Positions 1 through 64,000 are shown, counted from the stretch's first letter. The stretch: DNA of 64,000 nt from an uncultured delta proteobacterium (GCA_963775425.1 CAVZJB010000013.1:1-64000), one strand, 5' to 3'. The notes: a model not told the origin generated them from the sequence alone. Program-made: numbers and translations.

Positions 1-3000
1 GACCGCGGGGGTGACGGAGCCCTTGGCGTGGCGGCCGTTCGGGTCGCCCGCCACGAGCTGCACCGCCTTGCCGAGCTCGAGGCCCTGCACCGGCAGGCGC
101 CAGGCGCCGTTGATGTCGGCTTCCGTGGTGTACGTGTTGTCGCCGACCGTCACCGAGACCGTGCCGAACACCTCGGTGGAGCCCGCAGGCCCGACGAGCA
201 CGAAGCTGTCCTTGCACTGCTTGCTGCCGTCGGCGCGCTCCGTCGTCACGCCGTTGGTCACCAGGAAGGGATCGCGGCTGTCCATGTTCTTGCCGAGCGC
301 GACCTTCTCCGTGCGGTGTGTCTGGTTCCAGATGCGCAGCTCGAAGGACTTGGCGCGGCTGACGACGGCGTCGCTGGTGGCGCCGCCGGCGTCCTTGGAC
401 TGCACCACGATCTGATCGCCGTGGACGAACTTGCTCTCGTCTTCGGTCTGGAAGGAGAACTTGCCGTCCTCGCCGACCTGGATGTTGCCGATGAGCGGAC
501 GCCCCTGCACCGAGCCGTTGAAGATCTCGATGGTGGACAGCGGCTCGCCGATGCCGGCGACCGTCAGCGGGTCGCGGCGCGGGTTGCCCGCGTCCATCAC
601 GCGCGGCTTGATGATCTCGGCGCCGAGCACCACCGGCCGCCTGGGCGCCGGGTTGGTCGCGTCGGGCACGATCTCGTGCGGGCCGCTGTAGAGCTCCGCC
701 ACCGCCTTGTCGAGCTCCTCTTTGCCCCCGGTGAACCACGAGGCGTGCTGGTGGAGCAGCTCGTCGACGAGCATGCGGTGCTGCGCGGTGGGCGCCTTGG
801 TCAGCGCCGCGATGAGGATCTTCACCACGTCCTCGCTGACCGGACGCTGGCTCGTGAGCGCCACGATCTCGGGATCGGCGACGCCCTTGCTCTCCGCCGG
901 CACCTGCCACGCGCGCTGCACGTTGGGCGCCTCGTTGCCCGCGAGGTCCTTGACCTTGAACGTCAACAGGTCGAACGCGTGCACGCCCTTCATCTCGAAG
1001 TCGAAGCCGCCGGCCGCGTCTGCGGTGAACACCTCGACCTTGCCGGTGGAGTGGTTGGTCACCTCGAGCTGCGCGCCCGGGAACGCCGCCGCGTCGGCGT
1101 TGATGTGCAGGAACGGGCCGCCCGCGATGGGCTCGCCCTTGATGCACTTCTGGTACGGCGGGCCGTCGACGTCCTGCAGCAGCTTGGCGGGGTCGAACTT
1201 GAGCGCCTCGGTCCTGAAGCTCGCCGAGCTCACCTGGCCGCCGGTGCCGATCACCGTGGCCTTGAGCGTCTCGCCGGGCGTGTAGCCGCCGACGTCGAGC
1301 TTGAAGCTGCCGTCGTCCTTGACCTTGCACTCGCCGAGCACCTTGCCGTCCTTGCCCTCGAAGCGCACCACGGTGCGCGGCTCGGCCGCGAGCGCCGCGC
1401 CGGTGAACGTCATGAAGGTCTCCGGCTTGCCCTTGGTGGCCAGCGTCTGCTGCGGCGCCACCTTGGACTGGTCGAAGAGCGGCGCCCGCGTGTCCGTGCT
1501 CTCCGGCAGCTCGATGAGCTCGGTGCGGCCGGTGGAGTTCCACACGCGCAGCTCGTACTGGCAGGTCTGCGAGAGCACCTCCTTGGACGACGCGTTGCCC
1601 TGGTCCACGGACTTGATGAGGAGCTGGTCGCCGTGGACGAACTTGCTCTCGTCGCGGTTGGTGAGCGTCCACTCGCCGTCTTCACCGGCCTGCACGCGGC
1701 CGAGCGAGGGCGCGCCGGCGATGCTGGCGTTTCGCACCTCGATCCACGTGAAGGGCTCGGCGGTGCCCGAGACCTCGAGCGGGTCGCGGTGGGCGACGCT
1801 GCCCTGGTCCATCACGCGCGGCTTGATGATGCGCGCGTCGATGACGACGGGCTCCTTGGGCGCGGGGTTGGTGGTGTCCGTGCGGACGTCGTTGTTGCCG
1901 ACGAACAGGCCCGAGACCGCCTTCTGCAGGCGCGCCTTCTCGCTCGCCGGCTGGAACGTGGAGTGATCACCCTGCAGCCACTCCTCGACGAGCCCGCGGT
2001 TGGAGGCGGTGGGGTTGTCGGTGAGCAGCTTGATGGCCTCGTCGACGTGCTCCTTCAAGAGCGTCTGCTGACAGGCGATGTCCGCGAGGCGCGCGGTGGG
2101 CTTGGGCTCGCCGGGCACGATGTAGTTCACCGTGCTGTTGGGCGCCTTGTTGCCCGCCGGGTCCGCGGCGGTGAGCGTGAGCGAGTCGCCGCTGTGGACG
2201 CCGCCGACCTCGACGTCGACGTTGCCGTGCGCGTCGGCCTGCACGTCGGTGGTGTTGCCGGTGGAGTTGTTCTTGATGTGAACCCACGTGAACGGGTCCA
2301 CCGCCGCGTCCTGCTTGAAGTGGAGGAAGGGCCCCTCGGTGCGGGGCCCGCGCTCGCGCTCGAGCGCCTCTTGCTCGCGCTGCTCGCGGGCCTCGATACC
2401 CCTCGACGGCGGCGGCTGCGTCTGCCCCGCGTGCGGGGCGCGCGCGGCGCCGCCGTGGTGGGCGACGCGCACGTAGGGCGCGCCGTCGGTGGTGTCGATG
2501 AGCTTTTGGGGATCGAAGACGAGCGCCTTGGTGCTCACCCGCTGCGTGGCCACCTGGCCGTTGCCGTCGACGACGTTGATGGAGAGCGGCTCACCGGGCT
2601 GGTAGTTGCCCACCTTGAGATCGAAGCTACCGTCGATGCCGGACTTGCACTCGTAGGCCTCACCCAACTTGTTGGTGACGCGCACCACGGCGCCGGGCTC
2701 CGTGGCCATGGCCTGCCCGGTCACCGTGTAGACCTGCTCCTTGCCGTCCTTGGCGATGCCGGGGCGCTCGTGCGCCACCTTCTGCATGTCGAGGAACGGC
2801 GGGCGGGTGTCGGTGTTCTTGTCGAGCTTGACCTTCTCGGTGCGCGGCGGGTTGTGCCAGATGCGCAGCTCGTAGGCGCAGGTGGTGACCACCTTGGCCT
2901 TGGACTCCGCGCCGCCCTGGTCGCGCGTCTTCAGCAGGAGCTGGTCGCCGTGGAGGAACTTGGACTCGTCCCTGAAGCTCACCTTCCAGTCGCCGTTTTT

Positions 3001-5850
3001 GTCGGCCTGGACGGTGGTGAGCACCGGGAAGCCCGGCATGCTCGCGTTCTTGATCTCGACGTTGGCGAAGGGCTCGGCCTTGCCGCGCACCTCGAGCGGG
3101 TCACGGCCGTACTGGTTGCCGCCGTCCATGAAGCGCGGCTTGATGATGTCCGCGTCGAGGACGATGGGCGCCTTGGGCGCGGGGTTCTCGGCGGTGCTGC
3201 GCACGTCGTTGGCGCCGCTGTAGGCCGCCGCGACCGCCTTCTCCAGCCGCTCATGCAGCGCGGGGTCGGCGAAGGCGTCCTTCTTTGCAAGGATGGACTC
3301 GAACACCGCGCGGTTCACCGCGCTCGGCTGCTCCTTGAGGATGCCGAGCAGCGTGTCGACGTCGTCCTTGAGGAACGCGTGCTGGCACTCGAGCTCCTGC
3401 ATCTGGTCGGTGAGGTGCGGCTCCGCCGGGACGATGCTGTTTTCGATGGCGTTGGGCGCGTCGTTGCCGGCGGGATCCTTGACGGAGAACGACAGCGAGT
3501 CGCCGGTATGGACGCCGGGGAGGGTGAACGAGACGTTGCCGTGCTCGTCGGCCTGGACGTCGAGGCTCTTGCCGGTGGAGTTGTTCTTCACCGTGACGAT
3601 CGAGAACGGGTCGACGCAGGCGTCCTTGTTGAAGTCGAGGAACGGCCCGCGGGCGTTGGGGCAGCCGTCGCGGCCGACCACGTGGTAGGGCACGCCCGAC
3701 GACGACGACGCGAGGGACTGATCGAAGGCCAGCGCCTTGGTGGCCTGCCTCTGCTGCGTGGTCTGGCCGTTGAGGTCGATGACCATCAGGCTCAACGTCT
3801 CACCGGGGACGAAGTCGCCGACGGGGAGCTTGAAGCTGCCGTCCTTGGCGGACGTGGCCTCGCAGGTGATGCCCTTCTTGTTCACGACGCGCAAGATCGC
3901 GTTGGGCTCGACGGAGCCGGGGCCGCCCTTGAACGTGTAGACCTGCTCCTTGCTCTTGGCCGTGACGGGCTCGGGCCCGTGCTCGACCTTGTTCATGTCG
4001 ATGAACGGCGCGCGGGTGTCGGCGGCGTGGGGCAGCTCGACGAGGACCTCGCGCGGGTGCTGGCGCCACACCTGCAGCTCGTAGGCGCAGGTCCTGGCCA
4101 GCGCCGACGTCGACGACGCCCCGCCCTGGTCGGTGGCCTTCACGTAGAGCTGATCGCCGTGGAGGAACTTGGACTCGTCGCGGCTGATGAGCTTGAAGTC
4201 GCCGTTCTTGTCGGCCTGGGTGGTGCCGATGACCGGCGAGCCCTGCATCGAGGCGTTCCGGATCTCGACGGTGGCGAACGGCTCCGCCTTGCCCTCGACC
4301 TCGATGGGGTCACGGTTGTACGCCGGGCCCGCGTCCATCATGCGCGGCTTGATGATGCGCGCACCGATGACGATGGGCTCCTTGGGCGCGGGGTTGTCGC
4401 TGTTGGTGCGGACGTTGTTGTCGCCGGCGAAGGCGGCCTGCACCGCCTCGAAGAAGCGCTTGCGGTCGGGGCCGTTGGGGATGCGCTTCTCGGCGACGGC
4501 GCCGTCGCCGAGGTACTCCTTGACGAGGTCGCGGTGCACGCTGTTGGGCGCCGCCTGCAGGAGCTTGACGGCCTCGTCCACCTGCGGGCCGAGCATGGTC
4601 TGGCCGCTGAGGATCTCCTGCAGCCGCATGTTGAAGTTGGGCGCCGACGGCACCGGCCAGTTCTCCACCTGGCCCTGGGCGACGTTGCCCGCGGCGTCCT
4701 TGCAGACGAAGCCGAGGGAGTCGCCGGCGTGCACGCCGCCGATCTCGACGTCGATCTTGCCGTGTTGATCGGCGGTGGCCTCGGTGGTCTTGCCGGTGGT
4801 GTTGTTGGTGATGACGACGGTGCTGCCCGGATCCACGGCCTGATCGAGGGCGAAGCGCAGGAACGGCCCGCCGCGGTCCGGCGCGCCCTCCTTGTTGATG
4901 CGGTCGTAGGGCACGCCCTGCGTGGTGGCGACGAACGCGTTGGGGTCGAACTTGAGCGCGGGGACGCCGAAGCGCTGCGCGGTGACCATGCCGCCGTCGA
5001 CGACCTTGAGCTCGATCTGCGTGCCGGGCTTCACGCCCTTGACGTCGAAGAGGAAGGAGCCGTCGGGCATGGCCTTCGACTTCTGCACCTGGTTGTCGAT
5101 GCTGACCTCGAGGAGGGCCCCCGGCGGCACGCTGTGCGCCTTGCCCCCGAGGACCAGGTGCTGCTCGGGATCCTTCCCGGTGGCGAGGACCGGCGTCCTG
5201 TCGATGAGGTTCGCCTGGACGAAGGGCGCCTCCTGCCGGTCCGCCTTGGACTCGACGTTTTGCCGCTTGTCCTTCCACACCTGGACGTCGACGGACCTGG
5301 GCACGCCGACGACGCCGTCGCTGCGGGCGCCGGTGTGCGGGTTGGTCACGCGCACGCCGAGCTGATCGCCGAAGTAGGCGTTGTCGACGGCGTGGTTGGC
5401 GGGGGCGGCGAAGGCGCCGTCGGGGCCGGCGTCGACGGTGAAGACCACCGGCTCGCCCAGCTTGCTCGCGTTGTAGACCTCGATGCGCGCCCCCGGCTCG
5501 GCCTTGCCCGCGAGGCCGAGGTAGAGGTGGTTTTGCACCGCCGTGCCGTCCATGGACTTCTCGCGCTGGATCTCGAGCTGTCCCACTTTGGGCGGCGCCG
5601 GCCGGCTGTAGGGCGCCGTCTTGGACGGATCCCAGGCGTCGTTGTGGAGCGACCACAGGGCGTCGCGCAGGACCGAGGAGGCCCCGTCGGGGAGCCGCGC
5701 CTCGCCGGCGTCGAGCAGCTTTTGGAGCTCGGCCTGCGCGGTGGCCTTGGGCTCGGCGGACAGCGCCTTCAGGTAGGCGTCGAGGTCCTTCTGGCCGAGG
5801 CGGGCGGTGGTGGACAAAGACGCGAGCGGCGAGGAAACGGGCACGGGCAT
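1..5850 (-). CDS. Giant Ig-like (Big) repeat protein, >=1950 aa, 3' end beyond the window edge
   Basis: Manual translation of large parts of the minus strand from ATG 5850 (or GTG 5844, 6 nt after GGAGG): MPVPVSSPLASLSTTARLGQKDLDAYLKAL...; no stop seen down to base 1; GC3-rich codons; recurring motifs IIKPRxM, GxxEPxxxxEI, FxHGDQ, GPFLxF, KDxAGN. Probably absent from the ORF track because no stop lies in the window. Confidence 0.9.
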   Translation of the reverse strand, partial: MPVPVSSPLASLSTTARLGQKDLDAYLKALSAEPKATAQAELQKLLDAGEARLPDGASSVLRDALWSLHNDAWDPSKTAPYSRPAPPKVGQLEIQREKSMDGTAVQNHLYLGLAGKAEPGARIEVYNASKLGEPVVFTVDAGPDGAFAAPANHAVDNAYFGDQLGVRVTNPHTGARSDGVVGVPRSVDVQVWKDKRQNVESKADRQEAPFVQANLIDRTPVLATGKDPEQHLVLGGKAHSVPPGALLEVSIDNQVQKSKAMPDGSFLFDVKGVKPGTQIELKVVDGGMVTAQRFGVPALKFDPNAFVATTQGVPYDRINKEGAPDRGGPFLRFALDQAVDPGSTVVITNNTTGKTTEATADQHGKIDVEIGGVHAGDSLGFVCKDAAGNVAQGQVENWPVPSAPNFNMRLQEILSGQTMLGPQVDEAVKLLQAAPNSVHRDLVKEYLGDGAVAEKRIPNGPDRKRFFEAVQAAFAGDNNVRTNSDNPAPKEPIVIGARIIKPRMMDAGPAYNRDPIEVEGKAEPFATVEIRNASMQGSPVIGTTQADKNGDFKLISRDESKFLHGDQLYVKATDQGGASSTSALARTCAYELQVWRQHPREVLVELPHAADTRAPFIDMNKVEHGPEPVTAKSKEQVYTFKGGPGSVEPNAILRVVNKKGITCEATSAKDGSFKLPVGDFVPGETLSLMVIDLNGQTTQQRQATKALAFDQSLASSSSGVPYHVVGRDGCPNARGPFLDFNKDACVDPFSIVTVKNNSTGKSLDVQADEHGNVSFTLPGVHTGDSLSFSVKDPAGNDAPNAIENSIVPAEPHLTDQMQELECQHAFLKDDVDTLLGILKEQPSAVNRAVFESILAKKDAFADPALHERLEKAVAAAYSGANDVRSTAENPAPKAPIVLDADIIKPRFMDGGNQYGRDPLEVRGKAEPFANVEIKNASMPGFPVLTTVQADKNGDWKVSFRDESKFLHGDQLLLKTRDQGGAESKAKVVTTCAYELRIWHNPPRTEKVKLDKNTDTRPPFLDMQKVAHERPGIAKDGKEQVYTVTGQAMATEPGAVVRVTNKLGEAYECKSGIDGSFDLKVGNYQPGEPLSINVVDGNGQVATQRVSTKALVFDPQKLIDTTDGAPYVRVAHHGGAARAPHAGQTQPPPSRGIEAREQREQEALERERGPRTEGPFLHFKQDAAVDPFTWVHIKNNSTGNTTDVQADAHGNVDVEVGGVHSGDSLTLTAADPAGNKAPNSTVNYIVPGEPKPTARLADIACQQTLLKEHVDEAIKLLTDNPTASNRGLVEEWLQGDHSTFQPASEKARLQKAVSGLFVGNNDVRTDTTNPAPKEPVVIDARIIKPRVMDQGSVAHRDPLEVSGTAEPFTWIEVRNASIAGAPSLGRVQAGEDGEWTLTNRDESKFVHGDQLLIKSVDQGNASSKEVLSQTCQYELRVWNSTGRTELIELPESTDTRAPLFDQSKVAPQQTLATKGKPETFMTFTGAALAAEPRTVVRFEGKDGKVLGECKVKDDGSFKLDVGGYTPGETLKATVIGTGGQVSSASFRTEALKFDPAKLLQDVDGPPYQKCIKGEPIAGGPFLHINADAAAFPGAQLEVTNHSTGKVEVFTADAAGGFDFEMKGVHAFDLLTFKVKDLAGNEAPNVQRAWQVPAESKGVADPEIVALTSQRPVSEDVVKILIAALTKAPTAQHRMLVDELLHQHASWFTGGKEELDKAVAELYSGPHEIVPDATNPAPRRPVVLGAEIIKPRVMDAGNPRRDPLTVAGIGEPLSTIEIFNGSVQGRPLIGNIQVGEDGKFSFQTEDESKFVHGDQIVVQSKDAGGATSDAVVSRAKSFELRIWNQTHRTEKVALGKNMDSRDPFLVTNGVTTERADGSKQCKDSFVLVGPAGSTEVFGTVSVTVGDNTYTTEADINGAWRLPVQGLELGKAVQLVAGDPNGRHAKGSVTPAV
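602..4356 (-). repeat. Intragenic super-repeat landmarks (period 1209-1317 bp)
   Basis: CGCGGCTTGATGAT (IIKPR on the minus strand) at 602, 1817, 3134 and 4343; spacings 1215/1317/1209 are all multiples of 3. Confidence 0.9.
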
Positions 5851-5921
5851 CCTCCGGGGACAATCAGGCGCCTCTCATAGCGCGGGCGGGCACTGTTTGG
5901 CGCGCGCTGGCGCGGCGGTGT

Positions 5922-7319
5922 GTGAGCGAAGTACCGTCGTTCGCTGTGAAGCCCCGCCTGGGCGAGATCCTCGTGGCCCGCGGCCTCGCACCGCGCGAGA
6001 AGGTGGCCGCCGTGCTCGCGCAGGAGAACGCGGGGCGGCTGGCCTCGGAGCTGTTTCGCCTCGGCGTCGCCAGCGAGCGCGCGCTCGCGCTGGGGCTCGC
6101 CGAGCAGCGCGGACACCCGGCCGTGGTGCTGTCGGAGAGCTCCATCGACCTCGGCGCCCTCGAGCTCGTGCCGCGGGCGATCGCGGAGAAGCACCACTTC
6201 CTGCCCGTCGCCGTCGACGCCGACACCATCACCCTCGCCGCCGCCGACGTCACGCCGCGCCCGATCATCGATCAGCTCGAGTTCGCCACCGGGCGCCGCG
6301 CGCAGCTCCTGCTCGCCGTCGAGAGCGTGATCGCCGAGGCGATCGCGGTGGCGTGGCAGGCGGCGGCGCAGGGCGAGAGCGTCCTCCAGGGCGCCGTCGA
6401 GCGCCCCGAGGGCGCGCCCACGCTCCTGCCGCTGTCCATCGTGCGCCCCCCCGTCTCGCCCGTCGCCGCGCTGCAGGAGCCGCTGCTCCAGCCCGCCACC
6501 GCGCCGCCGGCCGCGCCGCCCGTGATCGTCGAGCGCGACAAGCCCGTGGTGCTCGTCGTCGACGACGACGACGACATCCGGAGCCTGTTGAAGAAGCTCC
6601 TGACCTACGACGGCTACGACGTCGTCGAGTGCAAGACCGGCCGCGAAGCGCTCGAGGCGCTGCGCGGGTTGCGGCCCGCGCTCATCCTGCTCGACGCCAT
6701 GCTCCCCGAGGTGCACGGCTTCGAGATCTGCGCCACCGTGAAGCGCTCCCAGGTGTTCAAAGACACGCCGGTCGTCGTCATCAGCGCCGTCTACCGCGGC
6801 TGGGAGAACGCCAAGACCGCGCAGGAGGGCCACGGCGCGGATGCGTTCGTCGAGAAGCCCTTCGACGTGCACTACCTGCGACAGCTCGTGGCGCGCCTCG
6901 TCGGGCGCCAGCTCCCGAGGAACCAGCTCACGGCGGAGTGGCAGAAGAAGATCCGGTCGCTGCGCGAGGAGGCCGAGGTCCACTACAACCTCTCCGACTT
7001 CGAGAGCTGCGAAGAGGTCGTGAAGCAGTGGCGGGGGCTCGATCCGTTCGACGCCCACCCCTGGCTCCTCCTCGGAAACGCCCGCGCCCGCCTCGGCGAC
7101 AAAGACGGCGCGATGAAGGCCTATGAGCGCGCCTGCACGTTCGACGGCACGCTGTTTCCGGCGTTCAAGAACCTCGCGGTCGTCTACGAGGAGCTCGGCT
7201 TCGTGCAGCGCTCCGCCATGGCCTGGTACCGGGCGTACGAGCTCGCCCCCGACGGGGAGACCCGCCGGTTGATCGAAGAGCATTTGAACGCCCGGGAACA
7301 GGTGCGAGAGTATCGCTAG
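5922..7319 (+). CDS. MshEN/T2SSE_N + receiver + TPR response regulator
   Basis: RLGEILVARGL...RLASELFRLG (MshEN-like), VLVVDDDDD...LLDAMLP...EKPF receiver, C-terminal TPRs. Confidence 0.85.
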   Translation: MSEVPSFAVKPRLGEILVARGLAPREKVAAVLAQENAGRLASELFRLGVASERALALGLAEQRGHPAVVLSESSIDLGALELVPRAIAEKHHFLPVAVDADTITLAAADVTPRPIIDQLEFATGRRAQLLLAVESVIAEAIAVAWQAAAQGESVLQGAVERPEGAPTLLPLSIVRPPVSPVAALQEPLLQPATAPPAAPPVIVERDKPVVLVVDDDDDIRSLLKKLLTYDGYDVVECKTGREALEALRGLRPALILLDAMLPEVHGFEICATVKRSQVFKDTPVVVISAVYRGWENAKTAQEGHGADAFVEKPFDVHYLRQLVARLVGRQLPRNQLTAEWQKKIRSLREEAEVHYNLSDFESCEEVVKQWRGLDPFDAHPWLLLGNARARLGDKDGAMKAYERACTFDGTLFPAFKNLAVVYEELGFVQRSAMAWYRAYELAPDGETRRLIEEHLNAREQVREYR

Positions 7320-7321
7320 AG

Positions 7322-9274
7322 ATGTCGGACCCGGTCACCCTGGCGATCAAGTTCATTCGGCCGGACGGCCTGATCGCCGACGTGCACGCCGATCCGGGCA
7401 AGTCGCTGCTCCTGGGCCGGGATCTCTCGTGCGACGTGCGCCTCGACGGCAGGAAGGTCTCCCGCCGCCACCTGCGCATCGAGAACCGGCCCGACGGCTC
7501 CATCGTCCTGTTCGACAACGGCAGCCACAACGGCACCTTCGTGAACGGCCAGCGCGTCAACGAGGTCAGCCTCATCGAGGGCGACGTCGTGCAGGCCGGG
7601 GAGTGGGAGGGCAAGGTCGAGCTGCGGCCGCGCACGGGATCCACCGCGCGGCAGCCGCCGGGGATGATGCCGGCCATTCACGTCGGCGCCGGCAACGGCA
7701 GCGGCACGCGCACCAATCGCGTGCCGCCCACGCAGTCCGCCAGCGCGTCGACGACGGCGTTTCAGAGCACCGACTCCATGGCGCTCAAGGAGGCGGCCAA
7801 CGTCGACTTCGACTCCGTGACCGACCCGGAGAGCCGCGCCCGGCTCCCCCGGGGCCCGGGCACCATGTCGACGAGCGCGCCGCCGTTTCGGCAGAGCAAC
7901 ACGCCGCCGCCCATCACCACCAAGGTGATGCAGGTGGCGGACTGGAAGTGGGAGGAGTCGGCGCCCTCCACCGAGGCGCTGCGCGTGGCGCGCGTCGAGG
8001 ACAACCCCATCGTCCGGCGCTTCACCGAGAGCCAGGTGAACCTCGACTTCCGCGGGCTCCAGGAGCTGCAGGGCATCGGAGACTCGCCCACGGGGCTCAA
8101 GCCCTCGAGCCCCCACGCCATCGACGGCATCGCGCTGCGCCTGGTCTTCAAGGTCACCGAGGCGCTCGCCAACGCCGACTCCATGGACCACTTCCTCGCC
8201 GAGATGTGCGAGTCGCTGCAGGGCGCGGCGCGGGCCAAGGCCGTCATCGTGCTCCTCCCCGACGAGACCGGCGGCCTCGCCCCGCGCGTCGTGAAGCTGC
8301 GCCGCCCCGACGAGAAGGTGCAGCTGTCGCGCACGGTCATCGAGCACGCCGTGCGCAACCGCTCCGCGCTCACCACCGAGGACGCCGCCGCCGACGAGCG
8401 CTTCGCCCGCGGCGAGAGCGTCCTGCGCTTCGACCTCAAGGCCGTGCTGTGCGCGCCGCTCGTCAAAGAGGAGCAGGTCGTCGGCGCCGTGTACATCACG
8501 CGGGACCTGCCGTTTTCCAACACCGAGCGCGACCTCGTCGCCGCGCTCGGCCAGCTCATCGCCATGGGGCTCGAGCGCGCGCGCCTGCGCGAGCAGTACG
8601 CCGCCGCCGAGCGCACCAAGCAGTCGCTCGAGCGCTTCCACGCGCCCGACGTCGTGCGCCGGCTGATGATGGAGTCGTCGGCGCCGGTGTCCGCCCGCGG
8701 CGACGGCCTCTTCCTCGAGCCGTTGACGTCGACGGTGCTGTTTTGCGACCTCGCCGGCTTCACCAAGTGGTGCGAGGCGCACGACGCGGAGACCGTCGGC
8801 CGCATCCTGAACGCGTACCTCGGGGCCATGACGGAGACGGTGTTCTCCCACGGCGGCACCGTCGACAAATTCATCGGCGACGCCATCATGTGCATCTTCG
8901 GCGCGCCCTTCATGTCGCCCGACGATCCCATCCGCGCCGTGCGCTGCGCGGTCGAGATGCGCCGCACCTTCCGCGCGCTCGTCGAGTCCGGCGAGCACGG
9001 CGCCGCGCGCGGCCTCGACGTGCACATCGGCATCAACACCGGCAAGGTCGTCGCCGGCACCGTCGGCTCGCCACAGCGAATGGAGTACACCGCGCTCGGT
9101 GACACGGTGAACATCGCCGCGCGGCTCGAGGGCGTGGCCAAGGGCGGCCAGATCGTGCTCGGCCCGACGACGGCGGCGCTGGTGCGCGATCACATCACGC
9201 TGCGCTCGCTGGGCCCGGTGGCGCTGAAGGGCAAAAGCGAGAACCTCGAGGCCTTCGAGGTCCCGGATGAGTAG
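7322..9274 (+). CDS. FHA-GAF class III adenylate cyclase
   Basis: FHA (LGR...VSRRH...SHNGTFVNG), GAF (VLCAPL...VGAVY), cyclase motifs FCDLAGFT, DKFIGDAIM, EYTALGDTVNIAARLE; the Lys indicates ATP specificity. Confidence 0.92.
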   Translation: MSDPVTLAIKFIRPDGLIADVHADPGKSLLLGRDLSCDVRLDGRKVSRRHLRIENRPDGSIVLFDNGSHNGTFVNGQRVNEVSLIEGDVVQAGEWEGKVELRPRTGSTARQPPGMMPAIHVGAGNGSGTRTNRVPPTQSASASTTAFQSTDSMALKEAANVDFDSVTDPESRARLPRGPGTMSTSAPPFRQSNTPPPITTKVMQVADWKWEESAPSTEALRVARVEDNPIVRRFTESQVNLDFRGLQELQGIGDSPTGLKPSSPHAIDGIALRLVFKVTEALANADSMDHFLAEMCESLQGAARAKAVIVLLPDETGGLAPRVVKLRRPDEKVQLSRTVIEHAVRNRSALTTEDAAADERFARGESVLRFDLKAVLCAPLVKEEQVVGAVYITRDLPFSNTERDLVAALGQLIAMGLERARLREQYAAAERTKQSLERFHAPDVVRRLMMESSAPVSARGDGLFLEPLTSTVLFCDLAGFTKWCEAHDAETVGRILNAYLGAMTETVFSHGGTVDKFIGDAIMCIFGAPFMSPDDPIRAVRCAVEMRRTFRALVESGEHGAARGLDVHIGINTGKVVAGTVGSPQRMEYTALGDTVNIAARLEGVAKGGQIVLGPTTAALVRDHITLRSLGPVALKGKSENLEAFEVPDE

Positions 9275-9974
9275 CCCGCGCGGCGGGCCCTCTCCCTCGC
9301 GGGCGCTCGCCGCGCTCGCCGCGCTCGCCGCGCTCACCGCCTGCCCGGCCGCGCCGGCGCCCGACACCTGCGCCACCGCCGCCGACTGCGACGCCGGCCA
9401 GTCGTGCCTCGACGGCGCCTGCCACGACGCCGGCGGCGAGGGCGAGGGCGAGGGCGAGGGCGAGGGCGAGGGGGACGGCGCCTGTCACGACGCGAGCGAA
9501 TGCACCGGCGGCGGCTTCTGCGTCTCCCCCGACGACCCGCAGCAGTGCGGGGTCCCGCCGCCGCCCGACGCGTGCCACGGGGACGACGACTGCGCCGCGG
9601 GGAGCGTGTGCGACTTCGTCGTCGACGGCTGCACCAGCGGCCTGCGCTGCGTGCCCCCGTGCGGCCTCGAGCCGACGTGCGCGCCGGGGGCGCAATGCGA
9701 CTGCGCCGCCGGTCAGATCTGCGACGAGGGCGGCCGCTGCGTCGCCCCCTCGTGCCAGCAAGGCTTCCTCTGTCCGTCGTGGACCTCGTGCGGCGCTGCG
9801 CCGCCCGATCCGCTCACCGACGACAGCCACCACGGGTGCGTCGCACTGCCGTGCAACGAGGACCTGGATTGCCCCACGCCCGTCGGCGGCTTCGTCGCCG
9901 TGCAGCCGCAAGGCTTCTGCGTGAACAACGCCTGCGCCGCCGGCCCTGGGCAGTGCAAGCTCGCTGTGCCATAG
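9267..9974 (+). CDS. Cys-rich lipoprotein with (GE)6 linker
   Basis: Lipobox LTAC, repeated CxxxxDC motifs, GGCGAG x6 at 9435-9470; overlaps the cyclase stop. Confidence 0.8.
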
Positions 9975-9981
9975 CGACCGC

Positions 9982-10659
9982 ATGCAGAAGCTCGTCGACG
10001 GAATCCACGCGTTCCAGTCGGGTGTCTTCGGACCCCAACGTGAGTTGTTCGAGCGGCTCGTCGAGCGGCAGGCGCCGGACGCGCTGTTCATCACCTGTAG
10101 CGACTCGCGCATCAACCCGAACCTCATCACGCAGACGGAGCCCGGCGAGCTGTTCATCCTCAGGAACGCGGGGAACATCGTGCCGCCCTGGGGCGCGTCG
10201 TCGTGCGGCGAGGTGGCGACCATCGAGTACGCGCTCGAGGCGCTGCAGATCCGGGACATCATCGTCTGCGGCCACACGCGCTGCGGCGCCGTCCAGGCGC
10301 TGCTCGAGCCCGCGCAGCTCGAGACCATGCCCGCGGTGAAGACCTGGCTCGGGCACGCCGAGGCCACGCGCAGGGTGCTGCGCGACAACTACCCCGACGC
10401 CACCGTCGACCCCGCCGCCGCGTGGGAGATCGGCGTCGAGGAGAACGTGCTCGTGCAGATCGAGAACATGCGCACCCACCCCTCGGTGATGGCGCGCCTG
10501 ATGAGTGGCCGCCTGAAGCTCCACGCGTGGGTCTACGACCTCGCCCACGGCACGGTGCACGCCTTCGACCCCGAGCAGGGCCAGTTCGTGCCCGTCGTCG
10601 AGGCCGGCCGCGGCGAGCCCGAGGCCGTGGACCACCTGCGCCAGCGCCGGGTGATCTGA
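9982..10659 (+). CDS. Beta-class carbonic anhydrase
   Basis: Zn ligands in CSDSR and GHTRCG; LFILRNAGN; VEENV; HAWVYD. Confidence 0.95.
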
Positions 10660-10660
10660 C

Positions 10661-12034
10661 TCAGAAGGTCGCGACGCCGCAGCCCTGGCCGACGTCGGCG
10701 CTGTGGTCGCCGTCGTGGACCATCACGTACAGGCGATAGGTGTGGCCGTGGACGAGCCCGAGGCGGCTCACGTCCCAGCGCACCTCGGCGCTGAAGCCCT
10801 CGTGGCCGATGCCGCTCGGGGCGACGTCGCCGGCGCCGAGGTCGTCGTTGTTTCGCGGCGGGTCGTCGTCGTTGTCGGTGCTCACCGAGCTCCCGTCGAC
10901 GCTGCGCGTGCCCGCCTTCCAGGTGCCGAACACGTCGTGGGGCGGGACCGGGGTGCCGCCGAATTGCCAGTCGTTGCAGCCGGCCTCGTGGCCCTCGGTG
11001 CACAGGAGCGGGTCGTCGGTGATGTCGGTGATGAACAGCGAGGGGAACACCGGGCGCCCGTCGGGGTCGGTGCCGGCCTGGTCGCCGGTGAGCGCGGTGG
11101 CGCCGACGTCGGGGTCGGCGGCGGCGCCGGCGACCTGCCCGGCGGGCATGGGCGTCACCGGGTAGTCCGTCTCGCTCGCCGGCGAGGCGACCGAGACGTG
11201 ACGGACGCCGAGCGTGAGCGCGTGCTCGTCGCCGTAGAACACGCGCACCTGCTGCGCGGCGCCGCTGCCGATGACGGTCATGGCCTGGAGCACGTCGCTC
11301 TCGTTGAAGTCGACGCTCGTGGCGGGGAACGCGCTGTCGTACGGGTAGGCCACCTCGCAGTCGGCGAAGAGGTCGCAACCGACGGGGAGCTCGGCGGTGT
11401 TGCAGTCGCCGTTGTCGTCGCCCTCGCCCTCGCCCTCGTTGGCGACGGGGGTGCCCGGGTCGAGGCCGGTGTTGTCGTCGTCGGCGCCGTCGGGGATGCC
11501 GTCGCCGTCGTCGTCGGGGTCGCTGATGTCGGGGACGCCGTCGCCGTCGGTGTCGGGCTGGCCGCTGCCGGGCGGCGCGCCGTCGTCGCAGGGCACGAAG
11601 CCGGACTCGACGGCGATGCAGTAGCCGTCGCAGTCGCTGGCCTCGTCCGCGGCGGGCGTGACGCCGTCGCAGGAGCCGACGCCGACGACGCCGTCGGGGA
11701 CGCCGTCGCCGTTGTCGTCGTCGTCGATGCCGTTGGGGATGCCGTCGCCGTCGATGTCGCCCTGGGCGCCGGTCTGATCCGCGGCGTCGCCGTAGGGGGT
11801 GGGGTCGTCGGCGTTGGCGATGCCGTCGCCGTCGACGTCGTCGTCTTCGCTGTTGGGGATGCCGTCGCCGTCGATGTCCTTGTCGACGCCGTCGCGCACG
11901 CCGTCGCCGTCGATGTCGCCGGGGGTGCCGGCGGCGGGGAGATCGACGGGGGGATCACAGCCGTCGCCGCATCCGCCGAGGAGCGCCGCCAGCCCGATCA
12001 CGGTGAAGCGCGCGATGCCTTTGTAGTTCCTCAC
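10661..12034 (-). CDS. Lipoprotein with thrombospondin type-3-like Ca-binding repeats and an uncharacterised C-terminal domain
   Basis: Lipobox LGGC; multiple DxDGDGIP(N/D) repeats; short EGEGEG. Confidence 0.8.
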   Translation of the reverse strand: MRNYKGIARFTVIGLAALLGGCGDGCDPPVDLPAAGTPGDIDGDGVRDGVDKDIDGDGIPNSEDDDVDGDGIANADDPTPYGDAADQTGAQGDIDGDGIPNGIDDDDNGDGVPDGVVGVGSCDGVTPAADEASDCDGYCIAVESGFVPCDDGAPPGSGQPDTDGDGVPDISDPDDDGDGIPDGADDDNTGLDPGTPVANEGEGEGDDNGDCNTAELPVGCDLFADCEVAYPYDSAFPATSVDFNESDVLQAMTVIGSGAAQQVRVFYGDEHALTLGVRHVSVASPASETDYPVTPMPAGQVAGAAADPDVGATALTGDQAGTDPDGRPVFPSLFITDITDDPLLCTEGHEAGCNDWQFGGTPVPPHDVFGTWKAGTRSVDGSSVSTDNDDDPPRNNDDLGAGDVAPSGIGHEGFSAEVRWDVSRLGLVHGHTYRLYVMVHDGDHSADVGQGCGVATF

Positions 12035-12159
12035 GGCGACCCCCTTCCGTCCGGCTCAGTGTGCGCGTCCGCCGGCGGGCCCCGCGTCGGGGGCATGACC
12101 GAGATCACATCACCCCGGCGCGGAGGGGGACGCCCCACCCAGCGAGCCGCCTCAGCGGT

Positions 12160-12372
12160 TCAGCCGCGCGGCGTGACGTCGTTGTCCGCTTCAGGCGCGA
12201 GCGGCACCGGCTCGGGCTCGGGCGCCCGGCGGAGCCGGCCGATGACGCGCTTGAGGCGGCGGCGGCCGACGCACGTCGGGCAGGGCACCTGGGCCTCGTC
12301 GCGCCGGTCCCACTCGACGAGGAGCTCCGTCACCTCGCCGCAGCGCGTGCAGCGGGAGTCGTGCAGCGGCAT
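12160..12372 (-). CDS. FmdB-like zinc-ribbon protein
   Basis: MPLHDSRCTRCG...CPTC; starts 3 bp after the fur-family stop. Confidence 0.75.
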   Translation of the reverse strand: MPLHDSRCTRCGEVTELLVEWDRRDEAQVPCPTCVGRRRLKRVIGRLRRAPEPEPVPLAPEADNDVTPRG

Positions 12373-12375
12373 CGG

Positions 12376-12819
12376 CTAGTGCCGTTTGCGCTGGCAGCTC
12401 TCGCACAAGCCGTAGAGCTCCATCTTGTGATGCGTGACGACGAAGCCGTGCTCGACGGCGACGCGGTCCTGGAGGTCCTCGATCTTCTCGTTGTGGAACT
12501 CCACGATCTTTCCGCACGAGGTGCAGATGAGGTGATCGTGGTGCTCGTGGTTGTCCTCGACGGGCTCGTAGCGGGTGTGGCCGTCGCCGAACTGCCGCGC
12601 CTCGGCGAGGCCGCATTTCTGCAGGAGCTTCATGGTCCGGTAGACCGTGGCCTGGCCGACCTTGGGATCGGTGTGGCGCACGCGCTCGAGGAGCTGGTCG
12701 ATGGACAGGTGGCCGCCGGCGGCGAAGAAGACCTCGGCGATGAGCTCCCGCTGCCGGCTGGTCTTCAAGCCGTGCTTGTTGATGTACGCCTTGAGGGTCT
12801 CACGCGCATCGGTGGCCAC
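12376..12819 (-). CDS. fur: Fur-family transcriptional regulator
   Basis: GLKTSRQR, HLS, ATVYRT, HHDHLICTSCG, YGLCESC; GTG 12819 preferred over TTG 12834. Confidence 0.9.
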   Translation of the reverse strand: MATDARETLKAYINKHGLKTSRQRELIAEVFFAAGGHLSIDQLLERVRHTDPKVGQATVYRTMKLLQKCGLAEARQFGDGHTRYEPVEDNHEHHDHLICTSCGKIVEFHNEKIEDLQDRVAVEHGFVVTHHKMELYGLCESCQRKRH

Positions 12820-12881
12820 GAAGGGGAGTATCAACCGAACCGCGGTCTGGGCGAAACGGCCCGTGGCCGCCGGGCCCGCCG

Positions 12882-14132
12882 CTAGTCGTTCGGGGAGGAG
12901 ATCAGGGCGTCGACGATGCCGTAGCCCCAGACCGCGACCGTGACGCCGCCGGCGACGGCCGTGGCGACGTCGAGGGCCTCGTAGGTGTGGCGGGTATCGA
13001 GGGCCTCCTGGCCGGCTTGCGTCGGCGAGGTCTTGGCGACGCCCGCGAAGTACGAGGTGTCCGCGTAGTGCGCGCGGAACAGGACGTCGCTCACGCCGAT
13101 GGCGGCGGTGGTGCCGAGCGCGCCGTAGCCGGCGATGCCGAACGCGAGCGCCTTCACGCCCTGCCCGTTGTAGGCCTGGCCCCAGCCGGGGGCCACCACC
13201 GAGCGCAGCGCGGCCTCGAGCGGCGTGCGCGTCTCCACGTCGGCCATGGCCACGACGTCGTTGCGCGGCAGCGAGCCCGAGGCGGCGCCGAGGATGTTGC
13301 CGCTCTCGGTGGACACGACGCGCACGTTCACCAGGAACGTGGTCCCCGCGTCCTTCACCGAGCCCACCACGAGGCTCTGCGCGCCGAGCACCTTGCCGGC
13401 CTGCGGCGCGTTCTTCTCGTCGAGCACCTGACCGAGCGCGAGCTGGTTGAGCGCCGCCGAGAGCTGTTGGCGCTCCACCACGAGGAAGCCGCGTCGCTTC
13501 AGCGCGCGCAGCAGCTCGTTTTGCACGAACTTGTCGAGGCGGCTCTGCTTGGCCGCGCCCTCGGCCGACAGCGGCGACACCGCGATGCGGTGCAGGTGCA
13601 CGTCGTCACCGCTGGCCTCCACGGCGAACGCGATCTGATCGACGAGCGTGCCGGTGACGCTCCGGACGTCGGCGGCGCGGGCGCTGGTCTTCTTGCCGAC
13701 GCCGAGATCGGCGGACTCCTCGCCGAGCACCTCGCCGGTCTCGGTGTACAGGAGCTTGAGGTGGAGGACGGCGGTGCCGCCCTCCTCGACGACGCTGCCG
13801 AGGAGCACGTGATCGCACGCGAACGGCTTGAGCGCCTCCGCCGGCAGGTCATGCATCTGCGCCTCGCCCTGCGCCTTCAAGCGCGCGCGCAGGAAGGCGG
13901 GCGTGACGGGCTCCTCGCGGCCGCGATCGAGGATGGCGCGCACGATGGCGAGCTCCACCGCCTTCTCGCGTCCGGGGTCGCTGTCGTCGACGGGAGGGAC
14001 GGCCACGCGCGCAGCGTTCTTGCCGTGAGCCAGCACGGTCTCCACCGCCTCCACCACCGCGCCCTCGTCGATCTGGACCGGGGCGGGTGCAGGGGCGGCG
14101 GCGGCGGCGAGGGACAGGACGAGCGTCAGCAT
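12882..14132 (-). CDS. Secreted protein with tandem FlgO/CsgG-like domains and a DUF5683-like membrane C-terminus
   Basis: Signal peptide; FLVVERQQL...AGKVLGAQSLVVGSV...VRVVSTESG; AALRSVVAPGWGQAYNG. Confidence 0.7.
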   Translation of the reverse strand: MLTLVLSLAAAAAPAPAPVQIDEGAVVEAVETVLAHGKNAARVAVPPVDDSDPGREKAVELAIVRAILDRGREEPVTPAFLRARLKAQGEAQMHDLPAEALKPFACDHVLLGSVVEEGGTAVLHLKLLYTETGEVLGEESADLGVGKKTSARAADVRSVTGTLVDQIAFAVEASGDDVHLHRIAVSPLSAEGAAKQSRLDKFVQNELLRALKRRGFLVVERQQLSAALNQLALGQVLDEKNAPQAGKVLGAQSLVVGSVKDAGTTFLVNVRVVSTESGNILGAASGSLPRNDVVAMADVETRTPLEAALRSVVAPGWGQAYNGQGVKALAFGIAGYGALGTTAAIGVSDVLFRAHYADTSYFAGVAKTSPTQAGQEALDTRHTYEALDVATAVAGGVTVAVWGYGIVDALISSPND

Positions 14133-14197
14133 AGGGCGGGACCATACAGAGACAGCCCGGCGCCCGTCGAGACGGCTTGTTGTAGCGTGGGCCCGTC

Positions 14198-14848
14198 ATG
14201 CGGCTCGCTCGACCGATCACGCTGACCGCGGCGCTCGTCGCCGGCCTCGCGCTGGCGGGGTGCGCCACCGCCGGCGCCGCGGCCCCGCAGGGGCGGGCCG
14301 GCGCCCGCCTGCCCGCGCACCTGCCCGCGCCGCGCACGAGCGGCGAGGCGCAGGCGTACCTCGCCGGGTCCCTCGCCGCGATGCGCGCGGGGAAGCCCGA
14401 GCACGCCGCGCTCTTCCTCGACGCCATGCTGCACTCGGACCACCTCACCGATCGCGGCCGGGCCAACGTCTACTGGTTCGCCGCCGAGGCCCACCGCCAG
14501 GCCGGCCAGGAGGACGCCCTCGTCGATGCCCTGGGCGGCTTCCTCGTCGCCGTCGAGGTCGTGCCCGCCGACGACGAGATGCTGCGCCGCGCCGTTGACG
14601 CCCGCGCGATGCTGCTCGCGCGCAAGCTCAAGACGCACCCCCTGCTCGGAAAGTCTCCCGGCGCCGCCATCCCCGTCGAAGACGCGCGCGACCCGTCCGG
14701 CCTCGTGGCGGAGCTCGGCTGCGTCGAGGACGCCGTGTCCACCGTGCCCGGCGCCGGCGGCCGGCGCCTCGAGGAGCGCCGCGTGATCTGCAACGACACC
14801 GGCGAGTCGCTCGTGCTCTTCTTCGACGTCACGCACGCGGGGCGGTGA
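14198..14848 (+). CDS. Hypothetical lipoprotein
   Basis: Lipobox LAGC; helical core; GTGA coupling to the next gene. Confidence 0.7.
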   Translation: MRLARPITLTAALVAGLALAGCATAGAAAPQGRAGARLPAHLPAPRTSGEAQAYLAGSLAAMRAGKPEHAALFLDAMLHSDHLTDRGRANVYWFAAEAHRQAGQEDALVDALGGFLVAVEVVPADDEMLRRAVDARAMLLARKLKTHPLLGKSPGAAIPVEDARDPSGLVAELGCVEDAVSTVPGAGGRRLEERRVICNDTGESLVLFFDVTHAGR

Positions 14849-15213
14849 TCGTGCCTCGCCGCTGGTTGCGCGCCACGCTCGTCGTCGCGGTCCTCGCGCT
14901 CAGCGGGTGCACGGAGACCCCCGCGCAGGGCTTCGAGGCGTTCTTCTCCGCGCTCGCCGACCAGAGCCCCGAGGCGTTCGCCCGCCTGTCCACGCGGGCG
15001 CAGGCCGACGTCTCCACCGCCGCGCGGAACAAAGGGCTCGAGCCGACGCGTTTCTTGACGAGCGCGGTGCCGCGCTCGACGGTGCGCTCGGTCACCGTCG
15101 TCGAGGACCACGGCGACAGCGCCGTCGTCGAGGTGAAGGACGCCCTCGGAAACACCCAGCGCGTCCCCATGGTGAAGGAGGAGGGCCGGTGGCGGGTGGA
15201 TCTTTCGCTCTAG
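14845..15213 (+). CDS. Small NTF2-like/DUF4878-type lipoprotein
   Basis: Lipobox LSGC; GDSAVVEV...MVKEEGRWRVD. Confidence 0.7.
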   Translation: MIVPRRWLRATLVVAVLALSGCTETPAQGFEAFFSALADQSPEAFARLSTRAQADVSTAARNKGLEPTRFLTSAVPRSTVRSVTVVEDHGDSAVVEVKDALGNTQRVPMVKEEGRWRVDLSL

Positions 15214-16109
15214 CGGCGCTCCTCGCGTCCGCGGGCTTCACGGCGCCGACGGAGGCCGACGTCGCGGCGCGCGTGTCGGCGCCGCGGGAGTCGTTGGCGG
15301 CGCGCATCGTCGACGTCACCGAGCCGTTCCTCGGCGCGCCCTACAAGCTGAGCGCGCTCGGCGAGGGCCCGGGGCACAAGCCCGACGAAGACCCGCGCAT
15401 GCGCTTCGACGCCTTCGACTGCACCACCTTCGTCGAGACGGCCATGGCGCTGTCGCTCGCGAACAACCTCGACGAAGCGCGCAGGCTCCTCGACGTCATC
15501 CGCTACAAGGACGGCAAGCCCTCGTTCCTCGCGCGCCGCCACTTCCCCGCGGCCGAGTGGATCCCCGAGCTGAAGGCGCTCGGCTTCTTGAAGGACATCA
15601 CGCGCGACGTGGGTGGCGCGGACGTCGTGGTCGAGAAGAAGCACCTCGACGTCGACGTCTGGCACCGCAACATGAACGAGCACACGCCGGAGCTGCCGGA
15701 CGCGCGCATCCCCTCGGGGACGTTCGCGCTCGACACATGGCCGCTCGCGAAGGCCGCGGCGGGCGCGGACAAGATCCCCTCGGGGACCATCCTGCACCTC
15801 GTGCGCGTCGACTTCCGTCGCTATCCCGTGCGCGTGAGCCACCAGGGCATCGTCATCGTGAAGGACGGGAAGCACTACCTGCGCCACGCCGCCGACCGCT
15901 ACTACCACCACGTCGTCGACGAGCCCCTCGACCACTTCTTCCACCGCATGGAGCAGTACACGAAGTGGCCCGTGGCGGGCGTGCACCTCACGCTCTTTCA
16001 AGAGCCCAGGGACTGGCGCGCGCTGCTCGCGTCGGTCACACCCGGCACCGCGCGATCACGCCCCGCATCGACTGCGTCTTCACGTCGGGCGGAAGCGGCA
16101 CCTCGCTGA
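15189..16109 (+). CDS. DUF1460 (NlpC/P60-like) N-acetylmuramoyl-L-alanine amidase-like protein
   Basis: FLGAPY, FDCTTFVET (catalytic Cys), IRYKDG, RRHF, VSHQG, LRHA; GTG 15189 after AAGGAGG. Confidence 0.85.
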   Translation: MAGGSFALAALLASAGFTAPTEADVAARVSAPRESLAARIVDVTEPFLGAPYKLSALGEGPGHKPDEDPRMRFDAFDCTTFVETAMALSLANNLDEARRLLDVIRYKDGKPSFLARRHFPAAEWIPELKALGFLKDITRDVGGADVVVEKKHLDVDVWHRNMNEHTPELPDARIPSGTFALDTWPLAKAAAGADKIPSGTILHLVRVDFRRYPVRVSHQGIVIVKDGKHYLRHAADRYYHHVVDEPLDHFFHRMEQYTKWPVAGVHLTLFQEPRDWRALLASVTPGTARSRPASTASSRRAEAAPR

Positions 16110-16896
16110 CGTCGTCGAGGACGCGGCCGGCGGCGGCGGCCGCGGCGCGGGCGACGGCGGCGACGTCGTCGACGGAGAGCGCGCGATCGTTGCACGACAG
16201 CACGAGGGCGCCGCCGGGGAGGAGCGCGCGGAGGCAGTCGGCGGCGAGCCCCTCGAGGTCCCGCTCGACGTGAAAGCGGGCGCCGCCCGGGCGCAGCGCG
16301 GTGGTGGGCGGGTCGCAGACCACGACGCCGTACGCCGGGCCCTTGCGCGCCATCTTTCTGGCAACGGCGAGGGCGTCGTCGACGAGGAAGCGGTGCTTCT
16401 TGGGGTCCTCGCCGTTGAGCGCGAGGTTGAGGGCGGCCCAGGGGGCGCACTTCTTCGCGGCGTCGACGTGGTCGACGCGGGCGGCGCCGCCGACGACGGC
16501 GGCGGCGCCGAACGCGCCGGCGTGGGCGAACAGGTTCAACACGGCGCGGCCGCGCGCGTTGGCCTTGACGAAGGCGCGGCCCTCGCGGTGGTCGACGAAG
16601 ACGCCGGCGCCGGCGGCGTCCTCGTCGGCGCAGCGGACGAGCAGGCGCACGCCGTCTTCGTGCACGACGTGGGCGGCGGGCGGGTCGCCGCGGAGGACGC
16701 GAAGCTCGGTCTTTCCCCCGGCGGGGCGCAGGAACGCGACGGCGTGGGCGAGGTCGGGGGCGTGGGCGCGGACGAGCTCGTCGAGGCCGCCGGGCCATCG
16801 CCGGGCCCAGACCTCGACGCGCGCGACGGGGCCGTAGACGTCGACGACGACGTCGCCGCCGTCGAAGGCGCGGTACACGTCGGTGCCTGCGTTCAC
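16036..16896 (-). CDS. RlmI/RlmK-like class I SAM-dependent methyltransferase
   Basis: GVFVDHREGR, VLNLFAHAGAF, VVCDPPT, LSCN; GTG 16896 overlaps the upstream TGA. Confidence 0.85.
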   Translation of the reverse strand: MNAGTDVYRAFDGGDVVVDVYGPVARVEVWARRWPGGLDELVRAHAPDLAHAVAFLRPAGGKTELRVLRGDPPAAHVVHEDGVRLLVRCADEDAAGAGVFVDHREGRAFVKANARGRAVLNLFAHAGAFGAAAVVGGAARVDHVDAAKKCAPWAALNLALNGEDPKKHRFLVDDALAVARKMARKGPAYGVVVCDPPTTALRPGGARFHVERDLEGLAADCLRALLPGGALVLSCNDRALSVDDVAAVARAAAAAAGRVLDDVSEVPLPPDVKTQSMRGVIARCRV

Positions 16897-17354
16897 GACG
16901 CGAGCGCCTCGAGCGCGCGCGCGAGCGCCGCGGGCGGGATGCCGGCGTCGAGGAGGCTCACCGCCCAGGCGGCGCCGTCGTCGGCCGAGCCGAAGACGCG
17001 CTGCGGGAACGCGCCCCGCGACAAGAGCTGGACGCCCGAGGTCACGGCGCGCACGGCGGCGGCGACGAAGCCGCGCTCGGAGATGACGGTGGCGAGGCCG
17101 AGCTGCTTGCCGGCGAACGAGTCCTGCACGCGCGCCATTTCGCGTCGCAGGTCGTCGGACAGCGAGGTCAAGGAGCGCACGCGCACGAGGTTGATGGCGA
17201 CGAAGCGCGGCAGCGGCTCCGCCCACGCGCTGATGCAGTCGTGCATGTGGCGGAAGCTGTCGACGGGCGGCAGGCCGCGCCAGTACCCGAGGCAATACGG
17301 GCCGAGCGCCGCCACGGTCATGATGTCGTCCTCGACGAGCACCTCCGGCTTCAC
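16893..17354 (-). CDS. Hypothetical protein, STAS/SpoIIAA-like myxobacterial type
   Basis: ATVISERGFVAAAVRAV...RVFGSADDGAAW; GTG 17354 preferred. Confidence 0.6.
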   Translation of the reverse strand: MKPEVLVEDDIMTVAALGPYCLGYWRGLPPVDSFRHMHDCISAWAEPLPRFVAINLVRVRSLTSLSDDLRREMARVQDSFAGKQLGLATVISERGFVAAAVRAVTSGVQLLSRGAFPQRVFGSADDGAAWAVSLLDAGIPPAALARALEALAS

Positions 17355-17495
17355 CCGCCGATGGTCGCGCCCGCGCCGCGGCGCCGTCAACGCGCGCGCT
17401 CGCAGGGGCGGGTGCGATCGGGGTCACCCCGCGCGCGGGCTCACGTCGCGCGGGGCGGCGTCGATCCGGGGCCGACGCCGGCGCGTATGGTGCGC

Positions 17496-18185
17496 ATGAA
17501 CCCCGCCGCCCTCGACGACATCACGCTCCGGCCCGGCTCGGTGAACAGCGCGCCTCCGCTGTCGGCGCTGGAGGCGGCGCCGCGGCCGATGGCGTGGAGC
17601 CGCTGCCGGGTGGTGGACGGCGTGGTGGTGCTCCCCGGCGGGTTCGCCTGCGCCTGCCCGGAGCCGGGGCGGGTGGTGACGGTGCCGATGGATCGGGGCT
17701 GGCTCGTGCACGTCGAGTGCGCGCCCGGCGAGCCGGAGCAGGCGCTGATCGCCGTCGACGCCCCCGGCGACGTCCAGGCGCCTGTCGACGACGCCGGGCT
17801 GCGGGACCTGGCCGCCCGCAGCCGCGAGCGCGCCACCGGCGACGACGTCGTCGACCGCCGGCAGCCGTGTACGAAGAGGCTGCAGCGCGCGTGGGCGTAC
17901 CGGCGGGCCTTCGAGCGGCTCGCCGAGCGCTGCCCGGTCGAAGGCGGCCCCCTGGTGCCGGTGCGCTGGGTGACGCTGAGCTACGAAGGCCAGGTGCACG
18001 TCGCGGGCGTCGGCACGCTCGACGTCGACGGCGGCCCCGGCCGCTACGCCACCGCCGACGGCCGCACGGTGTCGGTCCGGCGCGTCGACGCTGGCGACGG
18101 CTGGGCGCCCGGCGGCGCCGTGGAGGTGGTCATCGGGCCCGCGCGCATCCGCGTCAAAAGTTCCGCGCGCTGCGTCCCGCTGTAG
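17496..18185 (+). CDS. Hypothetical protein
   Basis: GC3-biased frame from ATG 17496; no recognisable motif. Confidence 0.55.
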   Translation: MNPAALDDITLRPGSVNSAPPLSALEAAPRPMAWSRCRVVDGVVVLPGGFACACPEPGRVVTVPMDRGWLVHVECAPGEPEQALIAVDAPGDVQAPVDDAGLRDLAARSRERATGDDVVDRRQPCTKRLQRAWAYRRAFERLAERCPVEGGPLVPVRWVTLSYEGQVHVAGVGTLDVDGGPGRYATADGRTVSVRRVDAGDGWAPGGAVEVVIGPARIRVKSSARCVPL

Positions 18186-18195
18186 ACTCGCTGCC

Positions 18196-19275
18196 ATGAG
18201 CGACACCCCCGAGACGCTGTGGAGCCGCGCGCACGAGCACGTCCGCCGCGGCGACTTCGCCTCCGCCGTGCGCGACCTCGCGCAGTGCTTCCAGCTCCTG
18301 CAGGCCGCCGGCGACCCGCGCGTGTACGAGGTGCACAAGCGCTGGACCGAGGTCCACCGCATGTACATGGAGGACGGGCGGCGCGCGCCGGCCGTCCAGT
18401 CCCAGCCCCCGACCAAGGAGGCCGAAGCCGAGGCCGCCGCCAACGCCGGCGACCTCGACAAGGCCATCGGGCTGTATCGCGAGGCCGCCGCGCAGAACCC
18501 GGGCAACGAGCTCATCCGCGAGCGCCTCCAGGAGCTCACCCAGGCGAAGGCGCGCGCCGACGACCTCCGCCGCGGCACCGCCCCGCCGCAGCCCGCGACC
18601 GCGGCACCGAGGGCGACGACGACCGCACCGACGACGGCGGCGGCACCGACGACGGCGGCGCCGACCAGGACGGTGGCACCGACGACGACGGCGGCACCCA
18701 CGACGGCCGCGCCGAGGACGACGGCGGCGCCGACGACGACGGCGGCACCGACGACGACGGCCGCACCGACGACGCCGGCCGCACCGACGACGACGCCGGC
18801 ACCGACGAGGACGGCGGCACCGATGACGACGGCGGCACCGACGACGCCGGCCGCACCGATGACGACGGCCGCACCGACGACGCCGGCCGCACCGACGACG
18901 CCGGCGGCACCGACGACGACGGCCGCGAGCGCGCGCCCGCCGCCGCTTCCTTCGCGGCGCACGCCGATGGCGATGCCCGGCGTCGGCCGCGCCCCCGCGA
19001 CCGCGACGGCGACACCCGCGACGGCGACGCCCCCTGCGAAGCCGGCGCCGGGGATCGCGCCGACGATGGCGGTCGATGACGCGCCCATCGGGATGCAATC
19101 GCTGGACGTGCCGTTCTCCGTCGGCGACGTCATCCATGCGTCGCAGGCGAACGAGGTGCCCGTCACGGGCGCGACGTCGACACCCCCGGGCCCGGCGAAC
19201 GTCGACGCGGACGTCGCGTTCCTCGAGGAGCTGCTCGCGCGCGTGCAGGCCAACCGTCCCCGGCCGTCCCCCTAG
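18196..19275 (+). CDS. TPR-like protein with a long Thr/Ala/Pro linker
   Basis: N-terminal helical repeats, APTT(T/P)A array, C-terminal helix FLEELLARVQ. Confidence 0.75.
   Translation: MSDTPETLWSRAHEHVRRGDFASAVRDLAQCFQLLQAAGDPRVYEVHKRWTEVHRMYMEDGRRAPAVQSQPPTKEAEAEAAANAGDLDKAIGLYREAAAQNPGNELIRERLQELTQAKARADDLRRGTAPPQPATAAPRATTTAPTTAAAPTTAAPTRTVAPTTTAAPTTAAPRTTAAPTTTAAPTTTAAPTTPAAPTTTPAPTRTAAPMTTAAPTTPAAPMTTAAPTTPAAPTTPAAPTTTAASARPPPLPSRRTPMAMPGVGRAPATATATPATATPPAKPAPGIAPTMAVDDAPIGMQSLDVPFSVGDVIHASQANEVPVTGATSTPPGPANVDADVAFLEELLARVQANRPRPSP
18601..18925 (+). repeat. 15/18-bp coding tandem repeat (APTTTA/APTTPA)
   Basis: GCACCGACGACG(A/C)CGGC(G/C) repeated with variation. Confidence 0.9.
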
Positions 19276-19284
19276 CGGGGACGA

Positions 19285-20082
19285 TCACGGAGGATCGGCG
19301 AGGAGCTTCGGGAGCTCCTCGTAAAACCCCGAGGATTCCAGCGAGTCCGCGACGGCTCGCCACTCGGTGTTCCACGTCAAGGCAGAGGCGACGTCCTCGG
19401 GCCGCCAGGTGTCGGGCGGGTGGTCGCGGTCCTGCAAACCGTACGCGAAGCGAGGGAGGAAGAAGGTCTCGAGCGCGACCCCGGCTTTGGCGGGACGCAT
19501 GGTCGAGCGCCACTCGTCGACCGTGAGCGGGCGGTCCGCCACCGACGGGTCCAGCACGCGGCGCTCGACGCCGTCCTTGGTCTGCACGTGGACCACGGGG
19601 GCCTCGTGGTACCACACGACGGTGTAGCCGAGCTTGGCCCGCGGGGTGTCCATGACGAGGTCGGCGCCGAGCGGGATCAGGAAGACCTTCTCCGAGGACA
19701 CGCCCTGCTCCTCGAGGCGCTTGCAGACCACGTGCGAGCGGTGGACGCAGCCCTCCTCGAGGAAGCCGAAGGGCACGTCGGTCATCGCCGTCACCGCGCG
19801 CCACGCCTCGGCCAGCTTCGCTTCGCTGAGCACGCCACCCACGTCGCGCCGGGCCTGCACCTGCGCGAGGGCCACCTCGTGGAGCGGCCGCACGGGGGAC
19901 GAGCTCGGCGGCGCCGGCAGCTTCTGGCCGGCGACGTCGCCGAGGACGGCCATCAGCTCGTCGAGGGCGCGGCCCGTCGGCGCCAGCGGGCTTTGGGCGA
20001 GGACGTCGGCGGCGTTGTCCTTGGGGACGCAGTCCCCGAAGACCGCCCGAAGTTGCCTCACCGCCGTCGGGGTCACACGCAT
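19285..20082 (-). CDS. Protein-glutamine glutaminase family (Cys-His-Asp deamidase)
   Basis: PFGFLEEGCVHRSH, KVF, WYHEAPVV, VLDPS, PLTVDEW match the protein-glutaminase pattern. Confidence 0.8.
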   Translation of the reverse strand: MRVTPTAVRQLRAVFGDCVPKDNAADVLAQSPLAPTGRALDELMAVLGDVAGQKLPAPPSSSPVRPLHEVALAQVQARRDVGGVLSEAKLAEAWRAVTAMTDVPFGFLEEGCVHRSHVVCKRLEEQGVSSEKVFLIPLGADLVMDTPRAKLGYTVVWYHEAPVVHVQTKDGVERRVLDPSVADRPLTVDEWRSTMRPAKAGVALETFFLPRFAYGLQDRDHPPDTWRPEDVASALTWNTEWRAVADSLESSGFYEELPKLLADPP

Positions 20083-20088
20083 CGGGGG

Positions 20089-20098
20089 ATGATAGCGT
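20089..20098. promoter_or_regulatory. Overlapping divergent -10 elements
   Basis: TATCAT (minus, 6 nt before ATG 20082) and TAGCGT (plus, 7 nt before ATG 20106) share the central TA. Confidence 0.55.
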
Positions 20099-20105
20099 GC
20101 AGGAC

Positions 20106-22304
20106 ATGGAGGGCGAGCAGCTCGGCGATTTCGTGCTCGCAGAGCGCGTGGCGCGCGGCGGCATGGCCGAGGTCTGGCGCGCGCGGGGCCCGGACGGGGC
20201 CGTCGTCTGCATCAAGCGCCTGGACCCGTCGCTCAGGAGCGACGTCGACTTCATCGAGATGTTCCGCGACGAGGCCGCGCTCGTCCTCGACCTCGACCAC
20301 GAAAACATCGTGAAGATGTACGAGCTCATCGACACCGACGACGAGCTCGCGCAGGTCATGGAGTTCGTCGACGGCCCGTCGCTCGCGCGCATCCGCTCGG
20401 CGGTGGAGGAGTTCTCCATCGAGGAGGCGCTGCAGATCAGCATCTACCTGGCGCGCGCGCTGTTCCACGCACACACGCGGACGCGCGACGGCATCCCCGA
20501 CGGCGCGCCCCTGCACATCGTCCACCGCGACGTCAGCCCGCAGAACATCCTCGTCGACAAGGGCGGGCACCTGAAGCTCGTCGACTTCGGCATCGCCAAG
20601 GCCGCGCAGCGCTTGACGAGGACGCAGGCGGGCACGCTCAAGGGCAAGCTGAGCTACATGGCGCCCGAGCAGGCCCGGGGCGGCCCGCTCGACCACCGGG
20701 CCGACCAGTTCGCGGCCGGCATCCTCGCGTGGGAGATGCTCACGGGGCGCCGGCTGTTCGGCGGTCGCAACGAGCTGTTGATCCTCGAGCAGGTGCAGAA
20801 GTCGGATCCGGTGCCGCCGTCGACGGTGAAGCGCAGCATCCCGCGCTCCATCGACAAGGCCGTGCTGCGCGCGCTGCGCTGGCACCCCGAGGAGCGCTTC
20901 CCCGACATGGCCGCGTTCGAGCGCGCGCTGCAGGCGTGCCTCGTCGAGGTGGAGCCGCGCGGGCACTTCGACCTGGCGCCGCTCGTGGCGCGGACGCTCG
21001 CGAACGAGCCCATCGAGAAGACCGCGGCCAAGGCCCAGCAGGGCGCGCAGCGGACGCGCGTCATCTCCGCCGAGAACGACGGCGACAACATCGGGTCGGC
21101 GACGACGTCGGCGGACGGCGCCCCCGTGATGACGGACCCCACGGCGCAGCCTGAGCACACGGGACAGTTCTTCCGCAGGCGCGCCGCGTGGAGCCCCGCC
21201 ACCCTCGCCGCGGGCGCCGCCGGCGTCCTCGTCGTCGGCGCCGCGGTGTCGGCGGCGGTGTGGTTCGCCGAGCGCGACACCGACGCCGACACCACCGTGA
21301 AGATTCCGCCGCTGTTCACCGACCTCGCCGGCGCGCGCGCGGCGTACCCGAAGCTGTCGGCGTCGCTCGCGGCGTCGTGCCGGGACGATTGCGTCGAGCC
21401 GCTCGCCAAGCTCGACCCCGACAAGCTCACGCTCGTCAACGCCGCCGACCTCGACGCGTGCGCCCTCCGCTGCAAGGTCTCCGGCGCCGGCGCGTTTCAG
21501 CCGCCGGCCGCCGACATCCTCGAGCAGCGCCTCGAGAAGGCGCCCGCGCACCCGTGCCGCACCGAGCTCCTCGACGACCTGCTCGACAAGAGCCCCCTCA
21601 GCCTCGTCGGGCGCGCGGCCCTCGGCGACTCGGTCGGGGCGTGCCTGCTCACGGCCGCCGACGCGCCCCGCGTGCGCGCGTCCTTGAAGCCCGACGCGCT
21701 CGAGGAGCCGGGCTGGCCTCGCCGCCACCACCGATACGTGCGCCGCACCCCCGCGGTGGTGCACGCGCACGTGCACGAGCTGGAGCGCCGCGGGCGCCTC
21801 GCGCTCGCCGTCGGCGACTACGAGAGCGCGAAGGAGCTGTACGCGGAGGCGCTGCACCTCGACGCGAGCCGCGTCGCCGACCAGGCGCCCATCGCGCAGG
21901 CGTTCCGCGGCCTCGGCGATCCCGCCAACGCCGGGTGGCACATGCGCCTGTGGCTCTACGCCGACCCCACGTCGCCCGACGCCGAGCGCGCCCTGCGCTA
22001 CCTCAAGCGCTACGACCAACCAAAGGCGCTCGTGCCGTCGGACAAGCCCACCGACGAGGAGCGCTGGGCACGCGTGGCGCGCCTGCTGTTCGACGCCGAG
22101 CACGGCGATCCCATCGCGCCGCTCGAGAGCGCGCGGCTGCTCGCCCCCGACGACCACGAGATCCTCGTCCGCCTCGGCGACGCGTACGCCAAGGCCGGGC
22201 GCAAGGATGACGCCAAGAAGATGTTCCAGACGGCGCTCAGGACCGCGAGCCGTGCTCAGGCACGCGCGCTGCGCGCGCGCATCAAGAAGCTCGGATCATC
22301 GTGA
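20106..22304 (+). CDS. Membrane Ser/Thr protein kinase with C-terminal TPR-like region
   Basis: GGMAEV, IKR, HRDVSPQN, DFGIAK, YMAPE; one TM segment; TPRs. Confidence 0.93.
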   Translation: MEGEQLGDFVLAERVARGGMAEVWRARGPDGAVVCIKRLDPSLRSDVDFIEMFRDEAALVLDLDHENIVKMYELIDTDDELAQVMEFVDGPSLARIRSAVEEFSIEEALQISIYLARALFHAHTRTRDGIPDGAPLHIVHRDVSPQNILVDKGGHLKLVDFGIAKAAQRLTRTQAGTLKGKLSYMAPEQARGGPLDHRADQFAAGILAWEMLTGRRLFGGRNELLILEQVQKSDPVPPSTVKRSIPRSIDKAVLRALRWHPEERFPDMAAFERALQACLVEVEPRGHFDLAPLVARTLANEPIEKTAAKAQQGAQRTRVISAENDGDNIGSATTSADGAPVMTDPTAQPEHTGQFFRRRAAWSPATLAAGAAGVLVVGAAVSAAVWFAERDTDADTTVKIPPLFTDLAGARAAYPKLSASLAASCRDDCVEPLAKLDPDKLTLVNAADLDACALRCKVSGAGAFQPPAADILEQRLEKAPAHPCRTELLDDLLDKSPLSLVGRAALGDSVGACLLTAADAPRVRASLKPDALEEPGWPRRHHRYVRRTPAVVHAHVHELERRGRLALAVGDYESAKELYAEALHLDASRVADQAPIAQAFRGLGDPANAGWHMRLWLYADPTSPDAERALRYLKRYDQPKALVPSDKPTDEERWARVARLLFDAEHGDPIAPLESARLLAPDDHEILVRLGDAYAKAGRKDDAKKMFQTALRTASRAQARALRARIKKLGSS

Positions 22305-22795
22305 ACCCTCTCGACGGACAAGGCCCCATGCTCCGCGCGAACACCGCGACCCGCACCCCGCTCCGCCCCGCTCCGCGCGCGCGCGCCACGCGCATCACCG
22401 CCGCTGTCGTCGTCGCGCTCGGCGCGATGGCGATGGCGACGGGCTGCCCGAAGGCGGGCGTCGACAAGCCCACCACCGCCACCGCCGCGCCGTCGCCGCC
22501 GTGGTGGATGAGCATCAAGGACGGCAAGCTCCACCGCGGCCTCGACGAGGCGCCCATCGGCTTGTACGCCGCCGGCGAGCAGGCCGGCGCCGACGGCGGC
22601 GCGGGCCGCTTCGTCCCCGGCGGGGACATCGAGGGCAGCGGGCCCATCGGCGACAAGGGCACGCCGGGCTTCCTCGATCTCGCCACCGGCACCTTCGTCA
22701 ACAAGAGCGAGCCGCACCCGCCGCCGCCGTACATCGAGGGCGCCATGACACCCTCGGGCTTCTCGCCGGCGTCGCGCCACGTCGTGTATCGCTGA
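22301..22795 (+). CDS. Hypothetical lipoprotein
   Basis: Hydrophobic stretch followed by ATGC lipobox; GTGA overlap with the kinase stop; start uncertain. Confidence 0.6.
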   Translation: MNPLDGQGPMLRANTATRTPLRPAPRARATRITAAVVVALGAMAMATGCPKAGVDKPTTATAAPSPPWWMSIKDGKLHRGLDEAPIGLYAAGEQAGADGGAGRFVPGGDIEGSGPIGDKGTPGFLDLATGTFVNKSEPHPPPPYIEGAMTPSGFSPASRHVVYR

Positions 22796-22811
22796 CGCCC
22801 TCGGCGCGCGC

Positions 22812-23720
22812 TCACCGGGGCATGTCGCCGGGAGGGAAGCCGAACGACAGGCGCACGGTGGCGTACTCGGGGTGCGTGGAGCCGTCGGCGCGGCGGATGA
22901 CGAGCGGGGGCTCGATGACGGGCTTTCCCTCGACGACGGGGGCGCCGGCGGGGAGGACGGCGGGATCGCCCGGGAAGCTCGACGGCAGATCGGCCCGCCT
23001 TCCGGCCAGGTAGACGGCGGCGCCGCTCTCGGACGCGGGCGCGCCCTCCTTGAAGACGAAGTCGCGCTTGCGCAACAGCACGAGGCCGGCGTCGTGCAAC
23101 GCCAGGCGCACGCGCACGTCCTGCGACGCCTGGTGCACGCACGCAAAGACGCCGCCGGGCGCGAGCACCGCCGCGGCGGCCCTGGCGTAGTCGCCGACGT
23201 CGCCGCGCACCTCGAGCCGCGCGGGCACCGCCTGCGCGTGCGCCGCCGGCAGCGCCGTCCCCACCGCCCAGTAGGGCGGGCTCCCGGTGACGAGGTCGAA
23301 GGGGCCGCCGGCGCGCACGGCCTCGTCGAGGACGGCGCGGTCGCGCAGGTCGCCGTGCAGGAGCGTAAAGCGCTCCTCGACGCCGTTGTGGCGCACGCTC
23401 TTGTTCGCGAGCGCGAGCGAGACCTCCTGCGCCTCCACCGTCACCATGCGCGCGCCGGGGAGGCGCCAGGCGACCATGAGGGCGACGGAGCCGATGCCGC
23501 TGCCGAGGTCGAGCGCCCGCTCCACGCGCGGCGCCCACGACGACGCGTAGAAGGCGCACAGCACGTCGTCGCTGGAGTAGCGGTGGCCGCGCTCCGCCTG
23601 GAAGATGCGCCAGTGCCCACAGAGGAAGTCGAGCGTCTCGCTCGGCCCCACCGTGACGCCGCCGGGCGGGAGCGGGCCGGGACGGCGCCAGCCGCGATAG
23701 ACGTCGTCGGGGTTCGCCAT
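22812..23720 (-). CDS. tRNA1(Val) A37 N6-methyltransferase-like (TrmN6/YfiC family)
   Basis: GHRYSSDDVL, LDLGSGIG, FDLVTGSPPY, ARLE. Confidence 0.8.
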   Translation of the reverse strand: MANPDDVYRGWRRPGPLPPGGVTVGPSETLDFLCGHWRIFQAERGHRYSSDDVLCAFYASSWAPRVERALDLGSGIGSVALMVAWRLPGARMVTVEAQEVSLALANKSVRHNGVEERFTLLHGDLRDRAVLDEAVRAGGPFDLVTGSPPYWAVGTALPAAHAQAVPARLEVRGDVGDYARAAAAVLAPGGVFACVHQASQDVRVRLALHDAGLVLLRKRDFVFKEGAPASESGAAVYLAGRRADLPSSFPGDPAVLPAGAPVVEGKPVIEPPLVIRRADGSTHPEYATVRLSFGFPPGDMPR

Positions 23721-23788
23721 GGCGGCGGTGTAGCAGGGATCGGGGGGCTCTGTAGCCGGGCCGGCGACGGGGTGGCAGTCTTCGGGCC

Positions 23789-24997
23789 ATGCGCCTCCTT
23801 CTCGTCGCCACGGGGCTCCTGCTGGCCGGTTGCGGCAACGCCTTCATCGTCACCGACTCGTTCACGCCGCCGCCGCAGGGGTTGGACTCGGCGCCGGACT
23901 CGCTGCACGAGTACGCCGTCGGCACCGTGTTCGGCCTGGACGTCCGCGCCTCGCGGATGTTCGTCGACATGAACGTGGTGAAGGTGGTGGCCAAGAACCC
24001 CGACCTCCTCACCGTCGACGACCAGAAGCTCGAGGACGGCGTGATCCACGCGACGCTGCACGCGCTCGCGGCGGGCACGGCGGGGCTCGACTTCGTCGAC
24101 GATCACAACCGCCCGCTCGAGGAGCGCGTCATCGAGGTCAAGCAGCCCGACGAGATCGACCTCGCCGTCGACATCGACACCGACCACGGCTACACCATCC
24201 CCGCCCTCGACGGCGACAACATGCTCGTCGCCGCCGGCGGCAAGGTGACCTTCCGTGTGAGCTACAAGGCCGGTGGCGGTGAGGTGAAGGGCAAGGGTGT
24301 CCTCGTCGGCGCCTCGGACACGTTCACGGTGCAAAACCCGACCAAGGACGGCCCCGACCGCGAGCTCGTGAAGCTGCTCGCCCCGGCGCAGCCCGGCGAG
24401 GTGGTGCCGGTGGATCTGTCGGTGGCCGATCAGGTCGTGCGCACGCTCCAGGTCCGGGCCGCGTCCCCCGACGAGATCGCGACCATCCAGCTCGACGAGG
24501 GCGAGCTGCCCTCGTGGAAGAGCAACGGCGACGTCTACACCGTCTGGGGCAAGGCCTTCACCGAGGACGCGGCGCCGGTCTTCGGCGCGCCGCTCGCGTG
24601 GACCTTCGACAGCGCCACCGTCGACGGCGACGGCGACCTGCTCTCGTACACCTACCAGGGCGGCGAGCGCCGGCGCATCCAGGTGCGCGCGGGCGACGCC
24701 GTCGAGGACCTCACCGTCGAGGCCAAGGACGGCACCGCGCTCGTGGGAACGACGCAGAGCGCGGGCTGCGCCGCCGTCCCCGGCGCGCCGCCCGCGCTCG
24801 CCTTGCTGTTGCTCGGCCTCGCGCGCCTGCGCCGGCGCGGCGAGCGATTGGGCGCCCCATCGCGGGTTACGCTTCGGAGCGAAGCTCGGCGAGGAACTCT
24901 TCCTTCGTCACCAGGCCGCGGCGCGCCAGGATGCGCATCAGCGCCCAGAACTTCTTCTCGAGGTTCTCGAGATCCTCGAGGTCTGCGGGGCGCGTGA
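23789..24997 (+). CDS. Lipoprotein with beta-rich domains and a MYXO-CTERM-like tail
   Basis: Lipobox LAGC; GCAAVPGAPPALALLLLGLARLRRR near 24764-24838; the ORF continues 131 bp into the convergent gene. Confidence 0.7.
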   Translation: MRLLLVATGLLLAGCGNAFIVTDSFTPPPQGLDSAPDSLHEYAVGTVFGLDVRASRMFVDMNVVKVVAKNPDLLTVDDQKLEDGVIHATLHALAAGTAGLDFVDDHNRPLEERVIEVKQPDEIDLAVDIDTDHGYTIPALDGDNMLVAAGGKVTFRVSYKAGGGEVKGKGVLVGASDTFTVQNPTKDGPDRELVKLLAPAQPGEVVPVDLSVADQVVRTLQVRAASPDEIATIQLDEGELPSWKSNGDVYTVWGKAFTEDAAPVFGAPLAWTFDSATVDGDGDLLSYTYQGGERRRIQVRAGDAVEDLTVEAKDGTALVGTTQSAGCAAVPGAPPALALLLLGLARLRRRGERLGAPSRVTLRSEARRGTLPSSPGRGAPGCASAPRTSSRGSRDPRGLRGA

Positions 24998-25724
24998 TCG
25001 ACAGGATGTCCTGCGACTGCACCGGCGCGCCCTCCTGGCTCAAAGCCATGGTGAACACGCCCGTGGGCTGACCGACGTACTCCGGCGGCGGCGGCTGCTC
25101 GGCGAGCCCCGGCGCCTGCCGGCCGCGGTCGGTGACCTCGTCGGTGAGCTGGATGACCGGCGTCTCCGGGTTGGTCCCCACCACGCGCTCTTCGTGGCCC
25201 GTCATGATGGTCATCGAGTCGTTGACGGCAGGCCGGCCGCCGGGACCCTGCCGCGTCATCGCCAGCGGCGCGACGTCGACGCGCTCGCCGTAGTAGTGGC
25301 GGCGGATGGCCTGCTCCAGCGACGAGATCTGGGCGATGGCGGGCTTGACGATGGTGTCGGTGGAGAAAGAGATCTCGTCGATGGCGGTGACGTTCAGCGG
25401 GTCCGCCATGGCCAGAAGAAGCATGCGACGGCCGTTGGGTTGCTCGCGCAGCGCGATGGGGAACACGTCGTGCTGCTCGGCGAGGCGGCGCGGCACCATC
25501 TGGAGCGCGCGCGGGTCGGCGACGATGCGCGACAGGTCGACCATCGGGATGGCGAGGGACTCCGACAGGACCCGGGTGAGCACACCCTCGGCGATGAACC
25601 CCTTGGCCACGAGCGCCGTGCCGAGACGCATGCCCCACTGGCGCTGGTGCGCGAGGGCCGAGTTGAGCTGGTCCACGTCGATGAGCCCGCGCTCGATCAA
25701 GATCTCGCCTAGCCGCTTCTTCAC
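24867..25724 (-). CDS. Stand-alone MshEN/GspE N-terminal domain protein (no ATPase)
   Basis: RLGEILIERGLIDVDQLNSALAHQRQWGMRLGTALVAKG, AMADP, C-terminal LMRILARRGLVTKEEF; GTG 25724 after GGAGG. Confidence 0.85.
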   Translation of the reverse strand: MKKRLGEILIERGLIDVDQLNSALAHQRQWGMRLGTALVAKGFIAEGVLTRVLSESLAIPMVDLSRIVADPRALQMVPRRLAEQHDVFPIALREQPNGRRMLLLAMADPLNVTAIDEISFSTDTIVKPAIAQISSLEQAIRRHYYGERVDVAPLAMTRQGPGGRPAVNDSMTIMTGHEERVVGTNPETPVIQLTDEVTDRGRQAPGLAEQPPPPEYVGQPTGVFTMALSQEGAPVQSQDILSITRPADLEDLENLEKKFWALMRILARRGLVTKEEFLAELRSEA

Positions 25725-25795
25725 GTCGCCTCCGCAGACGGGCGTGTACACGACTCGGACGCGGACGCAAAACCCGCGTTCCGACCGGGCGCGTC

Positions 25796-27193
<1,398 letters not shown>

Positions 27194-27238
27194 GCGCGCG
27201 GGATACCACGGGAGAGCCATGGGTGTTAGGACAAGCGC

Positions 27239-28561
27239 GTGGGGCTCCGCGCGCGGCTCATCCTCATCGTCACCCTCGGGCTCGGCGTGTCGCTCGCCGG
27301 GTCCATGGGGGTGTTGCTGCGCCTCGACGAGCACGACGAGCGGCGCGACGCCAGCCAGCGCGCCGCCGCCTTGCTCTCGGCGCTGTCCGCGCCCATGTCG
27401 GTCCTCCTCACGCAGGGGCGCGTCGCCGACCTCGACAACCTCATGGGAGAGCTCGCGCACCGCAGCGAGAACCTGGGCCTCGACGGCATCACCCTCGTCG
27501 ACGCGCGCGGCGTCGTCGTCGCCAGCACCGACGACTCGCTGTTCAACAAGGACCTCGCCGCCGGCGACCCGTTCGTGAAGCGCGCCGTCGAGAGCAGCGA
27601 CGCGCTGCAGGACCCGCCGCCGCCGGGGCGGCCGCGGCGGGTGAGCGTGCCGGTGCAGACGGGGGTGCGCTGGGCCACGCTCCTGGGCAGCCTCGACGAG
27701 CGCAAGCTGCAGGCGTCGCTGGTGGAGCGGCGGCGCCGCTTGTTGTTGAGCGCGCTGGCGGTGTCGAGCCTCGGGCTGCTCGTCTTGCTGGTGCTGTTGT
27801 CCATCGAGGTGCTCACGCCCATGAGCGACATCGCGCGCATGGCGAAGCGGCTCGCCCGCGGCGACCTCAAGGCGCGCGCGCGGGTGCGCGGCTCCACGGA
27901 GCTTCAGGTGCTCGCCACCACGTTGAACGACGCCGCGCGGCAGCTCGGCTCCACGCAAGAGCAGCTCGAAGCGGAGGTGGCCCGCCGCACCGACGAGCTC
28001 CGCCGCGCCAACGAGCAGCTCAGCCAGGCCAACGAGCGCCTGGAGCGCCTCGCGCTCACCGATCCGCTCACGGGCTTGTTCAACCGCCGCTACCTCGAGC
28101 AGGCGCTCGCCTTCGAGGTCACGCGCCAGAGACGCCAGAAGCGGCCGTTCTCCTTGCTGATGGTCGACGTCGATCACTTCAAGACCTACAACGACACGCA
28201 CGGGCACCCCAAGGGTGACGAGATGCTGCGCGTGCTCGCCAGGATCCTCCAGCAGAGCCTGCGCGCGTCCGACATCGTGGCCCGCGTCGGCGGCGAAGAA
28301 TTCGTCGTCGTGCTCCTCGACGCGGAGCTGCCCACCGCGCGCGCGGCCGCCGACAAGGTGCGCGAAGCCGTACAGGAGCACGACTTCGCGCTCGCCGAGC
28401 AGCAGCCGGGGGGCCGCCTGACGATCTCCGTCGGCGTCGCGAGCTGGCCCAAGCACGGCGAGAGCGCCGACGAGGTGCTCGCCGCCGCCGACCGCGCGCT
28501 GTACCTCTCGAAGGCGGCGGGACGAAACGCGGTGACCTCGGCCCCGGAGCCCCTGGCATGA
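27239..28561 (+). CDS. Membrane HAMP-GGDEF diguanylate cyclase
   Basis: 2 TM + periplasmic domain + HAMP + coiled coil; TDPLTGLFNRR, DVDHFK, RASD I-site, GGEEF. Confidence 0.95.
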   Translation: MGLRARLILIVTLGLGVSLAGSMGVLLRLDEHDERRDASQRAAALLSALSAPMSVLLTQGRVADLDNLMGELAHRSENLGLDGITLVDARGVVVASTDDSLFNKDLAAGDPFVKRAVESSDALQDPPPPGRPRRVSVPVQTGVRWATLLGSLDERKLQASLVERRRRLLLSALAVSSLGLLVLLVLLSIEVLTPMSDIARMAKRLARGDLKARARVRGSTELQVLATTLNDAARQLGSTQEQLEAEVARRTDELRRANEQLSQANERLERLALTDPLTGLFNRRYLEQALAFEVTRQRRQKRPFSLLMVDVDHFKTYNDTHGHPKGDEMLRVLARILQQSLRASDIVARVGGEEFVVVLLDAELPTARAAADKVREAVQEHDFALAEQQPGGRLTISVGVASWPKHGESADEVLAAADRALYLSKAAGRNAVTSAPEPLA

Positions 28562-29523
28562 CCCCGAGCGATGTGCGGTCCGCGGTCGCTCTCGCCGTCG
28601 GCGTCGTCGCGCTGTGCGGGTGCCCGCGGGCGAGCAACGACCTCGCGGCGTTCGGCGGCGGCTTCGACCCCACGCGCTACGACGCGGGCCCGCTCGCGCC
28701 CGCCGACGACGCGCTCGGGCGGCCGCTGCGCTTGAGCGTGCCGCCGTTTTACTCGAGCTCGATCGCCGCCGACGCCGCGCACGACCTCGAGGGCTTCCTC
28801 GCCCAGGAGATCGGCGTGCAGGTCGAGGTGCGGGCGCCCAAGGCCTACGACACCGCGGCGATCGTCGACGCGCTCAGCTCCGGTGAGATCGACCTCGCTG
28901 AGCTGTCGCCCTATCAGTTCGCGCTCCTCGACGAGCGGAACCTCGTGGTGCCCGTGGCCGCCATGGTCGCCCACGGCGCCTCCACCTACGGCAGCTACCT
29001 CGTCGTGCGCCAGGGCTCGCACATCCGCTCCGTCGACGACATCAAAGGCAAGCGCGTCGGCTTCGTCGACCCGCTGTCGACGTCGGGCTACCTGTTCCCG
29101 GCGCTCTTCTTGCGGGAGCACGGCATCGACATCGACAAGGACGTGCAGGCGAGCTTCACCGGCAGCCACCCGGCGTCCGTCGAGGCCGTGCGCACGGGAA
29201 CCGTCGACGTCGCCGCCGTCGCCTCCGACCTCCTCATCGGAAACGCGGGCCTCGCCGGCCCGCTCGTCGTCGTCGCCAAGGCGGGCCGCATGCCCTACGA
29301 CATCATCGTCGCGCGCAAGGACCTCGACGCGCGCGTGCTGCAACGCGCGCGCGCCGCGCTTTTGCACCTGTCCATCCACGACGAGCGGGGGCGCGCCGCG
29401 CTGCGCGCGTTCTCCTCGTGCGACGGCTTCATGCCCGTGCCACCCGGCCACTACGACGGCATCAAGGCCGCGGTGAAGCGGATGGTTGCCGGGGCGCCCG
29501 CGACGCCGCCGCCCGGACCATGA
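28558..29523 (+). CDS. PhnD-like (phosphate/phosphonate family) substrate-binding lipoprotein
   Basis: Lipobox LCGC; IKGKRVGFVDPLSTSGYLFP, FTGSH; ATGA overlaps on both sides. Confidence 0.85.
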   Translation: MTPSDVRSAVALAVGVVALCGCPRASNDLAAFGGGFDPTRYDAGPLAPADDALGRPLRLSVPPFYSSSIAADAAHDLEGFLAQEIGVQVEVRAPKAYDTAAIVDALSSGEIDLAELSPYQFALLDERNLVVPVAAMVAHGASTYGSYLVVRQGSHIRSVDDIKGKRVGFVDPLSTSGYLFPALFLREHGIDIDKDVQASFTGSHPASVEAVRTGTVDVAAVASDLLIGNAGLAGPLVVVAKAGRMPYDIIVARKDLDARVLQRARAALLHLSIHDERGRAALRAFSSCDGFMPVPPGHYDGIKAAVKRMVAGAPATPPPGP

Positions 29524-31139
29524 CGCCCGCCGAGATCCTCGCGCAGCGCTCGCTCGTGGCGCTGGTGCCGTGGGCGCCGTCGGGGGACCTGCTCGAGCCC
29601 GCCGCCGGCGTCGCCGTCGCCGCCCTCGACGACGACGCCGAGCTCCTCCTCGACGACGCGGGCCGCGCGCTGTTGTCGAGCTGGACCCGGCGCGACGATC
29701 GCGTGTTCCTCTTCGACGAGGCGCGCCCGTCGCTGCGGCGGCTGTTGCGCGCGGGCGTGGACGTCGCGCGGCCGGTGTGCCGCAATACGCTCGAGCGCCT
29801 CGCGGGCGCCTCCGTCGACGACACGGGCAACGTCACGCGCGATCCCACGGCGGCGCGCGAGCGGGCGCGCCAGATCGTGCACAAGCTCGAGTCGCAGCTC
29901 CAGCGCGTGGACGAGCGCGGACACAAGTTGGTGGCGCGCCTGGAGAACCTGGTCCTGCGCGCGTTCGCCGCGCTCGAGGACCGGGGCATGCCCATCGACG
30001 CCGACGGGTGGCGCGCGCTCGTCGAGGAGGCGCGCGCGAAGGCCGCCGGGGCGCGCGAGCGCCTGCTCGTCGAGGCCGGGGGGCACGTGCCGCGCGACCT
30101 GTTCGGGACGCCGGAGATCAACCTCGACGCCGACGCCGACGTGCGCCAGCTCCTGTTGCGCGTCACCGGCAAGAAGCTCGACGACGTCGCCCGCGGGACG
30201 CTCGCGGGGCTCGGGCACCCGGTGGCCGACGCGCTGCTCGCGTACCGGGAGAGCCACAAGATCGTGTCGACGTACGGCGACGCGTTCCTCTCCCGCGTCG
30301 ACGCGCGCGACGGCCGCGTCCACGCCACCTTCATCCCCCTCGGCGCGTCCACGGGGCGGGTGGCGTCGCGCGATCCGAACCTCCAGAACCTCCCCTCCGA
30401 CGCCCGCTTCCACGCGTGCCTGCGCGCGCCACCCGGCCGCGTGATGGTCACCGCCGACTACGCCACCTGCGAGCTGCGCATCGTCGCCGAGCTGTCGGGC
30501 GACCCGGTGTTCCTCGCGGCGTTCGAGCGCGGCGACGACCTGCACGCCACCGTGGCGTCGACCATGTTCGGCAAGCCCGTCAGCAAGAGCGAGAACCCCG
30601 AGCTCCGGCAGCGCGCCAAGGCCATCAACTTCGGCCTCGTCTACGGCATGGGCCCCGCCGCCCTCGCCAGCTCGTTGAACGTCCGCCTCGACGAGGGCGA
30701 GCGGCTGCTCGAGCAGTACTTCAAGACCTTCCCGCGCGTGCGTGCGTACCTGGAGGGCAACGTCGACACCGCCCTGTCGCGCGGCTGGGCCGAGACCGTG
30801 CTCGGCCGCCGGCTGGTGTTCGACAAGGACACCCTCAAGGGACCGAACGCCCGCGGCGAGCTGTCGCGGATCGCGAAGAACATGCCCATCCAGGGGACGA
30901 GCGCCGACATGACCAAGCTGGCCATGGTGCGCGTGCACGAGAGGCTCGTCGACGCGTTTTCCGGGAGCGCGGGCCTCGTGAACACCATCCACGACGAGCT
31001 GGTGGTCGAGTGCGACGAAGCCGACGGCGACGCCGTCGCCGCCGCCGTCGACCACGAGATGTCCGAGGCCCACCGCACCCTGCTGCGCGCCGTGCCGCCC
31101 CGGGTGGAGGTCCACGTCGGCCCCTCCTGGCACCACTGA
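29520..31139 (+). CDS. Minimal family-A DNA polymerase (539 aa; no 5'-3' nuclease, degenerate 3'-5' exonuclease)
   Basis: TGRVASRDPNLQN, motif A ADYATCELR, motif B RQRAKAINFGLVYG, NMPIQGTSAD, motif C IHDELV. Confidence 0.92.
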   Translation: MTPAEILAQRSLVALVPWAPSGDLLEPAAGVAVAALDDDAELLLDDAGRALLSSWTRRDDRVFLFDEARPSLRRLLRAGVDVARPVCRNTLERLAGASVDDTGNVTRDPTAARERARQIVHKLESQLQRVDERGHKLVARLENLVLRAFAALEDRGMPIDADGWRALVEEARAKAAGARERLLVEAGGHVPRDLFGTPEINLDADADVRQLLLRVTGKKLDDVARGTLAGLGHPVADALLAYRESHKIVSTYGDAFLSRVDARDGRVHATFIPLGASTGRVASRDPNLQNLPSDARFHACLRAPPGRVMVTADYATCELRIVAELSGDPVFLAAFERGDDLHATVASTMFGKPVSKSENPELRQRAKAINFGLVYGMGPAALASSLNVRLDEGERLLEQYFKTFPRVRAYLEGNVDTALSRGWAETVLGRRLVFDKDTLKGPNARGELSRIAKNMPIQGTSADMTKLAMVRVHERLVDAFSGSAGLVNTIHDELVVECDEADGDAVAAAVDHEMSEAHRTLLRAVPPRVEVHVGPSWHH

Positions 31140-31201
31140 CAGGCCCAGCCGGGCCGCCGTCCCCACGGGGCCCGCAGGGGCCACCGGCGCCGGCGACGGG
31201 G

Positions 31202-31229
31202 TTGACCGCTTTTTCGAAAGGGCTAACCC
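31202..31229 (+). promoter_or_regulatory. Putative sigma70-type promoter for nuoJKLN
   Basis: TTGACC-N16-TAACCC, 7 nt before ATG 31237. Confidence 0.45.
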
Positions 31230-31236
31230 GCGACGC

Positions 31237-31725
31237 ATGCTGCCCGTCGTCCCTGTTGTCTTGTGTTGCTGCCTGGCGGCGCTGTCCGCCCTGGGCGTGG
31301 TGCTGTTGCGCCGGACGGTCCACGTGGCCGTGTCGCTCCTCGCGCACTCGCTGTCGCTGGCGGCGCTGTACTTCTCGCTCGACGCGCAGTTCGTCGGCGT
31401 GGCCCAGACGCTCATCTACTCCGGCGCCATCGTGGTGCTCTTCCTTATCGTCGTCGCGCTCCTGCCCACCGGGGGACGCGAAGCGATCACGATGAAGAAC
31501 CAGGCCTCCGGGCTCCTGGTCTTCGCCGCCGTCGCCGTCGCCCTCGGCTCCGCCGTGTGGGCGGCCAAGGTGCCCGCCGTGAGCTCGCGCGGCTTCACCG
31601 TCGAAGAGGTCGGCGCGCCGCTCTTTCACGACCTGATCGCGCCCTTCGAGCTCACCGCGCCGCTGCTGCTCGCCGCCATCGTCGCCGCCATCGCGCTGTG
31701 GCGCCGCCAGGAGGCCCGCCGATGA
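31237..31725 (+). CDS. nuoJ: NuoJ-like membrane subunit
   Basis: LDAQFVGVAQTLIYSGAIVVLFL; LF...PFEL...LLAAIVAAI. Confidence 0.88.
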   Translation: MLPVVPVVLCCCLAALSALGVVLLRRTVHVAVSLLAHSLSLAALYFSLDAQFVGVAQTLIYSGAIVVLFLIVVALLPTGGREAITMKNQASGLLVFAAVAVALGSAVWAAKVPAVSSRGFTVEEVGAPLFHDLIAPFELTAPLLLAAIVAAIALWRRQEARR

Positions 31726-32024
31726 ACCCGCAGCTCTTCGTCCTCGCCGCCGCTTGCTTCATCTTCTGCTGCGGCTGCGCCGGCGTCGTCATGCGCAGAA
31801 ACCCCGTCGCCGTCCTCATGAGCGTGGAGCTCATGATCAACGCGTCCATCATGACGCTGGTCCTCGGCAGCCGCGTGCACGGCCACGCCTCCGGTCAGTC
31901 CACCGCGCTCCTCGTCCTCGTGCTCGGCGCCGCCGAAGCCGTCGTCGGCCTCGCCCTCGCCCTCGCCCTCTTCCGCAACCGCACCCGCGTCGACGTCGAC
32001 GATCCTCAGGAGATCCAGGGATGA
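31722..32024 (+). CDS. nuoK: NuoK-like membrane subunit
   Basis: RRNP, MSVELMINA, GAAEAVVGLAL; ATGA overlaps. Confidence 0.92.
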   Translation: MNPQLFVLAAACFIFCCGCAGVVMRRNPVAVLMSVELMINASIMTLVLGSRVHGHASGQSTALLVLVLGAAEAVVGLALALALFRNRTRVDVDDPQEIQG

Positions 32025-34036
32025 TCCACGACGTCCTCGCCTGGTCCTTCCTCCTCCCCCTCGTCACGCTGCTGTTGTCGGCGTCGGGGCTCCCCGGCCG
32101 CGCCGGCGCGCTGTCGTGGCTGTCGCCCGCCGTCATCTTCGGCCTCGCGCTCGCCTGCCTGCTCGCCGGCGATCTCCACGGCAACGACGTCGTCGTCGCC
32201 GGCTGGGTGCCGTTCCTCCCCGACACCGCGTTCCGCCTCCACGTCGACGCCCTCGCCGACGTCATGCTCCTCGTCGTCGGCGGCGTGTCGACGTGCGTGT
32301 ACGTGTACTCGCTCGGCTACATGAAGGACGACGAGCGGCCCCACCGCTTCTTCGCCTTCCTCGACTTCTTCGTCGCGTCCATGGTGCTGCTCGTCGTCGC
32401 CGGCAACCTCGGCGTGCTCCTCATCGGTTGGACGGGCGTCGGCGTCGCGTCGTTTCTCCTCATCTCCTTTTGGTGGCAGCGCGGGGAGCCCCTGCAGGCG
32501 GGCTTCCTCGCCCTCGGCGCGAACGCCATCGGCGACGCCGCGCTCCTCGTCGCCGTCGTCCTCATCCCCAAGGGCGCCGGCAACCTCGCCGGGCTCGGCG
32601 GCATGGACATGTCGTCGGTGCCCGGCGGCGGCGCCACCATCGCCTGGTGCCTCGTCATCGCCGCCTGCGCCAAGAGCGCGCAGGGGCCGCTTTGGTGGTG
32701 GCTGCCCTCGGCCATGGCCGGCCCCACGCCGGTGTCGGCCCTCATCCACGCCGCCACCATGGTCGCCGCCGGCGTCTATCTGCTCGTGCGCACCTCGGGC
32801 CTGCTCATGCACTCCGACGTCGTCATGTGGAACATCACGCTCATCGGCCTGTGCACGGCCATCGGCGGCGGCGTCGCGTCTTTGTGGCAGACCAACTTCA
32901 AGCGCGGCCTCGCGTACTCCACGGTCTCGCAGCTCGGCTGGATGTTCACGGCCATCGGCGTCGGTGCGCCCCTCGCGGCGCTCTTCCACCTCATCACGCA
33001 CGCGAGCTTCAAGGCCATGCTCTTCCTGTCCGCGGGCACCGTCATCGCGGCCACCCACCACGAGGAGGACATCCGCAAGATGGGCGGCCTGCGCAAGAAG
33101 CTGCCCATGGCGCACGCCTACTTCGTGCTCGGCACGCTCTCGCTCATCGGAGCGCCGTTCATCACCGCGGGCGCGTTCTCCAAGGACGCCATGCTGCAGG
33201 GCGCGCTGTCGTCGCAGTGGCCGTTCATCGGCTGGATCCTGCTGGTGTCGACGGTGATCACCGGCGCCTACGCCGGCCGCCTGTTGTTCGGCGCCTTCTA
33301 CGGCCCCGAGGGCGAAGCGGTGAAGCACGCGCACGCCCCGGGCGCCTTGTTCGATTGGCCGCTGCTGCCGCTCGCCGCCGGCGCCGTCGCGCTCGGCTGG
33401 GTCCAGGCGCAGACCCACGCGCTGTCGCGCTTGCTCGGCGGCGAGATCGACGCGGACCTCCCCCACGACGGCATGGCCTGGGGCGTGATGGCCGGCGCGT
33501 TCGCCGCCGGCCTCGTCGGCGTCGGCATCGGCGCCCTCATCGCGCGCACGCGCACCAAGTGCCTGCCGGCGCCGCCGCAGGCGCTCACGGGCGCGCTGCT
33601 CGGCGAGCTCAAGGCCATGCCCGACAGCTTCGCCTCCATCCACGACGGCCGCGTCGGGCGCTATGCGCTCATCGGCCTCGTCGGCACGGCCCTCATCGTC
33701 TACCTGGCGCAGCGGCCGCCGTCGGTGGCGCCCGCGGGCGACCGCGCCGCGGTGGGCATGAAGGCCCCGGAGCGCGAGCGCCCGCAGAAGAAGAAGCCGC
33801 GGGCCATCGACCCGCGCCAGGCCAAGGCCAAGGCCATCGAGCGCCTGCAGAACATGCTCCACGCGCGCACGCCCGCCGAGCTCAAGCGCCGCCTCGAGCA
33901 GCAGCGCAAGCACGCCGAGGAGCACGGCAAGGACCCGTCGAAGCTCGACGCCGGCGGCAACCCCCGCCGCGGGCCCGGCAAGCTCGTCCCGGTGCAGCCC
34001 AAGAAGCCCGGCGGAGACCAGGGGAGGACGCCATGA
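32021..34036 (+). CDS. nuoL: NuoL-like antiporter subunit (atypical)
   Basis: YSLGYM, KSAQGPL..WLPSAMAGPTPVSALIHAATMV, LAYSTVSQLG, HLITHASFKA, DIRKMGGL, FSKD; WTGVG instead of WEGVG; 108-aa basic tail. Confidence 0.88.
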   Translation: MIHDVLAWSFLLPLVTLLLSASGLPGRAGALSWLSPAVIFGLALACLLAGDLHGNDVVVAGWVPFLPDTAFRLHVDALADVMLLVVGGVSTCVYVYSLGYMKDDERPHRFFAFLDFFVASMVLLVVAGNLGVLLIGWTGVGVASFLLISFWWQRGEPLQAGFLALGANAIGDAALLVAVVLIPKGAGNLAGLGGMDMSSVPGGGATIAWCLVIAACAKSAQGPLWWWLPSAMAGPTPVSALIHAATMVAAGVYLLVRTSGLLMHSDVVMWNITLIGLCTAIGGGVASLWQTNFKRGLAYSTVSQLGWMFTAIGVGAPLAALFHLITHASFKAMLFLSAGTVIAATHHEEDIRKMGGLRKKLPMAHAYFVLGTLSLIGAPFITAGAFSKDAMLQGALSSQWPFIGWILLVSTVITGAYAGRLLFGAFYGPEGEAVKHAHAPGALFDWPLLPLAAGAVALGWVQAQTHALSRLLGGEIDADLPHDGMAWGVMAGAFAAGLVGVGIGALIARTRTKCLPAPPQALTGALLGELKAMPDSFASIHDGRVGRYALIGLVGTALIVYLAQRPPSVAPAGDRAAVGMKAPERERPQKKKPRAIDPRQAKAKAIERLQNMLHARTPAELKRRLEQQRKHAEEHGKDPSKLDAGGNPRRGPGKLVPVQPKKPGGDQGRTP

Positions 34037-35346
34037 CGCTCTTGAGCTGGGTCGAGCGCGCCGAGCTGCTGCTCGTCGTCGTCGCCCTCGCGCTCCTCGT
34101 GTTCGCGCCGCGCCTGGAGCGGCTCCCCTTCGTCACCGCGGGCGTCGGCCTCGTCGGCGCCGCCGTCGCCATCGGCTGCGGCGTGCTCGCGGGCGGCGCC
34201 GAGCGCTTCGCCCTCGTCGTCGCCGGCGGCTGCGTCGCCGCCGCCATGCTGCTCCTGCACGCGGCCGAGATGTTCGACGACCGCCAACGCCCCGAGGCCG
34301 CGGCCCTCGTCGTCATCGGCGGCATCGGCGCCGTGGTGCTCGCGACGGGCGCGACGCTCCTCGAGCTCGCCGTCGGCGTGGAGATGCTCTCGCTCACCGC
34401 GGCCGCGCTCGTCGCCCTGGGCCACGGCCAGCGGCCGCTCGAGGCCGGCTTCAAGTACTTCGTGCTCACGGCGGTGACGTTCGCCACGTTCCTCTTCGGC
34501 ATGGCGCTCGTGTTCGTGGGCACGGGCTCGCTCGCGCTGCCCGGCCCGGGCTCGGCGTCGCACGGCATGCAGCTCGTCGTCGCCGCCGGCGCCGGCCTCA
34601 TGGTCATCGGCCTCGCGTTCAAGCTCGCCGTCATCCCCGTGCACTTCGGCGCGCTCGACGCGTACACCGCGGGGCCTTCGAGCTTCGTCGGCTTCATCAT
34701 GGTCGCGTCCAAGCTCGGCGCGGCGTTGGCGTTGCTCCGCCTTGCCACGGCCATGGGCGCGTCCATCGAGTCGCTCTTGATGGGCATCGGCATCGGCACC
34801 ATCGCCTTCGGCGTCGTCGCCAGCTTCGCCCAGACCGATCTGCGGCGCCTGCTCGCCTACTCGGCCGTCGCGCACGCCGGCTTCCTCGCGCTCGGCGCCG
34901 GCAGCCACGCGCCCGACGCCGTTCGCTTCTACATCGTCGCCTACGGCAGCGCGGCGCTGTTGTGCTTCGCCGCCCTCGCCGGCACCGGCACCGGCGGCTT
35001 CCCGATCACCGCGCTCGGCGGCGCGCGCGGCCTCGGGCGCGGGCGCTCGCTCGCGCTGCTCCTCGGCCTCTTGTCGCTCGCGGGCGTCCCGCCCACGCCG
35101 GGCTTCTTCGCCAAGCTCGCGGTGCTCTCCGCGGCTTTCCATACGTGGGGAACGCTCGCCACCGCCATCGCAGCCCTGGGCGGCGTCGTCGGCGTCATCT
35201 ACTACCTGAGGCCCATGCCCGACCTGTTGGCGTCGACGACGACCAAGGAGCACGACGGCGGCGGCCTCTCCGCTGCCTTGTGGGTCGTCATCGTCGTCGC
35301 GATCGGCATCGCCCCCGCCCTGATCTGGAAGCTCTCGCACTTCTGA
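34033..35346 (+). CDS. nuoN: NuoN-like antiporter subunit
   Basis: GVEMLSL, EAGFKYF, FKLAVIPVH, ASK, RRLLAYSAVAHAG, SLAGVPPTPGFFAK, YYLR. Confidence 0.88.
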   Translation: MTLLSWVERAELLLVVVALALLVFAPRLERLPFVTAGVGLVGAAVAIGCGVLAGGAERFALVVAGGCVAAAMLLLHAAEMFDDRQRPEAAALVVIGGIGAVVLATGATLLELAVGVEMLSLTAAALVALGHGQRPLEAGFKYFVLTAVTFATFLFGMALVFVGTGSLALPGPGSASHGMQLVVAAGAGLMVIGLAFKLAVIPVHFGALDAYTAGPSSFVGFIMVASKLGAALALLRLATAMGASIESLLMGIGIGTIAFGVVASFAQTDLRRLLAYSAVAHAGFLALGAGSHAPDAVRFYIVAYGSAALLCFAALAGTGTGGFPITALGGARGLGRGRSLALLLGLLSLAGVPPTPGFFAKLAVLSAAFHTWGTLATAIAALGGVVGVIYYLRPMPDLLASTTTKEHDGGGLSAALWVVIVVAIGIAPALIWKLSHF

Positions 35347-35406
35347 GCCACTCCGTCTGTTCCCCTACCAGAACAGGTGCGCGTCAGGCCGGTGTACGAT
35401 CGGCGG

Positions 35407-37800
35407 ATGCGCCTCCGTCACGCCATCTCGTCGATGTTCGCGCTCTTCGCGTTCTTCGCCCCGGTCTGCGTCTCCGGCAACGCTCGCGCCGCGACCATCA
35501 CGGTGACGTCTGCCGACGGCGGCGCCACGGTGGACGGCGCGTGCTCGCTCCTCGAGGCCGTCAGCGCCGCCGCCAGTGACGCCGCCGTCGACGGCTGCGA
35601 CGCAGGCAACGGCATCGACGAGATCGTGTTTGATCCTTCGCTCGCCGGCGCGAGCATCGCCCTGTCGAGCTCGCTGTCCACGTCTCAGGCGGTCACCATC
35701 GACGGCAGCGCCGCGCCCGGGGTGAGCATCTCGTTTTCGCCGCAGTTCGCCGGCGTCCGCAACAGCGCGGCGCTCACGCTGCGCGGGCTCACGTTCGCCG
35801 GGAGCGCCGTCGACGGGCCGCTGATCGAGCCGAGCGCCGCGCTCACCCTCGACACTGTCGCCATCATCAACAACAGCGTGCAGTTCGGCGCGCTCATCGC
35901 GCCCGCAAGCTCGAGGGCGTCGCTCAACCTCACCGACGTCACCATCGAGGACGACACGCTCGGCTCGGACCCCGCGCTCACCTGGACCGACGGCGGCGCG
36001 CTCACCGCAGACCGCGTCGCCTTCCGGCGCCTGACCGGCGTGGCGCTGGATGTGGCGTCGAGCGGCCTGAGCCCCAACGCCGCCCTGCGCGACATCATCG
36101 TCGAGGACGTCGCCGCCGTCGGTGACGACGTCGTCGCCCACGTCGCCGGCGGCACGGTCGAGGGCTTCACGGCGACCAACGTCACGACGGGGTCCACCGG
36201 GATCGCGTTGAGCTTCGAGGCGAGCAACCTCGGCACCATCCAGGTCACCGACCTCACCGTCGACGGCTGCGCCGGCGCGTCCTGCGTGCTGTTCGACGGC
36301 GCCGGCTCCATCACCAGCGTGCTCACGCGTCCGACGGTGACCAACTCCGCCGCCACGACCGCGATCACGTTGGACGTCTCGAGCGGCATCGTCCGCGTCG
36401 TCGACGCCGACATCGACAGCTCCGCCGGCGGGCTCGTCGCCGTCAACAACGGCGGCTCCGGGCGCATGGAGGTGGAGGGGCTTTTCCAGCGCGACGTCGG
36501 CGACGCCGGGCGGACGACGTCGACGCTGGTGCTGCGGGCCGACGGCGCGGGCACCACGGTGATCGCGAGCAACATCACGGTCGAGCGCAACGTCATCTCG
36601 ACGAGCGCCCTCGTGCCCACCGTGGAGATCAACGCGGCGGGGTCGCTCGGCACCCTCAAGGTCGACGACATCGACGTCATCGACTCCGAGGGGCCCGAGC
36701 CACTGGAGGTGCTCGGGAGCGAGATCGGCAACGTCACCGTGACCCGCGCGTCCGTCGTGGGGACGACGGGCGGGGCGCACGCGCTGCGCGTGAGGACGAC
36801 GGGGAGCGGCATCGCGACGGTCGCGCGCATGCTCGTCGAGGACAACGCGGTGACCGGGGCGCAGGTGAGCGTGGAAGGCGGCACGGTGACGGTCACCGAG
36901 GCCGTCGTCGTCGGCGGCGACGCGGTGTCGATCGCCGCGGGCCGCGTGCGCAACACCACCATCGCGCTCGCGGACACCGGCATCACGTGCACCGGCGCGG
37001 GGTCACCGCGGATCGAGAATGATCTCATCGGTGACGACGTCGTGACGGCGAGCTCCGGCTGCGGCGCGCTCACCGGGAGCGGCAACGTCATCGGCGTCGA
37101 CCCGCTCTACCTCGCCCCTTCTCTCGTCGGCGGCGACTTCCACACGGGGGACGGCTCGCCCGCCATCGACGCCGGCGTGGTTCCCTCGTTCCCCGCCCTC
37201 TCCACCGTCGACTTCGACGGCAACCCCCGCGTCCAGGGCAACGCCGTCGACAGCGGCGCGTTCGAGCACCCCGACCCCGCCGGCGAAGGCGAAGGCGAGG
37301 GAGAGGGAGAAGGCGAGGGAGAAGGCGAGGGAGAGGGCGAAGGCGAGGGAGAGGGCGAGGGAGAGGGCGAGGGCGAAGGCGAGGGAGAAGGCGAGGGCGA
37401 AGGCGAAGGCGAGGGCGAGGGAGAAGGCGAAGGAGAAGGCGAAGGAGAAGGTGACGTCGGCGAGGGAGAGGGCGAGGGAGAAGGTGACGTCGGCGAGGGA
37501 GAGGGCGAGGGAGAAGGCGAGGGCGAGGGAGAGGGCGAGGGCGAGGGAGAAGGCGAAGGAGAAGGCGAAGGAGAAGGCGACGTCGGCGAGGGAGAGGGCG
37601 AGGGAGAAGGTGACGTCGGCGAGGGAGAGGGCGAAGGCGACGCCGGCGAGGGAGAGGGCGAGGGAGGCGGCGCGGCGCCGCCCGGGTGCGGCTGCGGCGC
37701 GACCTCGGGGGACGGCGGCGCGCTGTTCTTCTTCCTCGCGGCTCTCGCGCTGCGGCCCGGCCGGCGCGTTTGCGGAAGGCGGCGCGCGAAGGAGCTCTGA
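35407..37800 (+). CDS. Secreted beta-helix surface protein (CSLREA-like N-terminus, choice-of-anchor-Q-like domain, poly-GE, MYXO-CTERM)
   Basis: Signal peptide; [10 protein letters not shown]; SPAIDAG...DFDGNPR...DSGAFE; GE tract; GCGC + hydrophobic + RR. Confidence 0.85.
37282..37665 (+). repeat. Poly(Gly-Glu) coding hexamer repeat (~128 codons)
   Basis: GG(C/A)GA(A/G) array with GDV/GDA interruptions. Confidence 0.95.
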
Positions 37801-37851
37801 GCGTGCGGTCGGCGAGCGGCGTCGTCGCGGGGCTCTCGTCGAGGTCGCAGA

Positions 37852-37877
37852 CGCGGGGACAAGCCCCCGCCCTGCGG
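37852..37877. repeat. REP-like palindrome half-element
   Basis: GCGGGGACAAGCCCCCGC hairpin; 20/21 identity to 62658-62678. Confidence 0.6.
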
Positions 37878-37878
37878 T

Positions 37879-37976
37879 TCGTCGCATCCGACGTCGTGAA
37901 TGGGTCGTCGCAGCCGACGTCGTGAACAGGTCGTCGCAGCCGACGTCGCGAACGGGTCGTCGCAGCCGACGTCGCG
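37879..37976. repeat. Intergenic 26-bp tandem repeat (~3.8 copies)
   Basis: TCGTCGCA(T/G)CCGACGTCG(T/C)GAA(T/C)(G/A)GG at 37879, 37905, 37931 and 37957 (partial). Confidence 0.9.
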
Positions 37977-38083
37977 CGTCGCTACGGGCGTGCGGCGGCG
38001 TACGCGGCGAGCTTCGGAATCATCCAGGCGGCAACGATGGCCGCGCCGCGCCTCGCGGAGAGCACACGCGCTACGATGGGCCT

Positions 38084-38800
38084 GTGGTCGACCCGCTCGA
38101 AGAAGACACCAGCGACGGCCTCGAAAAGACCGAGGAGGCCACCGAGGTCGGCGAAGTCCCCACCGTCTCGGGGGCGCCGCCGCCCAAGCCGCTCAGCTTC
38201 ACCCGCGGGATGAACATCCGCGCGGCCACCGGCTGGGTGCGCGACCGCTATGGCGAGGGTGGCGTCTCAGCGCTCGCCCGCTCGCTCCCGCTCGACGTCG
38301 TCGGCGAGCTCGGCGGGCCGTCACTCAAACCGTCGCCGACGTCGTGGACGCCGTTCCTCGCGCACGCGCAACAGCTCGAGCACATCGACGCCATCTTCGG
38401 CGACGGCGACCTCGAGCTCCTCCGCGAGGTCGGACGCGGCATGGCGAAGCGCGACTTCCCCGCCATCGCGCGCCCCATCGCCGCTCTGCTGAGCCCCGGG
38501 TTCTTCCTCGACATGGCGACGAAGATCTGGGGCCTCTACCACACGCACGGGAGCTGGGAGATCTCGCGCGGAGACCGTGAGATCCAGGGGCTCCTCGTCA
38601 ACCGCCCTGAGAACCACCCCGCGTTCTGCATGGCGATGCGCGGCTGGGTCGAGGGCGCCTTGATGTTCTGCGGCGCCGTCGACGTCGACACCCAGGAGGA
38701 GCGCTGCGCCGCCCAGGGCGCGCCGCTGTGCAGCTTGCGGATGACCTGGCGTGAAAAGCGCGACGGCGCGCGCGACCGACGACCGCGCCCGCCGACCTGA
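38084..38800 (+). CDS. V4R/HNOX-like myxobacterial hypothetical protein
   Basis: [27 protein letters not shown]...[17 protein letters not shown]. Confidence 0.65.
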
Positions 38801-38805
38801 CGACG

Positions 38806-40158
38806 TCAACGCCCCGCGCGCGCCGCCCGCTCCGTCACCCCGGTGAACGACAGGCAGCCGCTTTGCCCGCAGCTCCGGCCGGCCGCCGAGGGGACGTGAA
38901 AGCGCAGGAGCGACACGGGCGCGCCGGGCTTCACGCCGAACGTGCGCAGCACGCCGTCGGGGTCGCCGCAGGTCGAGGTGCCCGCGGCAGGCACCGCGAG
39001 CTCATAGATGAAGAAGCCGCCGCTCACCGCGCTCGCGCCGTCGTCGTCGAGGACGTCGACGAGCGCGAGCACGTGCTTGTTGCCCCACGCCTTGCCGACC
39101 CTCAGGCGGAGGCAAGGGACGCCGCCCCGTTGTTCGACCGCGGCCTCGACGCACTTGCCCGCGCAGGCGGCGCCGTCGGGGCCGTGCGTGCGAAACGCGG
39201 GGCGGATGGGCATCGGGGCGAAGCGCAGCTCCGCGTGGTGCGACGCGAGCAACGTCCGGTGCCGCATCAAGACGTCGTTGCCGAGGATGCTCTCGTAGGC
39301 CTGGTCGGCGAGGACGGGGCCGACGTCGACGCGCTCGCGGCCGAGCCGAAAGTGGGGGAGGACGTACGCGCCCTTGCTGGCCTTGCCCGTGCCGTCGAAG
39401 CCCGCGATGGCGCGCGCAAAGCGGTGGTCGAGGGGGACCGCGGCAGGGTCGGCGACGACGGGGTCGAGCGTGGAGTGCGGCGCGCCGGTGTCGATGAGCA
39501 TCACCGCCGTGATCCGCCCGCTGTCGTCGAGCGGCAGCGCGGCGAAGGCGCGGTCGCGCACGGAGATCCGCACCACAGAGTCGCGCGCGGTGAGCGTTCC
39601 CTTGCCCGCGGGGAAGACGCCGAGGAGCCCCTCGTCGAGCGCGAACAACAGATCGGTGCTGAAGAGGACCTCGAAGCCGAGGAGGATGTCGCAGTCGGCG
39701 AGGCGGGGCACCACGTCCGCCTCGAGGCCCTCGAGGTGGATGTCGCCGAGCTCGACGGTGCCGAGGTGCACGCGGTAGTGCTCAATCTTCTTGTGATTGA
39801 TGTCGAACGACGTGACCATCCGGTGCGACACCGAGGCGGCGTCGAGGCCGAGGGCGTGCGAAGCCGACGCCGAGATGGTCGTGATGTACGCGCCCGTGTC
39901 GATGATCGCCGTGAGCTCGTGCCCCTGGATGCGCACGGGGAAGCGCAGCCGCAGACCCTGCGAGAGATCGATCGGCAGCCACGCCGCCCCCGGCTTGCGT
40001 CGCGGGAGATCGACGACGTCGCCGCCCGCGTCCATGCGCGGCTCGGCGGCGTGCGGGCGGCGAGCGAGCGGCAGCGGGGACAGCGACGAGGGCGGCGGCG
40101 CGCCCGCGAGCGCGCCGGTCGCAGCCATCAGGACGCACAGCGGCAGAATCCTCGTCAT
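38806..40158 (-). CDS. Secreted tandem retropepsin-like aspartyl protease
   Basis: Signal peptide; IIDTGA...ILLGFEVL and LIDTGA...ILGNDVL. Confidence 0.85.
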   Translation of the reverse strand: MTRILPLCVLMAATGALAGAPPPSSLSPLPLARRPHAAEPRMDAGGDVVDLPRRKPGAAWLPIDLSQGLRLRFPVRIQGHELTAIIDTGAYITTISASASHALGLDAASVSHRMVTSFDINHKKIEHYRVHLGTVELGDIHLEGLEADVVPRLADCDILLGFEVLFSTDLLFALDEGLLGVFPAGKGTLTARDSVVRISVRDRAFAALPLDDSGRITAVMLIDTGAPHSTLDPVVADPAAVPLDHRFARAIAGFDGTGKASKGAYVLPHFRLGRERVDVGPVLADQAYESILGNDVLMRHRTLLASHHAELRFAPMPIRPAFRTHGPDGAACAGKCVEAAVEQRGGVPCLRLRVGKAWGNKHVLALVDVLDDDGASAVSGGFFIYELAVPAAGTSTCGDPDGVLRTFGVKPGAPVSLLRFHVPSAAGRSCGQSGCLSFTGVTERAARAGR

Positions 40159-40254
40159 CGGCCCCTGAATCGTACCGCGTGATTGCGCTTCACGCACGAC
40201 CGCAGGCGAATGCGGAATTGATTCCCACCGCCCGCGGCGCGTCGCGGACGGGTT

Positions 40255-40283
40255 TTGACTTCGCCCCTGCGCTCGCCCACCGT
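40255..40283 (+). promoter_or_regulatory. Putative promoter of the frameshifted surface-protein gene
   Basis: TTGACT-N17-CACCGT, 7 nt before ATG 40291. Confidence 0.35.
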
Positions 40284-40290
40284 CCGCCGC

Positions 40291-42263
40291 ATGCTCCGCG
40301 CGCTCCCGCTCGTCACGCTGATCGTCTCCCAGGCCGCGCTCGCCACGAGCCTCGTCCCCGCGCCGGGGGAGCCGGGCGCCGACGCGGCGCTGCACGCTCT
40401 CGCCGCCGGCTACGAGCGACAGTTCCACACGTTCAACACGCCGCTCGGCGGGGCCGTCGACGCGTTCATCGCCGACCCGGACCACAGGAGCCTCGTCGAG
40501 GCGTTTCTCGCGCAGGACGCGGAGCCGGACTTCCTGTCGTTCACGACGGCGCAGGGAGCGCCGCTCGGCCCCCGTGACGTCGTGGACGCGTACGGCGAGG
40601 TCGGCGACCTCGGCATGTTCGGCGGCGTCGCCGCGGCGGGCGACGCGTTCCGCTACGTGGTGCTGCGCGACGGAGGCGCGCCGGCCGCCGACGTGGACGC
40701 GGCGCGCGCCGACCTGCTCGCGGCCATTGAGATCTTCCACGTGTTCGGCACCATCACGGGCTTCCCCGGCGGCGTCGCGCGCGGGGTCACGCAGGTCGGC
40801 GTCGACGGCGGCACCATCGAGCCGCCAGCGTCGACGTGCCCCGCCGCAAGAGACCGCGACCACGACGCGTGGCGCGCCGACGCCTCCGGGCAGCTCCCCG
40901 GCTGGATTCTGGCTCGACAACAGCAGCAAGGACCAGGTGCTCGGCTACGTGTTCGCGCTCGGCGCGTTCTGGGACGCCGTGGGCGCGGACCCGTCCGTCG
41001 ACGACAGCGTGCGCGCGCGGCTCCAGGCGGACGCCGCCGCGTTCGCGCACGCGCTGATGGAGCCGGTGGACGTCGGCGCGAGCGAGAGCATCGACCTCGT
41101 CATTCGCGACGCCGGCGGCTGCCCCACGTTCTTTCACGATCTGAACCCGCGCGAGATCGTCGACGGGAGCGGGCCCCCCGTCATCCTGCCGGCCGGCACC
41201 AGCACGCCCAACGCCTTCAACGCGCTCGCGGCGCTCGGCGTCATCCGCACGCTCTATCATGTGAGCGGCGACGACGACGTGCGCGCGTATTACTACGACG
41301 AGCTCGTCGGCAACCGCGGCTATGCGGACATGCTCGACCAGGGCCCGGCCCGCCTGAAGAACATGTTCGTCGACGTGTGCGTGCTCGGCTCCTGCTCGGC
41401 CACCAACTTCTCCAACGTCAACATGGCGTTCGTCGCCATCTATCCGTTGCTCCGTTACGAGAGCGATCCGGGGCTGCGGGCGCGCTACCGCGACGTCCTC
41501 GACGGAGAGCTGTGGAACAACGGCAGGTCCACGGGCGGGAGCAGCATCCACCAGCCCTTCTTCAGCCTCATCGAGGCGGGGCTGCGCGCGGGCGCCAGCG
41601 ACGACGCCGCGGCCGACGACGCCGCCGCGGGCCTCGCGGGCTTCCGCACGCCCCCGTACTGGAACGACGCCGTCGTCAACTGCGACGCCGGCGAGCTCGC
41701 CGCCGGCTCCTGCGTCGGCGTCGACGGCACCACCGCCATCACCCTCGACGACGTGCCCGGCCGCGGCGGGGCTCCGGAGGCGGACGCGCCCCTGGCGATG
41801 CCCATCCGTCCGCCGAGCGACTTCACGTGGCGGAGCGATCCGCGCGAGGTCAACGGCGGCGGCGGCAGCAGGCTCAACCCGGGCGGCGACTTCCTCGCCG
41901 CATATTGGCTCGGCCGCCTCCTCGCGCGCAGCGTCGACGACGACGACAACCTCTCGCCCGTCCTCCGCAACCGCGACGGCAGCGGCGGCCCCGCCCTCGG
42001 CGAAGGCGAAGGGCGAGGGCGAGGGCGAGGGCGAAGCCGGCGAAGGCGAAGGCGAGGGCGAAGGCGAAGGCGAGGGCGAAGGCGAAGGCGAAGGAGAAGG
42101 AGAAGGAGAAGGAGAGGGCGAGGGCGACGCCGCGGCCGCCGACGGCTGCACCTGCGGCACGGCCGCGGCGCCCGACGGAGCCGCGGGGCTGGCGCTCGTC
42201 GCCGGGATCGTCGCGCTGCGGCGTCGCCGCGCGGCCGGCTCCGTGAAGCGCCGCGCGAAGTGA
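40291..42263 (+). pseudogene. Secreted MYXO-CTERM surface protein gene with two +1 frameshifts (pseudogene or sequencing error)
   Basis: Frame 1 MLRALPLV...GQLPGW; extra base at ~40907 (ATTC TGG); frame 2 WLDNSSKDQ...GPALGEGE; extra G at ~42011; frame 3 poly-GE-DGCTCG...LALVAGIVALRRRR...TGA 42263. Confidence 0.8.
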
Positions 42264-42500
42264 TCGCGAGCTGGGTCCGCGGCGCACTGTCACGACGTCA
42301 CCGACGATGCTGTCCTGCGGGTGGTGCGTGCCGAGGGCAGCGCGTGCGACTCGCGGTCACGGCGGCGGTCTCGGTCCGGTTGCACACCCTCGGCGTGACC
42401 GCGCACGTGCGCCGCACGCGCGCGCCGGACACGCGACCGCTCGCCGCGCGCCCGTCACGCTCAGCCGCGTTCGAACCCTCGCAGCACCCTGATCGGTGTT

Positions 42501-43034
42501 CTACGCCGTGTCGGGCTCGCGCACGGCCTTCAGCAACAGATCGATGCGCTCCTCGTCGCCCTTCCACGGCGGCAGGAAGCGCGCGCGGCGCTCGGCGCGG
42601 GTGAGCACCAGCGTCGAGGTGGAGCGCGCCAGGCCGTGGCGCTGGGCCTCGCGCAGGAACAGGCGACGCACCGCCAGCGTGCCGATGGCGAACACGGGCA
42701 TCCCGACGATGCCGGCGAGCGTGCCGTAGATGAGCGCCGCGTAGGTCGGGTCCGCCACGCGCAGGACTCCGAAGACGAGCGCGCCGGCGACGGCGGCGGC
42801 GGCGGTGACGCCGAGCTTGATGCGGCGCAGGCCCACCAGCGTCTTCAAGAGCCCGGCGAGGGTGTCGTCGTCGACGTCGCGCACGCGCCGCATCCACGGC
42901 TCTACGAATTGGCCGCCGGAGTGCGCCGCGAACGGCGACGCGAGAACGTTGCCGTGCCCCGGCGGGCGTGCTCCGTCGCCGACGGGCACGCCGAGCTCCG
43001 TCGCGCCGCCCCCCGGCTCGTTCGGCTCGCCCAT
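42501..43034 (-). CDS. Hypothetical 2-TM membrane protein
   Basis: Two hydrophobic helices; TATGTT 6 nt upstream of the ATG. Confidence 0.65.
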   Translation of the reverse strand: MGEPNEPGGGATELGVPVGDGARPPGHGNVLASPFAAHSGGQFVEPWMRRVRDVDDDTLAGLLKTLVGLRRIKLGVTAAAAVAGALVFGVLRVADPTYAALIYGTLAGIVGMPVFAIGTLAVRRLFLREAQRHGLARSTSTLVLTRAERRARFLPPWKGDEERIDLLLKAVREPDTA

Positions 43035-43108
43035 GTCCCGAACATACCGGTCCCGGCGTCGTCGGGCGATGGGCGGTCGCTTGCATGTCTCGACGAGCGC
43101 CGGGCAAC

Positions 43109-44062
43109 ATGACCGTTGTGAACCCGGCGCAATTCCGGCTGCTCCTCGCGGGCCCCAAGGTGTCGCGCCTTCTGCCGTTCTTCACCGCGCGCGGCTACGT
43201 CGCCGACGCCGCCGTCAGCGGCGAAGAGGCGCTCGAGCACATGCGCATGGCCCCGCGCCACGTGCTCCTCGTGGAGCTGGAGCTCGAGGACATGATCGTC
43301 GCCGAGCTGCTCGAGCACGTCCGCGAGGAGAACCTCGCCGGCGCCGTCATCCTCCTCGAAGATCCCGCCAAGAGCGGCCTCATCGTCGCCACGCTGCTGC
43401 GCGGCGTCGACGGCTACGTCGCCACGCCGCCCGACGAGCAGTACCTCTTTCGTCTCATCGAGCGGCAACTGCTCGCCCAGTGGGCCCTCGCGCAGGAGGG
43501 GCAGACCCAGTCTGATCAACGCGACAAGCAGCGGCTCGAAAAGACCCTGCAGCTCGAGCGCGCCAAGGTCACCGAGCTCGTCAAGGAGATCGCTTCGCTG
43601 CGCGAAGAGCTTCACCGCGCGCGCGCCCGCGCCGAGCCGCTCGTGCCGAGCGCCCACAGGGAGATCGAAGAGGTGCTCGACGACGAGAGCGGCACCTTCG
43701 ATCCCGATCTCCCGGCGGACGGCGACTTCTCCGAGCAAGCCACGCAGTTCCGCCCGCAGATCCCCGGCTTCGACGACGCCGCGGCCGAGGAGCTGGCCAT
43801 GCAGAAGACCTCGCCGGCGCGGCAGCCGGCGATGATGGACGACAAGACCTCGCCGAAGGGCTTCAATCCCCTCGACGCGCCCTTCGCCGACATGCCCCAC
43901 ACGCGCCCCATGCCCGCCCAGGGACCGGAGCCGGCGGTGAGCAAGCCCAAGCAGGACGCCCCCGTCGACGACGCCTCGGAATCCGACCTCTTCCTCGACC
44001 TCGACGAGGACACCTCGGAGCTCGACCTCGACGGACTGCGCAAGGCACCGAAGCGCCCGTGA
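43109..44062 (+). CDS. Atypical receiver domain + coiled coil + acidic tail
   Basis: GYVADAAVSGEEAL, VLLVELEL (Asp replaced by Glu), GVDGYVATP (Lys lost), coiled coil. Confidence 0.7.
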   Translation: MTVVNPAQFRLLLAGPKVSRLLPFFTARGYVADAAVSGEEALEHMRMAPRHVLLVELELEDMIVAELLEHVREENLAGAVILLEDPAKSGLIVATLLRGVDGYVATPPDEQYLFRLIERQLLAQWALAQEGQTQSDQRDKQRLEKTLQLERAKVTELVKEIASLREELHRARARAEPLVPSAHREIEEVLDDESGTFDPDLPADGDFSEQATQFRPQIPGFDDAAAEELAMQKTSPARQPAMMDDKTSPKGFNPLDAPFADMPHTRPMPAQGPEPAVSKPKQDAPVDDASESDLFLDLDEDTSELDLDGLRKAPKRP

Positions 44063-44067
44063 CTGAC

Positions 44068-44097
44068 CGCTCCCTCCGGTCGCTTCCCTCCGGTCGC
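44068..44097. repeat. Two overlapping copies of the dispersed motif CGCTCCCTCCGGTCGC
   Basis: Copies also at 45474-45489 (+, 1 mismatch) and 47236-47251 (-, exact). Confidence 0.7.
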
Positions 44098-44100
44098 CTC

Positions 44101-44709
44101 TCAGCGCGTGTGACGCTCGACGCCGGCGGGGATGCCGCCCGCGACGGCGCCTCTCGCCTTGAGCCCGCGCAGCCACAAGAGGCGATCCTGGAACGCCTCG
44201 AGCGCGGCCATGAGCGGCGCCGGGTCGAGGTCGTCGAGGACGGCGAGCGAGCGGGCCACGGCCTCGAGCGTGCTCATGCCGTCGTCGTGCGGCCCCTTGC
44301 GCAGCGCGTACGCCGAGGGGCCGGCGGGCGCGCGCGCGAAGGGGATGCCCTGGGCCGCGAAGCGCTTGCGCATGCGCGCCGCCTGCCGCCAGTTGGCGTC
44401 GAGGACGACGAGGGCCAGGCCCTCCTCGCCGCGAAAGGCCTCGATCGAGCGCGCGCCCGCGACCGGGAAGAGCACCACCGGGCGCCGACCGCGCAGCGCG
44501 CCGTCGACGGCGGCGATCTCGTCGTGAAACACCAGCGCGCTGTTGTCGAGGCAACGCACCGCGAGGCGCCCGGTGTTGGTGGACTTGCGATGCTCGAGCT
44601 TGTGCATCACCACGGTGACGCGGGTGCGGTTGTGCAACCACGGCAGCGACGCACAGATGCACAACGCTTCCTTCAAGAAGCAGCCTTCGCAGCGGGGCGC
44701 GAGCGACAT
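44101..44709 (-). CDS. DTW-domain tRNA-uridine aminocarboxypropyltransferase (TapT/YfiP-like)
   Basis: RCEGC...LCIC, H..E..KSTNTG, VLFP, LDANWRQA, YALRK, MSTLEA. Confidence 0.88.
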   Translation of the reverse strand: MSLAPRCEGCFLKEALCICASLPWLHNRTRVTVVMHKLEHRKSTNTGRLAVRCLDNSALVFHDEIAAVDGALRGRRPVVLFPVAGARSIEAFRGEEGLALVVLDANWRQAARMRKRFAAQGIPFARAPAGPSAYALRKGPHDDGMSTLEAVARSLAVLDDLDPAPLMAALEAFQDRLLWLRGLKARGAVAGGIPAGVERHTR

Positions 44710-44721
44710 ATGGCGCACGGC

Positions 44722-45462
44722 ATGGACTCTAACGGCGACGTCGCCGACGCGCTCGTGGCGGCGGCGCGCGACCTCAGCGCGGCGGTCGCCAGGATGCGCT
44801 TCGGCGCGCCCGTGGCGTGCGTCTACAACCCGCTGTCGTACGCGTGGGCCGCCCACGAGCAGTACCTGCGGCGCTACGGCAACGGACGAAAGCGGATCGT
44901 GCTCGTGGGAATGAACCCCGGGCCGTTCGGCATGGCGCAGACCGGCGTGCCCTTCGGCGAGGTCACCGTCGTGACGACGTGGATGAAGATCGACGCGCCC
45001 ATTCACAAGCCCCGGCGCGAGCACCCCGCGCGCCCCGTGCTCGGCTACGCCTGCACCCGCAGCGAGGTGAGCGGCGGGCGGCTGTGGGGCGCCGTCTCTT
45101 TGAAGTTCAAAGACCCCGCGCGCTTCTTCCGCGACCACTTCGTCCTCAATTACTGCCCCCTGCTCTTCCTCGAGGACAGCGGCAGGAATCGCACCCCCGA
45201 CAAGCTGCCGCCGAAGGAGCGGGCCCGCCTCGAGGCCGCGTGCGACGCCCACCTGGCGCGGGCGCTGGCGGCGCTCTCGCCGGCGGTGGTGCTCGGCGTC
45301 GGTGCGTACGCGAAGAAGCGCGTGGAGCGGGTGCGCGGCGATGCCACCTTTCGCGTCGGCATGCTCCCCCACCCGAGCCCGGCCAGCCCGGCGGCGAACC
45401 GGGGGTGGGACCGCCTCGCGCGCGACGCACTTGTGGAACAGGGAATCGAGCCATTTCTCTGA
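44722..45462 (+). CDS. SMUG1-type (family 3) uracil-DNA glycosylase
   Basis: VYNPL, GMNPGPFGMAQTGVPFG, EVSGGRLW, NYCPL, HPSPASP; alternative ATG 44710. Confidence 0.93.
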   Translation: MDSNGDVADALVAAARDLSAAVARMRFGAPVACVYNPLSYAWAAHEQYLRRYGNGRKRIVLVGMNPGPFGMAQTGVPFGEVTVVTTWMKIDAPIHKPRREHPARPVLGYACTRSEVSGGRLWGAVSLKFKDPARFFRDHFVLNYCPLLFLEDSGRNRTPDKLPPKERARLEAACDAHLARALAALSPAVVLGVGAYAKKRVERVRGDATFRVGMLPHPSPASPAANRGWDRLARDALVEQGIEPFL

Positions 45463-45601
45463 TTCGGCACGGCCGCTCCCTCCGATCGCTGGATCGCCCT
45501 GGCGTGGTCGTCTCAAATCGAGGCATTTGTTGCGTCTGTCCCGTCTCGGTCGATTAGCATTGCAGAGGATGATGACGACGGGTGGACAGAAGCCGCGGGG
45601 A

Positions 45602-45838
45602 ATGACCGCCTTTGCTGATCGCGTGTACGACGTGCTGCAGGTGTTCACTGTCTCGCCCTGGAACGTCCTCAAGGTCGAGTGCGGCTGGCGCGGCGTCGAT
45701 CCGCTCACGCTGGACCCGGACCACCTGGAGTCCCTCATCCCGTCTTTGGGCGCCCACGTGGCGCGCATGACCGACGAGGATCACGCCCGCGATCTGATGA
45801 ACCGGCTGCGCGCGCTCCTGCTCGCCCCGGTGGCGTGA
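45602..45838 (+). CDS. Small helical hypothetical protein (78 aa)
   Basis: GC3-biased ORF MTAFADRV...LRALL after GGGGA; alternative starts upstream. Confidence 0.55.
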   Translation: MTAFADRVYDVLQVFTVSPWNVLKVECGWRGVDPLTLDPDHLESLIPSLGAHVARMTDEDHARDLMNRLRALLLAPVA

Positions 45839-45841
45839 GCG

Positions 45842-46405
45842 TCACCGAAGCAACGGACGCACGCGGCGCACGAGGCCCTGCTCGTTGAGCACGCCGCCGC
45901 TGTCGTCGACGCGGACGGCGCCGTCTCGATCGAGGATCACGAGGCGCGGCACGTAGCTGGCCTCGCCGAGCGCGCTGGTCCCGGCGCGCACGCGGGGGCC
46001 CGCGATCACCACGGCGTGCTTCACGCCGAGCACCTCGGCGTAGCTCTGCAGCGCCACGCGGGCGAGCGACTCGTCGTCGACGAGCACGGTGACGACGAAG
46101 ACCGGCTCGCCGTGGAGCGCGACGGCGACGTCGTCGAGCACCTTCGCGTTGACGTTGCAGGCGGCCGCCCACGAGGTGCAGACGTCGACGACGACGACCT
46201 TGCCGCGGTAGGCGTCGAGATCGCCCCGGTGGCCGGCGGCGTCGCGGAAGTCGATGGTGGCGGCGGGCCGCTCGCGGCCCACCGGCGCCGTCGCGCACCC
46301 CGCGGCACACAGACCGACCGCGAGCGCCACCGCGCCGTAGCGCTGCGTAGCGTACGACGCACTCCGCGCGCGGGCGCCTCGACGCAACTGCCTGCTTTTC
46401 CTCAT
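45842..46405 (-). CDS. TlpA-like thioredoxin-fold lipoprotein with an atypical active site
   Basis: AAGC lipobox, YRGKVVVVDVCTSWAAAC, VPRLVILDRDG; start uncertain. Confidence 0.75.
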   Translation of the reverse strand: MRKSRQLRRGARARSASYATQRYGAVALAVGLCAAGCATAPVGRERPAATIDFRDAAGHRGDLDAYRGKVVVVDVCTSWAAACNVNAKVLDDVAVALHGEPVFVVTVLVDDESLARVALQSYAEVLGVKHAVVIAGPRVRAGTSALGEASYVPRLVILDRDGAVRVDDSGGVLNEQGLVRRVRPLLR

Positions 46406-46426
46406 GTCGTACACGCAGCCTGCCGC

Positions 46427-46442
46427 TGGCACCGACCCTGCT
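46427..46442 (+). promoter_or_regulatory. Putative sigma-54 (-24/-12) promoter
   Basis: TGGCACCGACCCTGCT with GG-N10-GC spacing, upstream of GGAGG and ATG 46469. Confidence 0.55.
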
Positions 46443-46468
46443 GTGTCGCTGCGCCCCCCGGAGGACGC

Positions 46469-46675
46469 ATGACCCGTCAGCTCCACCGCGCCGCCCTCAC
46501 CCGCTTCGCCGTCCGCCTCGGCATCGGCGCCACATTGGCCGCCGGCGTGGTCGCGCTCGCGCTCCCCGGCGGCGTCGCCCCCGTCGCGCTCGCCGTCGGC
46601 GCGGGTGGCCTGGTCGCCCTGTCCGGCCTCGGCTCCGGCCGCCGGCCGCGCTCGCGCGTCACACGCCGCTCCTGA
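46469..46675 (+). CDS. Small 2-TM membrane protein (68 aa)
   Basis: GGAGG RBS; two hydrophobic segments; basic tail. Confidence 0.55.
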   Translation: MTRQLHRAALTRFAVRLGIGATLAAGVVALALPGGVAPVALAVGAGGLVALSGLGSGRRPRSRVTRRS

Positions 46676-46738
46676 TCGCTGAACGCACCCGGTCCTCTCG
46701 ACATCCGAGACGCACCTTACGCACTTCGGGCCCCCGGC

Positions 46739-47143
46739 TCATGCGGTGCGCTCTCCGACGTCGTCGCGCAGCGGGATCGCCTTGCCCTTGCCCTGCTCGT
46801 GCGCCACGGACACGATCGTGCTGATGCCGCCGCGCACGTTGAAGTGCCCGGTGACGACGAGCTTGCGCGGGCCGAGCGCGGCGACGAGGTCGTCGGCGAT
46901 GGTGTTGGTCACCTTCTCGTGGAACGCGCCCTCGTTGCGAAACGACCACAGGTAGCTCTTGAGCGACTTGGACTCGACGCAGAAGCGGTCCGGCACATAG
47001 CGGATCTCGATGCGCGCGAAGTCAGGCTGCCCCGTGAGCGGGCACAGGCAGGTGAACTCCGGGCAGTCGAACGCGATCTCGTAGTCGCGCGCGGGCTCGG
47101 GGTTGTCGAAGCGCTCGAGGAGTCTCGACGGCTGCGTCGCCAT
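46739..47143 (-). CDS. queF: NADPH-dependent 7-cyano-7-deazaguanine reductase (unimodular QueF)
   Basis: [35 protein letters not shown]. Confidence 0.95.
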
Positions 47144-47369
47144 GGTGGGCGCACGTTATTGAAACCGTCCGTCGAGGCAACGCCCCTCGCTCGATCCGTC
47201 GCTGTGGGCTGCCGTCACAATCGCTATCGTGATCGGCGACCGGAGGGAGCGGCCGCAGATCCCGGCCTTGTCGCTGGGGCCACGGGGGCGATCTTCAGCG
47301 GACTCCCGCTTGCCGGATGCACCCGGCTCGCATACGCCCTTTCATGATCCATCCGAACCGGAACCCCCT

Positions 47370-49118
47370 ATGAGTATGCAGCCCGGCGGGATGCTCCCCG
47401 GCCTCGAGCCGCAGGGCCCCAACACCAAGCGTCTCCTCACCACGGTCCTCCTCGTCACCGTGATGTGGATCGGCTTCACCTGGCTGATGCCGCAGAAGGC
47501 GCCGCCGCCAAAGCCGACGCCGCCGACGCCCACGGCGACGACGCCCGCGCCGGACACCGGCACGCCCGCGGCCGCCACGCCGCCCGCCGTCGGCGCCGAC
47601 GGCGCGCCCGTGGTCGCCACCGAGGAGGCGCTCCCCGAGGAGAAGCACGTCGTCGAGGCGGACGTCGCCAAGGCGTCCAAGGCGGACACCGTCAGCGTCA
47701 AGGGCGGCTATCGCGCGGAGATCACCAACCACGGCGCCCAGCTCTCCGGCTTCGTGCTCACCGGCTATGACGACGCCGACGACCGGCAAAAGCCCATCGA
47801 CCTCGCCGGCGCAGACTTCCAGGGCGCGCGCATGCTGGCGCTGCGCTCCCGCGGCGGCGACGTGCAGCTCGCGGCGGACGCCTCGTACAAGCTCGTGTCG
47901 TCGGACGACCACCAGGTGGTCTACGAGCGCATGACGCCCTCGGGCGTGCGCGTCACGCGCACGTACACCTTCGACCCCGACAAGTTCGCCTTCACCGACG
48001 AGGTCGTGCTCAAGAACGAGTCGGCGGCCAAGAAGACCGCGCTCCTCGACGTCGTGCTCACCGGCCGGGAGCGCGACAACGAGCGCAGCCAGGGCGGGAT
48101 GTTGTCCGCCAAGACCGACCTGCTCGCCGGCGCCTGCAAGGTGAACGACAAGCGCGAGACCTTCACGTCGAAGAAGGTGGAGGACGAGGCCAAGACCTAC
48201 GCCGGCCCGGTGACCTACGCCGCCATCGACCGCCACTTCTTCCTCGCCGCCCACGTCCTCGATGGTGACACCACCGAGCGCTGCCTCGTGCAGCCGTGGA
48301 AGGTGCAGGCCACCGGGGAGAAGGCGCCCTCGGCGCGCGGCTTCCAGATCGTCGTCGAGCACGCGCCCATCGAGCTTCAGCCCGGCGAGTCCAAGACTCT
48401 CAAGCACGAGAACTACTTCGGCCCCAAGCAGGTGGGCCTGCTGTCGGACTTCGGCCACGACCTCGGCGAGAACATCAACTTCGGCATCTTCGGCGTCATC
48501 AGCCGGCCGATGCTCTGGGTGCTCGTCAAGCTGCACTCCTTCACCGGCAACTTCGGCCTCGCCATCATCATGCTCACGCTGATGATGAAGGCGCTCACCT
48601 TCCCGCTCACGCAGAAGAGCTACGTCTCGATGCAGCAGGTGAGGAAGTTGAAGCCCGAGATCGACGCGCTTCAAAAGAAGTTTGGACATGACCGCACCGT
48701 CATGGGCCAGAAGCAGATGGAGCTCTACAAGGAGAAGGGCGTCAACCCGCTCGCCGGCTGCTTCCCGGTGCTCATCCAGATGCCCATCTGGTTCGCGCTG
48801 TACCGCACGCTGTCGCAGGCGGTGGAGCTGTACCAGCAGCCCTTCGCCCTCGGCATCCTCGACCTCACGGCGCCCGACCACCTCCTGCCGTTCGGCATCT
48901 CGCTGTTGCCCCTCATCGTGGGCGGCCTGATGTTCTTCCAGACCTGGCTGCAGCCGCCGCCCGCCGATCAGCCGCAGATGAAGTACATGATGTGGTTCAT
49001 GCCCGTCATCTTCACCTTCATGATGTTGAGCCTCGCGTCCGGGCTCTCCATGTATATGATTACGAACAGCTTGCTCACCATGGTGCAGCAGCTCTACATC
49101 AAGCGAAAGTACAGATAG
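47370..49118 (+). CDS. yidC: Membrane protein insertase YidC
   Basis: N-terminal TM, periplasmic domain, YFGPK, GNFGLAII, NPLAGCFPVLIQMPIWFALY, SGLSMY...QQ. Confidence 0.95.
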   Translation: MSMQPGGMLPGLEPQGPNTKRLLTTVLLVTVMWIGFTWLMPQKAPPPKPTPPTPTATTPAPDTGTPAAATPPAVGADGAPVVATEEALPEEKHVVEADVAKASKADTVSVKGGYRAEITNHGAQLSGFVLTGYDDADDRQKPIDLAGADFQGARMLALRSRGGDVQLAADASYKLVSSDDHQVVYERMTPSGVRVTRTYTFDPDKFAFTDEVVLKNESAAKKTALLDVVLTGRERDNERSQGGMLSAKTDLLAGACKVNDKRETFTSKKVEDEAKTYAGPVTYAAIDRHFFLAAHVLDGDTTERCLVQPWKVQATGEKAPSARGFQIVVEHAPIELQPGESKTLKHENYFGPKQVGLLSDFGHDLGENINFGIFGVISRPMLWVLVKLHSFTGNFGLAIIMLTLMMKALTFPLTQKSYVSMQQVRKLKPEIDALQKKFGHDRTVMGQKQMELYKEKGVNPLAGCFPVLIQMPIWFALYRTLSQAVELYQQPFALGILDLTAPDHLLPFGISLLPLIVGGLMFFQTWLQPPPADQPQMKYMMWFMPVIFTFMMLSLASGLSMYMITNSLLTMVQQLYIKRKYR

Positions 49119-50666
49119 ATGGGTTTCCGCAAACATCGTCGCCGCGGGGGCGGCGGAGGCGGCTTCGGCGGCCAGCACCAACGCCATCACCACCACGGAT
49201 ACGGCACGGGCGAGCCCAACGGGCTCCAGCCGGGTGACGACGTCGGCAACCGCCGCTCGTTCAAGCCGGTGCAGATCCCCCCCGAGGACCTCGGCAACCG
49301 CAAGGACCCGGACGAGGCCGAGTGGATCCCCGATGAGGACTGCGGCAACCGCATCGACGCCGCGCCCACGCACGCGCTCTCCGGCGTGCTGTTGGACCTC
49401 GACGGCCGGCGCCGTCGCCGGCGCCCCAAGGGCGTGTCCGCGCCCGAGCGCGTGGGCCGCTACTTCGTCGGCGGCGTGAACCCCTTGATCGCGAGCAACG
49501 TGCCGCGCGCGTTCCCGGGCAAGACCCTCGAGGAGTCGATGAACGGCTCGTCCGACGTCCGCGTCGCCGACACGGGCGGCGGCGGCCCCGGCGACGACGG
49601 CTCCGGCGACGGCCTCGACGAGGGCGGCGGCGGGCGCCGGCGCCGGCGCCGCGGGCGCGGCCGTGACCACGTCGACGGCGTGGCCGCGCAAGAGGTGAGC
49701 GAGCGCCGGGCGCAGCGCTTCTTCGACTTCGAGGAGGACGACCGCTTCGACTACACCCTGAAGACCACGGCGGAGCAGAAGCGCAAGGACGCCGAGGACG
49801 CCGTGCGAAACGTCGTCGTCGAGGCGGGGCGCGACGCCACCGTCGCGGCGCGGCTCATCGAGGACGGCGACAAGCCGAAGGTCCTGGTGACCATCGACGA
49901 GCGCGGCCCCGCTCCCTCGCTGCCGCCGCAGCGGCGCTCCGAAAACGCGCAGGAGCCGCTGTTCGTGATGGGGAACGCGGCGTTGATGTCGCTGAACTAT
50001 CTGGCGAACAAGATCGTCAACCGTTTCCCCGACGACCGCATCCGCCTCGCCATCCTGCCCGCGGCCGATCAGAAGCTCTACCTCGACGCGCTCGAGGAGC
50101 ACCGTCGCACGCGGCGGCCGAAGAACGGCGCCACCGCCGCGCCCCTGCCCGCGGCGCCGGCCGGCCGGCCCACGGAGAACGCGCGGGAGGCGGCCGCCCT
50201 CGACGCGGACAACGCCCCGGCGCCCGTCGTGACGGACGAGCCCGCGGAGGAGCCGCCGCTCAACGCGAGCGAGCGGGAGGAGTCCCTGTTCGCCGCGGTC
50301 GACGTCGAGCCGGCGGTGCACGAGGCCGACGACGACGCGCAGAGCGACGACGCGCAGGGCGACGACGCGCAGGGCGACGACGCAGCCGCCGTGGAGGCAG
50401 CGGCCGCGGAGGCAGCGGCCGCGGAGGCAGCGGCCGACGAAGCCGACGAAGCCGGTGAGGCGTCCGCGGCCCCCAAGCGCGCCGCGAAGAAGAAGGCTGC
50501 GGCGAAGGCGCCCGCGAAGGCGCCGGCCAAGGCGCTCGCGAAGGCGCCGGCCAAGGCGGCGCCGAAGAAGGCGCGCGCGAGCGAGGTCGAGGACAAGCCC
50601 AAGCGCCCTCCGGCCAAGCGCGCCCCCAAGAAGGTCGAGGTCGCGCGCGCCCGCCCGAAGGCTTAG
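49119..50666 (+). CDS. Divergent Jag/EloR(KhpB)-like protein with long disordered regions
   Basis: Directly after yidC; LFVMGNAALMSLNYLANKIVNR...RIRL resembles the Jag KH domain; Arg/Gly N-terminus; acidic then Ala/Lys tail. Confidence 0.55.
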   Translation: MGFRKHRRRGGGGGGFGGQHQRHHHHGYGTGEPNGLQPGDDVGNRRSFKPVQIPPEDLGNRKDPDEAEWIPDEDCGNRIDAAPTHALSGVLLDLDGRRRRRRPKGVSAPERVGRYFVGGVNPLIASNVPRAFPGKTLEESMNGSSDVRVADTGGGGPGDDGSGDGLDEGGGGRRRRRRGRGRDHVDGVAAQEVSERRAQRFFDFEEDDRFDYTLKTTAEQKRKDAEDAVRNVVVEAGRDATVAARLIEDGDKPKVLVTIDERGPAPSLPPQRRSENAQEPLFVMGNAALMSLNYLANKIVNRFPDDRIRLAILPAADQKLYLDALEEHRRTRRPKNGATAAPLPAAPAGRPTENAREAAALDADNAPAPVVTDEPAEEPPLNASEREESLFAAVDVEPAVHEADDDAQSDDAQGDDAQGDDAAAVEAAAAEAAAAEAAADEADEAGEASAAPKRAAKKKAAAKAPAKAPAKALAKAPAKAAPKKARASEVEDKPKRPPAKRAPKKVEVARARPKA

Positions 50667-50693
50667 CGCGCGCAGGCACGCGGCGGCGGAGCG

Positions 50694-51314
50694 CTACTTC
50701 GAGGCGGTGGCGAGGCGGGCGGCTTCGGCGTCGTCGATGAGGTGGCCCATGCGGCGGCCCTTCACCTCGAGGTAGCTGCGCGCCGGCCCGGGGACGTGGA
50801 CGAGGTGCGGCACGCGGCGGGCGACGCTGATGCCGGCCTCCTCGAGGCCCTCGACCTTGAGCGGGTTGTTGGTCAGCAGCGCCACGGAGCGCACGCCGAG
50901 CTCCCCGAGGATGGCGGCGGCGACGGCGTAGTCGCGGGCGTCGTCGGGGAAGCCGAGGAGGCGGTTGGCGTCGACGGTGTCGTAGCCCTGCTCCTGCAGC
51001 GCGTACGCGCGGATCTTGTTGCCGAGGCCGATGCCCCGGCCCTCCTGGCGCAGATAGACGACCACGCCGCGGCCGCGGCGGGCGACGAGGTCGAGGGCCC
51101 GGTCGAGCTGCTGTTTGCAGTCGCACTTGAGGCTCCCGAGGACCTCGCCGGTGATGCACTCGGAGTGCACGCGGCACAGCACGTCCTCGCCGGCGACGTC
51201 CCCGGCGACCAGGGCGAGGTGCTCGACGCCGCCCGCGGCGCGGTAGACGACACACCGCAGCGCGCCGTGCACCGTGGGGAGGATGGTCTCTGCGTAGCGT
51301 TCCAGTGTGTCCAC
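50694..51314 (-). CDS. ribA: GTP cyclohydrolase II
   Basis: RVHSECITGEVLGSLKCDC, QEGRGIGL, DTVDAN, LLTNNP; GTG 51314. Confidence 0.95.
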   Translation of the reverse strand: MDTLERYAETILPTVHGALRCVVYRAAGGVEHLALVAGDVAGEDVLCRVHSECITGEVLGSLKCDCKQQLDRALDLVARRGRGVVVYLRQEGRGIGLGNKIRAYALQEQGYDTVDANRLLGFPDDARDYAVAAAILGELGVRSVALLTNNPLKVEGLEEAGISVARRVPHLVHVPGPARSYLEVKGRRMGHLIDDAEAARLATASK

Positions 51315-51482
51315 GGACCCTCGCCGTCGACGACGCAGACCCGGTGCGGTCGTCGCATGCGGGCGGACGCGCACGTCCGCCTACTTTCACCGGGTGCCAA
51401 GAGCCGGGCTCGGCACCCTGTTTTGCTTGCTGTTTTTAAGATGACGCCACCAGTCGTGCGTTGCAACCGGTAGATCCCTGGA

Positions 51483-51510
51483 TTGACGTTCTGAAACGGG
51501 AGCTTAGATT
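51483..51510 (+). promoter_or_regulatory. Putative sigma70 promoter
   Basis: TTGACG-N16-TAGATT in an AT-richer intergenic region upstream of GGAGA and ATG 51548. Confidence 0.5.
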
Positions 51511-51547
51511 TCAGGGGTCGGTCCCGGCGGACCGCGGAGAGACGACC

Positions 51548-51952
51548 ATGCCGCTTTTCGAGTATCGCTGCACCGCTTGTGAGCACCTCGAGGAAGTCCT
51601 GCAAAAGCACGGCGAGCCTCCGCCCGACGTCTGCCCCGTGTGCGGCAAGAAGAACACGATGCACAAGGAGCTGAGCCTGACGTCGTTCCAGCTCAAGGGC
51701 GGCGGCTGGTACAAGGACCTGTACGCCTCGTCCAAGCCGGACAAGAAGACCCAGTCCGACTCGAGCTCCTCGTCGTCATCGAGCGCGTCACCTTCGAGCT
51801 CCTCGTCTTCGAGCGCGTCCCCCGCGTCGAGCTCGTCGTCGTCGTCGTCGTCGGGCTCGTCGTCGTCGTCGTCGAGCGGCACGTCGTCGAGCGGCTCCGC
51901 GCCGACGTCGTCGCCCAAGGGCTCCGGCAAGAAGGGCGCCGCCGCCGCCTGA
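51548..51952 (+). CDS. FmdB-family zinc-ribbon protein with a Ser-rich tail
   Basis: MPLFEYRCTAC...CPVCG...FQLKGGGWY; poly-Ser. Confidence 0.9.
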   Translation: MPLFEYRCTACEHLEEVLQKHGEPPPDVCPVCGKKNTMHKELSLTSFQLKGGGWYKDLYASSKPDKKTQSDSSSSSSSSASPSSSSSSSASPASSSSSSSSSGSSSSSSSGTSSSGSAPTSSPKGSGKKGAAAA

Positions 51953-51964
51953 CCGGCGCGCTGC

Positions 51965-53320
51965 TCAGCGCGGGCAGAGCTTCGGATCGTCGACGAGCTC
52001 GAGCTTGACGCCGCCGTCGGCGGCGAGCGTCCACTTGTACAAGCCCGGGTGCGTGTAGCTGTACACGAGGGGCACGGGGGGAAACGGGCGGCTGTCGCCG
52101 CCGGGCACCACGCTGAGCGCGCGCTCCGCCGAGGCCACGCTCGGCCGATAGGTCTCGTGGTCGCCGAGCATCGGCGTGTGCGTGCCGGAGATCTCGCGCC
52201 AGCGGATGTCCTTGTGAAACGGGAGCTTGCCGCCGACGCGGACGCACTCGCGGCGGGCGCCGCCGCGCATGTGCTGCACGAACGTCGACGTCACCGAGTA
52301 GATCTCGCCGCCGCGCAGCACCGCCCGCGTGTCGTGCACCACCGGCGTGCCCTGCTCGCTCGTCACGATCCAGAAGCGCACGGCTTCGCGCGGCACCTTG
52401 AGGTCGAAGCCGGTGGGCGTGCCCTTCTTGCGGTTGAACACCTCGACCGCGTCGACCCACAGCGACTGCACCGCGTCGTCGACGATGAGGTGGGCGCTCG
52501 CGTCGCGCTTCTGCGCGCTCGGCTGAAGCTCCGTCCGCCAGAAGTGCACCAGCGGCCGCAGCTCCGCCGGCATCGCTCTTTCGTCGAAGCGTTGGATCTC
52601 CTTGAGGCGGCGCTCCGGCGTCCACGTGCGCAGCTCCGAGCGCAGCGACGCCGCCACCTCCGCAAAGAGCACGCGCTGCGCCTGCGCCGACGGGTGCGCC
52701 CGCATCTCGTCGACCAGGCCCGGGTCGAGCGCGGCCAGGCTCTTCAGATACAGGTCGGCGCCGTCCTGCTCGAGCACCTCCTCGTCGGGAGGCCCGTCGC
52801 CGACGTACAGGCGCATCTCACCTGCGTCGCCGAGCGTCACCGAGAGCACGTCGGACGACAGCGACACCGCGTCCGGCTTCACCGTGAACGTGCGCGCCGC
52901 CTGTCCACGCTTGCCGATCGTGACGCTGACGTCGACGGGCAAGCCGGAGAACGTCGCCTCGCGCAGGTCCTTGTCGAACAACACCGCCGTGGCCCTGGAG
53001 CACCACGCGCCCTCCACCTTGCGCGGCACCAGGTCGACGACGCCGCGCCAGGGCGCGGGCAGCGCGAGCGACACCCGCAGGGTCGGCAGCGCCCTGTCGC
53101 CGGCGAGCGCGAACGTGACGTGGTGCTCGTCGACGACGAGGGAGCTTTGCGCGCCGACGGCGTCGAGCCCCGTGAACAGCCGCGCGAACGGCCCCTTGCC
53201 GAGCGCCGGCACCGCCGCCTTGAGCGGCTCCTTCTTGCCCGCGCACGGCGCGTCGGCACCGACGTCGGCGTCGGCGCCGGCGACGGCCGCGAGGGCGAAG
53301 GTGACGACGAACGGGAGCAC
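51965..53320 (-). CDS. Hypothetical secreted protein
   Basis: Signal peptide (LPFVVTFALAAVAGADA); GTG 53320 lies 7 nt after TACAGT; the track start is 53329. Confidence 0.65.
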   Translation of the reverse strand: MLPFVVTFALAAVAGADADVGADAPCAGKKEPLKAAVPALGKGPFARLFTGLDAVGAQSSLVVDEHHVTFALAGDRALPTLRVSLALPAPWRGVVDLVPRKVEGAWCSRATAVLFDKDLREATFSGLPVDVSVTIGKRGQAARTFTVKPDAVSLSSDVLSVTLGDAGEMRLYVGDGPPDEEVLEQDGADLYLKSLAALDPGLVDEMRAHPSAQAQRVLFAEVAASLRSELRTWTPERRLKEIQRFDERAMPAELRPLVHFWRTELQPSAQKRDASAHLIVDDAVQSLWVDAVEVFNRKKGTPTGFDLKVPREAVRFWIVTSEQGTPVVHDTRAVLRGGEIYSVTSTFVQHMRGGARRECVRVGGKLPFHKDIRWREISGTHTPMLGDHETYRPSVASAERALSVVPGGDSRPFPPVPLVYSYTHPGLYKWTLAADGGVKLELVDDPKLCPR

Positions 53321-53377
53321 CGCCCGCACTGTAACCGAGACCGGCCACCGCCGGGCGACGCCGCGAGGCTCGCGCGC

Positions 53378-54925
53378 TCAGCGCGCCGACTTCAGCGCGG
53401 CCTTGATCATGTGCAGGCTGCCGCGCGGGGCCACGCCGGCGTCGACGCGGCCTTCGCGGCCCGCGGTGCCCGAGCCGCCGCCTGCGCCGCCGGCCCCGTC
53501 GGCGCCGCGCGCGGCGCGGTCGCTGCCGCAGGAGTCGCCGTCGCCGCCGCCGCCGCCGTTGCCGCCGAAGCCGCCGCCGCCGGGGGCGCCGCCCTGCACG
53601 CTCGCCCGGACGGCCGCGAGCGCGGCCTTGCTGTCGGCGCGGATGCGCACGTGCCCGCCGTCGCCGCCCCGCCCGCCGGGGCCGCCGTTGCCGCCCGTGC
53701 CGCCGGCGCCGCCGGGGCGGCAGGTGTCGCCGCTGCCGAAGGCCCAGCCGTTGCCGCCGCCGCCGCCGCGCCCGCCCGAGCCGCCGGGGCCGCCGTCGGC
53801 CGCGATCAACAGCGGGCCCGCGGTCTTCGGGTCGAACACCGCGAGGTTGACGCCGCCGCCGTGCGTGGAGACCGCCGCGAGCACGAGGTCCTCGCCGCCG
53901 GGGCCGCGCAGGGAGGTGGCCTCCACCGTGACGTCGAGGCCGCGCGCGCCGTCGCCGCCGGGGCCGCCGGGGCCGCCGGGGCCGCCCGCCTGGCCTTCGG
54001 AGCCCGCGCCCTGGCCGGAGTCACCGAAGTTGCCCGAGCCGCCGCCGCCGCCCTCGAAGTTGAACCAGGGCTTGGGACAGCCGAAGTCGGGCTTGAGGTC
54101 GAGCGTGGCCTGCACGTTGGTCGGCGCGTCCACCTTGACGGTGACGATGACGTCCTTGCCGAGCGCCGCCAGCGACGTGCCGAGCGGCGAGACCACGGCG
54201 CTCCTGGTCTGGGTGAGGACGCCGTCGGGGTTGCTGGTCCACTGAAACCAGCCCGCGCGCGAAGCGTCGAGCTTGATGTTGCGGCCCTTTTCGTCCTTGG
54301 CCACGAGGGGCTTGAGCGCCGTGGCGCCGACGGTGCAGAAGCTCTGCGCGCCGCTCTTGGTGGCCAGCTCCACGGACGCGACCGTGGACTGGGTGGCGCC
54401 GCCGCTGCCGTAGCGCGCGCTCTCGAGCGAGGCCGTGGCGTGCTTCACGTCGAACATGCGGTTCTTGCCGCTCGCCTTCTGGTTGCCGTCGTACCAGAGG
54501 TAGCCGCCGCCGACGGCGCCGGCGAGGCCGCCGAAGAAGGCGGCGTAGTACACGAGGGTGTCGCCGGTGCCGCCGAGGATGGGCTTGGCGTTGCTGCCCG
54601 ACGTCGTCACCACGTAGTAGCCGAGGCCGCCGACAATCATGCCGGCGCCGGTGAGCCCGAGCGCGACGCCGACGGGTTGGAACATCTCGCCCTGGGCGCG
54701 CTCGGCGCGGATCTTCTCCGCCGACTCCTTGTCGCCGACGAGGGAATAGAACTCCTCCTCGTCGAGGTGGTCGTCGCCGCGGATGAAGCTCCCGTTCGGC
54801 GTGATCTCGACGTCGTCGCCGCTCTCCTCGAGGTGGCGCGCGGGATCGGTGACGCAAGCGCCGCCGACGGCGACGACGGCGCTGAGGGCCACGGGGACGA
54901 GACGGGAGAGAGGAAGGGTTCGCAT
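53378..54925 (-). CDS. Lipoprotein/membrane protein with a Gly-rich (GGxGGx) C-terminus
   Basis: Lipobox GGAC; two hydrophobic segments; GGPGGPGG/GGxGG tracts. Confidence 0.7.
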   Translation of the reverse strand: MRTLPLSRLVPVALSAVVAVGGACVTDPARHLEESGDDVEITPNGSFIRGDDHLDEEEFYSLVGDKESAEKIRAERAQGEMFQPVGVALGLTGAGMIVGGLGYYVVTTSGSNAKPILGGTGDTLVYYAAFFGGLAGAVGGGYLWYDGNQKASGKNRMFDVKHATASLESARYGSGGATQSTVASVELATKSGAQSFCTVGATALKPLVAKDEKGRNIKLDASRAGWFQWTSNPDGVLTQTRSAVVSPLGTSLAALGKDVIVTVKVDAPTNVQATLDLKPDFGCPKPWFNFEGGGGGSGNFGDSGQGAGSEGQAGGPGGPGGPGGDGARGLDVTVEATSLRGPGGEDLVLAAVSTHGGGVNLAVFDPKTAGPLLIAADGGPGGSGGRGGGGGNGWAFGSGDTCRPGGAGGTGGNGGPGGRGGDGGHVRIRADSKAALAAVRASVQGGAPGGGGFGGNGGGGGDGDSCGSDRAARGADGAGGAGGGSGTAGREGRVDAGVAPRGSLHMIKAALKSAR

Positions 54926-55074
54926 GGGCGCGGACCCTACGCGCCGCCCACGCGCGCCGCAGCGGCCCCCGTCACACCCGTGCGCGCACCACACGCGCCG
55001 CGGCGGACCGGGCCCGTCGTGCGCACGGAGCTGCGGGCGCACAAAGCTGCGCGCACGAACAGCGGCGCGACCCG

Positions 55075-56298
55075 CTACGGGGCGACGCTGGCGGCGTAGA
55101 CGGCCTTGCCGTCCTTCACCTGGAGGACCACGGCGGGCTTCACGGCGTTTCGCTCGGCGTTCAAGGTGATGTTGCCGGCGACGCCGGGGTAGTCCTTGGT
55201 CTTGGCGATCTCGTCGCGGATGGCCGGGCCCGACAAATCGTTCGCCCGCTCCATGGCCGTGATGGCGACGTTGGCCGCGTCATACGCGAGCGCCGCCAGC
55301 GACTCCGGCTTGTTGCCGCCGTACTTGGCCTCGAAGGCCTTCACGAACTTCTGCACGTTGGGGTTCGGATCGTCGGGCGAGTAGTGGTTGGTGTAGTAGC
55401 TGCCGTCGATGGCGCTGCCGCCGAGCTCGAAGAGCTTCTCGCTCTCCCAGCCGTCGCCGCCGAGGAGCGGGGCCTTGATGCCGAGCTCGCGCGCCTGGCG
55501 GGCGATGACGCCTACGTCGGTGTAGTAGCCGGGGACGTAGATGGCCTCGGGCTTCTTGCCCTTGAGCGAGGTGAGCTGCCCGCGGAAGTCGGTGTCGCCC
55601 TTGGAGTACGCCTCCTCGCCGACGATCTTGCCGCCCATCTTGGTGAACTCCTCGGAGAACACCTTGGCGAGGCCGAGCGAGTAGTCGCTCTTGTTGTCCT
55701 TGAGGACGGCGACGTTCTTCACCTTGAGGTTGTTGGTGGCGAACTTGGCCATGGCCAGGCCCTGGAAGGGATCGATGAAGCAGACGCGGAAGATGTAGTC
55801 GCCCACCTGGGTGACGGCGATGTTCGTCGACGACGGCGTGATCATCGGGACCTGCGCGGCCTGGGCCTTGGGCGCCATGGCCAGCGAGTTGGACGACGCC
55901 ACCTCGCCGAGGATGAGCTTCACGTGGTCCTGGTTGATGAGGCGGGTGACGGCGTTGGCGGCCTCTTCGGCCTTGCCCTGGTCGTCGTAGACGCGGACGT
56001 CGAGCTTCTTGGTGCTGCCGTCCTTGAGCTTGATGCCGCCGCGGGCGTTGGCCTCCTCGATGGCCATCTGGATGCCGTTTCTCGTCGAGATGCCGAACGT
56101 GGCCTCGCTGCCGGTGAGCGAGCCGACCTCGCCGAGGAGGATGACGTCGTCCTTGGGCTCGGTGGGCGCCGATGGCTGCGAGGTGGCGCCGGCGCCGGCG
56201 GCGTCGCCGTTGTTCTCGCCTCCCTGGGCCGCGCGCTTTTCGCAGCCGAAGGCGAAGGTCAACGAGGCGGACAACAACGAGACGGCGAGCGCACGCAT
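55075..56298 (-). CDS. LivJ/LivK-family branched-chain amino acid binding lipoprotein
   Basis: Lipobox AFGC; GEVASS, PMITPSST, YIFRVCFIDPFQG, DTDFRGQL, GGDGW, YDA. Confidence 0.92.
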   Translation of the reverse strand: MRALAVSLLSASLTFAFGCEKRAAQGGENNGDAAGAGATSQPSAPTEPKDDVILLGEVGSLTGSEATFGISTRNGIQMAIEEANARGGIKLKDGSTKKLDVRVYDDQGKAEEAANAVTRLINQDHVKLILGEVASSNSLAMAPKAQAAQVPMITPSSTNIAVTQVGDYIFRVCFIDPFQGLAMAKFATNNLKVKNVAVLKDNKSDYSLGLAKVFSEEFTKMGGKIVGEEAYSKGDTDFRGQLTSLKGKKPEAIYVPGYYTDVGVIARQARELGIKAPLLGGDGWESEKLFELGGSAIDGSYYTNHYSPDDPNPNVQKFVKAFEAKYGGNKPESLAALAYDAANVAITAMERANDLSGPAIRDEIAKTKDYPGVAGNITLNAERNAVKPAVVLQVKDGKAVYAASVAP

Positions 56299-56357
56299 GG
56301 AAAACCTCCGGATGCGGGCTTGTACCAGGGTCCGGTGTCACGAGCTACACTCGATGC

Positions 56358-56870
56358 GTGCGCCGCTTCGTCGTCGTCGCCGTGCTGGTGCTTTGTGGCT
56401 TCACCGCGAGGGCCACGAGCGTCTACGTGCTGTCGCTCGCGCAGATGCGCGCCCGCGCCGACGTCGTCGTGCGCGCGCACGTGGTGGCGCAAGAGACGGC
56501 GCTCGAGGGCGACAGGCCCGTGACGTACACAACCCTCGACGTCGTCGAGGTCTGGAAGGGCGCGGCGCCGCACGAGCGGCTGGTGCTGTATCAGGCGGGC
56601 GCGCTCGACGGGGTCCACGTGCGGTGGATCGCCGGCGCGCACGTGTTCTCCGTCGGCGACGACGTGGTCATCTTCGGGGAGCGCGTCCGCCACGCCGGAA
56701 ATCCGGTCGTGGTGACGCTCACGCTCGGCTACGGCACGTTCGCCGTGGACGGCCAGGGCGCCGTGCGCGAGGACGCCGGCGGCGCCGTCGACGTCGTCAC
56801 CGGCCGGGTGACCCGGCCGCGCGCGTTCCCGTCGGTGCAGGCGCTGCACGCGGCCGTGGAGCGCCCGTGA
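56358..56870 (+). CDS. Secreted protein coupled to the matrixin gene
   Basis: Signal peptide then ATSVYVLSLAQMRARADVVVRAHV...VVEVWKG; GTGA overlap with the protease. Confidence 0.7.
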   Translation: MRRFVVVAVLVLCGFTARATSVYVLSLAQMRARADVVVRAHVVAQETALEGDRPVTYTTLDVVEVWKGAAPHERLVLYQAGALDGVHVRWIAGAHVFSVGDDVVIFGERVRHAGNPVVVTLTLGYGTFAVDGQGAVREDAGGAVDVVTGRVTRPRAFPSVQALHAAVERP

Positions 56871-58936
56871 GCGGCCGGCGTGGGGCGGCGCCCGCGGTCG
56901 TGGCGTGTCTCGTCGCGTGCCTCGCGGCGACGGACGTGGGCGCGTTCGAGCCCCTGTGCAACAGCTTCGGCGCCGGCGGCGGCCACTTCCAGGACCAGTG
57001 CGGCGCCTGCAGCGAGGACAGCGCCGCGCGCTGGGAGCCCGCGGCGGTGACGTTCGTGTTCGACCGGACCACGGTGCCGAGCGCGCAAGGCGTCTCGGCC
57101 GCGCGCTTCGCCCAGGACATCGACATCTCGCTCGCGGCCTGGAACGCGGTGCCCTCGTCGACGCTGGTGATGTCCGACGGCGGCGCGCTCAGCGAGCGCG
57201 TGCACAACGCAAACGTCGCCGAGCACGCCGTCTACTGGGACATCGACGACCAGGACTGGGTGAACGACACCAGCACCGCCCCCGACGGCGGCGCCCTCGG
57301 CATCACCTCCTTCACCTACGACTGCGACAATGACGGCGACGGCCGCCGCCAGCCCTATCAGGACGCCGACGTCGTGTTGAACGGCACACCCGGGCTCGCC
57401 GCCAACGTCTCGAGCTACAACGGCACCTGCGGCGGCCGGCCCTGCCCGTCGTCGACGACGGTGCTGATGCACGAGCTCGGGCACGCGGTGGGCCTCGGCC
57501 ACCCCTGCCCGCTGTGCGCGGACGCGCTCATGAGCGCCTCGCTCATCGTCAACGTGGGCGAGCCGCTCCCCGACGACGCGCTCTCGCTGCTCTCGCTCTA
57601 CGGCGCGCCCGGCGCCCTCGGCACGCCCTGCGCCGGCGACGGCGACTGCGGCTCGGGACACTGCGGCTCCTTCGCGCTCCCAAGCGGCGCGGCGTCGTAT
57701 TGCACGCAGCCCTGCGGCACCTGCCCCACGGGCTTCGCGTGCCTCGCGGGGCAGTGCGCGTTCGCGAGCACGCCGGACACGGCGCTCCCGGCCGTCGGCG
57801 AACCCTGCGGCTTCACCTGCGCCGACGACTGCTTCGCCGGGCAACCCGCCGGCAGCGTCATCGGCCCCGGCTGCAACGCCTGCCTCGTGGTCGGCGGCGC
57901 GGCCACGTGTGTGAAGGGCTGCTCGAAGTCGACCGGCGACGGCTGCGATCTGGCGAACGAGTTCTGCTCGGGCGTCGGCACGCCCGACGACCAGGGACAG
58001 TGCAAGCCGCGCCGCGCCGAGGGCGGAGCGTGCGCCGACGACAGCTTCTGCGAGCAGGGCCTTCACTGCGTCGGCAACGTCTGCCGCGCCGGCTGCGACC
58101 CCGCCGACAGCGCCACGTGCGCCGCCGGCCAGAGCTGCGTCGACGACGGCAGCGGGAGCTTCACGTGCCGCGGCGGCCTCGAGGGCGAGGCGTGCGCCGC
58201 CGCCGCCGACTGCGCGAGCGGCTTCACCTGCACGGGCTTCACGGCGCAGGCGCTGTTCTGCTTCAAGGACTGCGTGGACGACACCTCCTGCGCCGCCGAC
58301 GAGGCCTGCGCGCAGACCAACGCGGGCGACATCTGCGTGCGCGCGCGCGACGTCGGCGAGAGCTGCCCCGAGTTCAACGTCGTCTGCGCCGCGGGCTCGA
58401 CGTGCGACCCCGCGCACACGCTGTGCACGCGCCCCTGCTCGCTCGACGACGGCAGCGGCTGCCAGGCGGGCGAGACCTGCGTCGACGTCGACGGCGACGG
58501 CCTCTGCGTCGCCGCCGGGGACGCCGGCCTCGGGGAAGCGTGCGCGACGTCGTCGGACTGCCAGGCGGAGCTCCTGTGCGACGGCAGCGCCTGCCGCGCC
58601 CGCTGCGACCTCGGCGTCCCCTGCCCCTTCGGGGACGCGTGCACCGCCCTCGACACCGGCAGCGCCTGCATCCCCGCGGGCGAGGGCGAGGGCGAGGGCG
58701 AAGGCGACGCGGGCGAGGGCGAGGGCGAAGGCGAAGGCGATCCCCCCGGCGATCCCCCCGGTGGCTGCACCTGCGCGACCACCGCCGCCCCCGACGCGCT
58801 CGCGCTCGCCCTCGTCGCCCTCCTCGCCCGGCGACGCCGCCACGTGAAAGCGCAGCAGGGACACCGGCGCGCCGGGCTTCACGCCGAACGTGGCGAGCGC
58901 CGCGCATCCGCATGCGACGACGCGCGGGCAGGATGA
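56867..58936 (+). CDS. Matrixin (M10-like) metalloprotease with Cys-rich repeats, GE linker and MYXO-CTERM
   Basis: HELGHAVGLGH + ALM Met-turn; many CxxxxxC repeats; GEGEGE; GGCTC + hydrophobic + RRRR. Confidence 0.9.
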   Translation: MSGRRGAAPAVVACLVACLAATDVGAFEPLCNSFGAGGGHFQDQCGACSEDSAARWEPAAVTFVFDRTTVPSAQGVSAARFAQDIDISLAAWNAVPSSTLVMSDGGALSERVHNANVAEHAVYWDIDDQDWVNDTSTAPDGGALGITSFTYDCDNDGDGRRQPYQDADVVLNGTPGLAANVSSYNGTCGGRPCPSSTTVLMHELGHAVGLGHPCPLCADALMSASLIVNVGEPLPDDALSLLSLYGAPGALGTPCAGDGDCGSGHCGSFALPSGAASYCTQPCGTCPTGFACLAGQCAFASTPDTALPAVGEPCGFTCADDCFAGQPAGSVIGPGCNACLVVGGAATCVKGCSKSTGDGCDLANEFCSGVGTPDDQGQCKPRRAEGGACADDSFCEQGLHCVGNVCRAGCDPADSATCAAGQSCVDDGSGSFTCRGGLEGEACAAAADCASGFTCTGFTAQALFCFKDCVDDTSCAADEACAQTNAGDICVRARDVGESCPEFNVVCAAGSTCDPAHTLCTRPCSLDDGSGCQAGETCVDVDGDGLCVAAGDAGLGEACATSSDCQAELLCDGSACRARCDLGVPCPFGDACTALDTGSACIPAGEGEGEGEGDAGEGEGEGEGDPPGDPPGGCTCATTAAPDALALALVALLARRRRHVKAQQGHRRAGLHAERGERRASACDDARAG
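58842..58892 (-). pseudogene. Remnant of an aspartyl-protease paralog 3' region
   Basis: 48/51 identical to 38894-38944; encodes the same TFGVKPGAPVSLLRFH peptide on the minus strand. Confidence 0.7.
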
Positions 58937-59033
58937 GCGCGCGTCGCTGACGGGCGCTCGAGCGCACCGGCAGCGCGCGCGGGCCGCGCTGGCACGGTCG
59001 ATGAGTCCTGCGTCATCGCACCCAGGAGTCATC

Positions 59034-59267
59034 ATGAAGACCGTCATCGCCGCTTTCGTCCTCATCTGCGCGGGCAGCGTCGCCAACCGCCCGCTCACGG
59101 CGTCGTCGCTCGACCATTTGCAAGCCCTCGACGACACCGCCCTCGACGGCACCAAGGCCGCGCTCACCGGGCTCAACGAGCGCGCGCTCGACGTCCTGCC
59201 CGCCGCCGCCACGCTGCGCGCCGAGGACGCCGTCGCCGCCGTCGCCCTTCGGCTCGCCGGCGGATGA
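59034..59267 (+). CDS. Small secreted hypothetical protein (77 aa)
   Basis: AGGAG RBS; MKTVIAAFVLICAG signal-like N-terminus. Confidence 0.55.
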   Translation: MKTVIAAFVLICAGSVANRPLTASSLDHLQALDDTALDGTKAALTGLNERALDVLPAAATLRAEDAVAAVALRLAGG

Positions 59268-59307
59268 TCGGCTTTTCCGTGCGCCGCGCCGGCGGTGTCG
59301 GTCTGCC

Positions 59308-60378
59308 ATGAAGCTCAGGTGGCGCGCTCTCGCCCTTGTCGCCCCGTGGCCGCTCGCGTGCTGCGCCCCGCCGCCCCTTCACCCGGACGGCGTCGGAGAG
59401 ACCGTGCATCAGCAGGTGGTGGTGCAGTTGACCGGCGGCGCGCCGACGGGCCCGGGCTCGCCGTCGGAGATCGGCGTGGTCAACCTCGACGGGTCCGACC
59501 TCCTGCCGCTCACCAACGACGGCACCTTCAAGTTCCTCCCGCACTTCTCGCCCGACGGCACGCGGATCGCGTACACGAAGTTCGCGCTCGGCGGCGCCTA
59601 CGGCCAGCCCGGCTCGCACGCCGACATCGCCGTCTACGAGCTCGCCACGGGCCGGGAGACGATGCTGACGACGGACGGCGCCAGCGTCCAGGTGACGTGG
59701 TCCCCCGACGGAGCGCGCTTCGCGTGGCTCCGCTTCGACGGCACCGTCGGCAACGGGCCCGGCGCGATCTGGGTCGCCGACGCCGACGGCGCGAACGCGC
59801 ACCGCATCGCGGCGTCGCCCGGCACGCGCGAGGACGGCGCGTGGGGTGACATCGCGTGGGGGCCCGGGGATTGGATCCTCTTCACGGTCCAGACGAACAT
59901 CGGCGACTGCTTCAAGGTGCGCACCGACAAGATCCGGGCAGACGGCAGCGAGCGCACGCAGGTGAGCGACGGCGGCTCGAGCTGCACGCCGCAGGGCTTC
60001 GAGCAGGCGGGCGACGCGGACCCGGGCTGGAGCGCCGACGGCGCGACCATCTACACCTCGCGCGGTCTGCCGTCCGCCCCGAGCGACGCGCCGGCGGGCC
60101 AGACCATCACCGAGCGCAAGCTCGAGTCGTTCTCGAGCGACGCATGGACCCCGCAAAGCGCCGACACCGACCTGTCGCTGCCCGCCGCGCCCGACTGCAT
60201 CGAAGGCGTGCCGAAGGCGTCGCCCGACGGTGACAGCGTGCTCCTCTTCCGTCTGTGCTTCGGCGCAAACGGCCAACCCGACGAGCCCGGCGTCTACCTC
60301 GCGGACGCTGCCGGCGCGACGCGGAGCTTCGTGCTCGCCGGCTTCGGCGCAGACTGGAATCCTTCCGCCGCGCCGTAG
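59308..60378 (+). CDS. TolB-like PD40 beta-propeller lipoprotein
   Basis: LACC lipobox; PHFSPDGTRIAY, WSPDGARF, WSADGATIY, ASPDGDSV. Confidence 0.85.
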   Translation: MKLRWRALALVAPWPLACCAPPPLHPDGVGETVHQQVVVQLTGGAPTGPGSPSEIGVVNLDGSDLLPLTNDGTFKFLPHFSPDGTRIAYTKFALGGAYGQPGSHADIAVYELATGRETMLTTDGASVQVTWSPDGARFAWLRFDGTVGNGPGAIWVADADGANAHRIAASPGTREDGAWGDIAWGPGDWILFTVQTNIGDCFKVRTDKIRADGSERTQVSDGGSSCTPQGFEQAGDADPGWSADGATIYTSRGLPSAPSDAPAGQTITERKLESFSSDAWTPQSADTDLSLPAAPDCIEGVPKASPDGDSVLLFRLCFGANGQPDEPGVYLADAAGATRSFVLAGFGADWNPSAAP

Positions 60379-60441
60379 CCCCACGCGCCGCAGTGGAGAA
60401 GCGCAGCGACGTGGACGACGTCGTCACCGCGCGCCGCCGCT

Positions 60442-60470
60442 TTGACACGCGGGGCGCGCGGCGTTACGTT
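60442..60470 (+). promoter_or_regulatory. Sigma70 promoter for asnB
   Basis: TTGACA-N17-TACGTT. Confidence 0.65.
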
Positions 60471-60598
60471 TCGTGCTCGTTCAGGGCGTGCTGCGGATCC
60501 GCGTTCGGTCCCTGCAGTCGCGATCATTCTCCCTCTTTGAAGGACCTTGGGCGGCCCACGGCCGAGCGCGCCGCCATGGCGCGTGCATAGGAGTTTCG

Positions 60599-62554
60599 AT
60601 GTGTGGAATTGCGGGGGTGTGGCAGTGCGCGCCCATCGAAGCCGGGATCGACACGCTTCTCGGCGACATGCTCGCCACCATCCACCACCGCGGGCCGGAC
60701 GGCACGCGCATCCACGTCGATCGCGCCGCCCAGCTCGCCATGGGCCACACGCGGCTCGCGATCATCGATCTGGAGACGGGCGCCCAACCGCTGTTCGACG
60801 AGCCGCGCGAGCGCGCGCTCACCGTCAACGGAGAGTTCTACGACTACAAGCGGATTCGCGCCGATCTCGTCTCGCGTGGGCACCGCTTCGCCACGAAGAG
60901 TGACAGCGAGATTGCTCTGCCGCTGTACGAGCGGCGTGGGCTCGACTTCGTCGACTCGCTCCGGGGCGAGTTCGCGCTCGCGCTGTACGACCGCGCCGCG
61001 GACCGGCTCGTGCTGGCGCGGGACCGCTTCGGCATCAAGCCGCTGTTCTACTACGCCGATCGCGAGCGACTGATCTACGCCTCGGAGATCAAGGCCCTCT
61101 TCGCCCATCCGCAGGTGCCGAGGCGGATGAGCGCGAAGGGCGTGCTGCGCCAGCTCATGCATGTGCCGGTGCCGGGGGCGACCGCGTTCGAGCACGTGCA
61201 CAAGGTCAAGCCCGGACACATGCTCGTGGTCAGCCGGCGCGACGGACGGCTGGAGGTCACGGAGCGGCGCTACTGGGACCTCGACTTCCCGCGCGAGCAC
61301 GAACGCGACCTGGGCGTGGCGGCCGAGACGCAGATCGAGCAGGTGCGCGAGCAGATGATCGAGGCCGTGCAGCTTCGCCTGGAGGCCGACGTCCCCGTGG
61401 GCTGCTACCTCTCCGGCGGCATCGACTCCTGCTCCATCCTCGGCCTCGCGACCGCGGTGCAGCAGTCGCCGGTGAAGGCCTTCACCATCGGCTTCGACCA
61501 CCAGGCCTACGACGAGTCCGACGTCGCGCTGGAGATGGCCCACGCGGTGCGGGCCGACCACGAGACCTTCGTGATGAACGCGGAGGACCTGTACGGAGAC
61601 AACTACACGCGCTGCCTCTGGCACGCGGAGCGCGCCTTCTACAACGCGTTGGGTGTCGCCAAGTGGTGTCTGTCCGAGCGCGTCCGCGAGCGCGGCTACA
61701 AGGTGGTCGTCACCGGCGAGGGTGCCGACGAATTGTTCGGGGGCTACCCGGCGTTCAAGCGCGACATGATCCTCCACGGGATGGCCGGCGAGTCCCCCGA
61801 CGAGGTCTCGGCGCTGCAGCGGCAGCTCTATGAGAGCAACCGGATCTTCAAGGGCGCCATCCTCTCGGAGAGCTCACCCACGCACCCCGCCATGGAGGCC
61901 CTCTGCGGGTTCACGCCCTCGTGGATCCAGCCGTGGCTCGAAGCATCCAAGGTGGCCCGACCGCTGCTCGCCGACGACCTGCTCGCCCAGCTCGAGGGCT
62001 ACGACCCGGTGGAGGAATTGGCCGCCAGCCTCGACGCGAGCCAGTTCGAGGGGCGGCACCCGCTCGACAAAGCCCAGTACACGTACACAAAGACCCTGCT
62101 CGAGGTGCAGGTCCTCGGCTGGAGCGGCGACCGCGCCGACATGGCCAACTCCATCGAGGCGCGCCCGGCGTTCCTCGACCACCACGTGGCCGAGCTGGCG
62201 CGCACCATCCCTCCGTCGCGGCGCATCCACGGCATGGTCGAAAAGTGGGTCCTGCGTGAGGCCATGCACGGCATCCTCCCGGAGCGCTTGTACAAGCGAC
62301 AGAAGTTCGCGTTCATGGCCCCGCCGCCGCACACCGGGCCCAATCGACGCAAGGCGGTCGACCGCCTCATCGACCAGCACATGGGCCGCTCGCAGGTGGC
62401 CGACGCCGGGCTCTTCGATCCGGGGCGCCTCGACGCGTTCCTGCAGTCCTACCGGGTCGAGCACGATCCCACCGCGCTCACGCGGAAGGACGCGCTGCTC
62501 AATCACCTGCTCGGGCTGCACATGCTGCATCAGCGCTTCGTCCAGGGGAGCTGA
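60599..62554 (+). CDS. asnB: Asparagine synthase (glutamine-hydrolysing) family amidotransferase
   Basis: MCGI, HRGPD, HTRLAIID, NGEFY, RDRFGIKPL, LSGGIDS, GEGADELFGGY, EARPAFLD; AGGAG RBS. Confidence 0.93.
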   Translation: MCGIAGVWQCAPIEAGIDTLLGDMLATIHHRGPDGTRIHVDRAAQLAMGHTRLAIIDLETGAQPLFDEPRERALTVNGEFYDYKRIRADLVSRGHRFATKSDSEIALPLYERRGLDFVDSLRGEFALALYDRAADRLVLARDRFGIKPLFYYADRERLIYASEIKALFAHPQVPRRMSAKGVLRQLMHVPVPGATAFEHVHKVKPGHMLVVSRRDGRLEVTERRYWDLDFPREHERDLGVAAETQIEQVREQMIEAVQLRLEADVPVGCYLSGGIDSCSILGLATAVQQSPVKAFTIGFDHQAYDESDVALEMAHAVRADHETFVMNAEDLYGDNYTRCLWHAERAFYNALGVAKWCLSERVRERGYKVVVTGEGADELFGGYPAFKRDMILHGMAGESPDEVSALQRQLYESNRIFKGAILSESSPTHPAMEALCGFTPSWIQPWLEASKVARPLLADDLLAQLEGYDPVEELAASLDASQFEGRHPLDKAQYTYTKTLLEVQVLGWSGDRADMANSIEARPAFLDHHVAELARTIPPSRRIHGMVEKWVLREAMHGILPERLYKRQKFAFMAPPPHTGPNRRKAVDRLIDQHMGRSQVADAGLFDPGRLDAFLQSYRVEHDPTALTRKDALLNHLLGLHMLHQRFVQGS

Positions 62555-62597
62555 CCGCAGCGGCGCGCGCTATCCTCGCGGACCCCGAGGAGGCCCG

Positions 62598-62633
62598 ATG
62601 GCGCGCGTGACTGGTATCGGTGGAGTGTTCTAG
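62598..62633 (+). pseudogene. Truncated VOC/glyoxalase-family gene start
   Basis: GAGGAGG RBS + MARVTGIGGVF*, the typical N-terminus of a VOC subfamily, ending after 11 codons. Confidence 0.65.
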
Positions 62634-62641
62634 GCACCGAG

Positions 62642-62677
62642 CGTAGGGCGGTTGCCCGGACAAGCCCCCGCCCTACG
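62642..62677. repeat. GTAG-type REP-like palindrome
   Basis: Perfect 10-bp arms CGTAGGGCGG / CCGCCCTACG; the right arm contains the hydrolase stop codon. Confidence 0.75.
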
Positions 62678-63926
62678 GGTCCGCGGCGTCGAGGCGCTTG
62701 AGAGCGTCGAGGAGCGCGCCCTGCTCGGCGGGGTTCTCCTCGATGACGTGGCTGTCGCTGTGAAGCGTCTCGAGGTGCGCACCGAGCAAGCCGGCCCACT
62801 CCTGCGTCTCCGCGTAGTCGGCGAGCGAGTCGTGGTCGGCGTGGATGATCTCGATGTGCCCCGAGGGACGCGCGCCGTCCTCGAGGAGCTTCTTCATCGT
62901 GGCGAGGTCCTCGTCGGAGGCATGAAACGCCTGCGCGCGGCCCTTGAGGTGCTCGGTGGCCGCGTGCTGCGCGTTCTTCTGGAGGACGACGTCGCTCGAC
63001 GACAGGATCGGGAAGCCCATCGCGGCGAGCGGCACCTGGCGCAGCACGGGGACGTTGCCGAGCCCGGACAGCGTGGCGTTCACGATGCCGTCGCTGCGCT
63101 TGTAGTACGGGTCCTGCAGGACGACGTCGACGTCCTTGGGCATCCGCGGCCCGTCGAGGTCGATCTTGTCGAGGCTGTTCATCACGACCGCGCCCGTGGC
63201 GCCGGCGCCGCCGCCCATCGAGGTGCCGATGACGACGACCTTGTTGCCGCCCTCGGCCGCCTTGGCCGTCACCGCGGCGAGGTCGCGGGCGATGCCGAAG
63301 CCGCGGTCGATGCCGCCCTGCTTGCCGTCGGAGAGCCCGGCCCACTGGTGGTCCATCACCACCACCTCGTAGCCGCGCGCGTTCAGGAGCTGGATCTGCT
63401 CGGCGTAGTTGCGGCCGGTCTCGAGGAAGCCGGGCGAGATCACCGCGGTCTTGCCGTTGGCCGGCGCCGTCGGCTTCCAGGTCTGCGTGAAGACCTGGCG
63501 CTCGGCGATGGCGTGCCCGTCGACGCTGCCCCTGGCGGTGACGAAGGCGTCTGTGACTTCGCCTGGCTCGCGGCCGAAGCGCACGAGGGTGATGGCCTTG
63601 TCGACGAGGTACGCGTTCCAGTCCGCGGCGGAGACGTGCGCGGGCTTGTCGAGCGTGGAGACCTTGTGATCCCACGCCTTCTCCGCCGCCCCGAGGAACT
63701 GCGTGAGGCGCGCCTCCTCGTCGACCTTGCTGGCGCCGACCTCGAAGAACGCGCGCAGCTTGAAGAGGATGGGGTTGGTATCGAACGCCCCCGCCCGCTT
63801 CCCTTCACCGACGGTGCCGGGCTCGTTGCCGACGAGGCCGTCCTTGTTGCCGACGGTGGCGTCGTCGAGCTTCTTGTTGAGGGTGGCGACGGTGGCGCGC
63901 GATCCGAGGTTCAAGATGGCGGGCAT
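62673..63926 (-). CDS. Alpha/beta hydrolase (lysophospholipase-like) with N-terminal extension
   Basis: SPGFLETGRNY, MDHQWAGLS, GTSMGG nucleophile elbow, DHD, SH. Confidence 0.85.
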   Translation of the reverse strand: MPAILNLGSRATVATLNKKLDDATVGNKDGLVGNEPGTVGEGKRAGAFDTNPILFKLRAFFEVGASKVDEEARLTQFLGAAEKAWDHKVSTLDKPAHVSAADWNAYLVDKAITLVRFGREPGEVTDAFVTARGSVDGHAIAERQVFTQTWKPTAPANGKTAVISPGFLETGRNYAEQIQLLNARGYEVVVMDHQWAGLSDGKQGGIDRGFGIARDLAAVTAKAAEGGNKVVVIGTSMGGGAGATGAVVMNSLDKIDLDGPRMPKDVDVVLQDPYYKRSDGIVNATLSGLGNVPVLRQVPLAAMGFPILSSSDVVLQKNAQHAATEHLKGRAQAFHASDEDLATMKKLLEDGARPSGHIEIIHADHDSLADYAETQEWAGLLGAHLETLHSDSHVIEENPAEQGALLDALKRLDAADP

Positions 63927-64000
63927 GCCGGAGCTTCGCCCGTCCCGCGCCGCTTGGCGAGGGCGGCGGCTCAGGCGAGCCGGGCGAGGAGCGACTGACA

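Follow-up and report, generated by a model that had tools for sequence, protein, structure and literature searches.

A nuoJ-K-L-N module as the probable distal arm of a complex I without NuoM

The 64,000-nucleotide stretch of DNA analysed here (the window) contains four complex I genes, nuoJ, nuoK, nuoL and nuoN. These genes probably encode the distal membrane arm of the organism's only NADH-oxidising complex I, i.e. the only one containing NuoE, NuoF and NuoG, and this complex would have lost NuoM. Gene content and gene order are conserved across assemblies, the length of the NuoL linker is directly observed and the charged proton-pathway residues are retained. The case for an M-less complex I is genomic or predicted throughout, and its function is deduced from genomes only. 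No description of an M-less complex I was found in print.

Layout and identity of the module

The module and the region in front of it consist of the following features.

31140..31236, + strand: intergenic region, 97 nt between the family-A polymerase gene and nuoJ
31237..31725, + strand: nuoJ, 162 aa; PF00499, 93 bits, full profile covered
31722..32024, + strand: nuoK, 100 aa; PF00420, 79 bits; NF004320 NuoK, 90 bits against a cut-off of 57
32021..34036, + strand: nuoL, 671 aa; PF00361 and PF00662; TIGR01974 NuoL, 421.3 bits against a cut-off of 407.5
34033..35346, + strand: nuoN, 437 aa; PF00361; top NCBIfam model TIGR01770 NuoN

The genes are joined by ATGA overlaps, read directly at 31722 (nuoJ/nuoK), 32021 (nuoK/nuoL) and 34033 (nuoL/nuoN), so that nuoL overlaps nuoN just as a sequence-only reading of this DNA had described. 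Its statement that the window holds no nuoA-I and no nuoM also stands: scans with PF00361, PF00146 and PF00499 together with tblastn found only J, K, L and N on the window's contig (C13). The putative promoter that it had assigned to the module was not recovered, as a sigma-70 consensus scan gave 0 sites in 30900-35700, with a consensus that may not fit this phylum. Upstream the module is flanked by a family-A DNA polymerase domain and downstream by a weak beta-helix protein with a long Gly-Glu repeat. The polymerase gene is also found upstream in the relatives G006 and G002, but several kb away.

NuoJ and NuoK, the subunits of the E-channel, exceed the cut-offs of PF00499 and PF00420. NuoL falls among the NuoL sequences in the tree. 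Among solved proteins it is closest to E. coli NuoL (1e-81) and to T. thermophilus Nqo12, and its residues 10-508 align with residues 7-512 of the latter. It remains below the stricter equivalog cut-off (440 bits against 556). The N protein scores 191 bits on TIGR01770, under the cut-off of 332.6, and 63 bits on the NuoM model; in the tree it is placed in the NuoN clade with a support of 98/99. Judged by these scores, both NuoL and NuoN are divergent.

According to a passage in PMC7419157, the two antiporter-like subunits of the Mrp antiporters, MrpA and MrpD, resemble NuoL and NuoN, respectively, and are braced by an amphipathic TM15-TM16 helix. An arm of L and N returns to this Mrp-like number of antiporter-like subunits. 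The proteins themselves, however, are unlike Mrp. NuoL reaches 421-440 bits on NuoL models and at most 250 on the models of MrpA (cut-offs 920-1117), HyfB and NdhF3, so it does not cluster with described Mrp or Hyf subunits; such clustering is what the sequence-only reading had named as fatal to its proposal. The N protein obtains 191 bits on NuoN against at most 63 on MrpD models. The neighbours of the pair are nuoJ and nuoK, and in the relative G017 the module directly adjoins nuoG-H-I. An MrpB-like C-terminal domain was not seen in NuoL either, on which the MrpA-model matches end by residue 469. A Hyf/FHL or NdhF3 identity of NuoL was rejected, as HyfB (173 bits), HyfD (201 bits) and NdhF3 (174 bits) score far under NuoL. 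The same applies to a DAB-type identity, with DabB2 at 7e-32 among the solved chains against 1e-81 for NuoL.

The NuoL linker and the proton-pathway residues

Within NuoL, five features set the protein apart or frame the part that does.

32432..32434, + strand: codon of Thr138, at the site of the conserved TM5 Glu ('GWTGVG' against 'GWEGVG' in E. coli)
33479..33544, + strand: TM15, residues 487-508; a helix in the AF2 model, aligned with the end of the Nqo12 match
33545..33637, + strand: shortened lateral-helix linker, residues 509-539, 31 aa from TM15 to the TM16 motif
33638..33712, + strand: TM16 with the 'IHDGRVGRY' motif, residues 540-564
33716..34033, + strand: basic, Pro-rich C-terminal tail, residues 566-671, 106 aa

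The J, K, L and N families are shared with the arm of canonical bacterial complex I (E. coli, T. thermophilus; e.g. 3rko, 4he8). TM1-TM15 of NuoL aligns with Nqo12, the central-axis charged residues are kept, and the window's genome also has A-I, including E, F and G. In contrast to the canonical arm, the module has no NuoM, its linker measures 31 residues instead of 67-79, and the conserved sequence with which the lateral helix begins ('W.[FL]DE.Y' in two ordinary-length rows) has given way to a 'K.LP.P' stretch. A Thr also takes the place of the TM5 Glu, and a basic tail of about 106 residues is appended.

The 31 residues that had been counted from the sequence proved exact. Linker length was surveyed in 161 aligned NuoL sequences, 8 of which are truncated. 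Linkers of at most 33 residues occur in 15 of the 161, all 15 from this clade, while 125 sequences have 63-88 residues, 10 have at least 93 and three have 42-50. Linker length tracks gene order: it amounts to 67-79 residues in 116/116 unrelated loci ordered L-M-N, to 25-32 residues in all L-N loci and to 100 residues in the L-M-M-N operon on another contig (C16) of the window's own genome. A related case is the '2M' complex I, in which a second NuoM is accompanied by 26 inserted residues in the lateral helix of NuoL (Chadwick et al. 2018, as quoted in a passage of PMC9040806). In both, a changed number of antiporter-like subunits goes along with a changed length of the lateral helix; unlike in the 2M complex, the window's module has one subunit fewer and not one more (-44 against +25/26 residues). 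The marks of the 2M type, a doubled nuoM and a longer NuoL helix, are absent from the window's locus and present in the C16 operon. E, F and G belong to the M-less set and are missing from this operon.

The description of the helix as shortened to match is roughly right, but with about 44 residues removed, from roughly 75 down to roughly 31, the cut exceeds the 25-26 residues gained per added NuoM. Since the linker is 44 residues below the canonical length, and not the 25 or so expected for one subunit width, TM16 cannot dock as in known structures. In the AF2 model the block-mean pLDDT is 92-96 over residues 491-510. The linker is modelled as a loop (509-519) followed by a 21-residue helix (520-540) at a low pLDDT of 41-48, and TM16 as a helix (545-563), likewise at low confidence. 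In the alignment its 'IHDGRVGRY' motif stands opposite 'LQSGNVQAY' and 'AQSGRVQDY', from canonical and two-M NuoL. The tail contains 26 K/R, 12 D/E and 15 P, and is modelled with helices at 598-634 (block-mean pLDDT 78-83 over 601-630). Its length differs among family members, and G017 and P0003 have no tail.

When NuoL 3-565 was folded together with NuoN, a score of 0.63 was obtained (median of three runs), against 0.00 for the best of three controls. Of 157 solved complexes, 116 reach this mark, as do 2 of 215 mismatched pairs; these counts are only approximate, as own alignments were used. The runs share at least 96% of their contacts, with a partner pLDDT of at least 80. The predicted interface is formed by TM5/TM6 (131-181) and the hairpin 61-66 of NuoL with residues 352-400 and 427-436 of NuoN, and in this model its polarity is the canonical one of neighbouring antiporter-like subunits. 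The linker residues 534-535 also contact NuoN in the pair fold, and TM16 is not among the confident contacts. The pass of the predicted pair may stem from its likeness to the solved N-M and M-L interfaces.

Most of the residues expected along the proton pathway are in place. The 'IYSGAIVVLF' stretch of NuoJ contains a Tyr, which we take to be the conserved Tyr of TM3, and NuoK has two membrane Glu, in 'SVELM' and 'AAEAVV', that presumably correspond to E36 and E72. The NuoL positions equal to E. coli D178, K229, H254, H334, H338, K342, K399 and D400 are kept in every clade member. As the sequence-only reading had noted for the Glu/Lys motifs of NuoN, an alignment with E. coli NuoN places the TM5 Glu and the Lys of TM7, TM8 and TM12 correctly. 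The exception is the TM5 Glu of NuoL, whose site holds Thr or Ala in all 12 clade members having a residue there; among other NuoL it is Glu in 128/146 and another residue in 18/146. Going by sequence, the loss of this Glu could leave the last pump coupled differently or more weakly.

Complex I genes in the genome and in its relatives

The window's genome is a draft of 18 contigs (94.55% complete) in which A, B, C, D, E, F, G, H and I are all present on contig C12. They form a single scattered NADH-type set (nuoE-F; nuoI alone; nuoA-B-C-(114-aa ORF)-D; nuoG-H), and all four groups are flanked by unrelated genes. Contig C16 carries a self-contained operon, A-B-C-D-I-H-J-K-L-M-M-N, and apart from it the only canonical J/K/L/N set is the window's own. 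As to the separate complete nuo set for which a search had been suggested, the C16 operon exists without E, F and G, and the scattered A-I set of C12 has no J, K, L or N to go with it other than the window's. A very divergent J/L/M/N-like cluster on contig C11 has branches of about 3 changes per site, with its own L/M/N-like trio and its own J-like gene. One of its genes (C11_b) groups with NuoM sequences in the tree.

L is directly followed by N in 9/9 loci from nine assemblies, with a 4-nt overlap or a gap of at most 32 nt. The junction and the short linker recur at 54-63% protein identity, and the reading frames are intact in all nine assemblies at 45-63% identity. No relative was found with a full-length helix and a nuoM at this locus. 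In G017, which belongs to a different family, the order G-H-I-J-K-L-N lies on one contig and is followed by a convergent histidine kinase gene. NuoM was searched in six genomes with TIGR01972 above its cut-off. In G000, G004 and G006 it occurs solely as a pair within two-M operons, and none was found above the cut-off in G002 (98% complete), G005 (96%) and G017 (89%); G002 has a C11-type M-like gene with a weak match of 67.8 bits. G002, G005 and G017 each contain one strong NuoH and one strong NuoF, and the M-less set is the only complex I in these genomes. All genomes are metagenome assemblies; a nuoM in unassembled sequence is conceivable, but this would need to hold in every assembly.

A sister family (f6) has a single NuoM above the cut-off between L and N in 5/5 genomes, which makes the loss of NuoM the derived state. 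From the sequence divergence of 37-46%, the M-less state is old.

Weighing the explanations and the proposed complex

It is quite unlikely that J-K-L-N works on its own in the membrane, as an antiporter or a pump for ions or solutes unattached to NuoA-I, an option that the sequence-only reading had offered. The four genes do stand apart from all other nuo genes here and in most family members. However, all other subunit genes of the complex are scattered too, so that a detached position is usual here and does not indicate independence. An independent module would leave the C12 set, with its E, F and G, devoid of J, K, L and N; its genes adjoin G-H-I in G017, and the scores fit NuoL, NuoK and NuoJ and not Mrp, Hyf or Dab proteins. 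The same bookkeeping and gene order speak against the label 'stand-alone'. The other option offered, an alternative arm for the main complex I, was imprecise, as J-K-L-N is the only NADH-type arm and the C16 operon has its own L-M-M-N. That three antiporter-like subunits remain, with a NuoM borrowed from the C16 operon or an M-like protein of the C11 cluster, is very unlikely. Two NuoM genes are available in another operon of G000, G004 and G006, the C11-type gene is also found (weakly) in G002, and C11_b is placed with NuoM. On the other hand, no NuoM exceeds the cut-off in G002, G005 or G017, the 100-residue linker of the C16 NuoL fits its own two NuoM subunits, and 31 residues are too few to bridge an additional subunit. 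The C11 genes have long branches and come with their own trio and J-like gene.

A decaying or non-pumping module, assembled but with a distal arm that no longer translocates protons, has a small chance of being correct. The replacement of the NuoL TM5 Glu throughout the clade would agree with it, as would the scores of NuoN and NuoL under some curated cut-offs. Yet the same Glu is also missing from the 18 ordinary-length NuoL, no other pathway residue that was checked varies within the clade, none of the nine assemblies has a broken reading frame, and the set is the sole complex I of G002, G005 and G017. An assembly artefact or a recent deletion confined to this genome has next to no probability in spite of the draft status of its 18 contigs; it is refuted by the same junction and short linker in eight other assemblies from two families. 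The earlier view of an adapted arm of two antiporter-like subunits, and neither decay nor assembly collapse, is upheld by the recurrence in all nine loci and by the pathway residues.

The preferred explanation, a complex I without NuoM, would work as follows. NuoM, the middle antiporter-like subunit, would have been lost in this Myxococcota-labelled lineage, and as a consequence NuoL would pack directly against NuoN. The clamp of NuoL (TM15, lateral helix and TM16) would have been shortened accordingly, from about 75 residues to about 31. The genes of the complex would be spread over at least five loci, and its subunits would be arranged in the order A, H, J, K, N, L. Electron transfer from NADH to quinone would presumably still be coupled to proton pumping, and with one pump module fewer, probably about 3 instead of 4 H+ would be moved per 2 e-.

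There is a slightly better than even chance that a natural complex I exists with just two antiporter-like subunits, NuoL being docked on NuoN, and about 3 H+ per 2 e-. It would be the sole complex I in some members of the lineage, and in others, including this genome, it would stand beside an E/F/G-less complex with two NuoM and four such subunits. A ratio of about 3 H+ per 2 e-, if true, would mean more driving force per proton. This would help at high proton-motive force or with a low-potential quinone, a rationale that leans on the type of quinone. The M-less set would then be a natural version of the textbook enzyme with two pump modules, and one cell would have the same machine in two versions, 'low-gear' and 'high-gear'.

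Gene content and the absence of nuoM

The four genes of the module lie in a window whose G+C content, taken over 2 kb, ranges from 68 to 77%. They are arranged as follows (Pfam matches at the end of each line):

nuoJ, 31237-31725, same strand as the other three, PF00499
nuoK, 31722-32024, same strand as the other three, PF00420
nuoL, 32021-34036, same strand as the other three, PF00361 and PF00662
nuoN, 34033-35346, same strand as the other three, PF00361

At each junction an ATGA start/stop overlap can be read directly in the sequence. The observation in the sequence-only reading (four open reading frames, ATGA overlaps, an L-N junction and a 31-residue linker) was confirmed. The promoter that it placed ahead of nuoJ found no support: a sigma-70 scan returned 0 sites, with a consensus that need not fit this phylum. 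Among the NCBIfam models, NuoL scores 421.3 bits against TIGR01974 (cut-off 407.5), while the top model for NuoN is TIGR01770 (NuoN) with 191 bits, under its cut-off of 332.6; the NuoM model gives 63 bits. A tree of 20 antiporter-like proteins, built by maximum likelihood, groups the long protein with NuoL sequences and the shorter one with NuoN sequences (support 98/99 for the latter). An identity as MrpA, HyfB, HyfD or NdhF3 was rejected, as the models of these proteins score much below that of NuoL. The gene downstream of nuoN (35377-37800) codes for a protein of 807 aa: its start is signal-like, it matches a beta-helix weakly, and a long Gly-Glu repeat lies towards the C-terminus.

Both in the window and at 8 loci of 8 other assemblies, nuoN directly succeeds nuoL, either overlapping it by 4 nt or separated from it by no more than 32 nt; this count leaves out three relatives whose contigs are too short (G007, G009, G010). 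An assembly artefact was rejected, since the junction recurs in these 8 assemblies and the short linker in relatives. The NuoM model TIGR01972 exceeds its cut-off in the window's own genome (G000) and in the relatives G004 and G006 only as a pair within operons for a complex I with two NuoM (two-M operons). No match above cut-off was obtained in G002 (98% complete), G005 (96%) and G017 (89%), each with a single strong match to NuoH and a single strong match to NuoF; G005 has one weak NuoF-like match as well. In the sister family f6, a single NuoM above cut-off lies between L and N in 5/5 genomes, and G039 of the same phylum has the order A...L-M-N. The loss of NuoM is thus derived.

Orthologues of the window NuoL (E <=1e-95) occur in 11 of the 401 sampled genomes of the phylum, a search that used a stricter first look, and all belong to two families (f1 and f3). 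In the library of representative proteins, the first six or seven clusters are followed by a drop in score from 668 bits to 307. A peptide-pattern search for wider relatives yielded one true ortholog only (L026, the same contig as locus L019 of G005); the remaining 75 loci, mainly from Verrucomicrobiota, carry ordinary NuoL and later served as controls.

The NuoL linker, conserved residues and predicted contact with NuoN

NuoL residues 10-508 align to residues 7-512 of the Thermus thermophilus Nqo12 chain, and the alignment stops at the end of TM15. From there, 31 residues (509-539, nt 33545-33637) lead to 'IHDGRVGRY', which aligns with 'LQSGNVQAY', the motif at the start of TM16 in ordinary NuoL. 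This linker was surveyed in 161 NuoL, namely the 150 closest representatives in a 1.84-billion-protein library and 11 sequences from the extracted loci. A linker of at most 33 residues is present in 15 of them, all from the window's clade. Of the remainder, 125 have 63-88 residues, 10 have at least 93, 3 have 42-50 and 8 are truncated. The linkers of 42 (P0005) and 50 residues (P0150) look genuine and could mark further lineages with a reduced arm; a metagenome scan with P0150 gave only relatives at 41-58% identity. P0143 (42 residues) looks frame-shifted and of low complexity.

As a gene-order control, the genes 3' of NuoL were classified in 156 unrelated loci. All L-M-N loci with a complete NuoL (116/116) have a linker of 67-79 residues, and the single L-N locus, a duplicate of the G005 contig, has 31. 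The two-M operon of G000 itself encodes a NuoL with a linker of 100 residues, in line with the insertion of 26 residues that PMC9040806 gives for two-M complexes. The only L-M-M-N control locus (L096, classified by tblastn), however, has a linker of 67 residues. A longer helix therefore need not accompany an extra M-like gene, and linker length by itself is no proof of subunit number. In the AlphaFold2 (AF2) model, TM15 (487-508) is predicted with high confidence, with a loop after it; the next helix (520-540, 21 residues) and TM16 (545-563) are both of low confidence.

The module looks functional, judged by its sequence. Between assemblies, L is 54-63% and N 45-62% identical, with intact reading frames. 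The NuoL positions matching E. coli D178, K229, H254, H334, H338, K342, K399 and D400 are kept in all clade members. NuoN retains Glu in TM5 and Lys in TM7, TM8 and TM12. The TM5 Glu of NuoL is Thr138 here (32432-32434), and Thr or Ala in 12/12 clade members; among ordinary-length NuoL from the nearest representatives it is absent in 18/146, being Gly, Ala, Ser or Ile. The C-terminal tail of NuoL (33716-34033) is a basic, Pro-rich segment of 106 residues (26 K/R, 12 D/E), in which two helices (598-634) are modelled with confidence. The tail differs in length within the family, and G017 lacks it. The canonical topology would presumably place this tail on the periplasmic side, an unusual location for such a basic stretch.

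The contact between the two subunits was predicted by folding NuoL residues 3-565 together with NuoN, in three runs and with three controls. The pair reached a median score of 0.63, compared to 0.00 for the best control; 116/157 solved complexes and 2/215 mismatched pairs attain this mark, a calibration that is rough here since custom alignments were used. At least 96% of contacts are shared between the runs, with a partner pLDDT of at least 80. TM5/TM6 and the hairpin 61-66 of NuoL are predicted to pack against NuoN 352-400 and 427-436, where Thr138 would contact the loop at which TM12 of NuoN is broken; the confident contacts exclude TM16. According to PMC7419157, neighboring antiporter-like subunits share this geometry. 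Because the N-M and M-L interfaces have already been solved, the favorable score may mirror resemblance to them.

Complex I gene sets in the genome

G000 (8.26 Mb, 18 contigs, 94.55% complete) contains three sets of relevant genes. Contig C16 carries the operon nuoA-B-C-D-I-H-J-K-L-M-M-N, without E, F and G (C16:757949-770456; L002:5950-18456). On C12, the genes are spread over four groups (nuoG-H; nuoE-F; nuoI; nuoA-B-C-(114-aa ORF)-D), each bordered by unrelated genes. The 114-aa ORF (C12:163057-163401; L103:4558-4902) shows a codon bias like that of coding sequence and matches no Pfam family. The third set is a stand-alone, highly divergent cluster on C11 (C11:401944-408252; L003:5944-12252), in which a J-like gene (PF00499, 42 bits) precedes three antiporter-like genes (PF00361, 34-74 bits). 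The tree places the latter as L-, M- and N-like, with branch lengths near 3 changes per site; the neighbors (a DUF4215 protein, rpoZ and ksgA) are unrelated. Weak NuoB/C/D-like and NuoH-like genes found by tblastn and PF00146 at C6:50458-52546 and C16:1036066-1036929 possibly belong to a hydrogenase-related complex.

NuoF is present in one copy, and the window's J/K/L/N is the sole such set remaining for the C12 genes. In G017, from another family, G-H-I-J-K-L-N stand on one contig, with a histidine kinase gene in convergent orientation after them. Both observations assign the module to the NADH-type complex I, and the earlier notion of a stand-alone, independent module found no support. Together with the C16 operon, it gives G000 both a two-module and a four-module arm.

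A proposed M-less arm and its meaning

In the usual picture of complex I, the antiporter-like pumps always number three and 4 H+ are moved per 2 e-. In the proposed arm, A/H/J/K would be followed by N and then by L. The interpretation as an adapted two-antiporter arm held, given the L-N junction, the short linker and the residues kept in the clade. What the genomes show is the gene content and order, the linker length and the residues; that the complex assembles, is active and pumps close to 3 H+ for every 2 e- is inferred. The cut of 44 residues exceeds the width of one subunit (about 25 residues), so TM16 must dock closer to the L/N boundary than in known structures. As a rationale, fewer protons per 2 e- would leave a greater driving force for each proton. 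This could be tied to no quinone type: in the quinone-type search PF02621 (futalosine pathway) was not found, MenA gave 49.5 + 29.3 bits (cut-off 102) and UbiG at most 48.6 bits (cut-off 103).

The natural departures described in passages of PMC9040806 add pumps, as in the 2M form, the 'green' form and, with five pumps, that of Manganitrophus. A search of the open literature, with subscription papers outside its scope, gave nothing relevant on complexes without NuoM or with two antiporter-like subunits, and neither Myxococcales nor the lack of a NuoM comes up in passages of Spero et al. 2015 (PMC4453560). The M-less two-antiporter arm, as suggested by genomes and predictions, would thus be a form not found described. 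Automated metabolic annotation would rate the complex I of these genomes 'incomplete'. If true, a form with one module fewer has been maintained by selection across two families, and the arm would be modular both ways. It would then reveal which portion of the lateral helix is required, and offer a natural test of coupling models, in which either each module translocates a proton or all protons exit at the distal subunit.
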